Shown here: positions 1 through 64,000 of the stretch, piece by piece
How positions within the stretch are numbered: the stretch's first letter is position 1
Layout of the letters: each line of letters starts with the position of its first letter
Assembly (NCBI RefSeq): GCF_006345805.1
Contig: NC_043012.1
Location: 35,278,001 to 35,342,000 of the forward strand
DNA from: Octopus sinensis
Lineage: Eukaryota
DNA length: 64,000 nt
Reading direction: 5' to 3'
Program-made: the position numbers and the translations under genes
The notes under the pieces: generated by a model
The model's database searches: none
Told to the model about the DNA's origin: nothing
Seen by the model: the letters and a program-made list of their open reading frames with translations, nothing else

Positions 1-134
1 GTAAAGAGCCGGAAAGAATACTGCTAAGCATTTTGTCCGGCATGCTAACTTCTGCCTACTCAGAGCCTTTTTTGAGAATTAAAAACAAAAAGAAAAGACA
101 CACACCGACTGCATATTGTAGTTGTTGTTGATTT

Positions 135-196
<62 letters not shown>

Positions 197-1321
197 TCGT
201 CTGGTACCTATTTACAGCTGAATAAACTGGCACAACATCAAAATGAAGTTCCTCGTGTGCCTTGCCCAAGGACTTAATTCATTGCCTGAGTGAGCCAGGA
301 ATCGAACACCCGTTCTTTTTTTTATGAGCTGAACACCTTAAACGCTAGGCCACGTCACTTAATGCTGAGATTAGAAATAATTAATATCCCTCTGGAATCT
401 ACTTAACCTAGGTATCGAACTCCCAACTGCTCTACTGCTTGGTATAACATTAAATGACCCAAGGAATTGAACCTTAAACTCTAGTTGCGTATTTAGTTTG
501 ATGTTACAGTGTGTATGTGTATGCATGCAAAGATATCTGTGTGTGTGTGTATGTGTCAGTGTGTGTGTAAGTATGAGTTCGTATGTGTAAGCATGCATTT
601 GTATGTGTATGTATGTTAGTGTAAGTATATGTGTTTGCGTAAGTGTATGCATGTGTGTGTTCACATGTGTATGTGTGTGTCCTTGAGTATGTATAAGTCT
701 GTGTGCATGTGTGTAAGTGGGCGCTTTCGTGCGTGTGTATGTGCTTGTGTACGTGTGTCTATGTGCATATGTGTGCGTGTGTGTGTGTGCGCATGTATAT
801 GTATGTGCGTGTGCATTTGTGTATGTGTGTAAGTGGTGGAGATGGCGGTAGCGATAGTTGCAGTGCGGGATTGAACTGTTACAAGCAGAATTTAAATTTG
901 ATTTCGCTTTTAATTGTCTCTGTTAATTGGATAAAGTTCAGACGACGACGACGATGATGATGCTTGTGACGATGATGATTATAATGAGGATGATGATATT
1001 GATGGCAATGAAAATGGTGGCGAAAACTACGATGGTAGTGTTAAGAAAAATACTTGATGTAAATCATTTGCTTGCAACTGCAACCTCTATTTAAGATTTT
1101 CATATTGTTAACCCTTAACATCCCGTGAAAAATCTTCTCAGTCAAAATCCCTATTCCTGTGATGAATTCCCTACTGAAGAGAAATGAATGACAAAAGAAG
1201 GAATTAAAGTTTTCTGTTTTAGATTAGAGAGACCCTCACTTCCCTTTTGAAATGAATGTAAACAATGTTAGCACGATTGTTGCGATATCCTGCATTTCGG
1301 GACGAGCTGACTTATATATAT

Positions 1322-1503
1322 ATTTCTTTACTACCCACAAGGGGCTAAACACAGAGGGGACAAACAAGGACAGACAAAGGGATTAAGTCGATTACATCGA
1401 CCCCAGTGCGTAACTGGTACTTAATTTATCGACCCCGAAAGGATGAAAGGCAAAGTCGACCTCGGCGGAATTTGAACTCGGAACGTAACGACAGACGAAA
1501 TAC
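1322..1503 (-). mobile_element. tRNA-derived SINE, family A (partial copy)
   Basis: Contains the core actggtacttaatttatcgaccccgaaaggatgaaaggcaaagtcgacctcggcggaatttgaactc. This core recurs at about 33928-34140, 46330-46870, 53700-55700 and 58570-58860, and inverted at 52855-53025. The minus strand reads as a B-box-like GAGTTCAAATTCC. Confidence 0.8.
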
Positions 1504-2699
1504 TATCTGAGTTATATAGTCCCGTGCGGTACTGTGTCTTAAGGCAGTTAAGCATCCATTAGATTGTCTTACCGAGTCAGTGTTGTGTTGTTATGTTAGG
1601 TGATTATGATAATGTGGTTATGTTAATATGATAGTAGTACTGGGTCTATATGTCAATATATCAAGGATATTGTGCCATTGTGCTTGTTATTGTGTCAATA
1701 TGTTAATGCTAGTGAATCGTGTTATTAAGTTAGTAATATTGTGACAATACGTTAATAATAGCCTGCCAATGTATTTGTGATTTTATGTCAACGTGGTGTC
1801 AATACTGTGATTATATATCAGTGTTATTGTGTCAATATACTCAGTGATATTGTATCGGTATGTTATTGATCTTGTGACAATGTATTAGTGCTTATTGTGT
1901 TAATGTGATATCAATATTGTGTTTATAAATCGGCGTCACTGTGTCGATATGTTAGTAATATTAAGTCAATGTGTTTGTGATATTATACAGCTGACTAGGA
2001 AGGCTTGTTTACTGTGAAAGTGAAATCATTTACCAACTTTAATTAATGGAATAAAAACAACTCGCTCTTCACCAAGATCACGATTGAAATTTTAAAAAAA
2101 ATACGAAACCGTCAACTTTAATTTATCCATCTTTTAACATTCCTGGCATTCATTCTGAGATGGAATTAATGAAGCTCAAGTGTTTCTGAAGATCTTTTTT
2201 TATGGTCAGAAAATTAAACCCAACAAATCGTTTGTTTGTTTGTTTGTTTATTTCAGCTCTTGTTTTTGTAATTTTTTGCTGCTTTTTTTTTTTAACCCGT
2301 GGCCAACCTGGCGCCATTTATTGTAACTTCACACCGACCCATTCTTGGATACCTTTAACGAAAGCTTCACTCGGTTTGCATATTTATTGTTATTTATATG
2401 TAACACAATAACTGGACAATGTAGCGTTATTTTTCTGGTGGTGGTGAGATAATGGCCAGTTTGATTATGGACAGGTGGGGAGAGATTGACCATCATTTTG
2501 TGTTTAGTTTGACTCCGAGTATGATATGCCAGACTGACCAGCATGTGAGAGTCAACTCGATCCTGGGGAGGTCAAACCAGCTTGACCACAAGATGTTGGT
2601 CATTGTGGCTATGAAATAATCACGTCATTCACATGATGGTCAGAGTGTATCTGGGGGTGATTATACACACACACACACACAAAGAAAGAGAGAGGGGAC

Positions 2700-2734
2700 A
2701 GATAGATAGATACATACATACATACATAGATAGG

Positions 2735-2769
<35 letters not shown>

Positions 2770-2888
2770 GTAGATAGGTAGATAGATAGATAGGTAGATA
2801 GGTAGATTGATAGATAGGTAGATAGGTAGATAGATAGATAGGTAGATAGGTAGATAGAGAGATAGGTAGATAGGTAAATAGATAGATA
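2700..2888. repeat. (GATA/GGTA)n microsatellite flanking the 3' end of a LINE
   Basis: Directly visible tetranucleotide tract. Confidence 0.95.
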
Positions 2889-4530
2889 AGTTTCTTTATT
2901 GGCCACACAGGGCTGCACACAGGTGGGACAAGTTGCAAGGTAGAGCTTTTCTTTTGGGGGATGAAGAGAACAAAAAAACAAAAGAAAAAAAAGGGGTGGC
3001 GTAGGTTTTCGATCAAGAGGGATCGTAAAAGGGAAGAAAAGAACAAAAACAAAAAAAATTGAATAAAATAAAAAGAATAAAAAGAAAAAAAAAGGAAAGG
3101 AAAAGGAACAAAAGGAAAGAGAAATGAAAAAAAAGAAGAGAAAAAGGGGGGAAAAAAAAGGGGAAGAGGAAAAAAAAGAACGATCAATAGGGATCGGTAT
3201 CACAGTGTTATGATATATGGTGTAAAGGGGAAAGCAAGTAAGGTTATCCGTGGAAGAAAAGCCTACGAAAAAGACACGGTAACCTTGGTCAATATTTATA
3301 TGTTACCACATTTGTTTGCAAGTGGGTAACCCTCTGTTTTCAATTCTCTGGGTTCATAGGATTATGCTCAAGGTGGCTTCGTCATTCATACGTGCCATCC
3401 TTGCTACATTCACCCATCTTTTTTTAAAACATTCGCTAGACAAAACTTGCCTCTCTACTCTCACTTTCCTTTTCAAGTGGTACTTGAAGAAGTTGATGAG
3501 AGATTGACCAGAGAGGAAAGTGTTTGTCTCCAATCCTTTCAGACGCGTCTACCAGATACATTCTTTCGCCATAGCCACAAGGATGATGAAAATAGCTCTT
3601 CCTTCCCGTTTGAAGGAATGAGGCGTGACAATATTGACGATAGACTCAGCTGATAAACCGACTCGTCCCACACGTGACAGCAGTTGTTCGACACAAGCCC
3701 ACAGGTCGGAAATTGTTGGACACTGCACGAGTGCGTGCAGAACGGTTTCGTCGCTCTGACCCATCTCGGGCAGGTCGGCCCCGTGTTTCTCGAGCCGTGT
3801 TGTAGAGCTTATCCCGAACGGGTAGCGCTTCTCGGTAGCACTGCCAGGCCAGGGATCTCTGGAAGGTTGTCCATGGGCCCTGGCCCGAAAGTCGTCCTGA
3901 ACAGGCGGGTCAGGTACTCTCGTCGACGTCCAGGTTCGCCCCGAGCTCGTCGTCGTACCTCCCCTCCACTAATCCCCTATAGAATGCTTTGGTTGTGTTG
4001 AAGTCACTCAAGGTCGACCCAGGACGGCAGATTGCTTGAGAGCAACGCGACACTCGCGGTGCCAATCGCCCTTCCTCGGCCTCTTTTTGATCACGACTGC
4101 AATTCGGTCATGGAGACGAGCTGCGGGAAAGCGTGCCTCACAAACGGCGACCACACCTGTTCACCGTCGTCTACATAGAGCCTGAGATGTCGCAGTCTCA
4201 GCGCGTGTCTGCGCATCATCAACCACAGCATGCCCAGCCCTCCTTTTAACGGGTGTTGACAGCAAATGGATCGCCTGACCATCGGGACGCATCCATTCCA
4301 CAAGAAGCGAAAGAGAATGCGTTGTAGTTTGGTGATGGTAGGGTCGGGACAAGGTACGACGGTCAGGCGGTAGTAGATGACGGACGCGATGTACGTGTTC
4401 GCCACCTCCGCCCGACCTTTTAGGGACAGTTTCCTCTCGGCCCATTGCCGGGCGAGAGAGACCACCCTACTCGTTATCTCGTTCCAGTTCTTCTCCACTT
4501 GGAGGTCCGGACCAAACCAGACCCCGAGCA
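2889..4530 (-). mobile_element. 5'-truncated L1/Tx1-clade LINE (end of ORF2 plus 3' UTR), decayed
   Basis: ORF 4091-4531(-) has LGVWFG...W..RKLSLKGRA.V.N..I.S..YY...FLW...GGLG, typical of the post-RT region of L1/Tx1 ORF2. ORF 3549-3764(-) has the Cys/His motif ETVLHALVQCP. AATAAA lies at 2895-2900(-). An in-frame stop occurs at about 4091. Confidence 0.85.
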
Positions 4531-4601
4531 AGATAGATAGATAGATAGATAGATAGATATGTAGATAGATAGATAGGTAGATAGGTAGATAGATAGACAG
4601 G

Positions 4602-4672
<71 letters not shown>

Positions 4673-4680
4673 GTAGATAA
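4531..4680. repeat. (GATA)n microsatellite flanking the 5' truncation point of the LINE
   Basis: Directly visible tetranucleotide tract. Confidence 0.95.
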
Positions 4681-4909
4681 AAGCTTAGCCACAGTCACAA
4701 GCGAAAATGATTTGGCAGTTAAAGTTATCAATATAATCGCGGGTAGACATAGGCATCCGGAAAGGCCCTCTTACCATTGGTCCAGCGGAGCAACAAGGAT
4801 ATAACAGCCGGGGAGAAAGAGAGTGAGGGGGGTGAGCTGCACTGGTACTAGTCTGGTATTTCTTTTTGGCTGAGTAGAAGAGAGCAACGCGAAATAAAGT
4901 GAAGGACAA

Positions 4910-4990
4910 GAGACCTGACCCAGCCCAGGAATCGATCCCACGACTTTTATGACCGAGAGCCCACCTCCTTAACCACGAGGCCACGCACAT
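4910..4990 (-). mobile_element. tRNA-like SINE head
   Basis: Minus strand GTGCGTGGCCTCGTGGTTAAGG...GGGATCGATTCCTGGG shows A-box and B-box-like motifs at tRNA spacing, with no intact cloverleaf. Confidence 0.6.
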
Positions 4991-5696
4991 TCAAATTACA
5001 ATAAAATACCAGTTACATAAATGGATCGATTGAATAGATTGTTTTTCCACCTGTCTACATTGCATCAAAACAATATAATTAACAAAGATTTTAATTAACA
5101 AAATCATTCACACTTCTGTCAGTGTTAATGACATTAATCGCGCGAGAGTCGTTTGCAGTAAGAACACTCAGAAAATAAATTCACTCAACTGCTCCGAAGA
5201 CCAAGTTGGCAGCTTCCGTTGCCTAGGCGACCTAATTATCAGTGGAAGAGGAGCTCCGAAAGCATAATGGCCAGAGCAAAAATAGAATGGAAAAAAAAAG
5301 TCTGAAAGCTATCACCTCTGCTGGTTATAAAGGGTTTCTCACGGAATGGGAAGAAGAGATTGTAAGAAGCTTGTGCACGAATGTGGTTTCGTACTAAAGT
5401 GAAATACAGGCATTGAATGCGGAGGCTGAGTAAAGGCGAAATAAAACGAGCCGAGGGAGGTCTGTTGATGTGGCACTCCGTCGGTTACGACGACGAGAGT
5501 TCCAGTTGATCCGATCAACGGAACAGCCTGCTTGTGAAATTAACGGGCAAGTGGCTGAGCACTCCACAGACACATGTACCCTTAACGTAGATCTCGGGGA
5601 GATTCAGCGTGACACAGAGTGTGACAAGGTTGGCCCTTTGAAATACACACACACACATATATATATCATATATACATACATATATGTACTTACATA

Positions 5697-5769
<73 letters not shown>

Positions 5770-6592
5770 TTATATATATATATATTATATATATATATGG
5801 GTACAGGACGTCACAAAACGTAAACAACATGAAGTACGAAAACAACAGGAATTACGAAATACGAAAATAACATGAAATACGAAGGCAAACTTTGGTATGC
5901 GAACAACGAGAGGAAACAAATAGAAAACAAGACAAGTAACATAAAGAACGACCCTTCATCAGTTGTCGGCTGTTTTATCTACTCCACATTTCGAGCAATT
6001 CACGTATATATACATACATACTTACACACACGCGCACACATACACATATAAAATGCTGTTAGAATTTACAGTCGATTTTAAAACATTCTAGGAGAAAATG
6101 ACTTAGCAGCAATAATCTCAGTTGGCCAAAATAACTCTTGAGAATAGGTATGTTGAATTTTAACGATAATACCGTTTGATCGTTGAAATGGTTTTCCCAG
6201 GATTACGTTCCAAACTTCAGACACATATCTGTTTTTGCAGCCGCAGTAATATTTATGGCTATAATTGGGCAGTAGCTTCTTCGAGAGGCAACGAAGAAAG
6301 AACAAGTAAAGTACCACCGTATTTATAGAGAATAAACTATATCGATGAGCTATCATCAACGAACGGCAGAATCTTGCGAACTGTGTTTCTGGCTAACTTA
6401 AAACAGAAAACGATTAACCTACCGTTACAATTGAAATTAAAAATTAAAAATTAACTTTTGTGATAATTAAATTGTAAAAAAAGAAGGCGAGCACAATTTG
6501 GTTGTATGTCATGGGATTCATTATTTATTCTGTGTGCAGAAGTGCTTTGAGATGGACAGTAGTGTTGGAAGAATTTAGCGAAATTAATGGTT

Positions 6593-6630
<38 letters not shown>

Positions 6631-6640
6631 CATACACCAC

Positions 6641-6740
6641 NNNNNNNNNNNNNNNNNNNNNNNNNNNNNNNNNNNNNNNNNNNNNNNNNNNNNNNNNNNN
6701 NNNNNNNNNNNNNNNNNNNNNNNNNNNNNNNNNNNNNNNN
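6641..6740. other. assembly gap (100 N)
   Basis: Run of 100 N. Confidence 1.
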
Positions 6741-6862
6741 CTCTCTCTCTCTCTCTCTAACCCTAATCCTAATCCTTCTGTCTTCGAGATTCACTCACAG
6801 AGCTTTGATTGATCAGAAGCCATGCTATAAGAAGGTACTCATTGAATTTACATATTCCCACA

Positions 6863-6948
6863 GGCATATAGCGTAGTGGTTAAGAGCACAGGCTACTAAC
6901 CCCAAGATTTCGAGTTCGATTCCAGGCAGTGACCTGAATAATAATAAC

Positions 6949-6980
<32 letters not shown>

Positions 6981-7008
6981 TAATAATAATAACAATAATA
7001 ATAATAAC

Positions 7009-7069
<61 letters not shown>

Positions 7070-7262
7070 TCATCGGAAAATATCTTAGGAATGAGAACCC
7101 AGGTTCGAAATTTCCCCAAGACACCTGATGAAGGCTGGAGGGTATATCAGCTGAAACGTTGTGTTAACAACAAAGAAGATGAGGAGAAATATCCGTCAAA
7201 TGTAAATAATGTAAATAATGTAAATAGTGTACATAATTCCTCATCTCTTAAATATGGAATTG
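6863..7262 (+). mobile_element. composite SINE: tRNA-like head, (AAT)n linker, hammerhead-containing tail (copy 1)
   Basis: Head 6863-6934 is GGCATATAGCGTAGTGGTTAAGAGC...GAGTTCGATTCCAGG (A and B boxes). (AAT)n runs 6937-7068. The tail carries an HHR at 7121-7164. A homologous copy lies at 14871-15182(-). Confidence 0.8.
7121..7164 (+). ncRNA. minimal type I hammerhead ribozyme motif
   Basis: ACAC CUGAUGA a GGCUG gagggUAUAU CAGCU GAAA CG UU GUGU. Helix I is ACAC/GUGU, core CUGAUGA and GAAA, helix II GGCUG/CAGCU, and helix III is the palindromic ACGU with a GUU triplet. Confidence 0.7.
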
Positions 7263-8093
7263 AACACTCATTGAAGTTGCCACTCAGTGAGATTGAACCT
7301 GGAAGAACGTAACTGGGAAGCAGGCTTATTTAACCACAAAGCTAAGTGCATCGTGTTTAAAAAAAATATCACTGCGTAAAATGATTGTAATATGTTAAAA
7401 GCAGCACTGAGTAATTTTCCGATGTGTTTGAAATCTTGTGTAAAGGAAACGATCGTAAGCGTGTCTCTAGGCTCAACAATTGAAGACAATTTATGGTAAA
7501 CAAAGTAATTATTTAAATTCGTTTCCATGTTTCTTTCTTCTTACATACTGATAAACACGCATACACACATACAAACATACATACACACATACAGACACAC
7601 ACACATACATACATGCATACAAACATACATACACACATACATACAGACACACACACATATATGTATGTCTGTATGCATGTATCTATGTATGTCTGTCTGT
7701 GTGTATATATATCATCATCATCATCATCATCATCATCATGATATATATACACACAGACAGACATACATACATAATGCATACACATACACATACCACACAT
7801 ACATACATACATGCATACAAACATACATACACCATACATACGACACAAAACATATAGGTATGTCTGTATGCATGTATCTAGGTATGTCTGTCTGTGTGTA
7901 TATATATCATCATCATCATCATCATCATCATGTATATATACACACAGACAGACATACATAGATACATGCATACACACCATACAACAACACATACATACAT
8001 ACATGCATACAAACATACATACACACATACATACAGACACACACACATATATGTATGTCTGTATGCATGTATCTATGTATGTCTGTCTGTGTG

Positions 8094-8131
<38 letters not shown>

Positions 8132-9691
8132 GTATATATATTATGTATGTATGTATGTATGTATATGTGCCTGTGTCTGTGTATATATATATATATGTGT
8201 GTGTGAGTGTGTGTGTGTGTATGTGTATTTTAGCACAAAAATTTTGCATGGGAAAAGAGAAGAGAGAGAAGAGAGAGAGGATGTAATCCAAAATGTAGAG
8301 CATCATTTATTGCAAACTGAACTATTCACCTATCATGTAGACCGAAAAGCGCAATGAGACAGAATGGTCAAATTTATATTCGTATTGGAAATGGCCCCTA
8401 CTTCCATAGCCCGATGCCTCTACAAGTCATTTGACTAGGTTTCTATTGCAGGATGCTCTTCCTTTTGCCAACCCCTTTACAGTGAGACAGGGTTAGAGAA
8501 GAGGTGGTAGAGGGGTCTGTCCTTGCCTATCCTGCATTACACACATTATAAGGATACGTAGGATTTGCTTCCACACAGTTTCCAATCTACCAAAGCCACT
8601 TGGAAGGCTTTGAGTCAGTCTGGGGCTATAGTAGAAGACATTTGCTGAAGGTGCCATGCTGTAGGATTGAACCCAAGACCATGTGGTTTAGAAGCAAGCT
8701 TCTTACGTCTGCATTTAGTCACGTCTGCATTTAGATTAACTTCATAAATTAATCACCATGTTTAAACAGAGACGTTGGTTAATGTCAGACTGAAAACTAA
8801 TCTCTGGCCAATAAGTCTACAACTGGACGTGATTTCTCTAATTATGTTTTTGTCATTTTGTCATTGAAATGGTTTTTTCCGATTCCACAGAACCATTTTT
8901 ATAACATTCATCAATTTAGCTTGACATATTGGGCTTAAATTGATATGAATTTATTGAAAATAATATAGATTTAAGAATATACACATGTCTGTTGGTGTAT
9001 GTGTGTGTGTATTTGTAGGAAGATATATATATGTACATGTATGTTTTGTGTGTGTGTATGCATAGGTGTGTGTATATAGTGCAAGAATATAATAGAGATA
9101 TGAATATATATATGCGTATATGTGTGTGTGGGTGGATGTGAGTTTGTGTGTGTGTGTATTTGTGCAAACATGCTATCTTAAAAACACACTATCTTCAGCA
9201 ATGGTATTGGATAATAGATACATAATATTTGTAACCTAAGCTATTGTTTTCTGTCCACTTTCACTGCTGGTCCAGTCAGACAGGTCATCCTGATCCAAGT
9301 AATTTCATACTGGAAACCACAACTACTGCCATAGACTGGTGCCAATACAAGTCAGTCCATTTGGTTTCTACTGTACAATGCCCTTCCTATTGCCAACCAC
9401 TTTACAGCAAAACAGGGAAGAAGGGGCCATGCAATTCAGTACATTCTTGATTCAGAGGAGAAAGTGATGGCAGCTGGAAAACTAAAGTGGGCGAGTGAAA
9501 GGGGCTGGAGTATATGGGAGGGACAGAATTATAGTGGGAAGGAGATGAGAAAGGACAATGGTCAGTGGCAGAAGTTGACAAAGGCATCAGCCATTGGTAG
9601 AAGAAATTATTGGGAGCCAAGGGGAGAGAGTGAGGGATGGCTGGCAGCAAAGGATAGTTGATGTGGGGGGAGGGGGTAAGAGAGGTGGGTC

Positions 9692-9836
9692 AGAGGTGAG
9701 AGTGAGTGATGGCTGGCAGTAGAGGATGGGGGAAATAGAGGTGAGAGTGAGTGATGGCTGGCAGTAGAGGATGGGGGAAATAGAGGTGAGAGTGAGTGAT
9801 GGCTGGCAGTAGAGGATGGAGGAAATAGAGGTGGGT
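9692..9836 (+). repeat. 45-bp tandem repeat, about 3 copies
   Basis: Unit agaggtgagagtgagtgatggctggcagtagaggatgggggaaat starts at 9692, 9737 and 9782. Confidence 0.9.
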
Positions 9837-10837
9837 CAGAGGCAAGAGTGAGTAATGTCTGGCAGTACAGGCTGAAGTCTGAGTTTATAGAATAGCTAAA
9901 ATTAACATCTCCTTTATAGCAACATAACAAGTAAGGAACAGTAGCTTATTGCCACTATAACTGTGTGTAATATATACACGTGTGTATATACATGCGTAGA
10001 CAGGCTCATACACATATGTAGGTATATATAAACAGCTACATATACTCACTCAGAAACACACACACACACCTATATTTATTGTTTCACACATACAAACACA
10101 CACAGAGTATCTTGTACACACGTATACACAATGACAGACACATAGATACATACAATGCTACAAACACATACATACACACACGCATACACATACACACACA
10201 TAAACATGCGCACACACACACACACACAAATATACACAGATTTACAAACACACGCACATACACACACAGACCTACACAGTTACATGCAAATAAACTCATA
10301 CACGATCACACAATCACATACATACATAGATTGCATAGGTGCACATACACGCACACACACACACATACACACATATTCACCTACACACACACTCATACAT
10401 ACACACTCGTATACAGATACATATAAACAGTCTCTCTCTCTCTCTCTCTATCTTTCTCACACACATACATGCATATGAACCTGGAACCATATCGTGCGGA
10501 AGCAAGCTTCTTACCACACAGCCACGCCTGTGCCTATTCCACACATATACACAGACATGCTTACATACTCCACACACACACACACACACACATACAGAAT
10601 TACATGTACACACACATAGTCATGGATGCAGATACATACACTGTCAAACACACAGACAAGCACAAACACATACTCATAAATATAAATAGACAAGCAGACA
10701 GACAGACAGATACACATACACACACACTCACACACACACACACGCACAAACACATGCACAGAAAGAGAAAGTGTGAAAGAAAAAGCAACATGTACACATG
10801 CACACATATTCACAGACACATAAAGTCCGATATACTG

Positions 10838-10910
<73 letters not shown>

Positions 10911-12907
10911 TCAGACAGTCACACACACACACACACATGTACACCATCAGACATACAAGCAAACACACACAGACATGCACAGACACACTCACACAGACAC
11001 AGGCGTACACGCATCTATTCACATATACATATACACACATATAAAGAAACACATACACATATACACATACAAACCAGCACATACACACACACACACACGC
11101 ACAAAATAACGTACATATACACATATTCATAGAGACACAAATAATCTGTCACACACACACAGATACACATGCAAACTTAAACACAAGGATAGAGATGTGT
11201 ATAAACACAGACACACAGACGTGTGTGCATACGGAGAGTAAGTGATCTCCAACCCATAGCCGACTGCCAAAGCTGTTTGTCATCAGTTAAAACTCATCAA
11301 GAACCGAAGCTGGTTGCTGTTATTCTATTGATTTCTGTGATGAAGATTAAACGAAGAAGGATTAAGCTTGAGGTAAATCTTTACAGTAAACATCGGATTG
11401 ACTTTAATACCATTCACAGAGAATATGGAACATCTTAGCAGATTCCTGCAGAGGATTCTGCTTTGGTTAGAAACATATTGATGGGTGGATTCCATGGAAG
11501 GGTGGTATGGTGGTGAGGTTGGAATAATGGGTAGAAAGACATGTTTTCTATGATACATCCATCCATTTTCTCAGTATTCCTGGGAGGGTAGCGGGGATAG
11601 AGTCTTCAGGCTTCCACAGGGCCCTATCAGAAGCAGCTGCCATTACACTTTCCTGTTGGATTCCAAAGCACAACCAACAGAGGTTATTTATATTATCCAA
11701 CCGTCCTATTCTTCGTCTATTCCTAGGTCTCTTGCTCGTTAGCGTAACTTGAACAATCCATTTGCAATTCTTTCCTATGGCATTCTAATCACAAATTCGT
11801 AGCACCAGGGTTGTGACCCCTTAATGCAAAAGAAGTAATGGCTCAATCTGGAAAGATCCCATTATCACTGAGTAATATCATTCCAGAGATTCTTTGAAGG
11901 AATCCTATTTCAGTTGCTTGTCTTAACAATTGCACTCTTTTGGTCTTTACCCAAAAATTTGTGATGAGGATCAGCACAAAAGCCAAACTGAAGAATGCAA
12001 ATTTAACTTTTTTACCAGCCTCTCCTCCATCTGTGCTTTATGGTACATAAATTCTGTTTTTCACCGTTGCCAAATTATAGAGGTGGTTGGGATTTGAGTT
12101 TTCTGAATAAAGAACTTTGTGCAAGACATTTAACTGAGTCTTGGAGTGAGGCTCCAGGTTCAGAGTGACTCTAGAAGTTTTGGTGAGTGCAGGGTTATCC
12201 CTTGGTCAACTCTTCTCCAAGATTCAGTCTAGTCCTGAGTGCTAATACCTGTTGAAGGCCAAATTTATAAGTCAAACAGCAAAAGAGGGTCCTGTGGTTT
12301 AGGTATGTGAGAACTCGGTTGAAGGCTCTCTTTTTGACATTTGTTCCTCCATCGGTGCCACTAATATGTAGACATGCCCTGATATCATGTAAACTAGGTT
12401 CAGCCCTGTCAAAGAGTTAAACAGATCCCGTGATTCAATGGGAAGCTCCAGAGAGCAGGAGAATTTCAGAATTTCAAAAGGCAACAGGGAACCACAGCTG
12501 TGTTTCTCCCAAGAAGAATCTGTGTTCTTGTCAAGTCTAGATTTATCTGGTAGCTTTCTACATTCTGAGTTAAAATCCCACCTGTCCGCAGAAGGCAATG
12601 GGAAACCACTTCAGTATTCATCTCAAGTCTAGTCGTGGATGGCTGAAGTTCCAGTGATGTATTTAATGGTGGCAGAGGAAGGCAAAGGGCCGCTCCCCAG
12701 ATTGCATAGAGATTGAGTTGGACAAGGCTCATCTGAATAGGACATGTCCACAGATAAGATCACCACTTTGACATAGTGACAGATCCTGTAAAACAGGCCT
12801 GGCACATGAAGTGAGATGGTAGGGAGAACTGTTGTCCACAACATGCTGGTTCTAATCCCATCTCTGTCAACTTCTACTGGTGATGATCACGGATCCTTAT
12901 ATCATGG

Positions 12908-12946
<39 letters not shown>

Positions 12947-13334
12947 AGTGTTTGCTTGTGTGTGTGTGTGTGTGTGCATGTGAGTGTTTGCTTGTGTGTG
13001 TGTGTGAATTTGTGAGTGTGTATTTGTGTGTGTGTTTCTTTGTGTACATGTGTGAATGTGTATGTGTGCATGTGAGTGTGTGTGTGTGTGCATGCATGCG
13101 TGTGTGTGTGAACGTATGTACCTTTGCATCGTGTGGTCTTGGCATCACATCGCTATTGCAAACAAATGTCATTCCTTTGCAATATTTTGCAAAAACATGT
13201 CCAGCCATGGGGGAAAATATTACTTTGCCTGGAAAGAAATAAGGGTTGATGACAGGAAAGGCATCTGGTCATAGACAATCTGTCTAAGTAAATTCCATCC
13301 AACCCTTGAAGGCATCATGGAAACGAAGTGGAAA

Positions 13335-13480
13335 ATGATGATGATGATGAAGACGACAACGACAGCGATGATGATGTCAATGATGACAACGACAATGATG
13401 ATGATGACGTTGATAATGATGATGACGATGACGACGATTATGATGATGATGACGATTATGATGACGATGTCGGTAATGAT
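13335..13480. repeat. (GAT/GAC)n microsatellite tail of a SINE
   Basis: Visible trinucleotide tract following a degenerate family C SINE body at about 13110-13335. Confidence 0.8.
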
Positions 13481-13880
13481 ACATATGGATGTATATTTAT
13501 ATTGGCACCCAAATATTTCATAGAGTTTTATGTATCAGATAATGCTTTAATCACTGTCTAGCACAACTGCATGTATGTTAAATACTTAGACATCACTCAC
13601 TTTCCTCTCCCTCACTCTCTTTCTCTCTCTCCCTCACTTCATATATATGTATGTGTGTGTGTGTGTGTGTGCGTGTGTGTGTGTGTGAGTGTGTGAGTAT
13701 ACATGTATATATGCATATATATACGTATGCATATGTGTATATGTATATAATCAGAAAATGGAGAAAACCTCAGATTAACAAACACAATGATTGGACCACA
13801 TTTCTAGCTTATTTTTTAATATACAAAGCATGACATAACACATATATATATATACAGATACACACACACATACACTGTAT

Positions 13881-13917
<37 letters not shown>

Positions 13918-14012
13918 CATAGATATAGATATGTATACACATGCTCACAGATTTATGTTTATGGAAATATGCCTGGTTTATATTTGTGTATATATATATG
14001 TGTGTGTGTGTG

Positions 14013-14056
<44 letters not shown>

Positions 14057-14084
14057 TATATATAGACACACACACATATATGTA

Positions 14085-14460
14085 TCTTTATATATATAAA
14101 ACTGAGAATTCCAGGAATTCCTTGGAACTTTCCAGGAAATCCTCGGATCATTCTGTCGATTTTCCAGGAAGTTGGGAAATCCTCGGAACATTCCAGGAAA
14201 TCTTTGGAGATTTACGGCCGATTTTCCAGGAAGTTGGGATATCATCGGAGCTTTCCATGGAATCATCGGAACTCCCCAAGAAATCCTCGGAACTTTCCAT
14301 GGTCTCATCGGACATTTCCGGGAATTTTCCGATCGATTTTCTGTGAAGTTGGGGAATCCTCGGAACTTTCCATGGAATCCTCGGGACTTTCCAGGAAGTT
14401 TCCGACTGATTTTCCAGGAAGTTAGGTTATTCGAGGAACTTTCCAATAAGTTCCCTACAA
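14085..14460 (+). repeat. Helitron-like 5' terminus followed by a degenerate ~20-bp minisatellite
   Basis: A|TCTTTATATATATAAAACTGAGAA at 14085 matches the start of the element at 16557. It is followed by many variants of ttccaggaaatcctcggaac. Confidence 0.6.
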
Positions 14461-14870
14461 GTTTTTTAGGAAGTAATGATAGTACTGCAGCCATTCTGGA
14501 GCACCACCTTAATGTATTTTCAATTAGGTTTTGTAGTTGCTTCTTGACTGGAAGGTCTATGATTGAGTTTTCTCGCAGCTGCTCGCCTCTCAATGCACCA
14601 CCCTTGAAAGATTGACTTCTAAGGTATCGTTAAGAGTTCATCTAGTGAGTTTTTGGAGGGGTTTTTTAATGTTTCAGTAGAAGTTGCTTTTATATTTCTT
14701 TTAATTTAGATAGGTAGTTGAATAGTTGAGGGAACTCTAAATGTCAGATTGTTACAATAGAGTATTTTGGCCCATGATTTCGAACGTGGTATATTTGCAA
14801 GCTTAGAGTATATAAATGTTCGTGCATTAAAACTCTCTCCAGTGGCGAAGTTTGGAACATTTCCCTCCAC

Positions 14871-15182
14871 AGTTCTATATTTAAGAGATGAGGAATTATA
14901 TACATTATTACATTCGATGGATATTTGTCTTCATCTTGTTTGTTGTTGGACGCTAAACGGTGATGATGATGATGATGATGATGCAATGTTTCACCTGATA
15001 TACCCTCCAGCCTTCTTCAGGTGTCTTGGGGAAATTTCGAACATGTGTTCTAATTCCTAAGGTATTTTCGATGTTATTGTTGTTGTTATTGTTGCTGTTG
15101 TTAGTGTTCAGGTGACTGCTTGGAATCGAACTTGGAATCTTGGGGTTAGTAGCCCGCGCTCTTAACCACTACGCCATATGTC
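14871..15182 (-). mobile_element. composite tRNA-head/hammerhead-tail SINE (copy 2, decayed)
   Basis: Reverse-complement match to 6863-7262. Head at about 15105-15182 and an HHR remnant at 14984-15025 (ACAC CUGAAGA AGGCUGGAGGGUAUAUCAGGU GAAACAUUG), interrupted next to it by a short ggacgctaaacg(gat)n insertion. Confidence 0.75.
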
Positions 15183-15577
15183 CCCCAACAATTTTCCATA
15201 TGAATGTGATAGTATATATTTCTCTTTGGTGTCAAGAGACTCAGCGCTTTCAGACATTCTCGGTAAATAAGACTTTTAACTGAAGGTATTTTACCAGTGA
15301 ACATTCCTTGAAACCCTTCGATTTCTTCTATGAGACCGGATAAGTTAGATTAAAATTGTAAGCAGTAATATAAACTGCTCAGAACTAGGGTTTCCCTAAA
15401 AATAAAACTAACTGCTGGTTCCCTTGTCATGAATGTTTCTAGGATGCACCTATGAGTTGGCTGCATTCAAAGCTAGTATATATATATATATATATATATA
15501 CACCACACATATTATATATAATATATATATATATATACATATATATGTATGTATATATATTTTATATATATATATAC

Positions 15578-15608
<31 letters not shown>

Positions 15609-16260
15609 ATATATATATATAATATGTGTGTGTTAATTATATATACATTATATATCTTATGATTATCTTTTACATAGAGCAAATATCTGATATAAAGCAC
15701 AATACGCTGTCTACTACCAATGAATACCTAAAATGTAAAGATAAAAAAACCAGAAGCAAAAGAAAATTCCAATTTTACATACTTTACGATCTTAAAAAAT
15801 GAATACAACACAATATTTGTGCGATGTTTTTATTGTGTAGAAATTATGAGTTCCCAAAATGGCTGCAACGATTTTCAAGAACATATTGTGTTATAATGAT
15901 GAGAATTTTATTGCCTTTTCCCATTGCGTATTTATATTTTATATGAGTTTTGTGATATTCTTGTTGGCTAAAATTATTTAATACAAATTGTTTCAGTAAT
16001 TCTAGTCGTAGAATTTATTATAATTTGCTTTTTAACAATCTTGTACTTTTACTTGTTTCAAAAGACTGAGGCACCGTTGTGAAGGAATTAGTCAAACACA
16101 AGCCTTATCTTTTTAGTACCTTGTACGTATTCTATCCATTCTTTTGCTGCACCGCTAACTCATGTTTACATAAACAAATTAACATCGTTTGTGAATAAAC
16201 TTCACTGAAATTAGATATATACATTGCGAGTCGAGGCAGATATCAACAGCTGACCGGCGT

Positions 16261-16319
16261 CTGCTAGTTGAGACCGACGAAGGACAATGATCCTGAAACA
16301 CGCGTGTCTCTAGATGCAG
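16261..16319 (+). ncRNA. type I hammerhead ribozyme motif (U4C core variant)
   Basis: AGA CCGACGA AGGA caauga UCCU GAAA CACGCGUG UC UCU. Helix II is AGGA/UCCU, helix III the palindrome ACACGCGUGU, the triplet GUC, and helix I AGA/UCU with a possible distal CUGC/GCAG. Confidence 0.6.
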
Positions 16320-16556
16320 CCCTAGCGGCTGGGGGTGTTTGTCTCCCCTTCGTAAATGTATATAAGGACACAGGAAAAATGTGTCAAAGCCATCAGGAGG
16401 CGTCGATGCTTCCTAGGGCTAAACAGTGGTGGTGTACCCCCCTACTGTCACGTTCATGTTAGATTGACAGTAGACAACCATTCTATCACCTCACCACCGT
16501 ACATATCTCTACGAGAGATTTAGAAATTTAATATTTCTTATATATATATATATAAA

Positions 16557-17698
16557 CCTTTATATATATAAAACTGAGAATGTGTGTCTGTCTGTCTGTC
16601 TGTGTGTTTCCCTAAAACTTGAGAACTACAGAGCCAAATTTTACACATGCCTTACTTAGGGTCCGGGGAGTGTCATCGGCAAAAAGTTTTTTAACTTCTG
16701 CCTAGGGCGAGCCCACAGCAATATCATATCTTCTCCACTACGATTCCCTAAAATTGAGAACTACACAACCAATTTCATTCAAATTTTACACATGCCTTAC
16801 TTAGGGTCCATGTAGTTCATGGGCAAAAAATGTTCAACTTCTTGCCTAGAGCGAGCCCATAGCAATATCATATCTTCTCTCCACTATTTCAGTATTACAT
16901 GTTAAAGTGAAACAAAAACATTTCTCTATTTTATGTCAGATACTTTCACTTTAACAATAAAATAATAATAAAACAATTGAATTATATGTAGTAAGTAATA
17001 ATTAACATCAAACCAACAAGTATAAATAATCGTAACATAACAAAAGTAAAAAATCAATTGGTATAAAAAAATTGCATCAATGACTTGAACTTGAATAGTG
17101 GTTCACCTCACTGAAGGGATAAATTAAAAATAAAATCAGCGTGCAGAAATGGAATAGTCCAGATGGATAATAAAAAATTAAATTAAGAAAAGACTATTGT
17201 CTATAAAATATACAATGTAGAGAAAAAAGATTTGAACACCTGGAGGAAAGCACCATCGAAAAGTGTCTTGGTGCGACTATGAATGATATCTAACAGAGGC
17301 GGTAAATTCGCCATAATAGAAGCAAGATTCGAGTCAACGGAGCGTGCAAGGGAGTACCCAACTCGAACTTGCAAAGAGGAAATATTTTATTATTACCTTT
17401 ATATCTGGGATGTAGGATGTCCCGGATAAAAATTAAAAATGCCACTTCCCCCCCAAGTAGAGGTAGGCTGGATTGTAGTCACACTTCTATACAAGAGGGA
17501 GGACAAGATACAATTGCAGTCTGTTATATATTTTGAGTATTGTTATCACTAGCGATATCAAGATATAACTTTATATTTTGTATTTTATGTGTAGATGTAT
17601 ATATATATAGATGTACATGTAATATGTACACATATATATATACACATATATACATGCACTAGCACTATGACCCGGCAACGACGGGTCTTTAATGCTAG
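16557..17698 (+). mobile_element. non-autonomous Helitron-like element
   Basis: 5' end A|CCTTTATATATATAAAACTGAGAATGTGTGTCTGTCTG (TC in the copy at 14085). 3' hairpin GACCCG-gcaacga-CGGGTC at 17669-17687, then CTAG|T at 17695-17699. An internal ~140-bp tandem duplication spans about 16605-16885. Confidence 0.65.
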
Positions 17699-18074
17699 TA
17701 TACCTATATACATATATGTGTATATACATGCATAGAATATGGACATAATACCTAAGCATACATACATACCCCTCCATACACACGTTGATATATGATATAA
17801 AATATATATATATGTGCATACATATATATCTACATATAATATGTGTGTGTGTGTGTGTGTGTGTGCAAAGCCAATATTTTCTTTTGAAAGATATTTTTTC
17901 AAAAGAAAATATTGATTTGTCTTTTGAGTAAGATATGTGAGTGTTTGGTTAGAAGTGGACAACATTGTAACTATTGACCACATTCAGGCCACTCGTGTCC
18001 AGTCCAGGCTACAACAGAAGGAACGTAACCGAATCTACTTATTTAGTCTGTCATGTTAGGTACAAACAAAATGC

Positions 18075-18232
18075 CGGTAGTGGTGGCAGCAGCGGTGGTG
18101 GTAGAGTTGATTGTGGTGGTGGTGGTTGTGGTGGTGGTGGTGGTGTTGGTGGTTGTGGTGGTGTTGGTGGTTGTGGTGGTGGTGTTGGTGGTGGTAGTGG
18201 TGATGGTGGTGTTAGTGGTGATGGTGGTGTTG

Positions 18233-18263
<31 letters not shown>

Positions 18264-18555
18264 GGTGTGGTGTTAGTGGTGTTAGTGGTGGTGGGGTGTT
18301 TAGTGGTGATGGGGTGGTGGTGGTGGTTGTGGTGGTGGTGGTGGTGGTGGCGGCAGCGGTGATGGTGGTAGAGTTGATTGTAATGATGGTGGTGGTGGCG
18401 GTAGCGGTGGTGGTGGTGGTGGTGGTGTGATGGTGATTGTGGTGGATTTGGTGGTGGTGGTAGTGGTGATGGTGGTGTTTGTGGTAGTGGTGGTGGTGAT
18501 GGTGATGGTGGTGGATTTGGTGGTGGTGGTAGTGGTGGTGGTGGTGGTGGTGGCT
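18075..18555. repeat. (GGT)n-rich low-complexity tract
   Basis: Directly visible; explains the spurious poly-Val and poly-Gly ORFs. Confidence 0.9.
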
Positions 18556-18873
18556 GTTGTTTTACTACAACCTCAGCTGTCCAACTGACATGATTGTCAT
18601 CATTGTTCTTGCAGTTTGTCCATTAAAGAAGACAGGTTCTTGTGACTGTCATATGACCTGTCACATGACCTGTCAACCATTCTGACATTCTTTGGGTGGT
18701 TTCCTACTTGATGCCTTTAATGGCATCTTTATTCAAACATTCTGCTTCGCTTTGCCTTGTGTGTGTGAGCATGCAAGTGTGTATGTGTGTGCATGTGTGC
18801 GCATGTCTATCTATATATATATATATATACATATGTTATAAATACAAACATGCAGATTTATATATACACATAC

Positions 18874-18924
<51 letters not shown>

Positions 18925-18940
18925 TATACATATATATATA

Positions 18941-18974
<34 letters not shown>

Positions 18975-19016
18975 TACACACATACACACACGCACACATA
19001 TATATTTATCTATATA

Positions 19017-20000
19017 CAGGGTGCATAAGGTATTTCAGGACATACGTTTTTTGGGGTCATTGCTGCATTTTTTGCTAACTCTTTATAATCTTTGTTTCAG
19101 AAAATAATAATAGCAGACCCTCAGCTTACTCAAGAAATGAAGAGGCATGCTGTTATTGTGGTTATAAAGGCTGAGCATAGCGATTTAGAAATATCTCGAA
19201 TTTTAAAAGTTGCCACATCTTTTATCTACAAAGTTTGTAAGGAGCTAGAGACTGAAGATGGAAACATATCACCAGTTTCAAAGCATAAAAAGCATTCTAA
19301 ACACTCTGAAATCATCAGAACACCTGAATTTATCCAACAAGTTCAACAGACCATTGATTACATTCCCAGAAAGTTCATGAGGCCAATTGCAAAAGATTTC
19401 CATGTGTCAGAAGGAGCAGTCAGAAATGTTGTCCACGAAGACATCAGAAATAAGTCTTATATGATGAGGAAAGGGGAATTTGTTAGAAAAAGCAAAAGAA
19501 AATCACTACATCAGATCTTAAAGGCCCTTAAATAAACTGAAAAATCCAACAGAAGAAGATTTGATTTGGTTTTTCCATAACGAGAAAAACTTCGACCAAG
19601 ATCAGAAAGTTAACAGAAGAAATGACAGATGGTTATGTGCATACCCTTCTGAAGTTCCAAGTGTTATGCATACAAAATGTCTTGGTTTTAGGGGTTGTCA
19701 GCAATGAAGGACATGTGATGCTTCCTTACTTCTTTCCACAAGGCTATAGAGTTAACTCTGCCACCTATATTGAGGTCCTGGAAACAATTGTTAAGCCCTG
19801 GATAGACAGTGTCTGCAATGGAAGGCCATATGTGTTTCAGTAAGACTCTGCACTATCACACATGGCTCTAGTAACACAGGAATGGACGGCTGAAAATATT
19901 CATGACTCCTAACATTTGGCCGCCTAATTCCCTAGATTTCAGTCCATCGGAGTGTTGCTGAGAGAGAAGTCAATGAACATGCCCATAACACTGAAGAAGA
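19017..20000 (+). mobile_element. Tc1/mariner-superfamily transposon (DD37D/maT-like), decayed and 3'-truncated
   Basis: Starts TA|CAGGGTG. ORF 19092-19535 resembles a transposase HTH region (KRHAVIV...EISRILKV...IAKDFHVSEGAVRNVVHED). Downstream frames give VLGVVSNEG..M.P.FFPQG.RVN...YIEVLE..VKPW...RPYVFQ*DSA and WPPNSLD. Confidence 0.85.
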
Positions 20001-20001
20001 T

Positions 20002-20705
20002 TCATTGAAAACTACCTACGCATCTACTACTGATCGAGCAGGGCCATCTACCTGAAGGGATTTGTGGTTTGCTTGCCTTCCTACTTATTAGGACTTTGGT
20101 TTTAGCTATGTTGACTCTAAGGCCCTTCGATTCTAATCCTTCTTTCCACACTTGAAACTTCTCCTCTAGTTCTGATAGTGACTCAGCAATTAGAGCAAGG
20201 TCATCAACATAGAGGAGCTCCCAGGGGCATCTTGTCTTGAATTCCTCCGTTATTGCCTGGAGGACTATGATAAATAGGAGGGGCCTGAGGACTGAACCTT
20301 GGTGGACCCCTACCTCTACCCTGAATTCTTCACTGTACTTGTTGCCAACGCTTACCTTACTTACAGCATCCCTGTACATGGCTTGTACAGCTCTCACTAA
20401 CCATTCATCTATCCCTAGTTTCCTCATTGACCACCAGATAAGGGATCGGGGGACCCTGTCAAAGGCCTTCTCTATGTCAACGAAAGCCTGGTACAGGGGC
20501 TTATCTTTGGCTAGGTATTTCTCCTGCAGCTCTCTTACCAGAAATATGGCATCAGTGGTACTTTTCCCTGGCATGAAACCAAACTGCATCTCATCCAAGC
20601 TGACTCTCTCCCTAATCAGTTGGGCTATGACCCTCTCCGTAACCTTCATTACCTGATCCAACAGCTTGATACCTCTGTAACTATTTGTATCTAAAGCGTC
20701 ACCTT
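20002..20705 (-). mobile_element. RTE-clade LINE reverse transcriptase fragment
   Basis: ORF 20002-20661(-) has QFGFMPGKSTTDAIF, FVDIEKAFDRVPR, GVHQGSVL.PLLF and LLYVDDL, which are non-LTR RT motifs typical of the RTE clade. Confidence 0.9.
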
Positions 20706-20995
20706 TACATGAAATGAAATGTAAAAGCCAGACTAGATTATTTTATGCGCAACTCCATTGTCTCCCGAGACAAAAAAGGATGCCAACAACAACAACATAT
20801 ATACAAATGTATATATGCGGGCATGTCTGTGTGGTTAGGAAATTTGCTTCCCGCTTACATAGTTTTGGGTTCAGTCCCACTGTGTGGCACCTTGGGCAAG
20901 TGTCTTCTGCTATAGCCTTGGGCTGATTGAAGCTTTGCAATTGAATTTGGTAAGTGGAAGTTACCACTGTGTGTGTACGTGTACTTGTGTGTGTG

Positions 20996-21039
<44 letters not shown>

Positions 21040-23054
21040 TGCGTGTGTGTGTATGTGGAAGGTGGCTAAGTCACTCATTTAGCCTCAGTGTTCAGTGCAG
21101 CTGTTAACGTCTGCGACAGAATAGATTGCCAGAGATGCTGTCAGAGACATTATTGCTGACATCTGGCTGATGGTATGGCAGGAAATTAAAACCACTAAAT
21201 GGTAAATGCCTGCCACAGTCCACCTGGACGTCAAACGCTAATATACAAAGACACAAAGACTGGAACCAAATAAGAGAATACCATAACAACATCTACGGTA
21301 TTCTTCAGTTTGCTGCCGTTTAACCCTTGGTCGATTCTCAGAGATTGGAAATATGATGGCATTATGAATGAGAAGTAAAATTTGGTAATGATTTAATGGA
21401 ATGGGAGGAATCTGAGACTGGCTTGCCATTAAGGAAAATTGAAAGGAAGATAAGGCTAGAGGAGGGGGGTGGGAGAGGGAGGGAGGGAGGGAGGTAGGGA
21501 GGGATGGGAAGGGGTGTGGGAGAGGGAGAGGGAGGGAGGGAGGTAGGGAGGGATGGGAAGGGGTGTGGAGAGAGGGAGAGAGGAAGGGGTGGGGGAGGGA
21601 AAGGGAGAGAGGGGAGAGGGAGAGGAAAGGGAGAGGTCAGAAGAGAGAGGGAGAGAGGGAGAGAGAGAGAAAAAGAGAGAGATAGAGAGAGGGAGGGAGA
21701 AAAGGGGGGAGGGAGAGGCAGGAAGAGAGAGAGAGAGGGAGAGTGAGAGGAAGAGAGAGGGAGAGAGAGAGAAAGAGGGAGACGGAGAGAGAGAGAGAGA
21801 GAGAGAGCAGATATTTGATGGTCTTACCATTTGGTTAGAGAAAGACTGATTCCTTTAAGAAGATAAGGGTTGGTGGGAGGAAGAAGGGTTGGTGGGGATG
21901 GAAGTCTGTGATTGATAAGATGTCCAGGGAGGGAGAGGGAGGGAGAGAGAAAGGAGAAATAGAAAGAGAGGAGGGAGAGAGAGAAGCAGACAGATAGACA
22001 GACAAATGATGAGAGAGAGAGAGAGATACGAACCTGCCTAATACAAGACTTGAGATGGGGGTTGGGGTTGAGGAGTAGTGTAAGTAGTTCATTACAAAGC
22101 AAATAGTTTAGTGATGTGGCCAGCTGTAGCATTCTGGCAGAAACATGGAGATGGCTTAGATTTTACTCTGAAAACGAGAAATTCTTGGAATAGATATTTT
22201 GGGGCAGGAGAAAAAAATGGTCATGTGATGCCATGTTATATTTTGTCGTAGAACATTGAAGTGGTTTGGCCAGCTGTAGCACTCCAAAACAAATCTTGAA
22301 GAAAATATGAGAACATGGTTCTTATTCAAAGGATTCATAATTTTTGAGGGAAACCAAAAGAAGAAACAAGACATGAGAATGGGAAACGGTTGCAGTCCAT
22401 GTTGTTGAGTACCTTGGTCAAGTACCTTCTACGATAACCCCAGGATGACCAAAGCTTGGGATTTGGCAAATGGAAACTGAAAGAAGCCCATCATGTTGGT
22501 GTTTGTCTTTGTGCTTGAATTTGTTCCATCCCTACCACCACCATCATTTGACAACCGGTGTTGGTTTGTTTATGTTGGTTTGGCAGAAACAACTAACAGA
22601 ATAAATACCAGACAAAAAACCTGAGTACTGGACTTGATTTCTTTGATTAAAACATTCCAAGGTGGTGCCCCAGCATGGCCAAATCCAGTGACTGAAACTA
22701 ATAAAAAAAGAAACAAAAAAAGATCTATGTTGTTGAAAACATATAAAAAAAAAAGCATAAAAGAGGAGGCAAAATTAGGTCATTAAAGAAAAACAGGAAA
22801 TTCTAACTGGCAAAATATTTGGCAGCAAAAATATGGAAATGTTTTAGAGGAAGGTTCTTCAGATTCAATGGAATTGGCAGACAGGAAAGGAGGAGGAAAA
22901 AACGTTTAATAGATTTATGGAGGAAATTAGAATATTTGGTTATTTGGTTAGCAAATCTAGTTAACAGAATAAAGCATAAACAGGAAAAATATGAGAATTA
23001 AATTAACTCTCTCTCTCTCTCTCACTCACTGTCTGTCTTCTCATTTATATACAG

Positions 23055-23119
<65 letters not shown>

Positions 23120-23237
23120 TGGGATGAAATATGGTTATCAGTAATATATAGGGTGAAATTAATTAATTTGGAATAATCATTAATTTCACCAAGTAGATTT
23201 CGGCATGTAAAAGCCTCATTCGAGGAAAGTTTAAGTA

Positions 23238-23466
23238 ATACTAAGTAATTAAGGTTTAGCAACGATTTGCCTCACCACACACCGAATTTAGAAATAGCAG
23301 TCAAAGAGTTATAGCTATTCTTTCTACTAAAAGGGAGATCTCTTGGTTTTACTGTGGTTTTACTGAGATCTCCCTTTTAGTAGAAAGAATAGCTATAACT
23401 CTTTGACTGCTATTTCTAAATTCGGTGTGTGGTGAGGCAAATCGTTGCTAAACCCTTAATTACTTA

Positions 23467-23470
<4 letters not shown>
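23238..23470. repeat. near-perfect fold-back inverted repeat (~105-bp arms, 22-nt spacer)
   Basis: 23238-23342 is the reverse complement of 23365-23470; the block sits between (TA)n tracts. Confidence 0.95.
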
Positions 23471-23527
<57 letters not shown>

Positions 23528-23584
23528 TGTGTGTGTGAGAGTATATACATGTATGTATATTATATACATATATATATAAATATC

Positions 23585-23955
23585 ATCATCATTATCATCA
23601 TTGTTTAACGTCCGCTTTCCATGCTAGAATGGGTTTGGATGATTTGACTGAGGAATGGTGAACCAGATGGCTGCACCAGACTCCAATCTGATCTGGCAGA
23701 GTTTCTACAGCTGGATGCCCTTCCTAATGTAACCACTTTGAGAGTGTAGTGGGTGCTTTTATGTGCCACCAGCATGAGGGCCAGCCAGGCGGCACTGGCA
23801 GCACCCATGCTCAAATGGTGCTATTTATGTGCCACCTGCACAGGAGTCAGCCCAGTGGCACTGGCAAGGACCTCGCTCGAATGTTTGTTTTCATGTGCCA
23901 CAAGCACAAGTGCCAGTAAGGCGACGCAGTTAACGATCACGCTTGAATGGTGCTA
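23585..23955 (-). mobile_element. SINE family C with (GAT)n tail
   Basis: Reverse-complement match to 34600-34955(+), sharing gttaggaagggcatccagctgtagaaactctgccagatcagact...ggacgttaaa(tga)n. Other pieces occur at about 40975-41125, 32995-33060 and 49560-49680. Confidence 0.75.
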
Positions 23956-23971
23956 AATGCATATGTATATA

Positions 23972-24004
<33 letters not shown>

Positions 24005-24489
24005 GCATGCATGTTTATGTATGTGTATGCACACACACATACACATTAAACATACATACATGCACACATACTTATATATATTAGTATACATGTATGATAT
24101 ATCTATGTGTGTGTATATGCATGTGTATTTGTGTGAATGTATGTGTATATTTTTTTTTTTTACTTGTTTCAGTCATTAGACTGCGGCCATGCTGGAGCAC
24201 CGCCTTTAATCGAGCAACTCGACCCTGGGACTTATTCTTTAGTAAGCCCAGTACTTATTCTATTGGTCTCTTTTGCCGAACCGCTAAGTAATGTATATAT
24301 GTTGTTGTTGTTGTTGTTGTCGTCGTCGTCCTCATCGTCACCATCACCATCATCATCATCATCATCATTATCATCATCATCATCATCATCATCAATTAAT
24401 GTCCAGTTCCCTTGCTGGCATTGCTTACACAATTCAACAGAACCTGATGAAATGTTATCTGGAGTGTATATCAGCAATAATTATAACAG

Positions 24490-24640
24490 TCTGTAGACCC
24501 CTGGTGGTCCATAGACCCCTGAAGATCTGTAGGCCCCTGGTGATCCATATACCCCTGGTGGTCTGTAGGCCCCTGGTCGGTTGCAGACCTCTAGTGGTCC
24601 ATAGACCCCTGGTGGTCTGCAAACCCCTGATGGTCTGCAA
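24490..24640 (+). repeat. 18-bp minisatellite, about 8 copies
   Basis: Variants of tctgtagacccctggtgg in tandem. Confidence 0.85.
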
Positions 24641-25069
24641 AGGTAGTACAGGGTGTTCATGAACATGTTAAGCTGACAGACCTTTCAATATCCTGGGGCC
24701 TGTGGGAAAACTCATTTAAATAAGAGGGTTCCTTGGTAGTGAAAAGCTTGGCAACCACTGGTGTAGAATATGGAGACTTGTCCATCTTCAAGATTCATTT
24801 CCTTTTATTTTACTATTTCACACAACATATTTTTATGGTTGTTTGTTCACTTTGAAACTAGTCAAATAGGCAGACCCTGAAAAAGCTGCTCAGAAAATCA
24901 TGCCTGGTTGCATGTGTAACTGCCAGTACCTTGTGGAGTGGAAACACGTGTAGGTTGTAACAACCATAAAAATATGCTGCATGTAATTATAGAATAAGAG
25001 GGATAAGTCTTAAAGATGAACAAGTCTCCATTTCTACAGCATTATAATTATTGCTATATATATATATAT

Positions 25070-25124
<55 letters not shown>

Positions 25125-25125
25125 T

Positions 25126-25702
25126 AAATTTAGTATCTAATTCTCTCACCCTTATTAATTAATTATAATTATGCTACATTTATTTCTAAATGTAGTATTG
25201 TTTCCGTGAAAGTTTGGCGCGCTGTTGGTAGGGGCATTTGAATTATAACGTCGGATGTAATCAATTGAACCACACGTGTATTTATCGTTATGGTAAAATC
25301 TGGCGTGTGATTGAGTGGATTTCATCCAGATAGTTTTGGCTGAGGAGCTACAAGTGAGTTTTTTGTGAGTAAAATTACATTTAATTCATTAATAGCGAAA
25401 CAATTGTCCCAAAATAATCTGTATTTTTGTTATTTTTTATTTGCCCTGTTCGTGTGAGCTAACAATCGTACTGACTTTCATGGGAAACATGTATTTTTGT
25501 GGTTGAAACCTTTTGGATTTACTAGTGCTAGAGTGAGCCACATAGTGACCACTCTCTTATATTTATTTTTGTATAAAAAAATTATAATATGTTATAAAAT
25601 ATTATAATAATCCAGGTTTCTCGGGGCACTGGGCCACTTGGTGTTGAATAGGTATACTATTAAATTAGTATCTAATTCTCTCACCCTTATTAATTAATTA
25701 TA
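25126..25702 (+). mobile_element. terminally redundant ~535-bp hammerhead-bearing element (retrozyme/Penelope-like), copy 1
   Basis: A ~40-bp direct repeat (tagtatctaattctctcacccttattaattaattata) starts at 25131 and 25666. The element contains an HHR, is flanked by (TA)n, and has a homolog at 38301-38912(-). Confidence 0.8.
25327..25421 (+). ncRNA. type I hammerhead ribozyme, canonical core
   Basis: CAGAUAGUUUUGG CUGAGGA GCUA [42-nt loop] UAGC GAAA CAAUUG UC CCAAAAUAAUCUG. Helix I is 13 bp with one mismatch and one G-U, helix II is GCUA/UAGC, and helix III is the palindrome ACAAUUGU. Predicted cleavage follows the GUC at 25408. Confidence 0.85.
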
Positions 25703-25750
25703 TATAATATATATATATATATGACATTACACACACACACACACACCAAG

Positions 25751-25794
<44 letters not shown>

Positions 25795-26217
25795 TGTTCA
25801 GTTTTATTTCAAGATTTCTTGCCAATAGAGAAAGAGCCTGTTTCTAACCCAAATCCAAGGCTCCTTCATTAGAATTTCAACAGCAACAACAGGGAATTTT
25901 TGTATGTATGTATGTATGTATGTATGCATGCATGCATGTATGTATGTGTGTATGTATGTATGTATGTGCTGATTTGCATGTTTTATGTAAGTATGTGCAG
26001 ATTTGCATGTCTTATATAAGTAATCTCATGCATATAGTTTTATATCTAAACATGCTCATATATATTTAAATGATAAACTTCTGGAGAGTTTTACAATTTT
26101 TTATAGTTCCAGTGATGGACTGGATCTGTAGTCTTAGAATTAGCTTTCTCCTATGTATGTATGTATGTATGTATGTATGTATGTATGTAGTATGTATGTA
26201 TGTATGTATGTATGTAT

Positions 26218-26313
<96 letters not shown>

Positions 26314-26785
26314 ACACGTACACATTCGTGCATATATTTATACAGATATGAGAGTATATTTGACATAGTACTTCAAGGGAAGTAACTCTTCTTATCGCAT
26401 TTTCAGCTCCATCCTTCTCGCTCCCTACTTTCCAATGGACCTTTAAAACTCCGTTTATTTCTGGCTTTGTATTTCATTGCTGCAAAGGGCTCCGGGCACT
26501 GGCCCTTATTGCTGGATATAGGTAAGGATCTCTACCTTTAACACATTACATATTACCCAGTTTTAACACCATGGCCGGCGACGTTGCCTGATGTGCGGAC
26601 AGAAAGGGGCAGCCAGACGCTTTCAATACTTACGGTCGACGGAGCCCAGAGTTTCTCAACAATTCTTTACTTCTGGCCCTCTTAATTCCTACTTTCCTTG
26701 GGTGGGCCCTCATAATCATTCGGTGTTTTAAAAAATCATATGATATAGGATTATAATAGGCGCAGCTATGGCTGTGTGGTAAGAA

Positions 26786-28698
26786 GCGTTCGAAGACGAG
26801 GTCGAGAGATGGATCAAGGAAGGAGTCCCTATCCCGTGCAAGGAGGAGGTGGTGAGCGGAGTGCTACCTCTGATGGCGGTGGTGCAGCCGACGAAGGGAA
26901 CAGTCAGACCGGTGCTGGACTGTAGAGAACTGAACGACCATATATAGTGCCACACGGGAGGCGAGGCGAGGCGACGGACGTTTGCGGCGAGACGTTATGT
27001 GTGTGGAAACAGTCGACCAAGGCTGCGACGATTGTCGACTTGAAGTCGGCATACTTGCAGCTCCATGTGAGTGACAAACTGCGGCGATATCAGCTGGTGC
27101 GGTACAAGGACCGGACGTACTGTTTAACCAGGCTGGGTTTCGGATTGAATTCCGCTCCGAAGATTATGGCGACGGTGCTTAAGTCCGTCCTAGGGAAAGA
27201 GGACAAGATAAGAAAGGCCACCAGTTCCTACATAGACGACATTTTGGTGGAGGAGACTGTAGTGCCAGCCACCGAGGTAGTGAGACATCTGGAGAAGTTC
27301 GGGCTGATTGCAAAGCCACCGGAGTCGTTGGCGCGGGGAGCTGCGCTGGGGCTGAAGCTACGAAGCGATAGATCGGGTGAGTTGGTGTTCCGGAGAGGAA
27401 ATGAAATCCCAGAGCTGAATTCCAGCGTCAGCCGGAGAGAGCTGTTCTCGGTGTGTGAGAAGTTGGTCGGTCACTACCTTGTCGCTGGATGGGAGAGGTG
27501 GCGATGATGCAGGAAATCCTAGAGAGGACGAGAGCGGAAGACCCGATCAGGTGGAACTGGTATGTGGGACCGTTTGGTATGATGCTAGCAGTATAGTGAT
27601 AGGGGTTGTGTTGGAGATCGAAGGCGCTGAAGTGGATGATGCGGCCTGGTTTCGGAAAGCAGACGACTTTAACCACATCAATGTCGCCGAATTAGACACG
27701 GTGCAGAAGGGTGAATTTGGCCCTGAAATGGGGCTATGCTCAATTGAAATCCGGACGGATTCAGCCACCGTGCTCGGCTGGGTAGGATCGGTGATCACCG
27801 ATGAGAGGAGAGTTCGGACGAAAGGTGCCGCAGAGATATTAGTGAAGCGCCGCCTAGGAGTTCTAGGAGAGCTGATTGCCGAGTTCGGACTGAAGCTGAA
27901 CGTGGCTTTCGCGCCTTCGGAGAGAAACATGGCAGACACACTGACCAGCGTGAAAAAGACGTGGCTGGAGGAGCCGGAGGAGGCAAAGAAAGGGATAGCT
28001 GCGGCGTGTCGGTTGGATGACTCCGAACAGAAGAGACTACATGCTATGCATCACTTGGGGGTGGATAGGACCCTGTATCTTGTGAAGATGATTGATGGTG
28101 ACGTCACTAGGAGAAGCATCCGGAAAGTGGTCGGGAGCTGCGACAGGTGTTAGTCCACTGACCCTGCTCCGTGTGGGCATGAACAAGGAAACCTTTCGGT
28201 AGAGCACAACTGGAAGAGACTTGCTGTGGATGTGACGCACTACCGTCAGGAATGTATCTCTCCATGGTCGACTGCGGGCCGGGCCGGATAGCCATTTGGA
28301 GGGAGTTGAGGACGGGCATTGCTGACGAGGTTGCGCAGATTTTGAACAGGATCTTTTTAGAGAAGGGTCCCATGGAAGAACTGCTAATGGACAATGAGGC
28401 AGCGTTTCATTCGGAAGCGTTAAGGGATATGCTCGACCGGCGGAGAGTGCGCCGCTTGTTCAGAGCAGCCTATAGGCCGAGCGATAACGGAATCGTAGAG
28501 AGGCACCATCGGACAGTCAAGGCCATAGCAGAAAGAGGGCACATTTCGCGACACGTCTTAGACCTTCGCAGGATTGTCGCTTCGTCGGATGAAGATTGTG
28601 GAGAGGAGGAGAATGAGGTGCCTAGCTTGAGGAGATCCCGACGCGTAAGGCGCCCTCCCGGTTGGATGGTGGACTTCGATGTGGAGTAGGGGGCGGGA
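26786..28698 (+). mobile_element. Ty3/Gypsy LTR retrotransposon pol remnant (RT-RNase H-integrase), frameshifted
   Basis: RT motifs VDLKSAYLQ, RLGFGLNSAP and YIDD. RNase H motifs WYDASS and IRTDS. Integrase HHCC (HAMHHLG...CDRC) and DNEAAF...NGIVERHHRT. Domain order is RT-RH-IN. A polypurine tract lies at 28688-28698. Confidence 0.9.
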
Positions 28699-28990
28699 TG
28701 TAATCTTTAAGATCAGGGTGGCGTGTGGGATGACGTCAGCGTCTGGGGAGCTGACCGGAAGAGGAAGGGCGCGCGGATGACGCGCGCGTAGCCGGGGGAA
28801 AATTGCGCCCTTTTCAATCGGGTAAACCGTGAGTGCAGCATGTGTCAGTGCTTCGTCAAGGTGAGAGAAAGCAACTGCTATTTTTAGCGTTTCGGGACGG
28901 ACTGCGTGGAAGGATACGTTACCACCCGTCAGGTCTGCGCCAACCAAGAGAAGGTAGGTGTCTTACCTCTAATCTCCCGCATTCTCTACA
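28699..28990 (+). mobile_element. probable 3' LTR of the Gypsy element
   Basis: Begins TGTA immediately after the polypurine tract and ends TACA at 28990, where GC content drops sharply. No 5' LTR is present for confirmation. Confidence 0.65.
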
Positions 28991-29869
28991 AGATTAAATA
29001 AATAGAATAAAAAGAGTAAAAAAAAATGGTATAAAAACAGCATCAGATGCAAAAGAAAAACAAGGCAGAAATTCGCGAATTTCGGAAACATTGTGTATGT
29101 GTGAGAGAGAGAATGGTTGAGAAAAGAGAAAGAAAGAGAAAAGATCCTTTAAGTCTTGTCAGACAACTTGTCTGAAACAAAAAGGTTACAAGTTTATATC
29201 ATTTTATAATGTTCGCTTTCTAGAAAAGATTAAGACAAAATGGTCATGCCTGGAACGCCTTTTCTCACAGATCTATTACAATCAGAGCTAACCTGTGGTT
29301 AAAGCAATATTCTTCGCTGAATGATGAAGCAGCTAAAGTTAAAGAAAAGTTGAAAGAAGAAAGGATAGCAAATATCCATATTCCAAATATTGGGGTTCCC
29401 TTATAAAATAATATAAACTTGTAACACATTCTACCAGGATACGAAGTTTAAAAGTTTAGTTACAAATAACTATTTTTTAAATGTTCCGATCAAAGTGAAA
29501 AGATCCGCTGTTTCTTTTTCTTTTTTTTCTCTTTTCGCAAAACATTTCTCCATTTTTCCTTTTCAAGAAATATCGTTGAAACTGAACTGTTGTCGGTCGC
29601 CTTTAGTTGAGAGTGCTGTCTGTTTCAATGGAACATATCGCAACATATCAATTCTCACCTTCTTTCCCCTTGAACCTTAGATCAGCACCTTGTCATCCCC
29701 TTCGCTAATCCCTGGCTGACTCTTTGAATTTGCAGGTAACTGAGTTTATTCACAGCAAGTCTAGGGGATGCTGTTAGTCTTCAGTCGGGTGATCTTTCCC
29801 GTTGAGCATATGTAATAACCAGTTCCAGATTCATTTCAAAGAAGTAACACTAAATTTTTTGATAAAAAA

Positions 29870-31077
29870 AGGGAAGAGATCGCCATAACAGACGATAGTG
29901 ATGATGAAGCTGACATAAGCCAACAAGACATACATTGTCAAACAGATTTGGCTCACGAAAATGCTTGTTTTCCCCAGCTAAAACCTGAATTTAACAAAGT
30001 TTTAAAGAAGGTAAGAAATATTTCAAAACTTTTCCGTAAATCTCCTACAAAAAATGAAATTTTGCAAGATTTTGTACGAGCGAACTTTGATAACAGAGAA
30101 TATAAACTTATACTAGATTGCAGAACTTGGTGGAATGTCACATTCCATATGATTGAGAGATTTTTGAAATTAAAAAGCTGTATTCCATATGCTGTACGAG
30201 CAGAACTTTCCACAGATGCCCATCGCTGACGAAGAATGGAAATCTCTCAATTTACTATATGAAATTCTGCATTCATTTGAAATTATTTTGAAGGCTGTTT
30301 GCGCTGATGATACGGGTTTACTGAAAGCGGAATATTCTATAGAATTTTTACTGAATAAACTTAATATCGTCGGCAACCCTTTGGCTCTAAATCTTCGTGA
30401 AAGACTTATGCATAGATATAATAAAAGAAGAAATGTCGAAACCTTGGCTCTCTTGAGGTATTTACATAACCCAAGGAAATTTAAGGGTGAGTCAATTTCT
30501 GGACCTTTTCTATTTTTTAACGAAACAACATTTAAGGAAGTATGCTGAACAAACATATAGGAGATTATTTCCTGAACATGATGCTGAGAACACAACAGAA
30601 TTATACAAAGAAAATGAAATAGGAGGGAACCTAAAAACAAGTGTTACTGTTGTCCCATCTACTTATGAAGGTAATGAACTCATTCGTGAATACACAAGCG
30701 CAATGAAGAAAATGAATGAAGAGCCCAAGATGGTAACAGATGGGTTTGAAATCTCTAAAGAATTCGGGTACTATTTAAGAAGAGTGGTCCAGGTGCGCGC
30801 ACTCGCTAGTCGTGACTAGTCGAGCCTACAACGACGACCTAGCAAAGTAAATAAAACACAAAATGAATAATTTTTTTTACACAAAGTAAATGATTTTTTA
30901 AAAACAAAGTAAATAAAACACAAAAACACAAGGTAAGGATCGACTAGTCACGACTAGCTGGCGCGAGTGCGCGCACCGGGACCACTCTTCTTAAGTAGGA
31001 CCCGCGAAAACCGGTTTTGAGAATTAGTTATACTTGAACTCGGTTTTGGGAATTATCGGTTTTTTTTGCGAGCCCTA
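29870..31077 (+). mobile_element. hAT DNA transposon remnant (transposase fragment and right terminus)
   Basis: Frameshifted ORFs 29948-30548 give KVRNISKLFRKSP..NEILQ...LILDCRTWWN.T..MIERFL.LK, resembling the hAT TRWNS motif. The terminus ...GCGAGCCCTA at 31068-31077 is a TAGGG-type TIR. Confidence 0.75.
30765..31004. mobile_element. MITE-like element with ~65-bp TIRs nested in the hAT remnant
   Basis: cgggtactatttaagaagagtggtccaggtgcgcgcactcgctagtcgtgactagtcga is mirrored by tcgactagtcacgactagc..gcgagtgcgcgcaccgggaccactcttcttaagtaggacccg. Confidence 0.8.
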
Positions 31078-31850
31078 GTTGTGATGCATGTGCCTGGTGT
31101 ACCCTTATCAGACGGGTAGTCATGACGGGTATACTGGGCTTCGTATATTTTACCCCAGTGTCACTTCGATGCCATGCACTTCCCCCTCATACACACATAT
31201 ATTAATATAGAATACGTTCTTTATTTATCCCTCATAAATCCGAGGATCCCTGGATTGGCAAAATCGATAGAGCATCGGTAACAATGCCTTGCGATATTCA
31301 TTCTCAGCTCAATTCCCGTTGAAGTCAATCCGGTCTTTCATTCCTCCAGGCTCAATAAATTAAAATACCATTCAAGGACTGGATTCGATTTTATCAATTA
31401 AAATTCTGCTCTTGAAATATTCGTCCTGCCTTAGTCAACGCCAAGGGAGATAACTTCACAGCTGTTAAGAATAGTCTCCCTTGCATTGCTAAGCGTTTAT
31501 GTATCAGCTTTATCTTTTTTGTCTCGGTGGAAGTTTGTCTTCGAAAATTAGACCAGTCTTGATGCTGTCGACTTGTATGCTCAAAGACCTTCCCAATACG
31601 ACCATTCTTGTATTTTTATGGTTATCCAAAACTATGATATCTTGTGCTACGATCCAGTTTAAATCGCTGGTATGTAATCTAAGAGATTTGGTTGTTATTT
31701 CTAGCAGTTTGCTTTTCTTGTTTTTGTTTGAAATAGTGTTAGACTGCAAGTTGTCACTGTCTCTGTCGTTCATGACAAGAGAATCCATCATCGTCATCAT
31801 CATCATCATCATCATCATCTATATAAATATATATATGTGTGTGTGTGTGT

Positions 31851-31897
<47 letters not shown>

Positions 31898-31919
31898 TGT
31901 GTGTGTGTTAACAGTGGCT

Positions 31920-32463
31920 TTCGAGAGTGACCTGACATTCTCTTTGGCCAATTCGCAACAGGTAGGTCAAGTTGCAAGGCCACTCTCGTGCTTCAAAGAG
32001 AGATTAAAAGACAATCTGAAACGATGCAACATTCCCTTTTCTTCCTGAGAAAACAAGGCATCGGATCGCAGGGCCTGGCGCCAGTCCTGCTTCTCCCTCA
32101 GTTCAAATATTGAAGCAAAGTCGAGTCCAGCATCGGGATCGAATTCATGCAAGCATGAAGGCACGCTGGCAAGAATCTGGGTCCTCCAAATGGAAACCTC
32201 CTTACCTGTCATCATGGTTTTGCGGCATGGATCAAAGCAGGCCTTGGCATCCACTCAAGAAAACACCATCATGCATTGATACACAAGCACTCTAAGCAAA
32301 CTGAGCCCCCAACTGGTTCCATTTGCCGAAAAGTTTGCAAGGCACCGGCCGGCCTCAAGGAGACTCATTCGTGTCCTTAGAACATGATTACCGCTCTGTT
32401 TCACTGAACCTTCATTTGTCGTTCATGACAAGAGAATCCATCATCATCATCATCATCATCATC
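31920..32463 (+). mobile_element. RTE-like LINE 3' end fragment
   Basis: Translates as RPLSCFKERLKDNLKRCNIPFSS*ENKASDRRAWRQ plus Cys-rich remnants. It ends in gtcgttcatgacaagagaatc(cat)n, a tail also found alone at about 31765-31818. Confidence 0.7.
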
Positions 32464-32590
32464 TATCTATATATATATATATAGAAAGAGAGAGAGAGAG
32501 AGAGAGAAATGTATAAAATGTGACCTCGTGTGTACCGTTGGCGATTTTTTTCCCTCTGTCTTCCCTTCTCTGGATCTTTCTTTCTCCTAT

Positions 32591-32625
32591 GTTTTCGACG
32601 AAGAGCTCCATTCGAAACGTTAAAC
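32591..32625 (+). ncRNA. degenerate minimal type I hammerhead-like motif
   Basis: GUUU UCGACGA AGAGC ucc AUUC GAAA CG UU AAAC. Helix I GUUU/AAAC and GAAACGUU are intact, but the core reads UCGACGA and helix II is damaged. Confidence 0.4.
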
Positions 32626-33927
32626 CCTCCTTCTTTCCTTCTTTTCTGAGCGTCCAATAATACTATATTTGTTCCACGTCCTGTTGTGTTTTCTTGTTTG
32701 GATTAACTTTATACACTCACATATATACATACACATATACATGCATACATACGTACTACACACACACCACACACAGACACACATATACACATATGTATAT
32801 ATATATACATACATACATACGTACATGCATAATACACACACACACACACACATAAGATTGTTCAACTTGGTTAAACAGTGAGTTGCTTTTTTTGTTGTTG
32901 TTGTATTTCCTCAAATCTCTTTCGTTGCTGTTTGCAACATTGGTCGTTTTGCCAATATTGTTAACACACGCACTGGTTCAATTCTACTTCTTTCATCATC
33001 ATCGTTTAACGCTCACTTTCCATGCTGGCATGGGTTGGACGGTTTGACATGGAGCTGCAAGTTGTCTAATTAATTATTTCACTTGGTTAAACAGTAAGCT
33101 GGGGTTTTTTTTTTTTTTGTAAAAGCTCTTATATTTCTTCGTTTTGGGATTTGGTTTGCAAGATTCTTTATATTCTGTTGTGTCTGGGGAGAGTCATTTT
33201 CTTTTTGTGCCTTATAATATAACACACTCACCGGTAAAATTTCCACTTCTTTCTTCTTCCCTTTTTTTCTTCTTTCTTTTTTCTTCTTTTTTTTTCTCTT
33301 TTCTCTTTTATTGCTATTTGCAACATTAGTCATTATACCAATGTCATTAACACGTGCACTGGTTCAGTTCCACTCCTTTATTTTTAACTGAGCGATTGCA
33401 AATGGTAATGAAAGAACTTTGACAAAAAAGAACAAAAAAAAAACAAGCAAACAAAAAACCCCTTACTGTTTAACCAAGTTGAACAATCAATTAGTTAATA
33501 ATAAAGAAGTGGAACTGAACCAGTGCATGTGTTAATAATATTGGCATAATGACCCTAGACACAGCAATATATATACATGTGTGTGTGTGTGTGGAACTCA
33601 ATATACACATGCTTCAGAACAAGGTTTTGGACAAGTACAGAGTGATGGTAATAAGAAAATGAGATGACAAAGGAATAGACATTAGCTTACAGTCGTTTCT
33701 GCTATATGATACAGTGGACTCAGAGTTGAGGGCCTGAATAACACCTTACAGCATATTCAAGGCTCTGATGAAGCCATTGTAGCTGACTGAAAAGTAATAT
33801 TTGAACCATCAAGATGTAAAGAGAAAAAGTTTTATCAAGAGAGAGTGGCACATCAGATGCCGCATTCCACTTTGTGAACTGCAAGTGGCTCATAGACTAA
33901 CAGCTTGAGATTCTTGGGTGCCACCTA

Positions 33928-34140
33928 TTTCTTTACTACCCACAAGGGGCTAAACACAGAGAGGACAAATGGATTAAGTCGATTATATCGACCCCCAGTG
34001 CATAACTGGTACTTATTTAATTGACCCCAAAATGATGAAAGGCAAAGTCAACCTCTGCGGATATTTGAACTCAGAACGTAACAGCAGACGAAATACCGCT
34101 AAGCGTTTCACCCAGCATTCTAACATTTCTGCCAGCTGGC
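33928..34140 (-). mobile_element. tRNA-derived SINE, family A (near full length)
   Basis: Colinear match to 1322-1503, extending into the head (gctaagcgtttcacccagcattctaacatttctgccagct). Confidence 0.8.
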
Positions 34141-34599
34141 TGATTTGGGGATGAACATAAGTCTGCATTAAAGGAATTGCTTGGAAGTTTAATCCTTTAA
34201 CATTCCAATTCCTCTGTCAAATTTAATGCCTATTCATTGATACTCTTTGGAATTAATCATGCATAAATTACCTCCTATCTTTGGGAATTTGATGATGTGA
34301 CTTAGTTTTTAGAATGTCATTATGGGGTTGGTGTAAGAGGTCATATTTGGCTGGTTTGAACATAAAACATATCGAATATTTTGGTCAGATACAGTCGGTT
34401 TAAACATGAAAGGGATAAGATGGCATGCAAGAACTGCAGGCAAAATGGACAAGAAAGAAAGGGCCATTGTTTGCAAACAAAACTTGGGAATACATTTTGG
34501 TAATTTGAAGCCTAAGATGCAGAAAAGACACAAAAAGTATGCTTAACAAACTTATTTCTTCACATTCTTTTGAACTGAACAGACATTATCTCTTAACTT

Positions 34600-34955
34600 C
34601 AAGATTTCAGTAATGTGGTTGTTGTGCCGGTGACACGTAAAAGGACCATCCAAACGTGGCCGATGCCAGCGCCGCCTTGACTGGCTTCCGTGCTGGTGGC
34701 ACTTAGAAAGTACTAACCAATCATGGCCATTGCCAGCCTCGCCTGGCACCTGTGTCGGTGGCACATAAAAAGCACCCACTACACTCATGGAGTGGTTGGC
34801 GTTAGGAAGGGCATCCAGCTGTAGAAACTCTGCCAGATCAGACTGGAGCCTGGTGCAGCCTCCATGGCTTACCAGACCCCGGTCGAACCATCCAACCCAT
34901 GCTAGCATGGAAAACGGACGTTAAATGATGATGACGATGATGATGATGATGATGA
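34600..34955 (+). mobile_element. SINE family C with (GAT)n tail
   Basis: Homologous to 23585-23955(-). Confidence 0.75.
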
Positions 34956-35811
34956 ATGACATTGTAGGGTAAGTGTGACAGGTTGGATCTGGCAAGTTTG
35001 AACATAAAACAGATAGAATATTTGGGCCCAATATGGCTGGTTTAAATGGTAAAGTGTTAAAAGCCATCATAGCTGGTAAGATAGAGGGTCTTGGAGAGAG
35101 GGGGAGAGGGAGGGAGTGTGTGTGTGTGTAGAAACTTTGTGTTTCTGATGTCATCAGGGATGGAGGGGAACCAGTGGAATCCATAACATAGTGTCACCAA
35201 GTTATCAAGTTTTATCATGGATTTCCAAATGTACGGCTGAGTGTATCATAGTGGTGAGGACATGTTGTGTGCGGGATTAATGCGTGTGGTAGTGGGGACC
35301 TTGTGTGTGTGTGTGTGTGTGTATGTGGGTGTGTGGGTGTGGAGGTGAGGGTTGTAGTGTGCTGGTGTAGAAATATTATGTGAACGATATTCTGGCAATG
35401 AGGAAAGCATTTGTGTGCTTGTGCCCAGTGTCTTGGTCAGTGGCTAAAGTCACCAATATTTGGTCATCAAGTGATGGTCATGTTTGGGTTGGTGACTTTG
35501 TAACAAGCTCAGTCCATTGGGCAGTTGGCCAGACCAACTTTAACTGACCAATGGCATCAACTTGAGAAATTGGCAATTTGTTGAGATCATTTGGACTTGA
35601 ATGAATTTGTCTGTTAAATTGGTGGACTGTTAATTAGTGGATTGTTAATTAGAAGGGTGGTGGTGGTGGTGGTAACGGTGTGCCAGTGTATAAAGTGGAT
35701 GGAGGTGGAACGTGTGTATGTTTTTATATATATACATATATAGATATACATACACACACCCACACATATATATGTATGTATATACATAGTTATAGCTATA
35801 TGTATATATAC

Positions 35812-35857
<46 letters not shown>

Positions 35858-36729
35858 GTATGTATATATATACATGCATACACGCACGCACACATGTATG
35901 ATTCTTTGTTTGTATTGTATATATCTGTGTTGGTGAATGTGTGTTTTTGTTTATATATAAAGAGAGAGCGAGAGATAGATAGATAGAGAGATAGGCAGAC
36001 AGACAGACAGACATATAGATACGTATATTGATATATGTATCTGTGTATATATGTATTAAACTTTTAATACTTTTGATATTAAAAAATTAATTAATTAATT
36101 AATTAATTAATAAAATAATATATAAATATAAAAATATACATACATACATATATATATATATATTTGTATATATATATAAAATTTATAAGTTTAAATTATT
36201 TAAATTATTTTTTATTTTCAACTTTTATATTTTAAAATTAATTTTATGTATTGGCTTATGTTTTTCACTGTTTGATTTGCCTAATAGTGGTTTTATCTCT
36301 AAGTTAATATAATATAATATAATATATTTATACTATAAAATTGGATTTAATCCTAAATCTAATTTTTCCCTGTAAGTTTGGATTTATTCCCTAATATTAT
36401 TATATATATATATATATACACACAATGTATGGTATTAAAAGTTCAGCAAAAGTTTAGATTCAAATGAATATGGTACTTAAGTTAAAAGTACCAGAATTTT
36501 GTATGGTATTATCCATATAAATCAAATGGGGTGATTATAATCAAAATAAGCAACAAGGATATCCAAGGTAGAGTAGTACAATCGTTTCATGCTACTTCAT
36601 TTTATTAAACACTGTAAGTATTACATTAGTTTTAAAATGTCGAGGAATCTTCAGCCACATATAGAATTTTTCAGTTAAACGGACAATACACATTCTTATA
36701 CTTATTCTTATACTTGTTGCTTATTTTGA

Positions 36730-37172
36730 TGTATATATACATATATAAGTGTTACATCATCTGCATGATGTGGAAAATATTCCATTAGCATTGTCCAAAT
36801 GATGTTGGCATCACCTTTAAGATACACCCAAGACTTGGATCCCATGCTATTTGCCCACAACATAATTCATACTTGTATCACATAACAACAATACGGCACA
36901 ATTATTTCACCTCATTTGGCCCCGCTCTCTTTAACATTACACCAAAACACATTAAATCAGAAACAGAACCCATAAAGTTGAAGAAGTCTTTGGGCAAATT
37001 CCTCCAAAAGATCCCAGATAAACCTCCTACACCCAGATATGTCTCCATAAACAATAACTCTCTCCTTGAGTGGACCATGTTGTCCGATTCCTGATTTAAA
37101 TGGATTTGTTAGGTGGTGCTATTAAGTCAGTCATGGCCTAGGCCAATACTAGCCGAAACTTATCAAAGTAAG
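36730..37172 (+). mobile_element. CR1/L2-like LINE 3' fragment
   Basis: ORF 36873-37094 has F...GPALFN..P..IK....KLKKSLGKFLQKIPD.P...NNSL, similar to LINE ORF2 C-termini. The tail ggtggtgctattaagt...catggcct.ggccaatact recurs at about 39900-39970. Confidence 0.65.
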
Positions 37173-37230
37173 TGTATGTATATATGTGTATATATATATA
37201 CATGTGTGTGTATGTATATGTATATATATA

Positions 37231-37441
37231 TATAACCAAGAAAAAAGCAACAAGAATGGATTAGTTTTTCAGTACAATTGTTTCATACGAAGACCAGCTT
37301 TATTAAAAGCTGCAAATATTGCAGCAAATACAGGACACTTGTATTTGCTGCAATATTTGCAGCTTTTAATAAAGCTGTTCTTCGTATGAAACAATTGTAC
37401 TGAAAAACTAATCCATTCTTGTTGCTTTTTTCTTGTTTATA
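37231..37441. repeat. near-perfect fold-back inverted repeat (~102-bp arms, 7-nt loop)
   Basis: 37231-37332 is the reverse complement of 37340-37441, with about 2 mismatches. Confidence 0.95.
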
Positions 37442-37673
37442 ATCACCCCACATTATTTTATGGTTAATACCATATAGATTCCTGGTGCATCTAAGTTAAG
37501 TACCGCATTCATGTGAATTCAATAGAACTCACTTGAATCTTAATTGCTTTTACTATATATATATATATAATTGTTAAAGAGGACAACAACTGTTAAGGCA
37601 GGGCAAACATCTCATTATTATTTGAGTATGGGATATTCCGTCATTGGCATATCTGCATATCCCATACAGGATA

Positions 37674-37875
37674 TGGGACCAGGCAAACAGAAGAAAGAGT
37701 GAGAGAAAGTTGTGGCGAAAGAGTACAGCAAGGATTGCCACCACCCACTGCCGGAGCCTCATGGAGCTTTTTAGGTGTTTTTGTTCGATAAACACTCACA
37801 ACGCCCAGTCTGGGAATCGAAACTGCGATCCTACGACCGCAAGTCTGCTGCCCTAACCATTGGGCCATTGCGCCT

Positions 37876-37878
<3 letters not shown>
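37674..37878 (-). mobile_element. tRNA-derived SINE (family D)
   Basis: Minus-strand head GGAGGCGCAATGGCCCAATGGTTAGGGC...GTTTCGATTCCCAG with A and B boxes. Confidence 0.7.
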
Positions 37879-37915
<37 letters not shown>

Positions 37916-37983
37916 TACTATATATAATATTATATATTAATATAATATATATATATATACATACATACAATACATACATACAT

Positions 37984-38028
<45 letters not shown>

Positions 38029-38300
38029 ACATACATAATATATTATATATATTATAAATATTATATATATATATATATTATATATACATATTACTATATA
38101 CTTATATATATATATATAATGGTATGTATGTATGTTGTATGTTGTTATGTATGTATGTATGTATGTATATATATTATATAATAATTATATATACATACAT
38201 CATACATACATACATACAACCTACATACATTATATATATCTAATTAATATTATACCATACATATCTACATACATATATATATATATAATATATATATTAT

Positions 38301-38912
38301 ATAATTAATTAATTAGGGTGAGAGAATTAGATACTAATTTAATAGTATATATATTTATTCAACACCAAGTGGCCTAGTGCTCCGCGAAACCTGGATATTT
38401 ATAATATTTTATAATATAGTACATATTTTTACAAAATAAATATAAGAGAGTGGTCACTATATGGCTCACTCTAGCACCAGTTAATCCAAAAGGTTTCATT
38501 CAACCACAAAAATACATGTTCCCATGAAAGTCAGTACTATGTTATTAGCTCCCACGGACAGGGAATAAAAATAACAAAAATACAGATATTTTGGGACATT
38601 GTTTCGCTATTAATGAATTAATGTATTTTACTTACAAAAAAATCCACTTTAGCTCGTCAGCCAAAAACTATCTGGATGAAATCCACTCAATCACACGCCA
38701 GATTTTACCATAACGATAAATACGCGTGTGGTTCAATTGATACATCCGACGTTATATTCAAATGCCCCAACTAACAGCGCGCCAAACTTCACGGAAACAA
38801 TACAAGCATTTAAATAAATGCAGCCATAATTAAATTATTAATAAGGGTGAGAGACTTTTGGATTAACTGGTGCTAGAGTAGCCATATAGTGCCACTCTCT
38901 TATATTTATTTT
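38301..38912 (-). mobile_element. terminally redundant hammerhead-bearing element, copy 2, with an inverted 5' segment
   Basis: Reverse complement of 25126-25702 with the same terminal redundancy (38301-38340 and about 38827-38852). 38855-38912 is an inverted copy of internal 38433-38492. Flanked by (TA)n. Confidence 0.8.
38589..38666 (-). ncRNA. type I hammerhead ribozyme
   Basis: Minus strand UUUUGG CUGACGA GCUA [loop] UAGC GAAA CAAUG UC CCAAAA. The N7 position differs from copy 1 (C vs G), and helix III is one nt shorter. Confidence 0.75.
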
Positions 38913-39685
38913 ATATATATATATATATTATATATATAATGGCTTGATGTCAGGTAGCTAGAAATCTGATATTGTCTAAGACTGTAAAATTGGTAGAAGG
39001 CATACTCTAGTGTGACTTTTTAGGTTTCCAAATGCTGTGGCAGTCTAGGAGGGAATTTACCATTGTGTCTGTCACGCTCGGTGCCAAGGTAGAATTACGT
39101 CCAAAGTTTTAAGTTTCACTGATGCCACGTCTGGTAGTTGAGTTGTTGTTGAGGAATTAAGTGGAGTGAAAATATCTGTAGGCTGCAAGTGTGTATGTGT
39201 ATCTTATATAGGTGTATATGTATACAAACATACATACATACATATATGCATGAATGCATGCTATGTGTGTGTTTGTGTCTGTGTATATGTGTGTATCTAT
39301 ATACATCAGCGTAGGTGTGGCTGTGTGGTAAGTAGCTTGCTTACCAACCACATAGTTCCGGGTTCAGTCCCACTGCGTGGCACCTTGGGCAAGTGTCTTC
39401 TTCTATAGCCTCGGTTCAGCCAAAGCCTTGTGAGTGGATTTGGTATATATGTATATATATGTGTGTGTTTATATATGTGTGTGTCTGCGTTTGTCCCCTT
39501 ACCCTCGATTGACAATCGATGCTGGTGTGTTTATGTCACCGTAACTTAAAAACATATTAAAATACCTTGTTTATAAATTGTTTGTATATATATATATATA
39601 TTATTATTATTACATATTATTATTATTATTATTTTATATTATATTCTATGTGTGTATATACATACATACATACATACATCATACA

Positions 39686-39721
<36 letters not shown>

Positions 39722-39997
39722 TACATACATACATACATACATACATACATACATACATACATACATACATACATACATACATACATACATACATACATAC
39801 ATACATACATACATACATACATACATACATACATACATACATACATACATACATACATACATACATACATACATGCATACATACATATATATATGTATGC
39901 CAGGTGGTGCTATTAAGTTAGACATGGCCTGGGCCAATACTGGCCAAAGCCTTTCTAAGTTATTCTAAGTTATATATGATGATGATGATGATGATGA

Positions 39998-40051
<54 letters not shown>

Positions 40052-40240
40052 TGTATGAATCATAAGTAGGCTTTGTGCTAATATTTATGTGAAATGTTTT
40101 CCAAGCCTCTCCATTCACCAATCCCTCATAAACTCATTGTTTGTGTTTATTTCTGTCAATGCCTCCTTCTCTGTTTTCACAAACAATAACTCAGTGAACT
40201 CCCATTAAATTTCTGCATATATGTGTGTGTTGTGTGTATG

Positions 40241-40278
<38 letters not shown>

Positions 40279-40541
40279 ATATATGTGTGTGTGTGTCTGT
40301 GTTTGTCCCCCAACATCGCTTGACAACCGATGCTGGTGTGTTCATGTCCCCGTAACCTAGCGGTTCGGCAAGAGAGACCGATAGAATAAGTACTAGGCTC
40401 ACAAAGAATAAGTCCTGGGGTCAATTTGCTTGACTAAAGGTGGTGCTCCAACAAGGCCGCAGTCAAATGATTGAAACAAGTAAAAGAGAGAGAGTAAAAA
40501 GAGTATATGTATATATTTATATATTTATATACATACACACA

Positions 40542-40572
<31 letters not shown>

Positions 40573-40663
40573 CACACACACATATACGTATATACAGGCT
40601 GTGCAGGCTAAATTTGTTAATGTTTTATGTCTCCTTTTCTTAGGAAAAACTTGATGTATTGGT

Positions 40664-40697
<34 letters not shown>

Positions 40698-41174
40698 TGA
40701 TGAACGTGTATATGTATGTGTGTAGGGGTGGGGTTGGGAGGTGAGGTGTCAGTGTCATTCCTTTGTCATATTTTGCAGAAACGTTTGACCAGAAGGAAAT
40801 ACCACCTTGTGCGGAAAGAGGGTGGGGTTTAGAAAAGGGGTGCATCCGTAGGGAATCTGTCCCAAACGTCCTGCATCTGATCCCTGCAAGCACGGAACTG
40901 TGGACATCAAATTCTGATGCAGTTGCTACTGCTGCTGCTGCTGCTGCTGATGATGATGTATATGTACCTCTGCAGGGTGGTTGGTGTCAGGAAGGGCATC
41001 CAGTCATAAAAACCATGTCGAAGCAGACACAGAAGTCTGGTGCCAAACTCCTGCCTGGTCAGCTCCTGTCAAACCGTCCAACCCATGCCAGCATGGAAAA
41101 CGAACATTAAATGATGATCATGATGACAATTCTGAAGATTATATATATACGATTCCACTAGCATATGTGTATTT

Positions 41175-41210
<36 letters not shown>

Positions 41211-41575
41211 AATATAGGATAAAATTTTTCGAAAAAAATTCTATCAATGGCCAGCATATTAAAAAGTACCTTTAAAGGTTAAATTTATAAACAACTTATA
41301 AACAAGAGCAAAAGAAAAAAATTCTAATTTCTATTTTGTCTATTTTCGGCATATTGGCATTAGAATTTTTTCTTTTGCCCTTGTTTATAAGTTGTTTATA
41401 TATATATATTATATATATATATATATTATATATATATATATATAACAGTTTAGCTAGGTGTAAAATACACCTAAGGGACATCAAATATCAAAGAATTTAC
41501 TGGTTTATATTACCTATATCAATAACAATGTTATTTCAATAGGTAAATAAAATAAACATACAGTTTATTAATATA

Positions 41576-41990
41576 TAAATATAAATCAGAAATGGAAAAA
41601 CAAAAAAAATTGAACAATTATAAATTCAATTAAATTTAAATATTTTATATAAACAAATTACACATCTCTTAAATTACAGCAGTTTCCGCTTCATTAGTAA
41701 AATGAAGTTCTTCAAGTATAATCAAATCCATTTAATTATGTAATGATGCTTCATCAGATTAACAGTTTAAATATTTTTTCGTCAAATAGTTAAGAAGGTA
41801 TGTTAATCTGATGAAGCATCATTACATATTTAAATGGATTTGATTATTCTTGAAGAACTTCATTTTACTAAGGAAGCGGAAACTGCTGTAATTTAAGAGA
41901 TGTGTCATTTGTTTGTATAAAATATTTAAATTGAATTGAATTTATAATTGTTCAATATTTTATTTTGTTTTTCCATTCCTGACTTATATT

Positions 41991-41992
<2 letters not shown>
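41576..41992. repeat. long fold-back inverted repeat (~190-bp arms, 36-nt spacer)
   Basis: 41576-41764 is the reverse complement of 41801-41992 with scattered mismatches. Confidence 0.9.
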
Positions 41993-42027
<35 letters not shown>

Positions 42028-42177
42028 AGTAAGCACATAAATGTTAAACAAAGTGGGGATAAAATAGTACTCGAATACTGGAGGTAGAGTAATATGCTTT
42101 GTTATTAAAGTTGCAAAAAACTGCTACTCATAGTTTCATGTTCCCTTTTGTTGGATAGTTCAGCAGTTCAGAATCAC

Positions 42178-42219
42178 AACTGTCTGATGAACAGGAACAT
42201 GAAACTCCGAGTATCAGTT
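42178..42219 (+). ncRNA. decayed type I hammerhead motif (same family as 52209)
   Basis: AACUGU CUGAUGA ACA ggaa CAU GAAA CUCCGAG UA UCAGUU. The core is canonical. Helix II ACA/CAU is what ACG/CGU would become after CpG decay. Confidence 0.55.
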
Positions 42220-42439
42220 TTCTGTGATATGTTTGTGATGCTTTTGAAGATTTATTAATAAAGTATATATATAATTAGCAATGAAATGCAGGTGGCTGAC
42301 CAGATGGATTCTTAGAACTTTTAGAAAGAGAGATCAGGAAACCACGGTGGTCCCCTTGCCCTAAGCTGCTTTGACTATTGCTCCAAGCTATGGTCATGAA
42401 TAAGTGTATAATTAATTGCAGAACTTGAGTCAATCCAAC

Positions 42440-42971
42440 GAAGCTACATGAAGAAGATGTCTCTATGCAGCATATAAGCTACTGGGAAAGACTCAAGAGA
42501 TTGAGACTCTATTCCCTGGAGCATAGGTAGGAAAAATATGCCATAATATACATCTGGAAGATCCTGGAGAAACTTGTCCCAAACTTTGGCATCGAGAGTT
42601 ACACTAATGCTAGAAGAGGGTGCCATTCCATACTGCCAAAGACTCCAACTTTGTCATCAAGATATAGGATAAGATATTGCAACAGCCTGGGTTTTAAAGG
42701 CCCACAGCTCTTCAGTATCTTCCCAAAGGACCTGAGAAACCTACATGAGGTGGATGTGTCTTCAAAACGAAACTAGACCTCTTCCTGTCAAGTGTTCCAG
42801 ATGAACCAACTTCACAGTGGGAAGTGCAGGTGAAGGCAGCAGCATCAAACTCCCTCATACACAGAATGTCAATTTCTAAAAAGAATTTAGCAAAGTAAAA
42901 TTATGTAACAACACCAAATGGTGTTGCCCCAGCATGGCCACAGCTCATGAGCCAAAACTAAATCAAATCAA

Positions 42972-42975
<4 letters not shown>
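42440..42975 (+). mobile_element. CR1/L2-like LINE 3' fragment
   Basis: Translates as SYWERLKRL.LYSLEHR*EKYAIIYIWKILEKLVPN...FKGPQLF..FPKDLRN...FKTKLDLFLSSVPDEP...SNSL and ends in an (aaatc)n tail. Confidence 0.7.
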
Positions 42976-43015
<40 letters not shown>

Positions 43016-43652
43016 AGGTATGATGAGTAAATTATTGCCATTTTATTTTTTCAGTTTTGCATACATGAATTGTTGGTTTTTATCTCATCCCCCTCTGACT
43101 TTTTCTTCATGCAACTGAAAAAAAAAATGCATTATTTATGGGATGACCCAATGTATTGTAATCGTTGTAGTTCCACATGAGTGTTAAACCTGGATTCGGC
43201 CTTAAAAATCTAATCCTTGGGTCTAGGCTATCTGTCTGATGGCAATCTGGGGATTATTTCTTTTATCAGATAATGCTTGAATATCCACGAAAACAGGTGG
43301 AGTTTTTAGAATTCTAAGAAATGAGAATGGAGAGAATAAATCCTTTTTATTTCCTTGATTTAGAATTATCTCTTTGAAAATCGATCCCATGAGTATAATT
43401 GCGTCATATATATATATATATATACATGTGTATGTGCGTGAGTGTGTGTGTCTATGTGTGCATGTGTGTATAAATACATATGATTCCATTAACATGTGTG
43501 TTTCATCATACATATTTATATATATATGGTGAAATACACAAATGTTAATGGAATCATGTATATATATATATACACATACATGATTCCATTAACATATGTA
43601 TATTTCAGCATACACACACGCAAGCACCTATATGAGATCACTGATATATATA

Positions 43653-45163
43653 CAGGGTGCGCCAGTTTTTTTAGGTCATTTGTGTGAATTTAGGAAAAAA
43701 ACAAAACAAAAAATGCACAGCTCATGAAAGAAAAACTGTATTTGGAAACAAATTTGGTACAAATGATTTTGAGAAATCCTTTTATGCCACTTATTCAAAG
43801 AATGCCCTGTTAGCAACAATGGCTGCTTCGATAAGGGGTTAGAAGCACTGATTATGCCTGAATCACATGATCTTTATCAATTTGGGGTGTAATTAGTGGT
43901 TATGGTAGACTCGAGACATTGTGTGGTGTTGTGGGGATGTTAATTGACCTCTCTCTTGTCTACGTCTCATACATAACCGTCCAGTGGACGTCAAGTGTCA
44001 GGTAGAACATTATCATGGAGATTGACACACATCCATGCTTGGGTTGTCCTCGCCTTTTGAGACTGTGCAGAACCTTGTTAGAAGACATACCATCTCCTGT
44101 TGTGCCCTCTGTCTGCCCAGCACTTTGTAACTTTCTCCAACACCTCTGTACAGACAGTGGCATAGATTCTTAAGCCCTGTGAAAAAAATGTTTCCTTCTC
44201 GGGCCATGCCAGACTCATGAAGACTGACTTCCTGGTTTCAGTGGCGTATGTATTCCCCTCTTGGACGGGATGTTGGCACTAGCATAGCTAGAGTGTGTGT
44301 CAGCTGGGGCAGCCCTTCCGTTTGCTGCCCCCCTCATTCCACAAAAAAATACATATTGCCTCCAGCAGACCCAAAAGTGCTGCCCAGGGTGGACCCCACC
44401 GCTACGCTGGTGGATGTCGGTCCATTGCAGGATTAACTCCTTTTTGTCAGCTGAGTGGACTGGAGCAACGTGAAATGAAGTGTCTTGCTCAAGAACACAA
44501 CAGGTCACCTGGTCCAGGAATCGAAACCACAATCTTACGATCATGAGTCCAGCACCCTAACCACTAAGCCACATGCTTCTACATAGACTCTTAAACCCTG
44601 TGAAGGAAAAAAAAAAATGAGGACGTATGATATCTCCCTTGTTGCTGATGACCACCAGAGCTACTACAGATGCTGAGAACTTAGCTTGCATGACTGGTGG
44701 ACCCTCATTCGGGTCGTTGCATAAACATCTGTCATTCCTTTGATTCACATTCAATGTTTTAACTTGAGCTTTGCATGGATCGAACAATTCTCTCTCGTCT
44801 TATCTAACATAAACTGACCCCTCTGCATCACATCCAACTTTTACTGGATGTCCTCGTGCACAACACTTCTGATGTGGCATTCTGAAACTCCGAGGCCCTT
44901 TGAATTGGTCCACATTTAGTTGCTGATGTTGGACTCTCCATCAGCATATTGCAACTCCTTTCAAAATTTGGCAACGAAGGATCAGGCAGCTTTCAGGAAG
45001 CGAGTTGTCTCTGTATCACTGTGCTGATGGTTACAGTGTGTCTTTTCATTTGGTGGCTCAACCCAAGACCTGACATTATCCGACTGAAAAAGTAAGGTAA
45101 AAACAAATAAGATGTAAGTTAGGGCTCTTGAAAGAGGTGCCCTCAAAAAACTGACACACCCTA
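43653..45163 (-). mobile_element. Tc1/mariner-superfamily transposon, decayed, with both TIRs
   Basis: TA|CAGGGTGCGCCAGTTTTT ... AAAAACTGACACACCCTA|TA. The interior resembles the reverse complement of the 19017 element (caaatgaaaagacac vs gaaatgaagaggcat). Confidence 0.75.
44190..44581 (-). mobile_element. tRNA-derived SINE nested in the Tc1/mariner element, with a ~23-bp TSD
   Basis: Head at about 44505-44578(-) reads GTGGCTTAGTGGTTAGGG...GGTTTCGATTCCTGG. Flanking direct repeats are catagattcttaagccctgtgaa (44161) and catagactcttaaaccctgtgaa (44582). Confidence 0.7.
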
Positions 45164-45339
45164 TATTTTATTTCATTGTTTCTACACTCCACCACATCTA
45201 TCTATCTGTCTGTCTGTCTGTCTGTCCGTCCGTCCGTCCGTCCGTCCGTCCGTCCGTCCGTCCGTCCATCCGTCCATCCGTCCGTCCATCCGTCCGTCTG
45301 TCTATCTATTTATCTATCTATCTATATATATATGTGTAT

Positions 45340-45498
45340 AAGTGCAGGAGTGGCTGTGTGGTAAGAAACTTGCTTCCCAACCACATGGTTCCAGGCTCAG
45401 TCCCACTGCATGGCACCTTTGGCAAGTGTCTTCTAACATAGCTTCTGGCCAACCAAAGCCTTGTGAGTAAATTTGGTAGATGGAAACTGAAAAGAAAC

Positions 45499-45536
<38 letters not shown>

Positions 45537-45750
45537 TATATGCTTGTGTGTCTGTGTTTGTCCCACCACCATTGCTCGGCAATCCATGTTGGTGTGTTTA
45601 CCTCCCCGTAACTTAGCGGTTCGGCAAAAGAGACCGATAGAATAAGTACTAGGCTTACAAAGAATAAATCCTGGAGTTGATTTGTTCGACTGAAGGCGGT
45701 GCTCCAGCATGGCCACAGTCAAATGACTGAAACAAGTAAATGAGTAAAAG
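45340..45750 (+). mobile_element. SINE family B (tRNA-like head, ccttgggcaagt core, internal microsatellite, LINE-like tail)
   Basis: Most complete copy. Head pieces recur at about 8570-8710(-), 20818-20965, 22385-22495, 39308-39450 and 47422-47585(-). Tail pieces recur at about 22500-22705, 24160-24290(-) and 40295-40490. Confidence 0.8.
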
Positions 45751-47584
45751 AATATAATCTGATAGTTAGCCATTGATCTGTAAATATTTGTGGTCTCTAC
45801 ATTGATAATGTTTTCTCATTGAGACCTACTGAATAGTTGCAAAGAAAGAATCCAAACATCCAGTCTTCAGTTATACTTCTTTTCTGATAATTTGTTTTTG
45901 AAAAATCACCAATTTACTTCCATTTACCAATGGCGGAATCTTTTTTCTTTTCTGGATTCTTTCGAACCACTGACCACCACCCAGCATTGGATTGGAAATC
46001 ACTCTTGTTTTTGTTTTGCCAGGCCAAACTGGAGCAAACAGTGTTAGTTGTCTTTCATAATAAAATGACTGCCCTGTTGTTATAAACTGAACATAAAGCC
46101 ATGGGGTCGGTAGTTCATGACCCGAACCTCACTGCCACGGTACCAGGGGCTATGATTACATACATAATATTTTCTAAGAGGAACTAAAGGAATCTGCCAA
46201 TAGATGGGATTTAAATTCAGGACATAAAAGAGCCAAAACAAAACACCAAAAGGCATTTTATCTGATGCAGCATCAATTCTACCAATTTACTACTTTGTTG
46301 ACAATGACGATGATGACGACGACGACGACCCTTTCTGTTATAGTCACAAGACTTGAAACTTTGGAGGAGGAGCTGTTTGATTACATGAACCCCAGAACTC
46401 TACTGGTATGTTTCTCATCGTCCCCCAAAAAGATGAAAGATAAAGTTGACCATGGCGAAATTTTAACATTGGTCATAAAGATGGAATACCACAAGGTATT
46501 TTGTCCAGCATGCTAATGATTCTGACAGCTTATTATTATTATTATTATGGTTTCAAATTTTAGCACAAGGCCAGCAGGTTTGATGTGGTGGGGAGCTAAG
46601 TCGATTACATCGATCCCAGTGCTCAACTGGTACTTATTTTTTTGACTCCGAAAGGATGAATTTGAACTCAGGATATAAAGGTGGATGAAATGCTGTTAAG
46701 CATTTTTTCTGACATGCTAACGATTCTACCTGCTTACCACCATTCTAATAATAATAATAACAATAATAATGGTTTCAAATTTTGATCCAAAGCCAGCCAA
46801 TCCGGTGGGAAGGGAATGAGTCGATGACCTAGACCCCTAGGGCTCAACTGGGACTCATTTTATCAATGTCTGGGAAATTGTCACTAGTGCGCTTAGCTTT
46901 ATGACAACTAAGATTAAACTAACCAAAACCGTCATAGATGTCCCAACCACGACCATCACATCTTTTTGTATTTATTCAGGTCACTATTGTTCCAAACATC
47001 TATTTTTATTAAATCCATTCATATTAATCAGGATAGTGTAATTTGAGGTGAAATTTAACTGTTCTTTCTAACAAGTTAACACCTAAATGTCAAATCCCCA
47101 CACAAGCTCTCAGTGTTCAAGACAAGACATTTTGGGACACAGGTGAGAGGAGTGTAAAGGTCAGTGACCCCCAAGGCTGGAGCCAGTCTAACATAGTCAA
47201 CACACATCCTTGACCTTCACAATGACCTTCTAAGGTTAAAAGGTTGTGATAAATGAATACTGTTAATTGTGACTTGGATTATTTTAATACAGATGTTGAT
47301 GGTCGGAACATTGAGAGCGAAGGTGGAAAGAGGCAGTAAAGTTTGAGCATTCTAGCGTCACTTGCCATATCTGTACACACACACAGAGGCATGTAGGATG
47401 TGATATATATATATATATATATGATGGGCTTCTTTCAGTTTCCATCTACCAAATCCACTCACAAGTCTTTGGTCAGCCTGAGGCTATTGTAGAAGACGCT
47501 TGCCCAAGAAGCCACACAGTGGGACTGAACCTGGAACCATGTGCTTTTGAAGCAAGTTTTTTACCACACAGCTATGCCTGCACC

Positions 47585-47628
<44 letters not shown>

Positions 47629-48035
47629 GAACCATTAATCCCTACACAGTTTTTTTGTTCTCTCTATTTTTTCCTTCTCAATCCTTTCTGTTGAAGAGGT
47701 TCAAAATGTCCAAGACTTTTCCATTCTTCCTGAGCGTCAAACTAATACACCTGCTTGTTGTTCTCTCACCTGTCTTCATCCTTCATAGGCACAATTTTCA
47801 AAAGAGTTCCTAATAGTTTCATACTTTAAGATACATTAAATTGGCAGATTTAGGTAACGTGCCATGTCTCTCCAAGCAACCTTTCAGGTCCAGATCATAA
47901 TTTAATGTACCTCTAAAGCATGAAACTATTAATAGCTCTTTTGTAATTATGTATATTAAATAATATTTGTCTATCACTCGATGGAATACATTTTTTTGTT
48001 GATTCTACCTGTAATGGAGCTCTAAACTATATATA

Positions 48036-48902
48036 CAGGGTGCAATGGGTAAATTGTCGCCATTTTATATTTTCTATTTTGCACATGTACCTTGTTTTTG
48101 ATTTTGTTGACTACACAGAGTAGGGTCAGTTGGGCACCATCTGTGAGAAAAAAAAGCTCCATAATGCAATTCACTCTGCCAGAAATTTGGAAACAACATG
48201 CTGTACTGCTTGGCATTCATGCTGGAAGCTCCAATATGAACATTTCCGTGTTTGAGTGTCAATTTTAGGACAGTACAATCTGAGGACATGTACCGAGACT
48301 GAAAATAATCAAACATCATGGTGTTTGGGGTGATCAATAGTGATGGTAACCTTATACTTCCATTCATCTTCCCACATGGCCTCATACTCAACATGGAGGC
48401 CTACATGAAGTGCGTGGAGGAGGTAGTGCTGCCCTGGATCAAGAGGGTGGCTGCTGGAAGACCTCATATCTGGTAACAGGACTCTGCACCATACCTCACA
48501 AGGAGAACCCAGTCATGGCTGTCAGACAATTTCTGCGACCACATCACCCCTAACATCTGGTTACTTAACTCCCCCGACTGCAACCTCCTTGATTATTATG
48601 TGTGGGGCACAGTTGAGCGAGGGACCAACAAAACTCCTTGTAACACCAAAGATGAACTGAAGGCAAGGATTATGGCAGCATTCACCAACTTAAACAAGGA
48701 TACTGTCCAGAAGAGTTGCAGGAGATTCTGAAATCATCTGGAGGCCATGGTTGAAGCTAATGGCGATTTCATTGAATAAATTTGGTCTTTAGTATTTCAA
48801 GATATTTTTATGTAATTTTGGTAACTATATCTGTTAAAATGAGATGTCAGCATTATTTTCATTTTAGCATAATTTAGATGACAGCTTATTCATCACACCC
48901 TG
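48036..48902 (+). mobile_element. internally deleted Tc1/mariner (DD37D/maT-like) element
   Basis: TA|CAGGGTG...CACCCTG termini. The frame at about 48320-48780 reads VFGVINSDG...PFIFPHGL...W*QDSAP...TQSWLSDNF...W..NSPDCNLLDYYVWG...ELKARI...GDFIE*, with 36 residues between the last two Asp in this copy. Confidence 0.85.
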
Positions 48903-48946
48903 TGTATATATGTGTGTGTGCATGCATGTGTGTATATGGTTTGTAC

Positions 48947-48993
48947 CTGAAGAATATGTTTGAGAAATTTCTCAACATATGAAACTATCAGTA
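48947..48993 (+). ncRNA. hammerhead-like core lacking helix I
   Basis: CUGAAGA AUAUGUUuGAGA aauu UCUCAACAUAU GAAA CUaucAG UA. The core, an 11-bp helix II and helix III are present, but the flanks do not pair. Confidence 0.45.
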
Positions 48994-51102
48994 TCACTTA
49001 ACGACATGCGTTGTGTTCTTTAAATAAATATTTATCTCAAACCAGATGGAATACTTTTTTTGTTGAATATTCTATCATTGAATAGTACATTATATATATA
49101 TATATATAAGTGTACCGATATAGATTTTGAGTTGAAACCCAATTCCTGTAAAAGTACTAATTTATCGTATTGATCTATTGATACATTTATTCTGTCTAAA
49201 GGATGGTATAATTCTTTAGAATGGTGGTTTTCAACTGGGGCCCAAATAAGATTTTGTTAAAATTCATGTGCAATAATTTTGATATACTTCTTCAGTACAC
49301 AAAATATTTTAGTTTTTGTTTTTATACGATCTGTAATAATATAAAAAAAATATAAAAGGACTATTGTAAACATTGAACAGCTGGGGGGCGGGGGGCGGTT
49401 TAGTAGAGTAAAATGGAGATCAAAGAGGTCTAGAATTAATGCAAAACAACAAAATAAATATATTTATGACAGTTTCTACAACCACATGGCTCCAGGTTTA
49501 ATTTCATTGCATGGTGTGGTATCTTCTACCATAGAGCTGGACAGACCAATGCCGTGTGATTGAATTGTAAACTTGATTTTAACGTGCTCTTCCACACTAG
49601 TACGAGTCAGACAGAATTCACTGCGGCAGATTTTCTACAGCTGGATGCTCTTCCTGTTGCCAGCCCTCACCTATTTCAAAAGTTGATATTTCCCCTATTC
49701 TCTGAAGAATACAATGGTTCCAAGTGGTTTCCTTTAATAAAATGAGATCAAAATTTGGTTCCAAAAGTCATTCATTGTTGAGCTCTCTCATTGGTCATTT
49801 GCTCTTTTACCCCACTTCCACCAATTTTCCTTCAACTGGTCATCTGTTGCTGATAACTTTACCCAACTGGTCACTTGTTATCGAGTCCCTCCTCCCCCAG
49901 ACTTCAGGTGCCAGGCTTGATTCTTGCAACACTAATTTCCCTGGGATGGAAGTTTAGAGATGAGACTAGACCAGCAGTCCTCAACTGCAGCTCCCAGGGC
50001 TGCATGTGGCCCCTCAAGCAACTTTCCAGCAGTTCTCCCTCTAGAGATATACATTTCTCTTGAACCCCTTAAGCATTTAAACTGGTCATATCTGGCCCCA
50101 AATAGTCTTCCTGTTTTATATCCAACCAGACCAGATCTGACCTCTGACATTTATTCTACAATGTAATTCTTAACATAAACAATCACATCAAAATCTCAAA
50201 GTTACAAGATAATCTAGGATTAATTCAAAACAATGTGAATGAATAAGGATTACATTTGACAGAATAATCCAAATACTAAAAGGTTGACTTGGGCTTTAAT
50301 TTTTTTTGGTGCAGCCCATTCCAAAAATAGAAAATCCAGGTTTTGGGATCTAAAGGTGTAGAAACACTGGACTTGGCCCCTTACAGTCTTGTAATTTCAT
50401 TGATGATGCTGACCCCTACCCTCTAGAGTAGGAGGAAGGCTATGGTATCCCTTTAAGAGCCGGGTAACAAGATACCATACTGAGACAAAAGGTGTCCGGG
50501 CACTCACTCCAGAGCCATGATACCAGTTTCAGAGTAGTTCAATGAAAGGTAGAATACCCAGGATTGCTTTCAGAATTCCTCAAGCATTTAATCACAATAT
50601 GAAATAAACAAACATCATAACAACAACAACAACAACAAGATTATTTCAAAATAATTTATTCTGATTTTTATATTTTTAATCTTTTAATATTTTTTTGGGG
50701 AGTCTTTTGTGTTTTTCTTTTTTTTTGGAAAATAGTTTATGTTTTTTTTTGTCTTTTTACATTTTATCTGTACAAGAATGTCCATAAACATGTATACAAT
50801 GGTGTGTGTATACAGTGGTGTGTGTATGTGTGTGTGTGTGTGTATACAGTTGGAGTGGAGGAGGATGTATACACAGGTTAAACTGTTGATATCACAAAAA
50901 AAGTGTGGAGGGGAGAGTGTGGGGCTGGGGGGTAAATAAATTTGCTACAGGGTTTTGCTTTGCAATTCTAAAACCTGCAGTGAGACACAGATGTCTGAGA
51001 GAATAACAATAATGAGTACTGATACTGGCGGCCCAACTGGGCCACACGTTTTGGGAGTGAGGGGCAGGAAAGAATTGATTAACAAAATAACAAAGAAAAG
51101 AA

Positions 51103-51208
<106 letters not shown>

Positions 51209-52135
51209 CTCCGATACCTGACTGGTACTTCCTTTCATTGACCTCAGAAGGATGAAGAGTAAAGTTGACCTGTCAGATTTGGACTTGAAACATAAAAAGG
51301 GACAAGATAATAGGAAAAGAAATAGGGGACAGTCCCTAAAAGTTAAAAAGAAAAGCATTTCCACACACACATACACACGCGTCACACAATCAGCTGAGTT
51401 ATTTAGCTCAATGGAGAAATATTTTACAATCTCAAAGAATATCATAGGGCCAGCTTTTGGCCCTCAAAATAGCAATTTAGCCCTCCTTTTATTTTAACCA
51501 ATACTGAGAGTCTGGTGGCATTAGCCCAGCAAGAGATGAGGGCAGCACCAGCTCAATGAGAAGTGGTACCAGAACCGGTTCAGTGAATGAGAGATGAGGG
51601 GTGGCACCGGCTCTGTGTTCAATTTTCATTTACAAACTTCCCCCCCCCCCACCACAAAATTCTCTCATGAAACACAAAATAATGTAGATTCTGCTAACGT
51701 TTGCACTTATGTACACCAGAGTGCAAAGCATGTAAATTGTGTGTGAGTGTGGGTGGCAGAGCTGATTAATAGGAATATAAGTTATGAGAACTGAAAAATA
51801 AACAAAAAAAATAAAGTAATTTAGAAGACAAAAAAAAGTCAGTGGAGGTCAGTTATTGGAGTGGACGGGGTTAAATGATGTGGGAGGAGTGGGGGGGGGT
51901 GATTAATTATATCCAGAAGTAATTTCATGAACAGAAAAGGTAAAAAAAAATCTAAAATGTAACGTGAATAAAAGTGAGGATTGCTGAGAGATTTTAGAGA
52001 AGGACTTGTGCAGCAGCAAGGGATGCCCGTGATTGTGTATAGATGTAGATTTGTGTGTGTGTATATATATACTGGAGTAAACACAAATGTGAAACAAGGT
52101 GGAAAAAAGAGTACTCAAATACCAGTGGTAGAGTA

Positions 52136-52284
52136 ATATACTTTATTTAAAGCAGCAGAAAATTCAACAAAACCTGTTTGAGTTTCACGTTTCCATTCGT
52201 CGGAAAGACTGTCCGACGAACGGAAACGTGAAACTCAGAGTAACAGGTTTTGTTGAATTTTCTGCTGCTCTAAATAAAGTATAT
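52136..52284. repeat. fold-back inverted repeat (~70-bp arms) containing a hammerhead
   Basis: 52136-52204 pairs with 52212-52284. Confidence 0.9.
52209..52246 (+). ncRNA. compact type I hammerhead ribozyme motif (U4C core variant)
   Basis: CUGU CCGACGA ACG gaaa CGU GAAA CUCaGAG UA ACAG. Helix I is CUGU/ACAG, helix II is capped by a GNRA loop, helix III is ACUC/GAGU, and the triplet is GUA (predicted cleavage after 52242). Confidence 0.7.
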
Positions 52285-53293
52285 ATATATATATACATAC
52301 AGACAGACACACAAATATACCTTGTGTGTGTGTGTGTGTGTGTGTGTCACAATAATCCAGCATTTTTTTGAAAGTACAACAGCTGCAAGTTCTATTTTGT
52401 GAAACATTGATAGAGAAAGAAAGACATGATTGCGCATGGTGGTGGATCCACACTCTTAGAGCAAGAGATGGAGGTGATTAGCAAAAGAAAGAAAGAAAGA
52501 AAAAAAACAAACTATAATTATGAATTAATAATGAGGATGCAGAAGAGTTCTAAGGGCTAGAAATACTCTGTGTGAGTGTGTGTGTATGTGTGTGTGTGTG
52601 TGTGTGGTGTGGTCACACACCCCCAGTGGAACTGAAGATCATACCAAATTTCTATTGTGTTGGACTTGGACTTCCTTTGTTGAGGGTGACAGACAAAACA
52701 GGTGGGTGCAGTGGTGGGACTTGGGTTTGACACAGACACAGCTGAATAATCAAAGTGTTTGGTCCAAAATTTAATAAGCAGTGTCCTCAAAGTGATTTTT
52801 TTTCTCTTGCATATTATTATTATTATTATTATAAAAAAATAAAGCATTATCACCACCATTCCAAGTTCAAATTCCTCTTGGGTCAATTTGCTTTTCATCC
52901 CTTTGGTATATGAGTGGGGGGGGGTCATCCAATCAAGTACCAGCTGAGCACTGGGAGTCACTGTAATCAACTTAACCCCACCCGCCCCTGAAATTGCCGG
53001 CCTTGTGCCAAAATTTGAAAATTACTATTATACTCAACTAAAACTACAACCATCAGCAAGAAAGGGGTCACTTTGGCCCTTGCATCATCAGACAGATCCT
53101 AGGGTCTTAAGAGTAGGGTACCTGCCCTGCCTTGAAATTCCTAAAGGCAGTTTCTCGCCAACCCTCCAGAAATGAGAACAATATCCTTTTAGTTTTTGTT
53201 GGTTTTGCCACCTGTTATTTTTTTTATTTGATGATACCCTCCCCTTGTTTTTGGTTATCCATGTTTGGATTGTCATCTAACATTTTGTGCCTA

Positions 53294-53355
<62 letters not shown>

Positions 53356-53699
53356 CATACATATACATCAATAGTTTTAATAATTTCTTTTGACTAGATG
53401 GACACAAGACTGTTTTAGGAATTAGGATGTAATGTTTTAATGAACTGGACTGGACCGTATAATATTGGTAGTTATTTTTAATCTTGTGTGTGTGTGTGGG
53501 GGCGGGGGGGCAAATTTTTTGTGCATTTACACAACCCTTTGAATATTCTGGACCCTTCTCTCTGAACTGTTCTACCATCCCCAATATTCTATAAAACAGA
53601 ACAAGGCCAGAAAGAGAGAGAGTGTGTGTGTGTGTGTGGTGATCAACTGAAACCCTTATCTTTGCAATCAATGGAGTGCCAATATTCTTGGAAGAGAAG

Positions 53700-55700
53700 G
53701 GGTTAGTCAATACCAGCTCCAGTACTTGACTATTTATTTCAGGGACACTAAGGATGAAAGGCAAAGATAATCTCTGCAGGATTTGAACTCGCGGAGCAGG
53801 TACATTCGCTTAAATCAACTCCAGTATTTCACTGGTATGGTACTTCATCTTATCAAACACCTGAACAATGAAAGACGTACCAGGGTTTGAACTCCCAATC
53901 CAAAGGGCTGTAATGAAATACTGCAAAACATCTGACACTAACCATTTGTCACTCCCCATCTACCCTTCTCTTAATAGTTTCTAATAGGCCAGAAATTGGG
54001 TGTTGGTGGTCATAGGGTTCAGTTGATTAAATCAACCCCAGTAGTTGACTGGTATCTTATTTTATAGACCCTAGAGGGATAGAAAGTTGACCTTGGGAGG
54101 ATTTGAACTCAGAACAAACACCCCAGGCATTTTGTTGGATGCTCTTATGATTCTGCCATTCCTAATTCTTTATTTTGGCACAAGGCCAGCAATTTTGAGA
54201 GGCAGGCAAGTCAATGCCATCATTTCCAGTACTTGACTGGTACTTTAACCCCCAGAAGGATGGAAAGACAAAGGTGACCCCAGTAGAATTTGAACTGAGA
54301 ACACAAGACAACAGAACTAAGTATTTTTTTTCTGAAGCTCTAATGATTCTGCTAGCTCAAACCCCTTAATAATAATGGTCTCAAATTTTGGTACAAAGCC
54401 AGCAAGTTTAGGGGAAGGGTAAAGTTGAATATATCAACCCCCAGTGTGTAACTGGTACTTATTTTGTGAACCCTGAAAGGGTGAAAGAGAAAGTTGACTT
54501 CAGTGGAAATTGAACTCAGAACAAAGATGGATGAAATACCAAAATCATAATATTAGTTTCTAATATGAGTACGAGGTTAGAATTAGGTGTGGGAGGAGTG
54601 TGGGGTCAGAGGTATATTATAAAAAAAAAATTGATCCCGGTATGTTACTGATATTTTATTGAATTAGGAATTATGAAAGCAAAGCATAAATCCTGCAGGT
54701 ATATTAACTTTCTGATTCTGTCAAACCACTGCACAAAATTCTAATTTTGGCACAAGGCCAGCAATTATGAAGTGAGTGGAGTGGGGTCAGTTACATCATT
54801 TCCAGTACTTGACTGATACTTAATCCCACCCCTTAAAGGACGATGAGTAAAACTGAACTTGGTAGGAGTTGAACTCAGAAAGTAAAGAGCCAAAAGAAAT
54901 ACTGCTAAGCATTTGTCTTATGTGCTAATGGTTCAGTCAGCTTGCTGCCTTAATAATAATAATCCTTTCTGCAATAGGTTCAAGAGCTGAAATTTGGGGG
55001 ATGTGGTGGTGGGGAGCGGGGGAGGCGGTCAGTTTCATCGACACCTGTACTTGATGAAAGGCAAAAGCTGACTTTGGTGGAATTTGGATTTGGGACATAA
55101 AGCTGGAAAAAATGCCACAAAGCATTTTGCTTCATGTGCCCATGATTCTGCCAGTTCGCTTTTAGCATCAGCACAAAGCCAAAAATTGTGTTGGTAGTGG
55201 TCAGTTGGTCAAACTGAGCTGAGTACTTCACTGGTACCTTATTTTATCAACCCTGGAAGGATGAAAAATAAAGCCAACATTGACAGGATTGAACTCAGAA
55301 TGTGAATTACTGGAAGAACTACCATAGAGATTGTTATACTCTGCTCTTGCAACAATTCTACCAATCAGAATCTTAGTTTCTAACCTAGTTGGAAGGGGTT
55401 AGCTGATACTGTTGACCCCTGTATTCCACAGGTACTTTATATTCTTATCGACCTAAGAAGGACGAAAGGCAAAACTGACCTTGGCATGGCAGGGGAAATT
55501 GAAATTTTTGGTATCTGGCCAGCAATTTCTGGGGAGGGGACAAGTTGATTACATTGACCCCATTGTTCAACTGGTACTTATTTTATCAGCCCTGAAAGGA
55601 TGAGAGGCAAAGTTGAGCTCAGTAGAATTTGAACTCAGACCATAAAGATGGCCAAAATGCTACAAAGCATGCTAACGGTTCTAACCAGCTGGCCAATTGC
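53700..55700 (-). mobile_element. head-to-tail cluster of about 11 diverged family A SINE copies
   Basis: The core actggtact...ggatgaaag...ttgaactc recurs roughly every 120-220 bp in the same orientation. Confidence 0.8.
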
Positions 55701-56376
55701 AAAGAATGTTTTCTGCCTCAGATAAGTCTCATTCCATCATCCAAAGAATTATTATTATAAAGGCCTTTTTATTTTTAATTGTGTAGACAAAAGCAATTCA
55801 TCAAATGGAGTCAGTCTTAAAATATAACTGGTACTATATATAAGGTACCATAGATATTACTGGTACTAAATCCTACCGCTTTTGATAGAATTCGAACCCA
55901 GAAGTCAAACAAGGTAAAAAAAAAAAAAAATGATCACATCTTCCAAAAATTAATGCCCTCATTAACGATGATAAATAATTATTACAGATTAATATTAATG
56001 AAATTGTGAAAACAAATGTAACATGCAACATAAAATATATCTATATGGCAACAAAGAACACCTTGTGGTGGGCGAGTCCGGCAGGGGAGTGGTGTGTGTG
56101 TGTGTATGTGTATGTGTGTGTGAGCTACATGGTAAACAGACTCATGAGGAATATCACATCAATATCACAAGATAAATATGAAATGTATGGTTGCTTTATG
56201 CCTCATAGCTGATGCCATACGGGAGACGTATGTGTGTGTGTGTGTGCGTGCTTGCACACGTGCACAAACATATCACTTGTTTCTGTCTTTCTGCAAAGAC
56301 TGGAATGAGAAACTCAAACAATTTCTGAAACTTTCAGCTTTCAATAAAATCCTATGTGTTTATCTTTAGATTTGTT

Positions 56377-56449
<73 letters not shown>

Positions 56450-56465
56450 TGTGTGGTGTGTGTGT

Positions 56466-56511
<46 letters not shown>

Positions 56512-56576
56512 GAGGGTGGGTGAAGAGAGTGTATAAGAGAGATGACTGATGTGAGAGAAGACAAAGAGAGAGAGAG

Positions 56577-56613
<37 letters not shown>

Positions 56614-58355
56614 AAAGTGGTGACTTGTACAAGAAAGTGAAAGTATTTTGACTGAATATGGGAAGTTTATGAAAATAGCGCCACCTACTGACAGTTTCTG
56701 AGTATAATTGTAATACACACACACACACACAAACAAATGTATATATATCTGCAAAATTATACTGCACATATATACGCACACAAAGAACGTGACACATGGA
56801 GGCGGGGAGCAAGCAAACTGTTTATGTGGGGGGGCAAGAGTGGATGGTGAGTGGAGAGACTTGCCACAGAATTGATAAAACGTAAACCAGAGACAATGAA
56901 GAAAAGCCAGCAAGTCAATTAGGGGGGGGGAGGTCGTAAATGTTGAGATCAATTTTTAAAAAGTGTACTTTTAAGATGTACAACAACAACAACAGCAGCA
57001 AAACTATTGACTGTTGTTGTTGTTGATCTGACGGTGCACTACAATATAAGTGATTAACAACTCTAACATATTGTGGCTTAGAACTTGGTGTGTGTGTGTG
57101 TGTGCGCATGCAGTTGTGTATATGTATATTTGTGTCTATGTATGCATACTGTATGTGTGCAAGTGTGTGTGTATACTTGTGTGCATGTGTGCGTAAACAC
57201 CATATTGACAAATTTTCAACTCCATATGTCTAAGAAATGTTTATAGAAAACATCCAAGAGAAGATTTTATAGAGCAGAAATAAGGACCAAGTAAGATGAC
57301 ATTTAAAGGGCCCATGGGGGACCTGGAATATTTATGATGCCTTTATGGGTAAATTGGGGATCCAGAAGAGGAAGTTTTTGGGGAATTGAGGATCTGGGGG
57401 AATAAGACCTTCAGTGTAGATGAAGGACCTGGAAGCAAGAAGAAGGACTTCTTCATTTTCAATATAAAAATGATTAATCCATCAACAAGGGTCCTAATAA
57501 AGATGAAGAGGTATAGAGGGAAAGAAGAGGGCAGTGTGCGTGTGTGTGTGTGTCATAGAAGTATATAGATTTAAGAAGCTATATTAGAATAACCCCCACC
57601 AAGAACAAAGGAAAAAAAAAAAATCAAGCCGAGACCTCGAACTTGCTCTAACATTAAAACAAACCTTAATATGTACATTTATCATTGTTGTTGTTCTTAT
57701 TGGTGTTGATCAGTTTATATTTAGATGGCCTAATAACAGCAACAACAATCTTTGAAATATAATTAATAATCAAGTAAGCTAAAGTAAAATTAAAAGTGAC
57801 AAACCCAGAAAATATTTTTTGTAGAATCCAGAAAGGTTTACGTTGAATGAGGTGGGCTCTACAGAGACAAGGGGCAAAAAGATGCAGAATGTGTGTGGGA
57901 ACACTATACGTATGTATGTATACATACATATACATGCACACACTTATAATTTATAAATAAATTATATATATTCTTATATATATATATCTTATATATGTAT
58001 ATATAATATGTAAGAACAAACTCATCACAAAAGAAACTCCAAGCCAGTATTTAGGTTACATGCACGCCCACACATGCACGTCTGTCTACAGAAAGATTAA
58101 ATGTTGCACAGCACTTTAACGAGACAGCGAATGTGAGGGGTGTGTGTGTGTGCATGGAAGGGGACTGGAGGCAGAAATAGTTTGACTAACTCTTGAGACA
58201 GGAACAAACATAACTGATCCTTAATGTAGCTGCAGAAGAAGGGGGTTAAACAAAAAGAAAAAAAAAAAAAAGATAGTGACAAAAAGAAAAAGTTGGGATT
58301 TGTGAGTCCTTGTATGTATGTATGTATGTATGTAACAATATTAGACCATATGTGT

Positions 58356-58397
<42 letters not shown>

Positions 58398-59780
58398 GTG
58401 TGTGTGTGTGTGTATGTATGCGTGTGCATATGTGAAGGGGATCCCAGCCCCAACCAGCAACTGAAGCATGGTCAATAATTTGATAACTTTGTTTTCCTTG
58501 AGTGTATCACCTCTCAGAAAGAGAAAAATTATAAAAACAGCAACAGTAATAATAATAATAATAATGATAATAAATGGTTTCTGATTTAGGCACAAGGCCA
58601 GCAGTTTTTTGGGTTTTTTTTTTTCTCTTGTTCCTCTTGTTTTTTTTTTTGAGAGGAGAAAGTTGGTCGATACTATCGACCCCAGTATTTCACTGGTACT
58701 TTATTTCATCGACTCCCAGAGAGAGGAAAGGCAAAGTTGACCTCCACCGGGAACTGAACTCAGAGCGCAAAGAACTGGAAAAATACAACAAAGCTCTTTT
58801 TTTTTTCTTTTTTTCTCTCCCCATGTTCCAACGATTCTGCCAGTCCACCATCCAACAACAGTAATAATAATAATAACAATTATAAGCTATAAATGAACAA
58901 AATCTCAGAATTGCTAATTGCAATGAGAATCTTTTTGATTTTTTTTTTTTCATATCTAAATTATACACATAACACATACATGCACGCACGCAAAGAATCA
59001 TACATGCAAAGAACATACATATATATATATACATCCTAACATACACACACACACACATACACTCCCTAACATACACATTGGAAAGAAAATTGAAAGAGGA
59101 AAAAAAATACTAAGTCTTTGAACAGAATTATTCCAAGAAAGAGGAACGTTTCTATTGAAAATATATATATATTTCTCCAGAATCTTCTGGAAACTGAAGT
59201 GATGTGGAGCGGGGAGTTTATAAGGGGGCAAAAGGGAGACAGAAAATATATTTGTTAGGTTTTTTTTTGGTTTTTGGTTTTTTTTTTGCATTGTATGTGT
59301 GTGACTAAACTCCTTCCAGACATCCGGCATTTAGTTGTGTATGTATATGGTTGCAGGGAGGGGGAGTGAGAAAGAGAGAGAGAGGAAGCGCAGTAATAGC
59401 AGTAGCAGAGAGAGAGAGAGAGAGAGTGTGTGTGGGAGGGAGTGAAACTAAAAGGGGCAGAGGGAACAGGTGAAAAGTGAGAGGTGGACCCTGCTGAGGG
59501 TCCATTTTTTTTTTTTAAGTATGGTGGTGGGGCAGGAGAAGTAAAAGGAGAAATGAGCAAATAAGAACAAATTCATAAAAAAAAAAAAAATTAAAAGAAA
59601 AAGATATGGAGCTCTGCCATTATAGGGATAGGGGTGGGTTCAGAGATGGAAGTGGTGAAGTGTAGGGATGGGCATGTGTTTGTGTGTGTGTGTGTGTGTG
59701 TGTATGTGTGTGTGTGTGGTGTAAGGGAGAGAATGTGGTTAAGGATGTATATATGTGTGTGCGTGTGTGTTTGGATGAGG

Positions 59781-61352
59781 CTAGGAACATTGTAAATAGG
59801 GCTGTGGACAAAGTGGACACGAGGAGATGGAACTATTGCCTACTTGATAAAATGGTAAATAGCTGTAGTACTGACTGCCGCCACTGGAGTTATTGTAAGG
59901 TCCATAGAATACTTGGTCCAAAATCAAATTATTTAAGTTGTCAAACTGTGGTAGTTGAAGGTATTTACTCTGGGCTTTTTGTTCCTGTTCTAGCAAGATC
60001 TCACAAGCCAACTGATGTATAAGATTTAGTGTCTGTCGTCGTTCATGGCCCATCAAACAGATTGTGCTGTCGTCAACCACTCGGTAGAGCGTCATCAAGT
60101 ATTCATATTTCAGATCCTCCTCACCACTAAAATGGTTTGCCAGATAAGCATCCAGCTTCTGTTTTTGTTGCGACAAGTCGCTGAAATCTATGAAAAACCT
60201 AGAACACATGTAGCGCTCCATGGCACGGATGTCCACGTTGCCAGCTGGTGTGTAGCGCCTCACTAACAGGTTACAGTATTTCAGTAAACCTCCACCCCGT
60301 ATCTCTTCTGGGTTTCGTGTGGCAATTAGCTTTTCAGTTAAGTGGAACCAGGCTTGTGAAAAGTCCCCGTACACACTCTCGGCTTTCACAGTTGGGTAAA
60401 AATGTTCGCTGGTCGGAGTGTTGGAAACTTCGTAGAACGTTAACAAACTGTCCAAGATTATCTGAAAGGAATCAACACTAAATTCAAACTGACGTTTCAT
60501 TTTGTCCACAAACTTAAGCTCCACATTTTTACCTTTATTATTTGAGAGTGATATCAAACTCCAACGGTCGCCATGTTCATTGCACACTTTTACCATTTTC
60601 TGAACGTAAGCTTCTTTCAAGCTGCAACTGGACATCCTGTCTTTACTGACGCCAGCTGGCAGAAAGTCTAAGAGGCAGCCAAGAACACAATTCTTCACTT
60701 TTTGAAGTTCATTCTGGTTGGAGAGATCAATCCCAAATATCAAGTCCAAGTCATTATAAGTCTGAGAAGTATCTGTCTCTAAGACATAGCTGGCGGCACC
60801 GCCGTTTAGACGCATATCTCGAACATGGACCCCTTCAGATTTCAGCTTTTGGCGAACCAGTTGGATGAGATCCTTCAGTTTAACATCAAGGGTAGGGAAA
60901 TTGCCACGACCATGGATTGGTATGGATGCCTCCATCACTTCCACGAGTCGCATCAATTGGTCATATTCCAAGACCTTGAAACGACAAGATGACTGTGTGT
61001 CGTCAAGTAATTCTGTTGAGCCGAAAACAAACATCTGATCACTTAAACTTGAGCCATCATTGTTGCAGTCCTCTTCATCGTAGGTTTCAATCTGCAGCTC
61101 ATCTCCTGCCTCTTCTTCCTCGATGTCAACATCAGCGACTGGCTCTACAGTAACCACAGTAACAGCATCAAGGTCTGCAGTCGGCGAAGGTGTCTCAGGT
61201 GTTGTCTGGGTGTCATCGGTGTCCTTATCAACCGCAGCAGTGGTGTTGGTGTTGGTGGTGCAACAGACTGCAGTGTCTGCAGGTGCAACTGAAGCAGAAG
61301 TGGCTGAAGAACCACTAGATATGGCAACAGCACAAACACTATCTGTAGCCAT
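59781..61352 (-). CDS. TENT5: terminal nucleotidyltransferase 5 (FAM46 family non-canonical poly(A) polymerase), 523 aa, single coding exon
   Basis: Uninterrupted ORF with FAM46 signature motifs: [17 protein letters not shown]..., DLDLIF (NTase DxD), [63 protein letters not shown] and [11 protein letters not shown]. The first ATG at 61352 is in gcaATGg context with an in-frame TAA 7 codons upstream. The ORF-track start at 61358 is a TTG. Confidence 0.96.
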
Positions 61353-61404
61353 TGCCAAGAGTTGTCGTCTTTACAACTTTATGGCGGTTTCTGAGGAGCG
61401 GATT

Positions 61405-61437
61405 CTGAAAAGAGAAAGAAAAAAAGAGGTGGTTACA
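61405..61437 (-). promoter_or_regulatory. 3' splice acceptor of a 5'-UTR intron of TENT5
   Basis: Minus strand TGTAAC (branch-point-like), then ctctttttttctttctctttt and CAG|AATCC, 52 nt upstream of the ATG. Confidence 0.75.
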
Positions 61438-64000
61438 ATACTGTTTGGTAATAATAATAGAGAAGTAACAACAAAACAAACAGAAATAACCAACAACAAC
61501 CACTTCTAAAACTAGCGGTTCCCATTTGCCAAACCAATGAGGTGGTGGTGCTTTGAATAGTCAAGCAATCCTTCAAAAATAACAGCCAAAACCTCAAATC
61601 CTACCATATTTTAAATAAGGAAATGGCATCCCTAAAGAGGCAGGATGGTCCTGGCCGGAAAGTCTTTAATCATGGGCCTGCTGGATCAGGGCTGACCTAG
61701 GGCCAAACACCCCCACCCCCTGCCTTCATACACATTCAAATAGCCACAACATCATCTGTCTGGACAAACATTATTCTGGTCAACATCTGGACAAACATCT
61801 GAGAAGCAACAGACTGAACACAACATTGACTGTTTGACCGTCATATTCAGACCAAAACTGAACACAAACAGTCGACCACATGTCTTTGACAATATGGCCA
61901 CCACCCCCAAACACTAGTGGGGTGGGTGGGGTATGTCAGATCGAGCTGGGATGTGTAACAATAGTAGGGTCCAGCTGATAGAGCCTTGGGTCAGTGTTGA
62001 GACAGGAGTGACCAGAGGCTATTCAACAATACCGTCCACTCAGGTAATAACAACGATGTTGTAAACAGCTGTTCTTAAAAAGATAATTGGGTATGATTGA
62101 CCATATTTGGAGATAGTTTCAATACAGAATAGGTGAGAGAGAGAGAGAGAGAGAGAAGCAGAGTTAAGAGAGACGTTACATTAAGAGAGACGTTGAGAGA
62201 AAGACAGACACGTTAAGAGGGGAAGAAAGATTTGGTGACAGAATCGTAAAGAGAGAAAGAGAGAGAGATGAGTGACATGAGTTGAGAGAGAGAGGTAGAA
62301 GAAGAGTTTGTGAGACTGTCTCGTAAAGAGAGGAAGGGAGAGAGAGAGAGCTGTGTGAAAGAAAGTGAGGGAAAGGTTGACAGTGTTGGAAAGGGGGGGA
62401 GAGTAAACAATGTGAGTATATGGTCGGTGAGAGAAGGGGAGGAAGGGGAGATTGATGTGATGTGTGCGAGACAGCAAGAGGCAGTTGAGAGAATGTGTGT
62501 GTGTGTGTGCTCAGAGGTGGCCAACTGACGGTGCCAACTCGCCAAAAGAGAGAGAGAGAGATGGAGACGAGGGGTGGATATGGGGGGTAGAGTGCAAGAG
62601 GGAAAGATGGAGGTACACGGGTCAGAGTGGTATGGGAGATGGCGATAGAGAGAGAAAATTAGGGTGAAAGATGGAGAAATGATAATATAGGACGGTAGCG
62701 AGAAGGGAGTAGGAGGAGCGATTGAGTAAGCGATGGAGAGAGAGAGAGAGAGAAAAAGAGAGAAATGTGTGTGTTGATGACGACAACAGCCAGTGTGACA
62801 AGAAGCAATCTATTGGTCGTTTGTATCCTAGCAACGCCTTAGAACTGTATCCTACGTCAACAGGTTCTCGCCTCACCCCCAGCGACACCCACTATGTCGA
62901 CAATATGGTGAGAACGGCCTTAGTAAGCAACACGAAATATTGCAGCCTGCTGCACATTTCAGGGTTATAGATATGTTTAAAACAGATGCGCTGGTTCGTG
63001 TTCAAAGCCAGCTTGTAACAGTAACCCTGCCTGTCGTACCCGCCACCCTTACAGCAGATAGAACCAAAGCTAAACTACTGTATATGAGCAGAAATACTTG
63101 ACGCACGGGTTACGTGTTGGCGGGTGTTTAGAAATGTGAACTGTTCGATTAGAAAAGAAAGATATATAGGTGTGTGTGTGTGGTGTGTGTGTGTGTGAGA
63201 TTAATATTTTTAGTAATGATGTAAAAGTGAAATAAATTCAAAGTAGGACAATAATAACGACAATAAATAAAAAAAAAACTGAGCTTGTTACTAATATTAT
63301 TTATAAGAGGAGAAAGTTTTTGCACGCCATGTTGAAGTAGACATGTTACGCCACCATCAGTCGAAGTTACACAATATGGTGAACTTTTGCACATGTTGAA
63401 CACGGTCAAAAGTGAGTGTTTTCGTGTCAGAAGAAGTGAACATACTGGAAAGAAGAAATTCTGTGAGGTTTCTACAGGTGGGAGACTTGGGAACGGGAAG
63501 TTCTTCAAACCACCGAGGCATCACGTTTCTCCCTCCCTCTTTCTTTCTCACTCTCTCTCTCTCTCTGACACACGGGTAAAAAGAGAAGGAAAGAATAAGA
63601 GAGAGAGAGAGGAATTTTTAATGTCATTCTAAGTGGCAGAATTAACCTTATTTCTTCTTCCTTTCCTTCTTCCGTGGTCGGCAAAAATAAAACACTCATC
63701 GATAACCGTGATTGATTCCAAATATGGCCTCGTGCCAATCTTAAAAACATTATTCCGGTAACATATGTGGAGGAAAATACTTTTTATTTTTTTATTATTT
63801 CTTCCTCTCTTTCGAAACTTTCCATTTATGTAGACACAATAACTGCTGACTTCAGGCATCAAACATACTTTGTCAGCAGTTTATGAAGAAACAAAATTCA
63901 AAAAGTGTTCAGTAATTTTTTTTTTTTAACGGAAATATATTTTTGCTGAATTTGGAAATACAAGAACACTTGTTTGAAAAAATTACTCTTGGAGAGTTTA

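Follow-up and report, generated by a model that had tools for sequence, protein, structure and literature searches.

The window, that is the whole stretch of 64,000 nucleotides of Octopus sinensis DNA analysed here, holds an intact single-frame open reading frame of 523 amino acids for a terminal nucleotidyltransferase of the TENT5/FAM46 type (59784–61352, minus strand; Pfam PF07984). It falls into a 90%-identity cluster that includes terminal nucleotidyltransferase 5C from Octopus bimaculoides and Argonauta hians, the two named members out of five, which assigns the window to an octopod. Elsewhere lie a broken LTR-retrotransposon-like pol (26926–28689, plus strand), with weak matches to RVT_1, DUF7047 and rve spread over three frames, and a reverse transcriptase fragment (20005–20742, minus strand; RVT_1) that we take to resemble an RTE-type LINE. 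Four further frames, none with a Pfam match, presumably resemble fragments of L1/Tx1 (3549–4684, minus strand), mariner-like (19089–19840, plus strand), hAT-like (29819–30819, plus strand) and CR1-like elements (36789–37094, plus strand). We also assume SINE-like repeats at 37700–37880 (minus strand), 39300–39500 (minus strand) and 24170–24290 (plus strand). Minisatellites occur at 24489–24637 (period 18), 14114–14445 (period 21/62/73) and 9692–9833 (period 45).

The subject of this analysis is a short repeat of which the window contains two copies. Copy 1 (25127–25702, plus strand) is 576 bases long, non-coding, has 33% G+C and consists of a 535-bp unit followed by a 41-bp tail. The tail (25662–25702) is identical at 40 of 41 positions to the start of the unit (25127–25167); as this 5' repeat passes into (TA)n, its edges can be placed only to within a few bases. 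A (TA)n microsatellite, the target, precedes the copy (25055–25126) and a shorter TA run follows 25702; a target-site duplication is not distinguishable within these flanks. A reading made earlier from the sequence alone had described a non-coding unit embedded in (TA)n with a terminal redundancy of period 535 bp, and both descriptions hold. No frame of the unit contains an open reading frame, and its longest stop-free stretch of 76 codons has no Pfam match. Neither nhmmer nor the listed matches of a low-stringency blastn search contain further relatives of the unit in the window. By eye, 26490–26540 (plus strand) looks like unit positions 25615–25660; it appears in neither search and is probably a chance likeness.

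Copy 2 lies on the minus strand at 38300–38854, about 13.3 kb away, and is 89% alike to copy 1, its hammerhead core beginning at 38660. The second copy on the other strand, with a different base at N7, had also been noticed in the sequence-only reading and is borne out. It begins 15 bases inside the 5' repeat, of which the last 26 bases are kept, and ends with the full tail, so that the starts of both copies fall within 15 bases of the same point. Behind its tail follows a TA-rich microsatellite (37878–38299), and directly behind that TA run sits what we take to be the tRNA-like head of the SINE-like repeat at 37700–37880. Apart from (TA)n, the sequences around copy 1 and around copy 2 show no relationship. 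Relative to copy 1 there are 28 substitutions, 14 inserted bases and 20 deleted bases, some of which may be assembly errors because 14 of the 20 fall in homopolymer runs. Helix III of its hammerhead is one base short, so the palindrome is lost.

At the 5' end of copy 2 we found an element that the earlier reading did not contain: an inverted piece of the unit (38855–38911, plus strand), which corresponds to 25510–25569 (unit positions 384–443) and runs into (TA)n. It carries all three of the substitutions that distinguish copy 2 from copy 1 in that stretch. By twin-priming logic this piece might be held to prove that the template was tandem or circular; we dropped the argument because Penelope-like elements (PLEs) make duplicated inversions anyway.

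Each copy contains one hammerhead motif. A strict descriptor found exactly these two in the window; any match arose in 2 of 300 dinucleotide-shuffled windows, and none of the 300 gave a match with a palindromic helix III. The motif of copy 1 (25327–25421, plus strand; predicted cut after 25408) is of type I, with CUGANGA, GAAA and UH elements and helices I–III, closed in helix I. It had been called fully canonical, with a 13-bp helix I. The core (CUGAGGA at 25340–25346, GAAA at 25397–25400), the palindromic helix III (25400–25407) and C17 at 25408 stand, but in helix I (25327–25339 with 25409–25421) only 12 of the 13 positions pair, the other being an A-A mismatch. The large AU-rich loop II that had seemed unusual gives way to a different picture. 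Beyond helix II proper (25347–25350 with 25393–25396), its 42 bases are predicted to continue the helix through 25353–25360 with 25383–25390 and 25364–25368 with 25375–25379 (4 bp, a 2x2 loop, 8 bp, a loop, 5 bp). The modelled feature is likely a long helix II of the sort reported for PLE hammerheads in the available part of PMC4209133. Rfam's hammerhead models, proposed earlier as a check, did not recover the motif: none is among the four matches at E up to 10 in 25100–25720, nor among the 150 of 217 matches listed for the whole window, likely because of the long helix II insert.

Would such a ribozyme cut? The catalytic fold is predicted to lie 2.7 kcal/mol above the minimum (−23.0 vs −25.7). 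Closing helix III in the monomer is predicted to be unfavourable (−23.0 closed vs −24.0 open), and its self-complementary duplex between two molecules would be worth −6.4 kcal/mol. These models predict a hammerhead that is weak as a monomer and cuts as a dimer via the palindromic helix III; a copy with a single hammerhead cannot cut out a monomer. An activating contact involving U1.7 has been described (PMC11875169, in part available), and the U at position 1.7 might form a contact of that type with an A that closes the internal loop of helix II. Two other candidate signals were set aside: a splice donor inside helix II (25365), as no contig has a spliced joint, and a weak A-box-like match overlapping the ribozyme core, taken as chance. 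A pattern search identified no B box and no other promoter signal in the unit.

The features of this repeat touch on two groups of known elements. PLEs are described as leaving a 30–40-bp tail, an inverted truncated piece by the 5' end and a (TA)n bias that hides target duplications (available text of PMC8557442). Both window copies have a 41-bp tail and a (TA)n microsatellite target, and one of the two has the adjacent 5' inverted piece. According to the accessible sections of PMC11167929, the PLE protein introduces nicks into both strands of AT-rich DNA, and reverse transcription starts inside the RNA. For an anole PLE the same source describes the tail as the interval between two start sites that lie early in the following unit; the ribozyme did not have to cut for this, and uncut RNA was the main substrate in vitro. 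By analogy with the anole PLE, we infer that 25662–25702 would be the region in which reverse transcription starts. PLE hammerheads are characterized by a long helix II, a palindromic helix III and poor cutting (PMC4209133 and PMC6765202, as far as available), and the minimal ones among them by an extra base between positions 9 and 10.1 and a short helix I (PMC4209133). The octopus unit shares the G10.1-C11.1 pair, the long helix II and the palindromic helix III with PLE hammerheads as described there. It departs from the minimal type: its helix II follows the core directly and its helix I is long (12 pairs).

The endonuclease-bearing PLEs (Penelope/Poseidon, Neptune and Hydra; available parts of PMC8557442 and PMC11167929) share the tail, the 5' inverted piece and (TA)n with the octopus unit. 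They code for protein, whereas the unit is ORF-less and only 535 bp long; an ORF with a telomerase-like reverse transcriptase and a GIY-YIG endonuclease is absent from the unit and from beside either copy. Non-autonomous Chlamys PLEs, for example MRC1 of Chlamydomonas, are short and protein-free as well; according to the available text of PMC8557442 they form pseudo-LTRs and depend on autonomous PLEs. Unlike the octopus unit, these mostly lack canonical hammerheads, live in a green algal host and are often multicopy head-to-tail. Hydra-1_Obim of Octopus bimaculoides (PMC8557442 supplement) is an octopus PLE with (TA)n preference and a hammerhead near its 3' end, but it measures 2,507 bp, has an ORF, and its hammerhead has different helices and an extra core base. 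Thirty-one recently active Penelope families with 336 insertions are reported for Octopus vulgaris (PMC13282606); ribozymes are unmentioned in the available main text of that paper.

The second group are the non-LTR retrozymes, whose defining traits are units in tandem and a circular RNA; coral, mussel and axolotl have them (PMC7229834, reviewed in PMC7761336, both in their available portions). In the accessible text of a recent preprint they are derived from PLE pseudo-LTRs, with units of 51–972 bp and solo monomers counted (bioRxiv 10.64898/2026.07.22.740005). Measured against the available accounts in PMC7229834 and this preprint, the octopus unit is alike in being ORF-less, a few hundred bases long (535 bp) and below 45% G+C (33%), with one type I hammerhead and a two-pair helix III, and in occurring in a lineage that also has PLEs; a self-paired RNA, another retrozyme trait, is predicted for copy 1 (z −6.2) but hardly for copy 2 (z −1.5). 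Retrozymes are tandem, whereas both window copies are single and no array is seen in the window. The PLE tail, the 5' inversion and the (TA)n targets of the octopus copies are not described for retrozymes in the available text of either source. Because the two occur together and resemble each other in sequence, PLE proteins have been proposed to move animal retrozymes, the mechanism being stated as open (available parts of PMC7229834 and of the preprint).

A literature search, with repeat libraries outside its range, turned up no account of a retrozyme in cephalopods and none of the 535-bp unit. Cephalopods are absent from the available main text of PMC7229834 and from the 35 species of the preprint as far as its text is available. 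Repeat libraries may already hold the family under a Penelope, SINE or unknown label, and it may also be among the entries in the supplements of PMC7229834 and bioRxiv 10.64898/2026.07.22.740005 or in the Zenodo library that accompanies PMC13282606.

Does the repeat spread as a unit of its own? Part of it is held by 20 of the 24 listed sequencing runs (10 studies, 5 organism labels). Four of the 24 were compared in detail: X9, X15 and X8 as contigs, and X22 as the only raw-read run. The contigs of X9, X15 and X8 (89, 154 and 344 records, three organism labels) cover 29 of 29 bins of the unit with many variants. Those running over the unit ends number 1 of 89, 2 of 154 and 8 of 344, and only 0–4% of the aligned material runs on into unlike sequence. 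Two X9 contigs spanning 25146–25260 supply all the depth (105.4) at 25186–25225, and a further one leads on to the hammerhead (25231–25343). Since these contigs overlap tail, body and hammerhead, the three follow one another without an ORF; the tail–body contigs, however, carry only 18–22 tail bases, fewer than the 31 required to count as a bridge. Contigs from three of the four runs lead from tail to hammerhead without an ORF, and the repeat is therefore a family of short units and not just a PLE end. The earlier suggestion of a non-autonomous ribozyme retroelement family, rather than the mere terminus of a PLE, is supported by these multi-copy, ORF-less contigs across runs in an octopod. In X8, 144 of the 344 contigs are at least 99% alike to copy 1, and one X9 contig shows an additional microsatellite-flanked 5' end at 25426. 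The contig joints listed include no go-back joint, though one could go unnoticed since contigs built from 31-mers are interrupted at the 41-bp repeat; one opposite-strand joint is among those listed (X8, depth 5).

Some contigs diverge from the unit. A 529-nt contig of X15 (depth 20.5) matches only 25130–25198, which comprises the tail and the hairpin after it, at 10 differences, and then becomes unlike; it is a candidate for an autonomous partner or a sister family. Diverged contigs that match 25231–25356 only, among them one of 256 nt in X9, or 25231–25316 offer further leads for a longer relative. The raw genomic reads of X22 (1,934 million letters) give no true match to the unit, even though the run has the same organism label as the best holder. 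Its 389 partial matches are all below 90% and confined to the AT-rich stretch 25575–25611, from which we conclude that X22 lacks the family, a result that counts against the reading favored below. These 389 matches share loose ends from one abundant unrelated sequence. Exact-motif scans of metagenome contigs, viral contigs and prokaryote genomes gave no match, as expected for an animal repeat.

The variation among family members bears on a possible RNA stage. From 40 listed variants, 5 seen only in the false matches of X22 were dropped, which leaves 35. Transitions among the 35 are biased (18 A/G vs 6 C/T; p 0.005), with 12 G-to-A and no C-to-T, although X9 shares several of copy 1's letters, so that the A/G counts carry no direction of change. 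We rejected the notion of A-to-G differences confined to copy 1, as X9 contigs have the letters of copy 1 at 25227, 25625 and 25631, which makes these sites shared alleles. Predicted G-U pairs account for 7 of 9 paired G-to-A sites, compared with 22 of 78 paired G overall (p 0.0015). Among these sites are long-range pairs and three pairs of the extended helix II, where G-U changes to A-U. A double change at 25176/25193 restores a pair and occurs at equal depth in one X9 contig; another falls in helix I (25335/25413) and is unphased. Counted singly, 12 of the 35 variants break a pair vs 16.8 expected, a borderline result (p 0.052). None of the 35 hits the 14 fixed core positions, which is not significant (chance 0.39), and N7 varies.

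This strand-biased variation at predicted G-U pairs points to a folded RNA stage. RNA editing is extensive in cephalopods, and the A/G bias fits either A-to-I editing of stems that was fixed by retrotransposition or tolerance of wobble pairs; the strand bias provides a testable link to RNA editing. The predicted fold contains a long-range domain around the hammerhead (25197–25490, plus strand), with a closing helix of about 25197–25216 with 25470–25490, and variants at 25206, 25227 and 25474 keep its pairs. The predicted fold of copy 1 scores z −6.2 as a circle, in which helices I and II form, and z −7.5 as a line. Its antisense reaches z −4.2, and copy 2, at z −1.5, folds no better than chance. 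Fold scores by themselves are modest evidence, because four of six control windows reach z −3 or lower (−11.9 in one with (TA)n, +0.4, −3.0, −3.9, −3.8 and −1.7).

How can these observations be brought together? The window repeat probably represents an undescribed octopod family, a non-autonomous PLE derivative that is retrozyme-like. It is likely that a PLE protein moves this ORF-less unit, be the template a line or a circle. With a probability of about 0.55 we favor a non-autonomous PLE that is copied in trans by a PLE protein from linear RNA slightly longer than one unit. The locus would be transcribed from the 5' repeat through the tail, by its own promoter or by read-through, and the RNA would adopt a branched fold. 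A PLE reverse transcriptase/GIY-YIG protein would then bind the tail and nick (TA)n DNA, reverse transcription would start inside the RNA at the 3' edge of the tail, and copying back to the upstream repeat would regenerate unit and tail. As both would be regenerated, a solo copy could give rise to others with no circular stage. Priming on the second target strand would sometimes leave a 5' inverted piece, as in copy 2. With a hammerhead whose monomer is predicted to cut weakly, uncut RNA would be the source of full-length copies.

On this point we depart from the sequence-only reading, which took the monomer plus partial repeat as the trace of a circular RNA: tail, 5' inversion and (TA)n are marks already described for PLEs in the available text of PMC8557442. 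By this analogy the best reading of the 41 bp repeated at the ends is the 30–40-bp tail known from PLEs, not the trace of a circle. It would be what PLE copying leaves when the RNA slightly exceeds one unit, which does not require a circle. As the tail is repeated 535 bp upstream, the unit would measure 535 bp and have no room for an ORF. A partner PLE was looked for in the window, and the GIY-YIG domain is absent from the 78 of 260 complexity-filtered frames scanned. Nothing in the present data separates a linear from a circular template.

The contending explanations differ mainly in the template and in whether the unit spreads by itself. A canonical non-LTR retrozyme would have tandem arrays elsewhere that are transcribed and cut by paired hammerheads into 535-nt monomers; a host ligase would circularize these, a PLE enzyme would copy one round plus 41 bases, and the window copies would be solo offspring. 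Size, low G+C, the one type I hammerhead per unit and the two-pair helix III fit retrozymes as far as the available sources describe them, and the putative U1.7 contact with the helix II loop A (PMC11875169) could activate the cut. Against this, each window copy is a single unit carrying one hammerhead, the listed joints contain no go-back joint (with the caveat of the 41-bp repeat), and it is not obvious why copying round a circle should end 41 bases into a second round. The predicted circular fold with helices I and II formed would suit a circle, but the linear prediction scores equally well. Similarly, an inverted piece from unit positions 384–443 bearing the substitutions of copy 2 itself is what a circle or tandem would give, yet duplicated inverted pieces are normal for circle-free PLEs (PMC8557442, available text), and in vitro cleavage was seen for just one of nine Xenopus dimers according to the accessible part of bioRxiv 10.64898/2026.07.22.740005. 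We regard this route as possible but somewhat unlikely. A related version, in which an active cephalopod retrozyme has its circular RNA copied by a Penelope enzyme, the inversions stem from the same circle and A-to-I editing becomes fixed, appears unlikely to us; if true, it would be the first direct substrate–enzyme pair for the movement of animal retrozymes.

It might also be argued that the copies are stumps of an autonomous PLE, the unit being a pseudo-LTR with a short partial tandem that is left by 5'-truncated insertions and has no spread of its own. Every landing mark matches autonomous PLEs (PMC8557442, in the text available), PLE insertions are mostly 5'-truncated with a single terminal repeat (accessible part of the preprint), and the X15 529-nt and X9 256-nt contigs could belong to a longer relative. 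Simple truncation, however, would not leave the tail sequence a second time 535 bp upstream; the start points of the two copies almost coincide, no ORF remnant is left in the unit, and few contigs cross its ends. Three 13–14-base motifs of the unit are moreover absent from the PMC8557442 supplement, which has Octopus Naiad and Hydra consensuses, and the Hydra-1_Obim hammerhead therein has different helices. Such an origin is in our view quite unlikely, and the finding would then come down to routine annotation. Least convincing is a dead repeat with a fossil hammerhead, spread by DNA duplication in TA-rich sequence. The degraded copy 2, helix III included, is in line with it, and no holder run is recorded as RNA, which is not evidence on expression. 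The unrelated flanks beyond (TA)n, the strand-biased and pair-keeping variation that points to an RNA stage, and the many X8 contigs nearly identical to copy 1 speak against it and make it highly improbable.

What would the copying of a linear RNA by a PLE protein in trans mean for our view of these elements? Protein-free PLE hitchhikers are known as a kind, and we found none described for cephalopods. The octopus family is an ORF-less hammerhead unit that bears the physical marks of PLE integration. Its 576-base copy could go straight into the in vitro PLE assay outlined in the available text of PMC11167929, in which linear and circular templates could be compared and the ribozyme seen to help or to hinder.

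A last observation concerns read depth. In X9 and X15, which are only guessed to be RNA and whose depth we do not count as evidence for expression, the summed depth in the middle of the unit (25286–25545) is 3–10x that at the ends, with a peak just 3' of the predicted cut; the profile of X8 is flatter.
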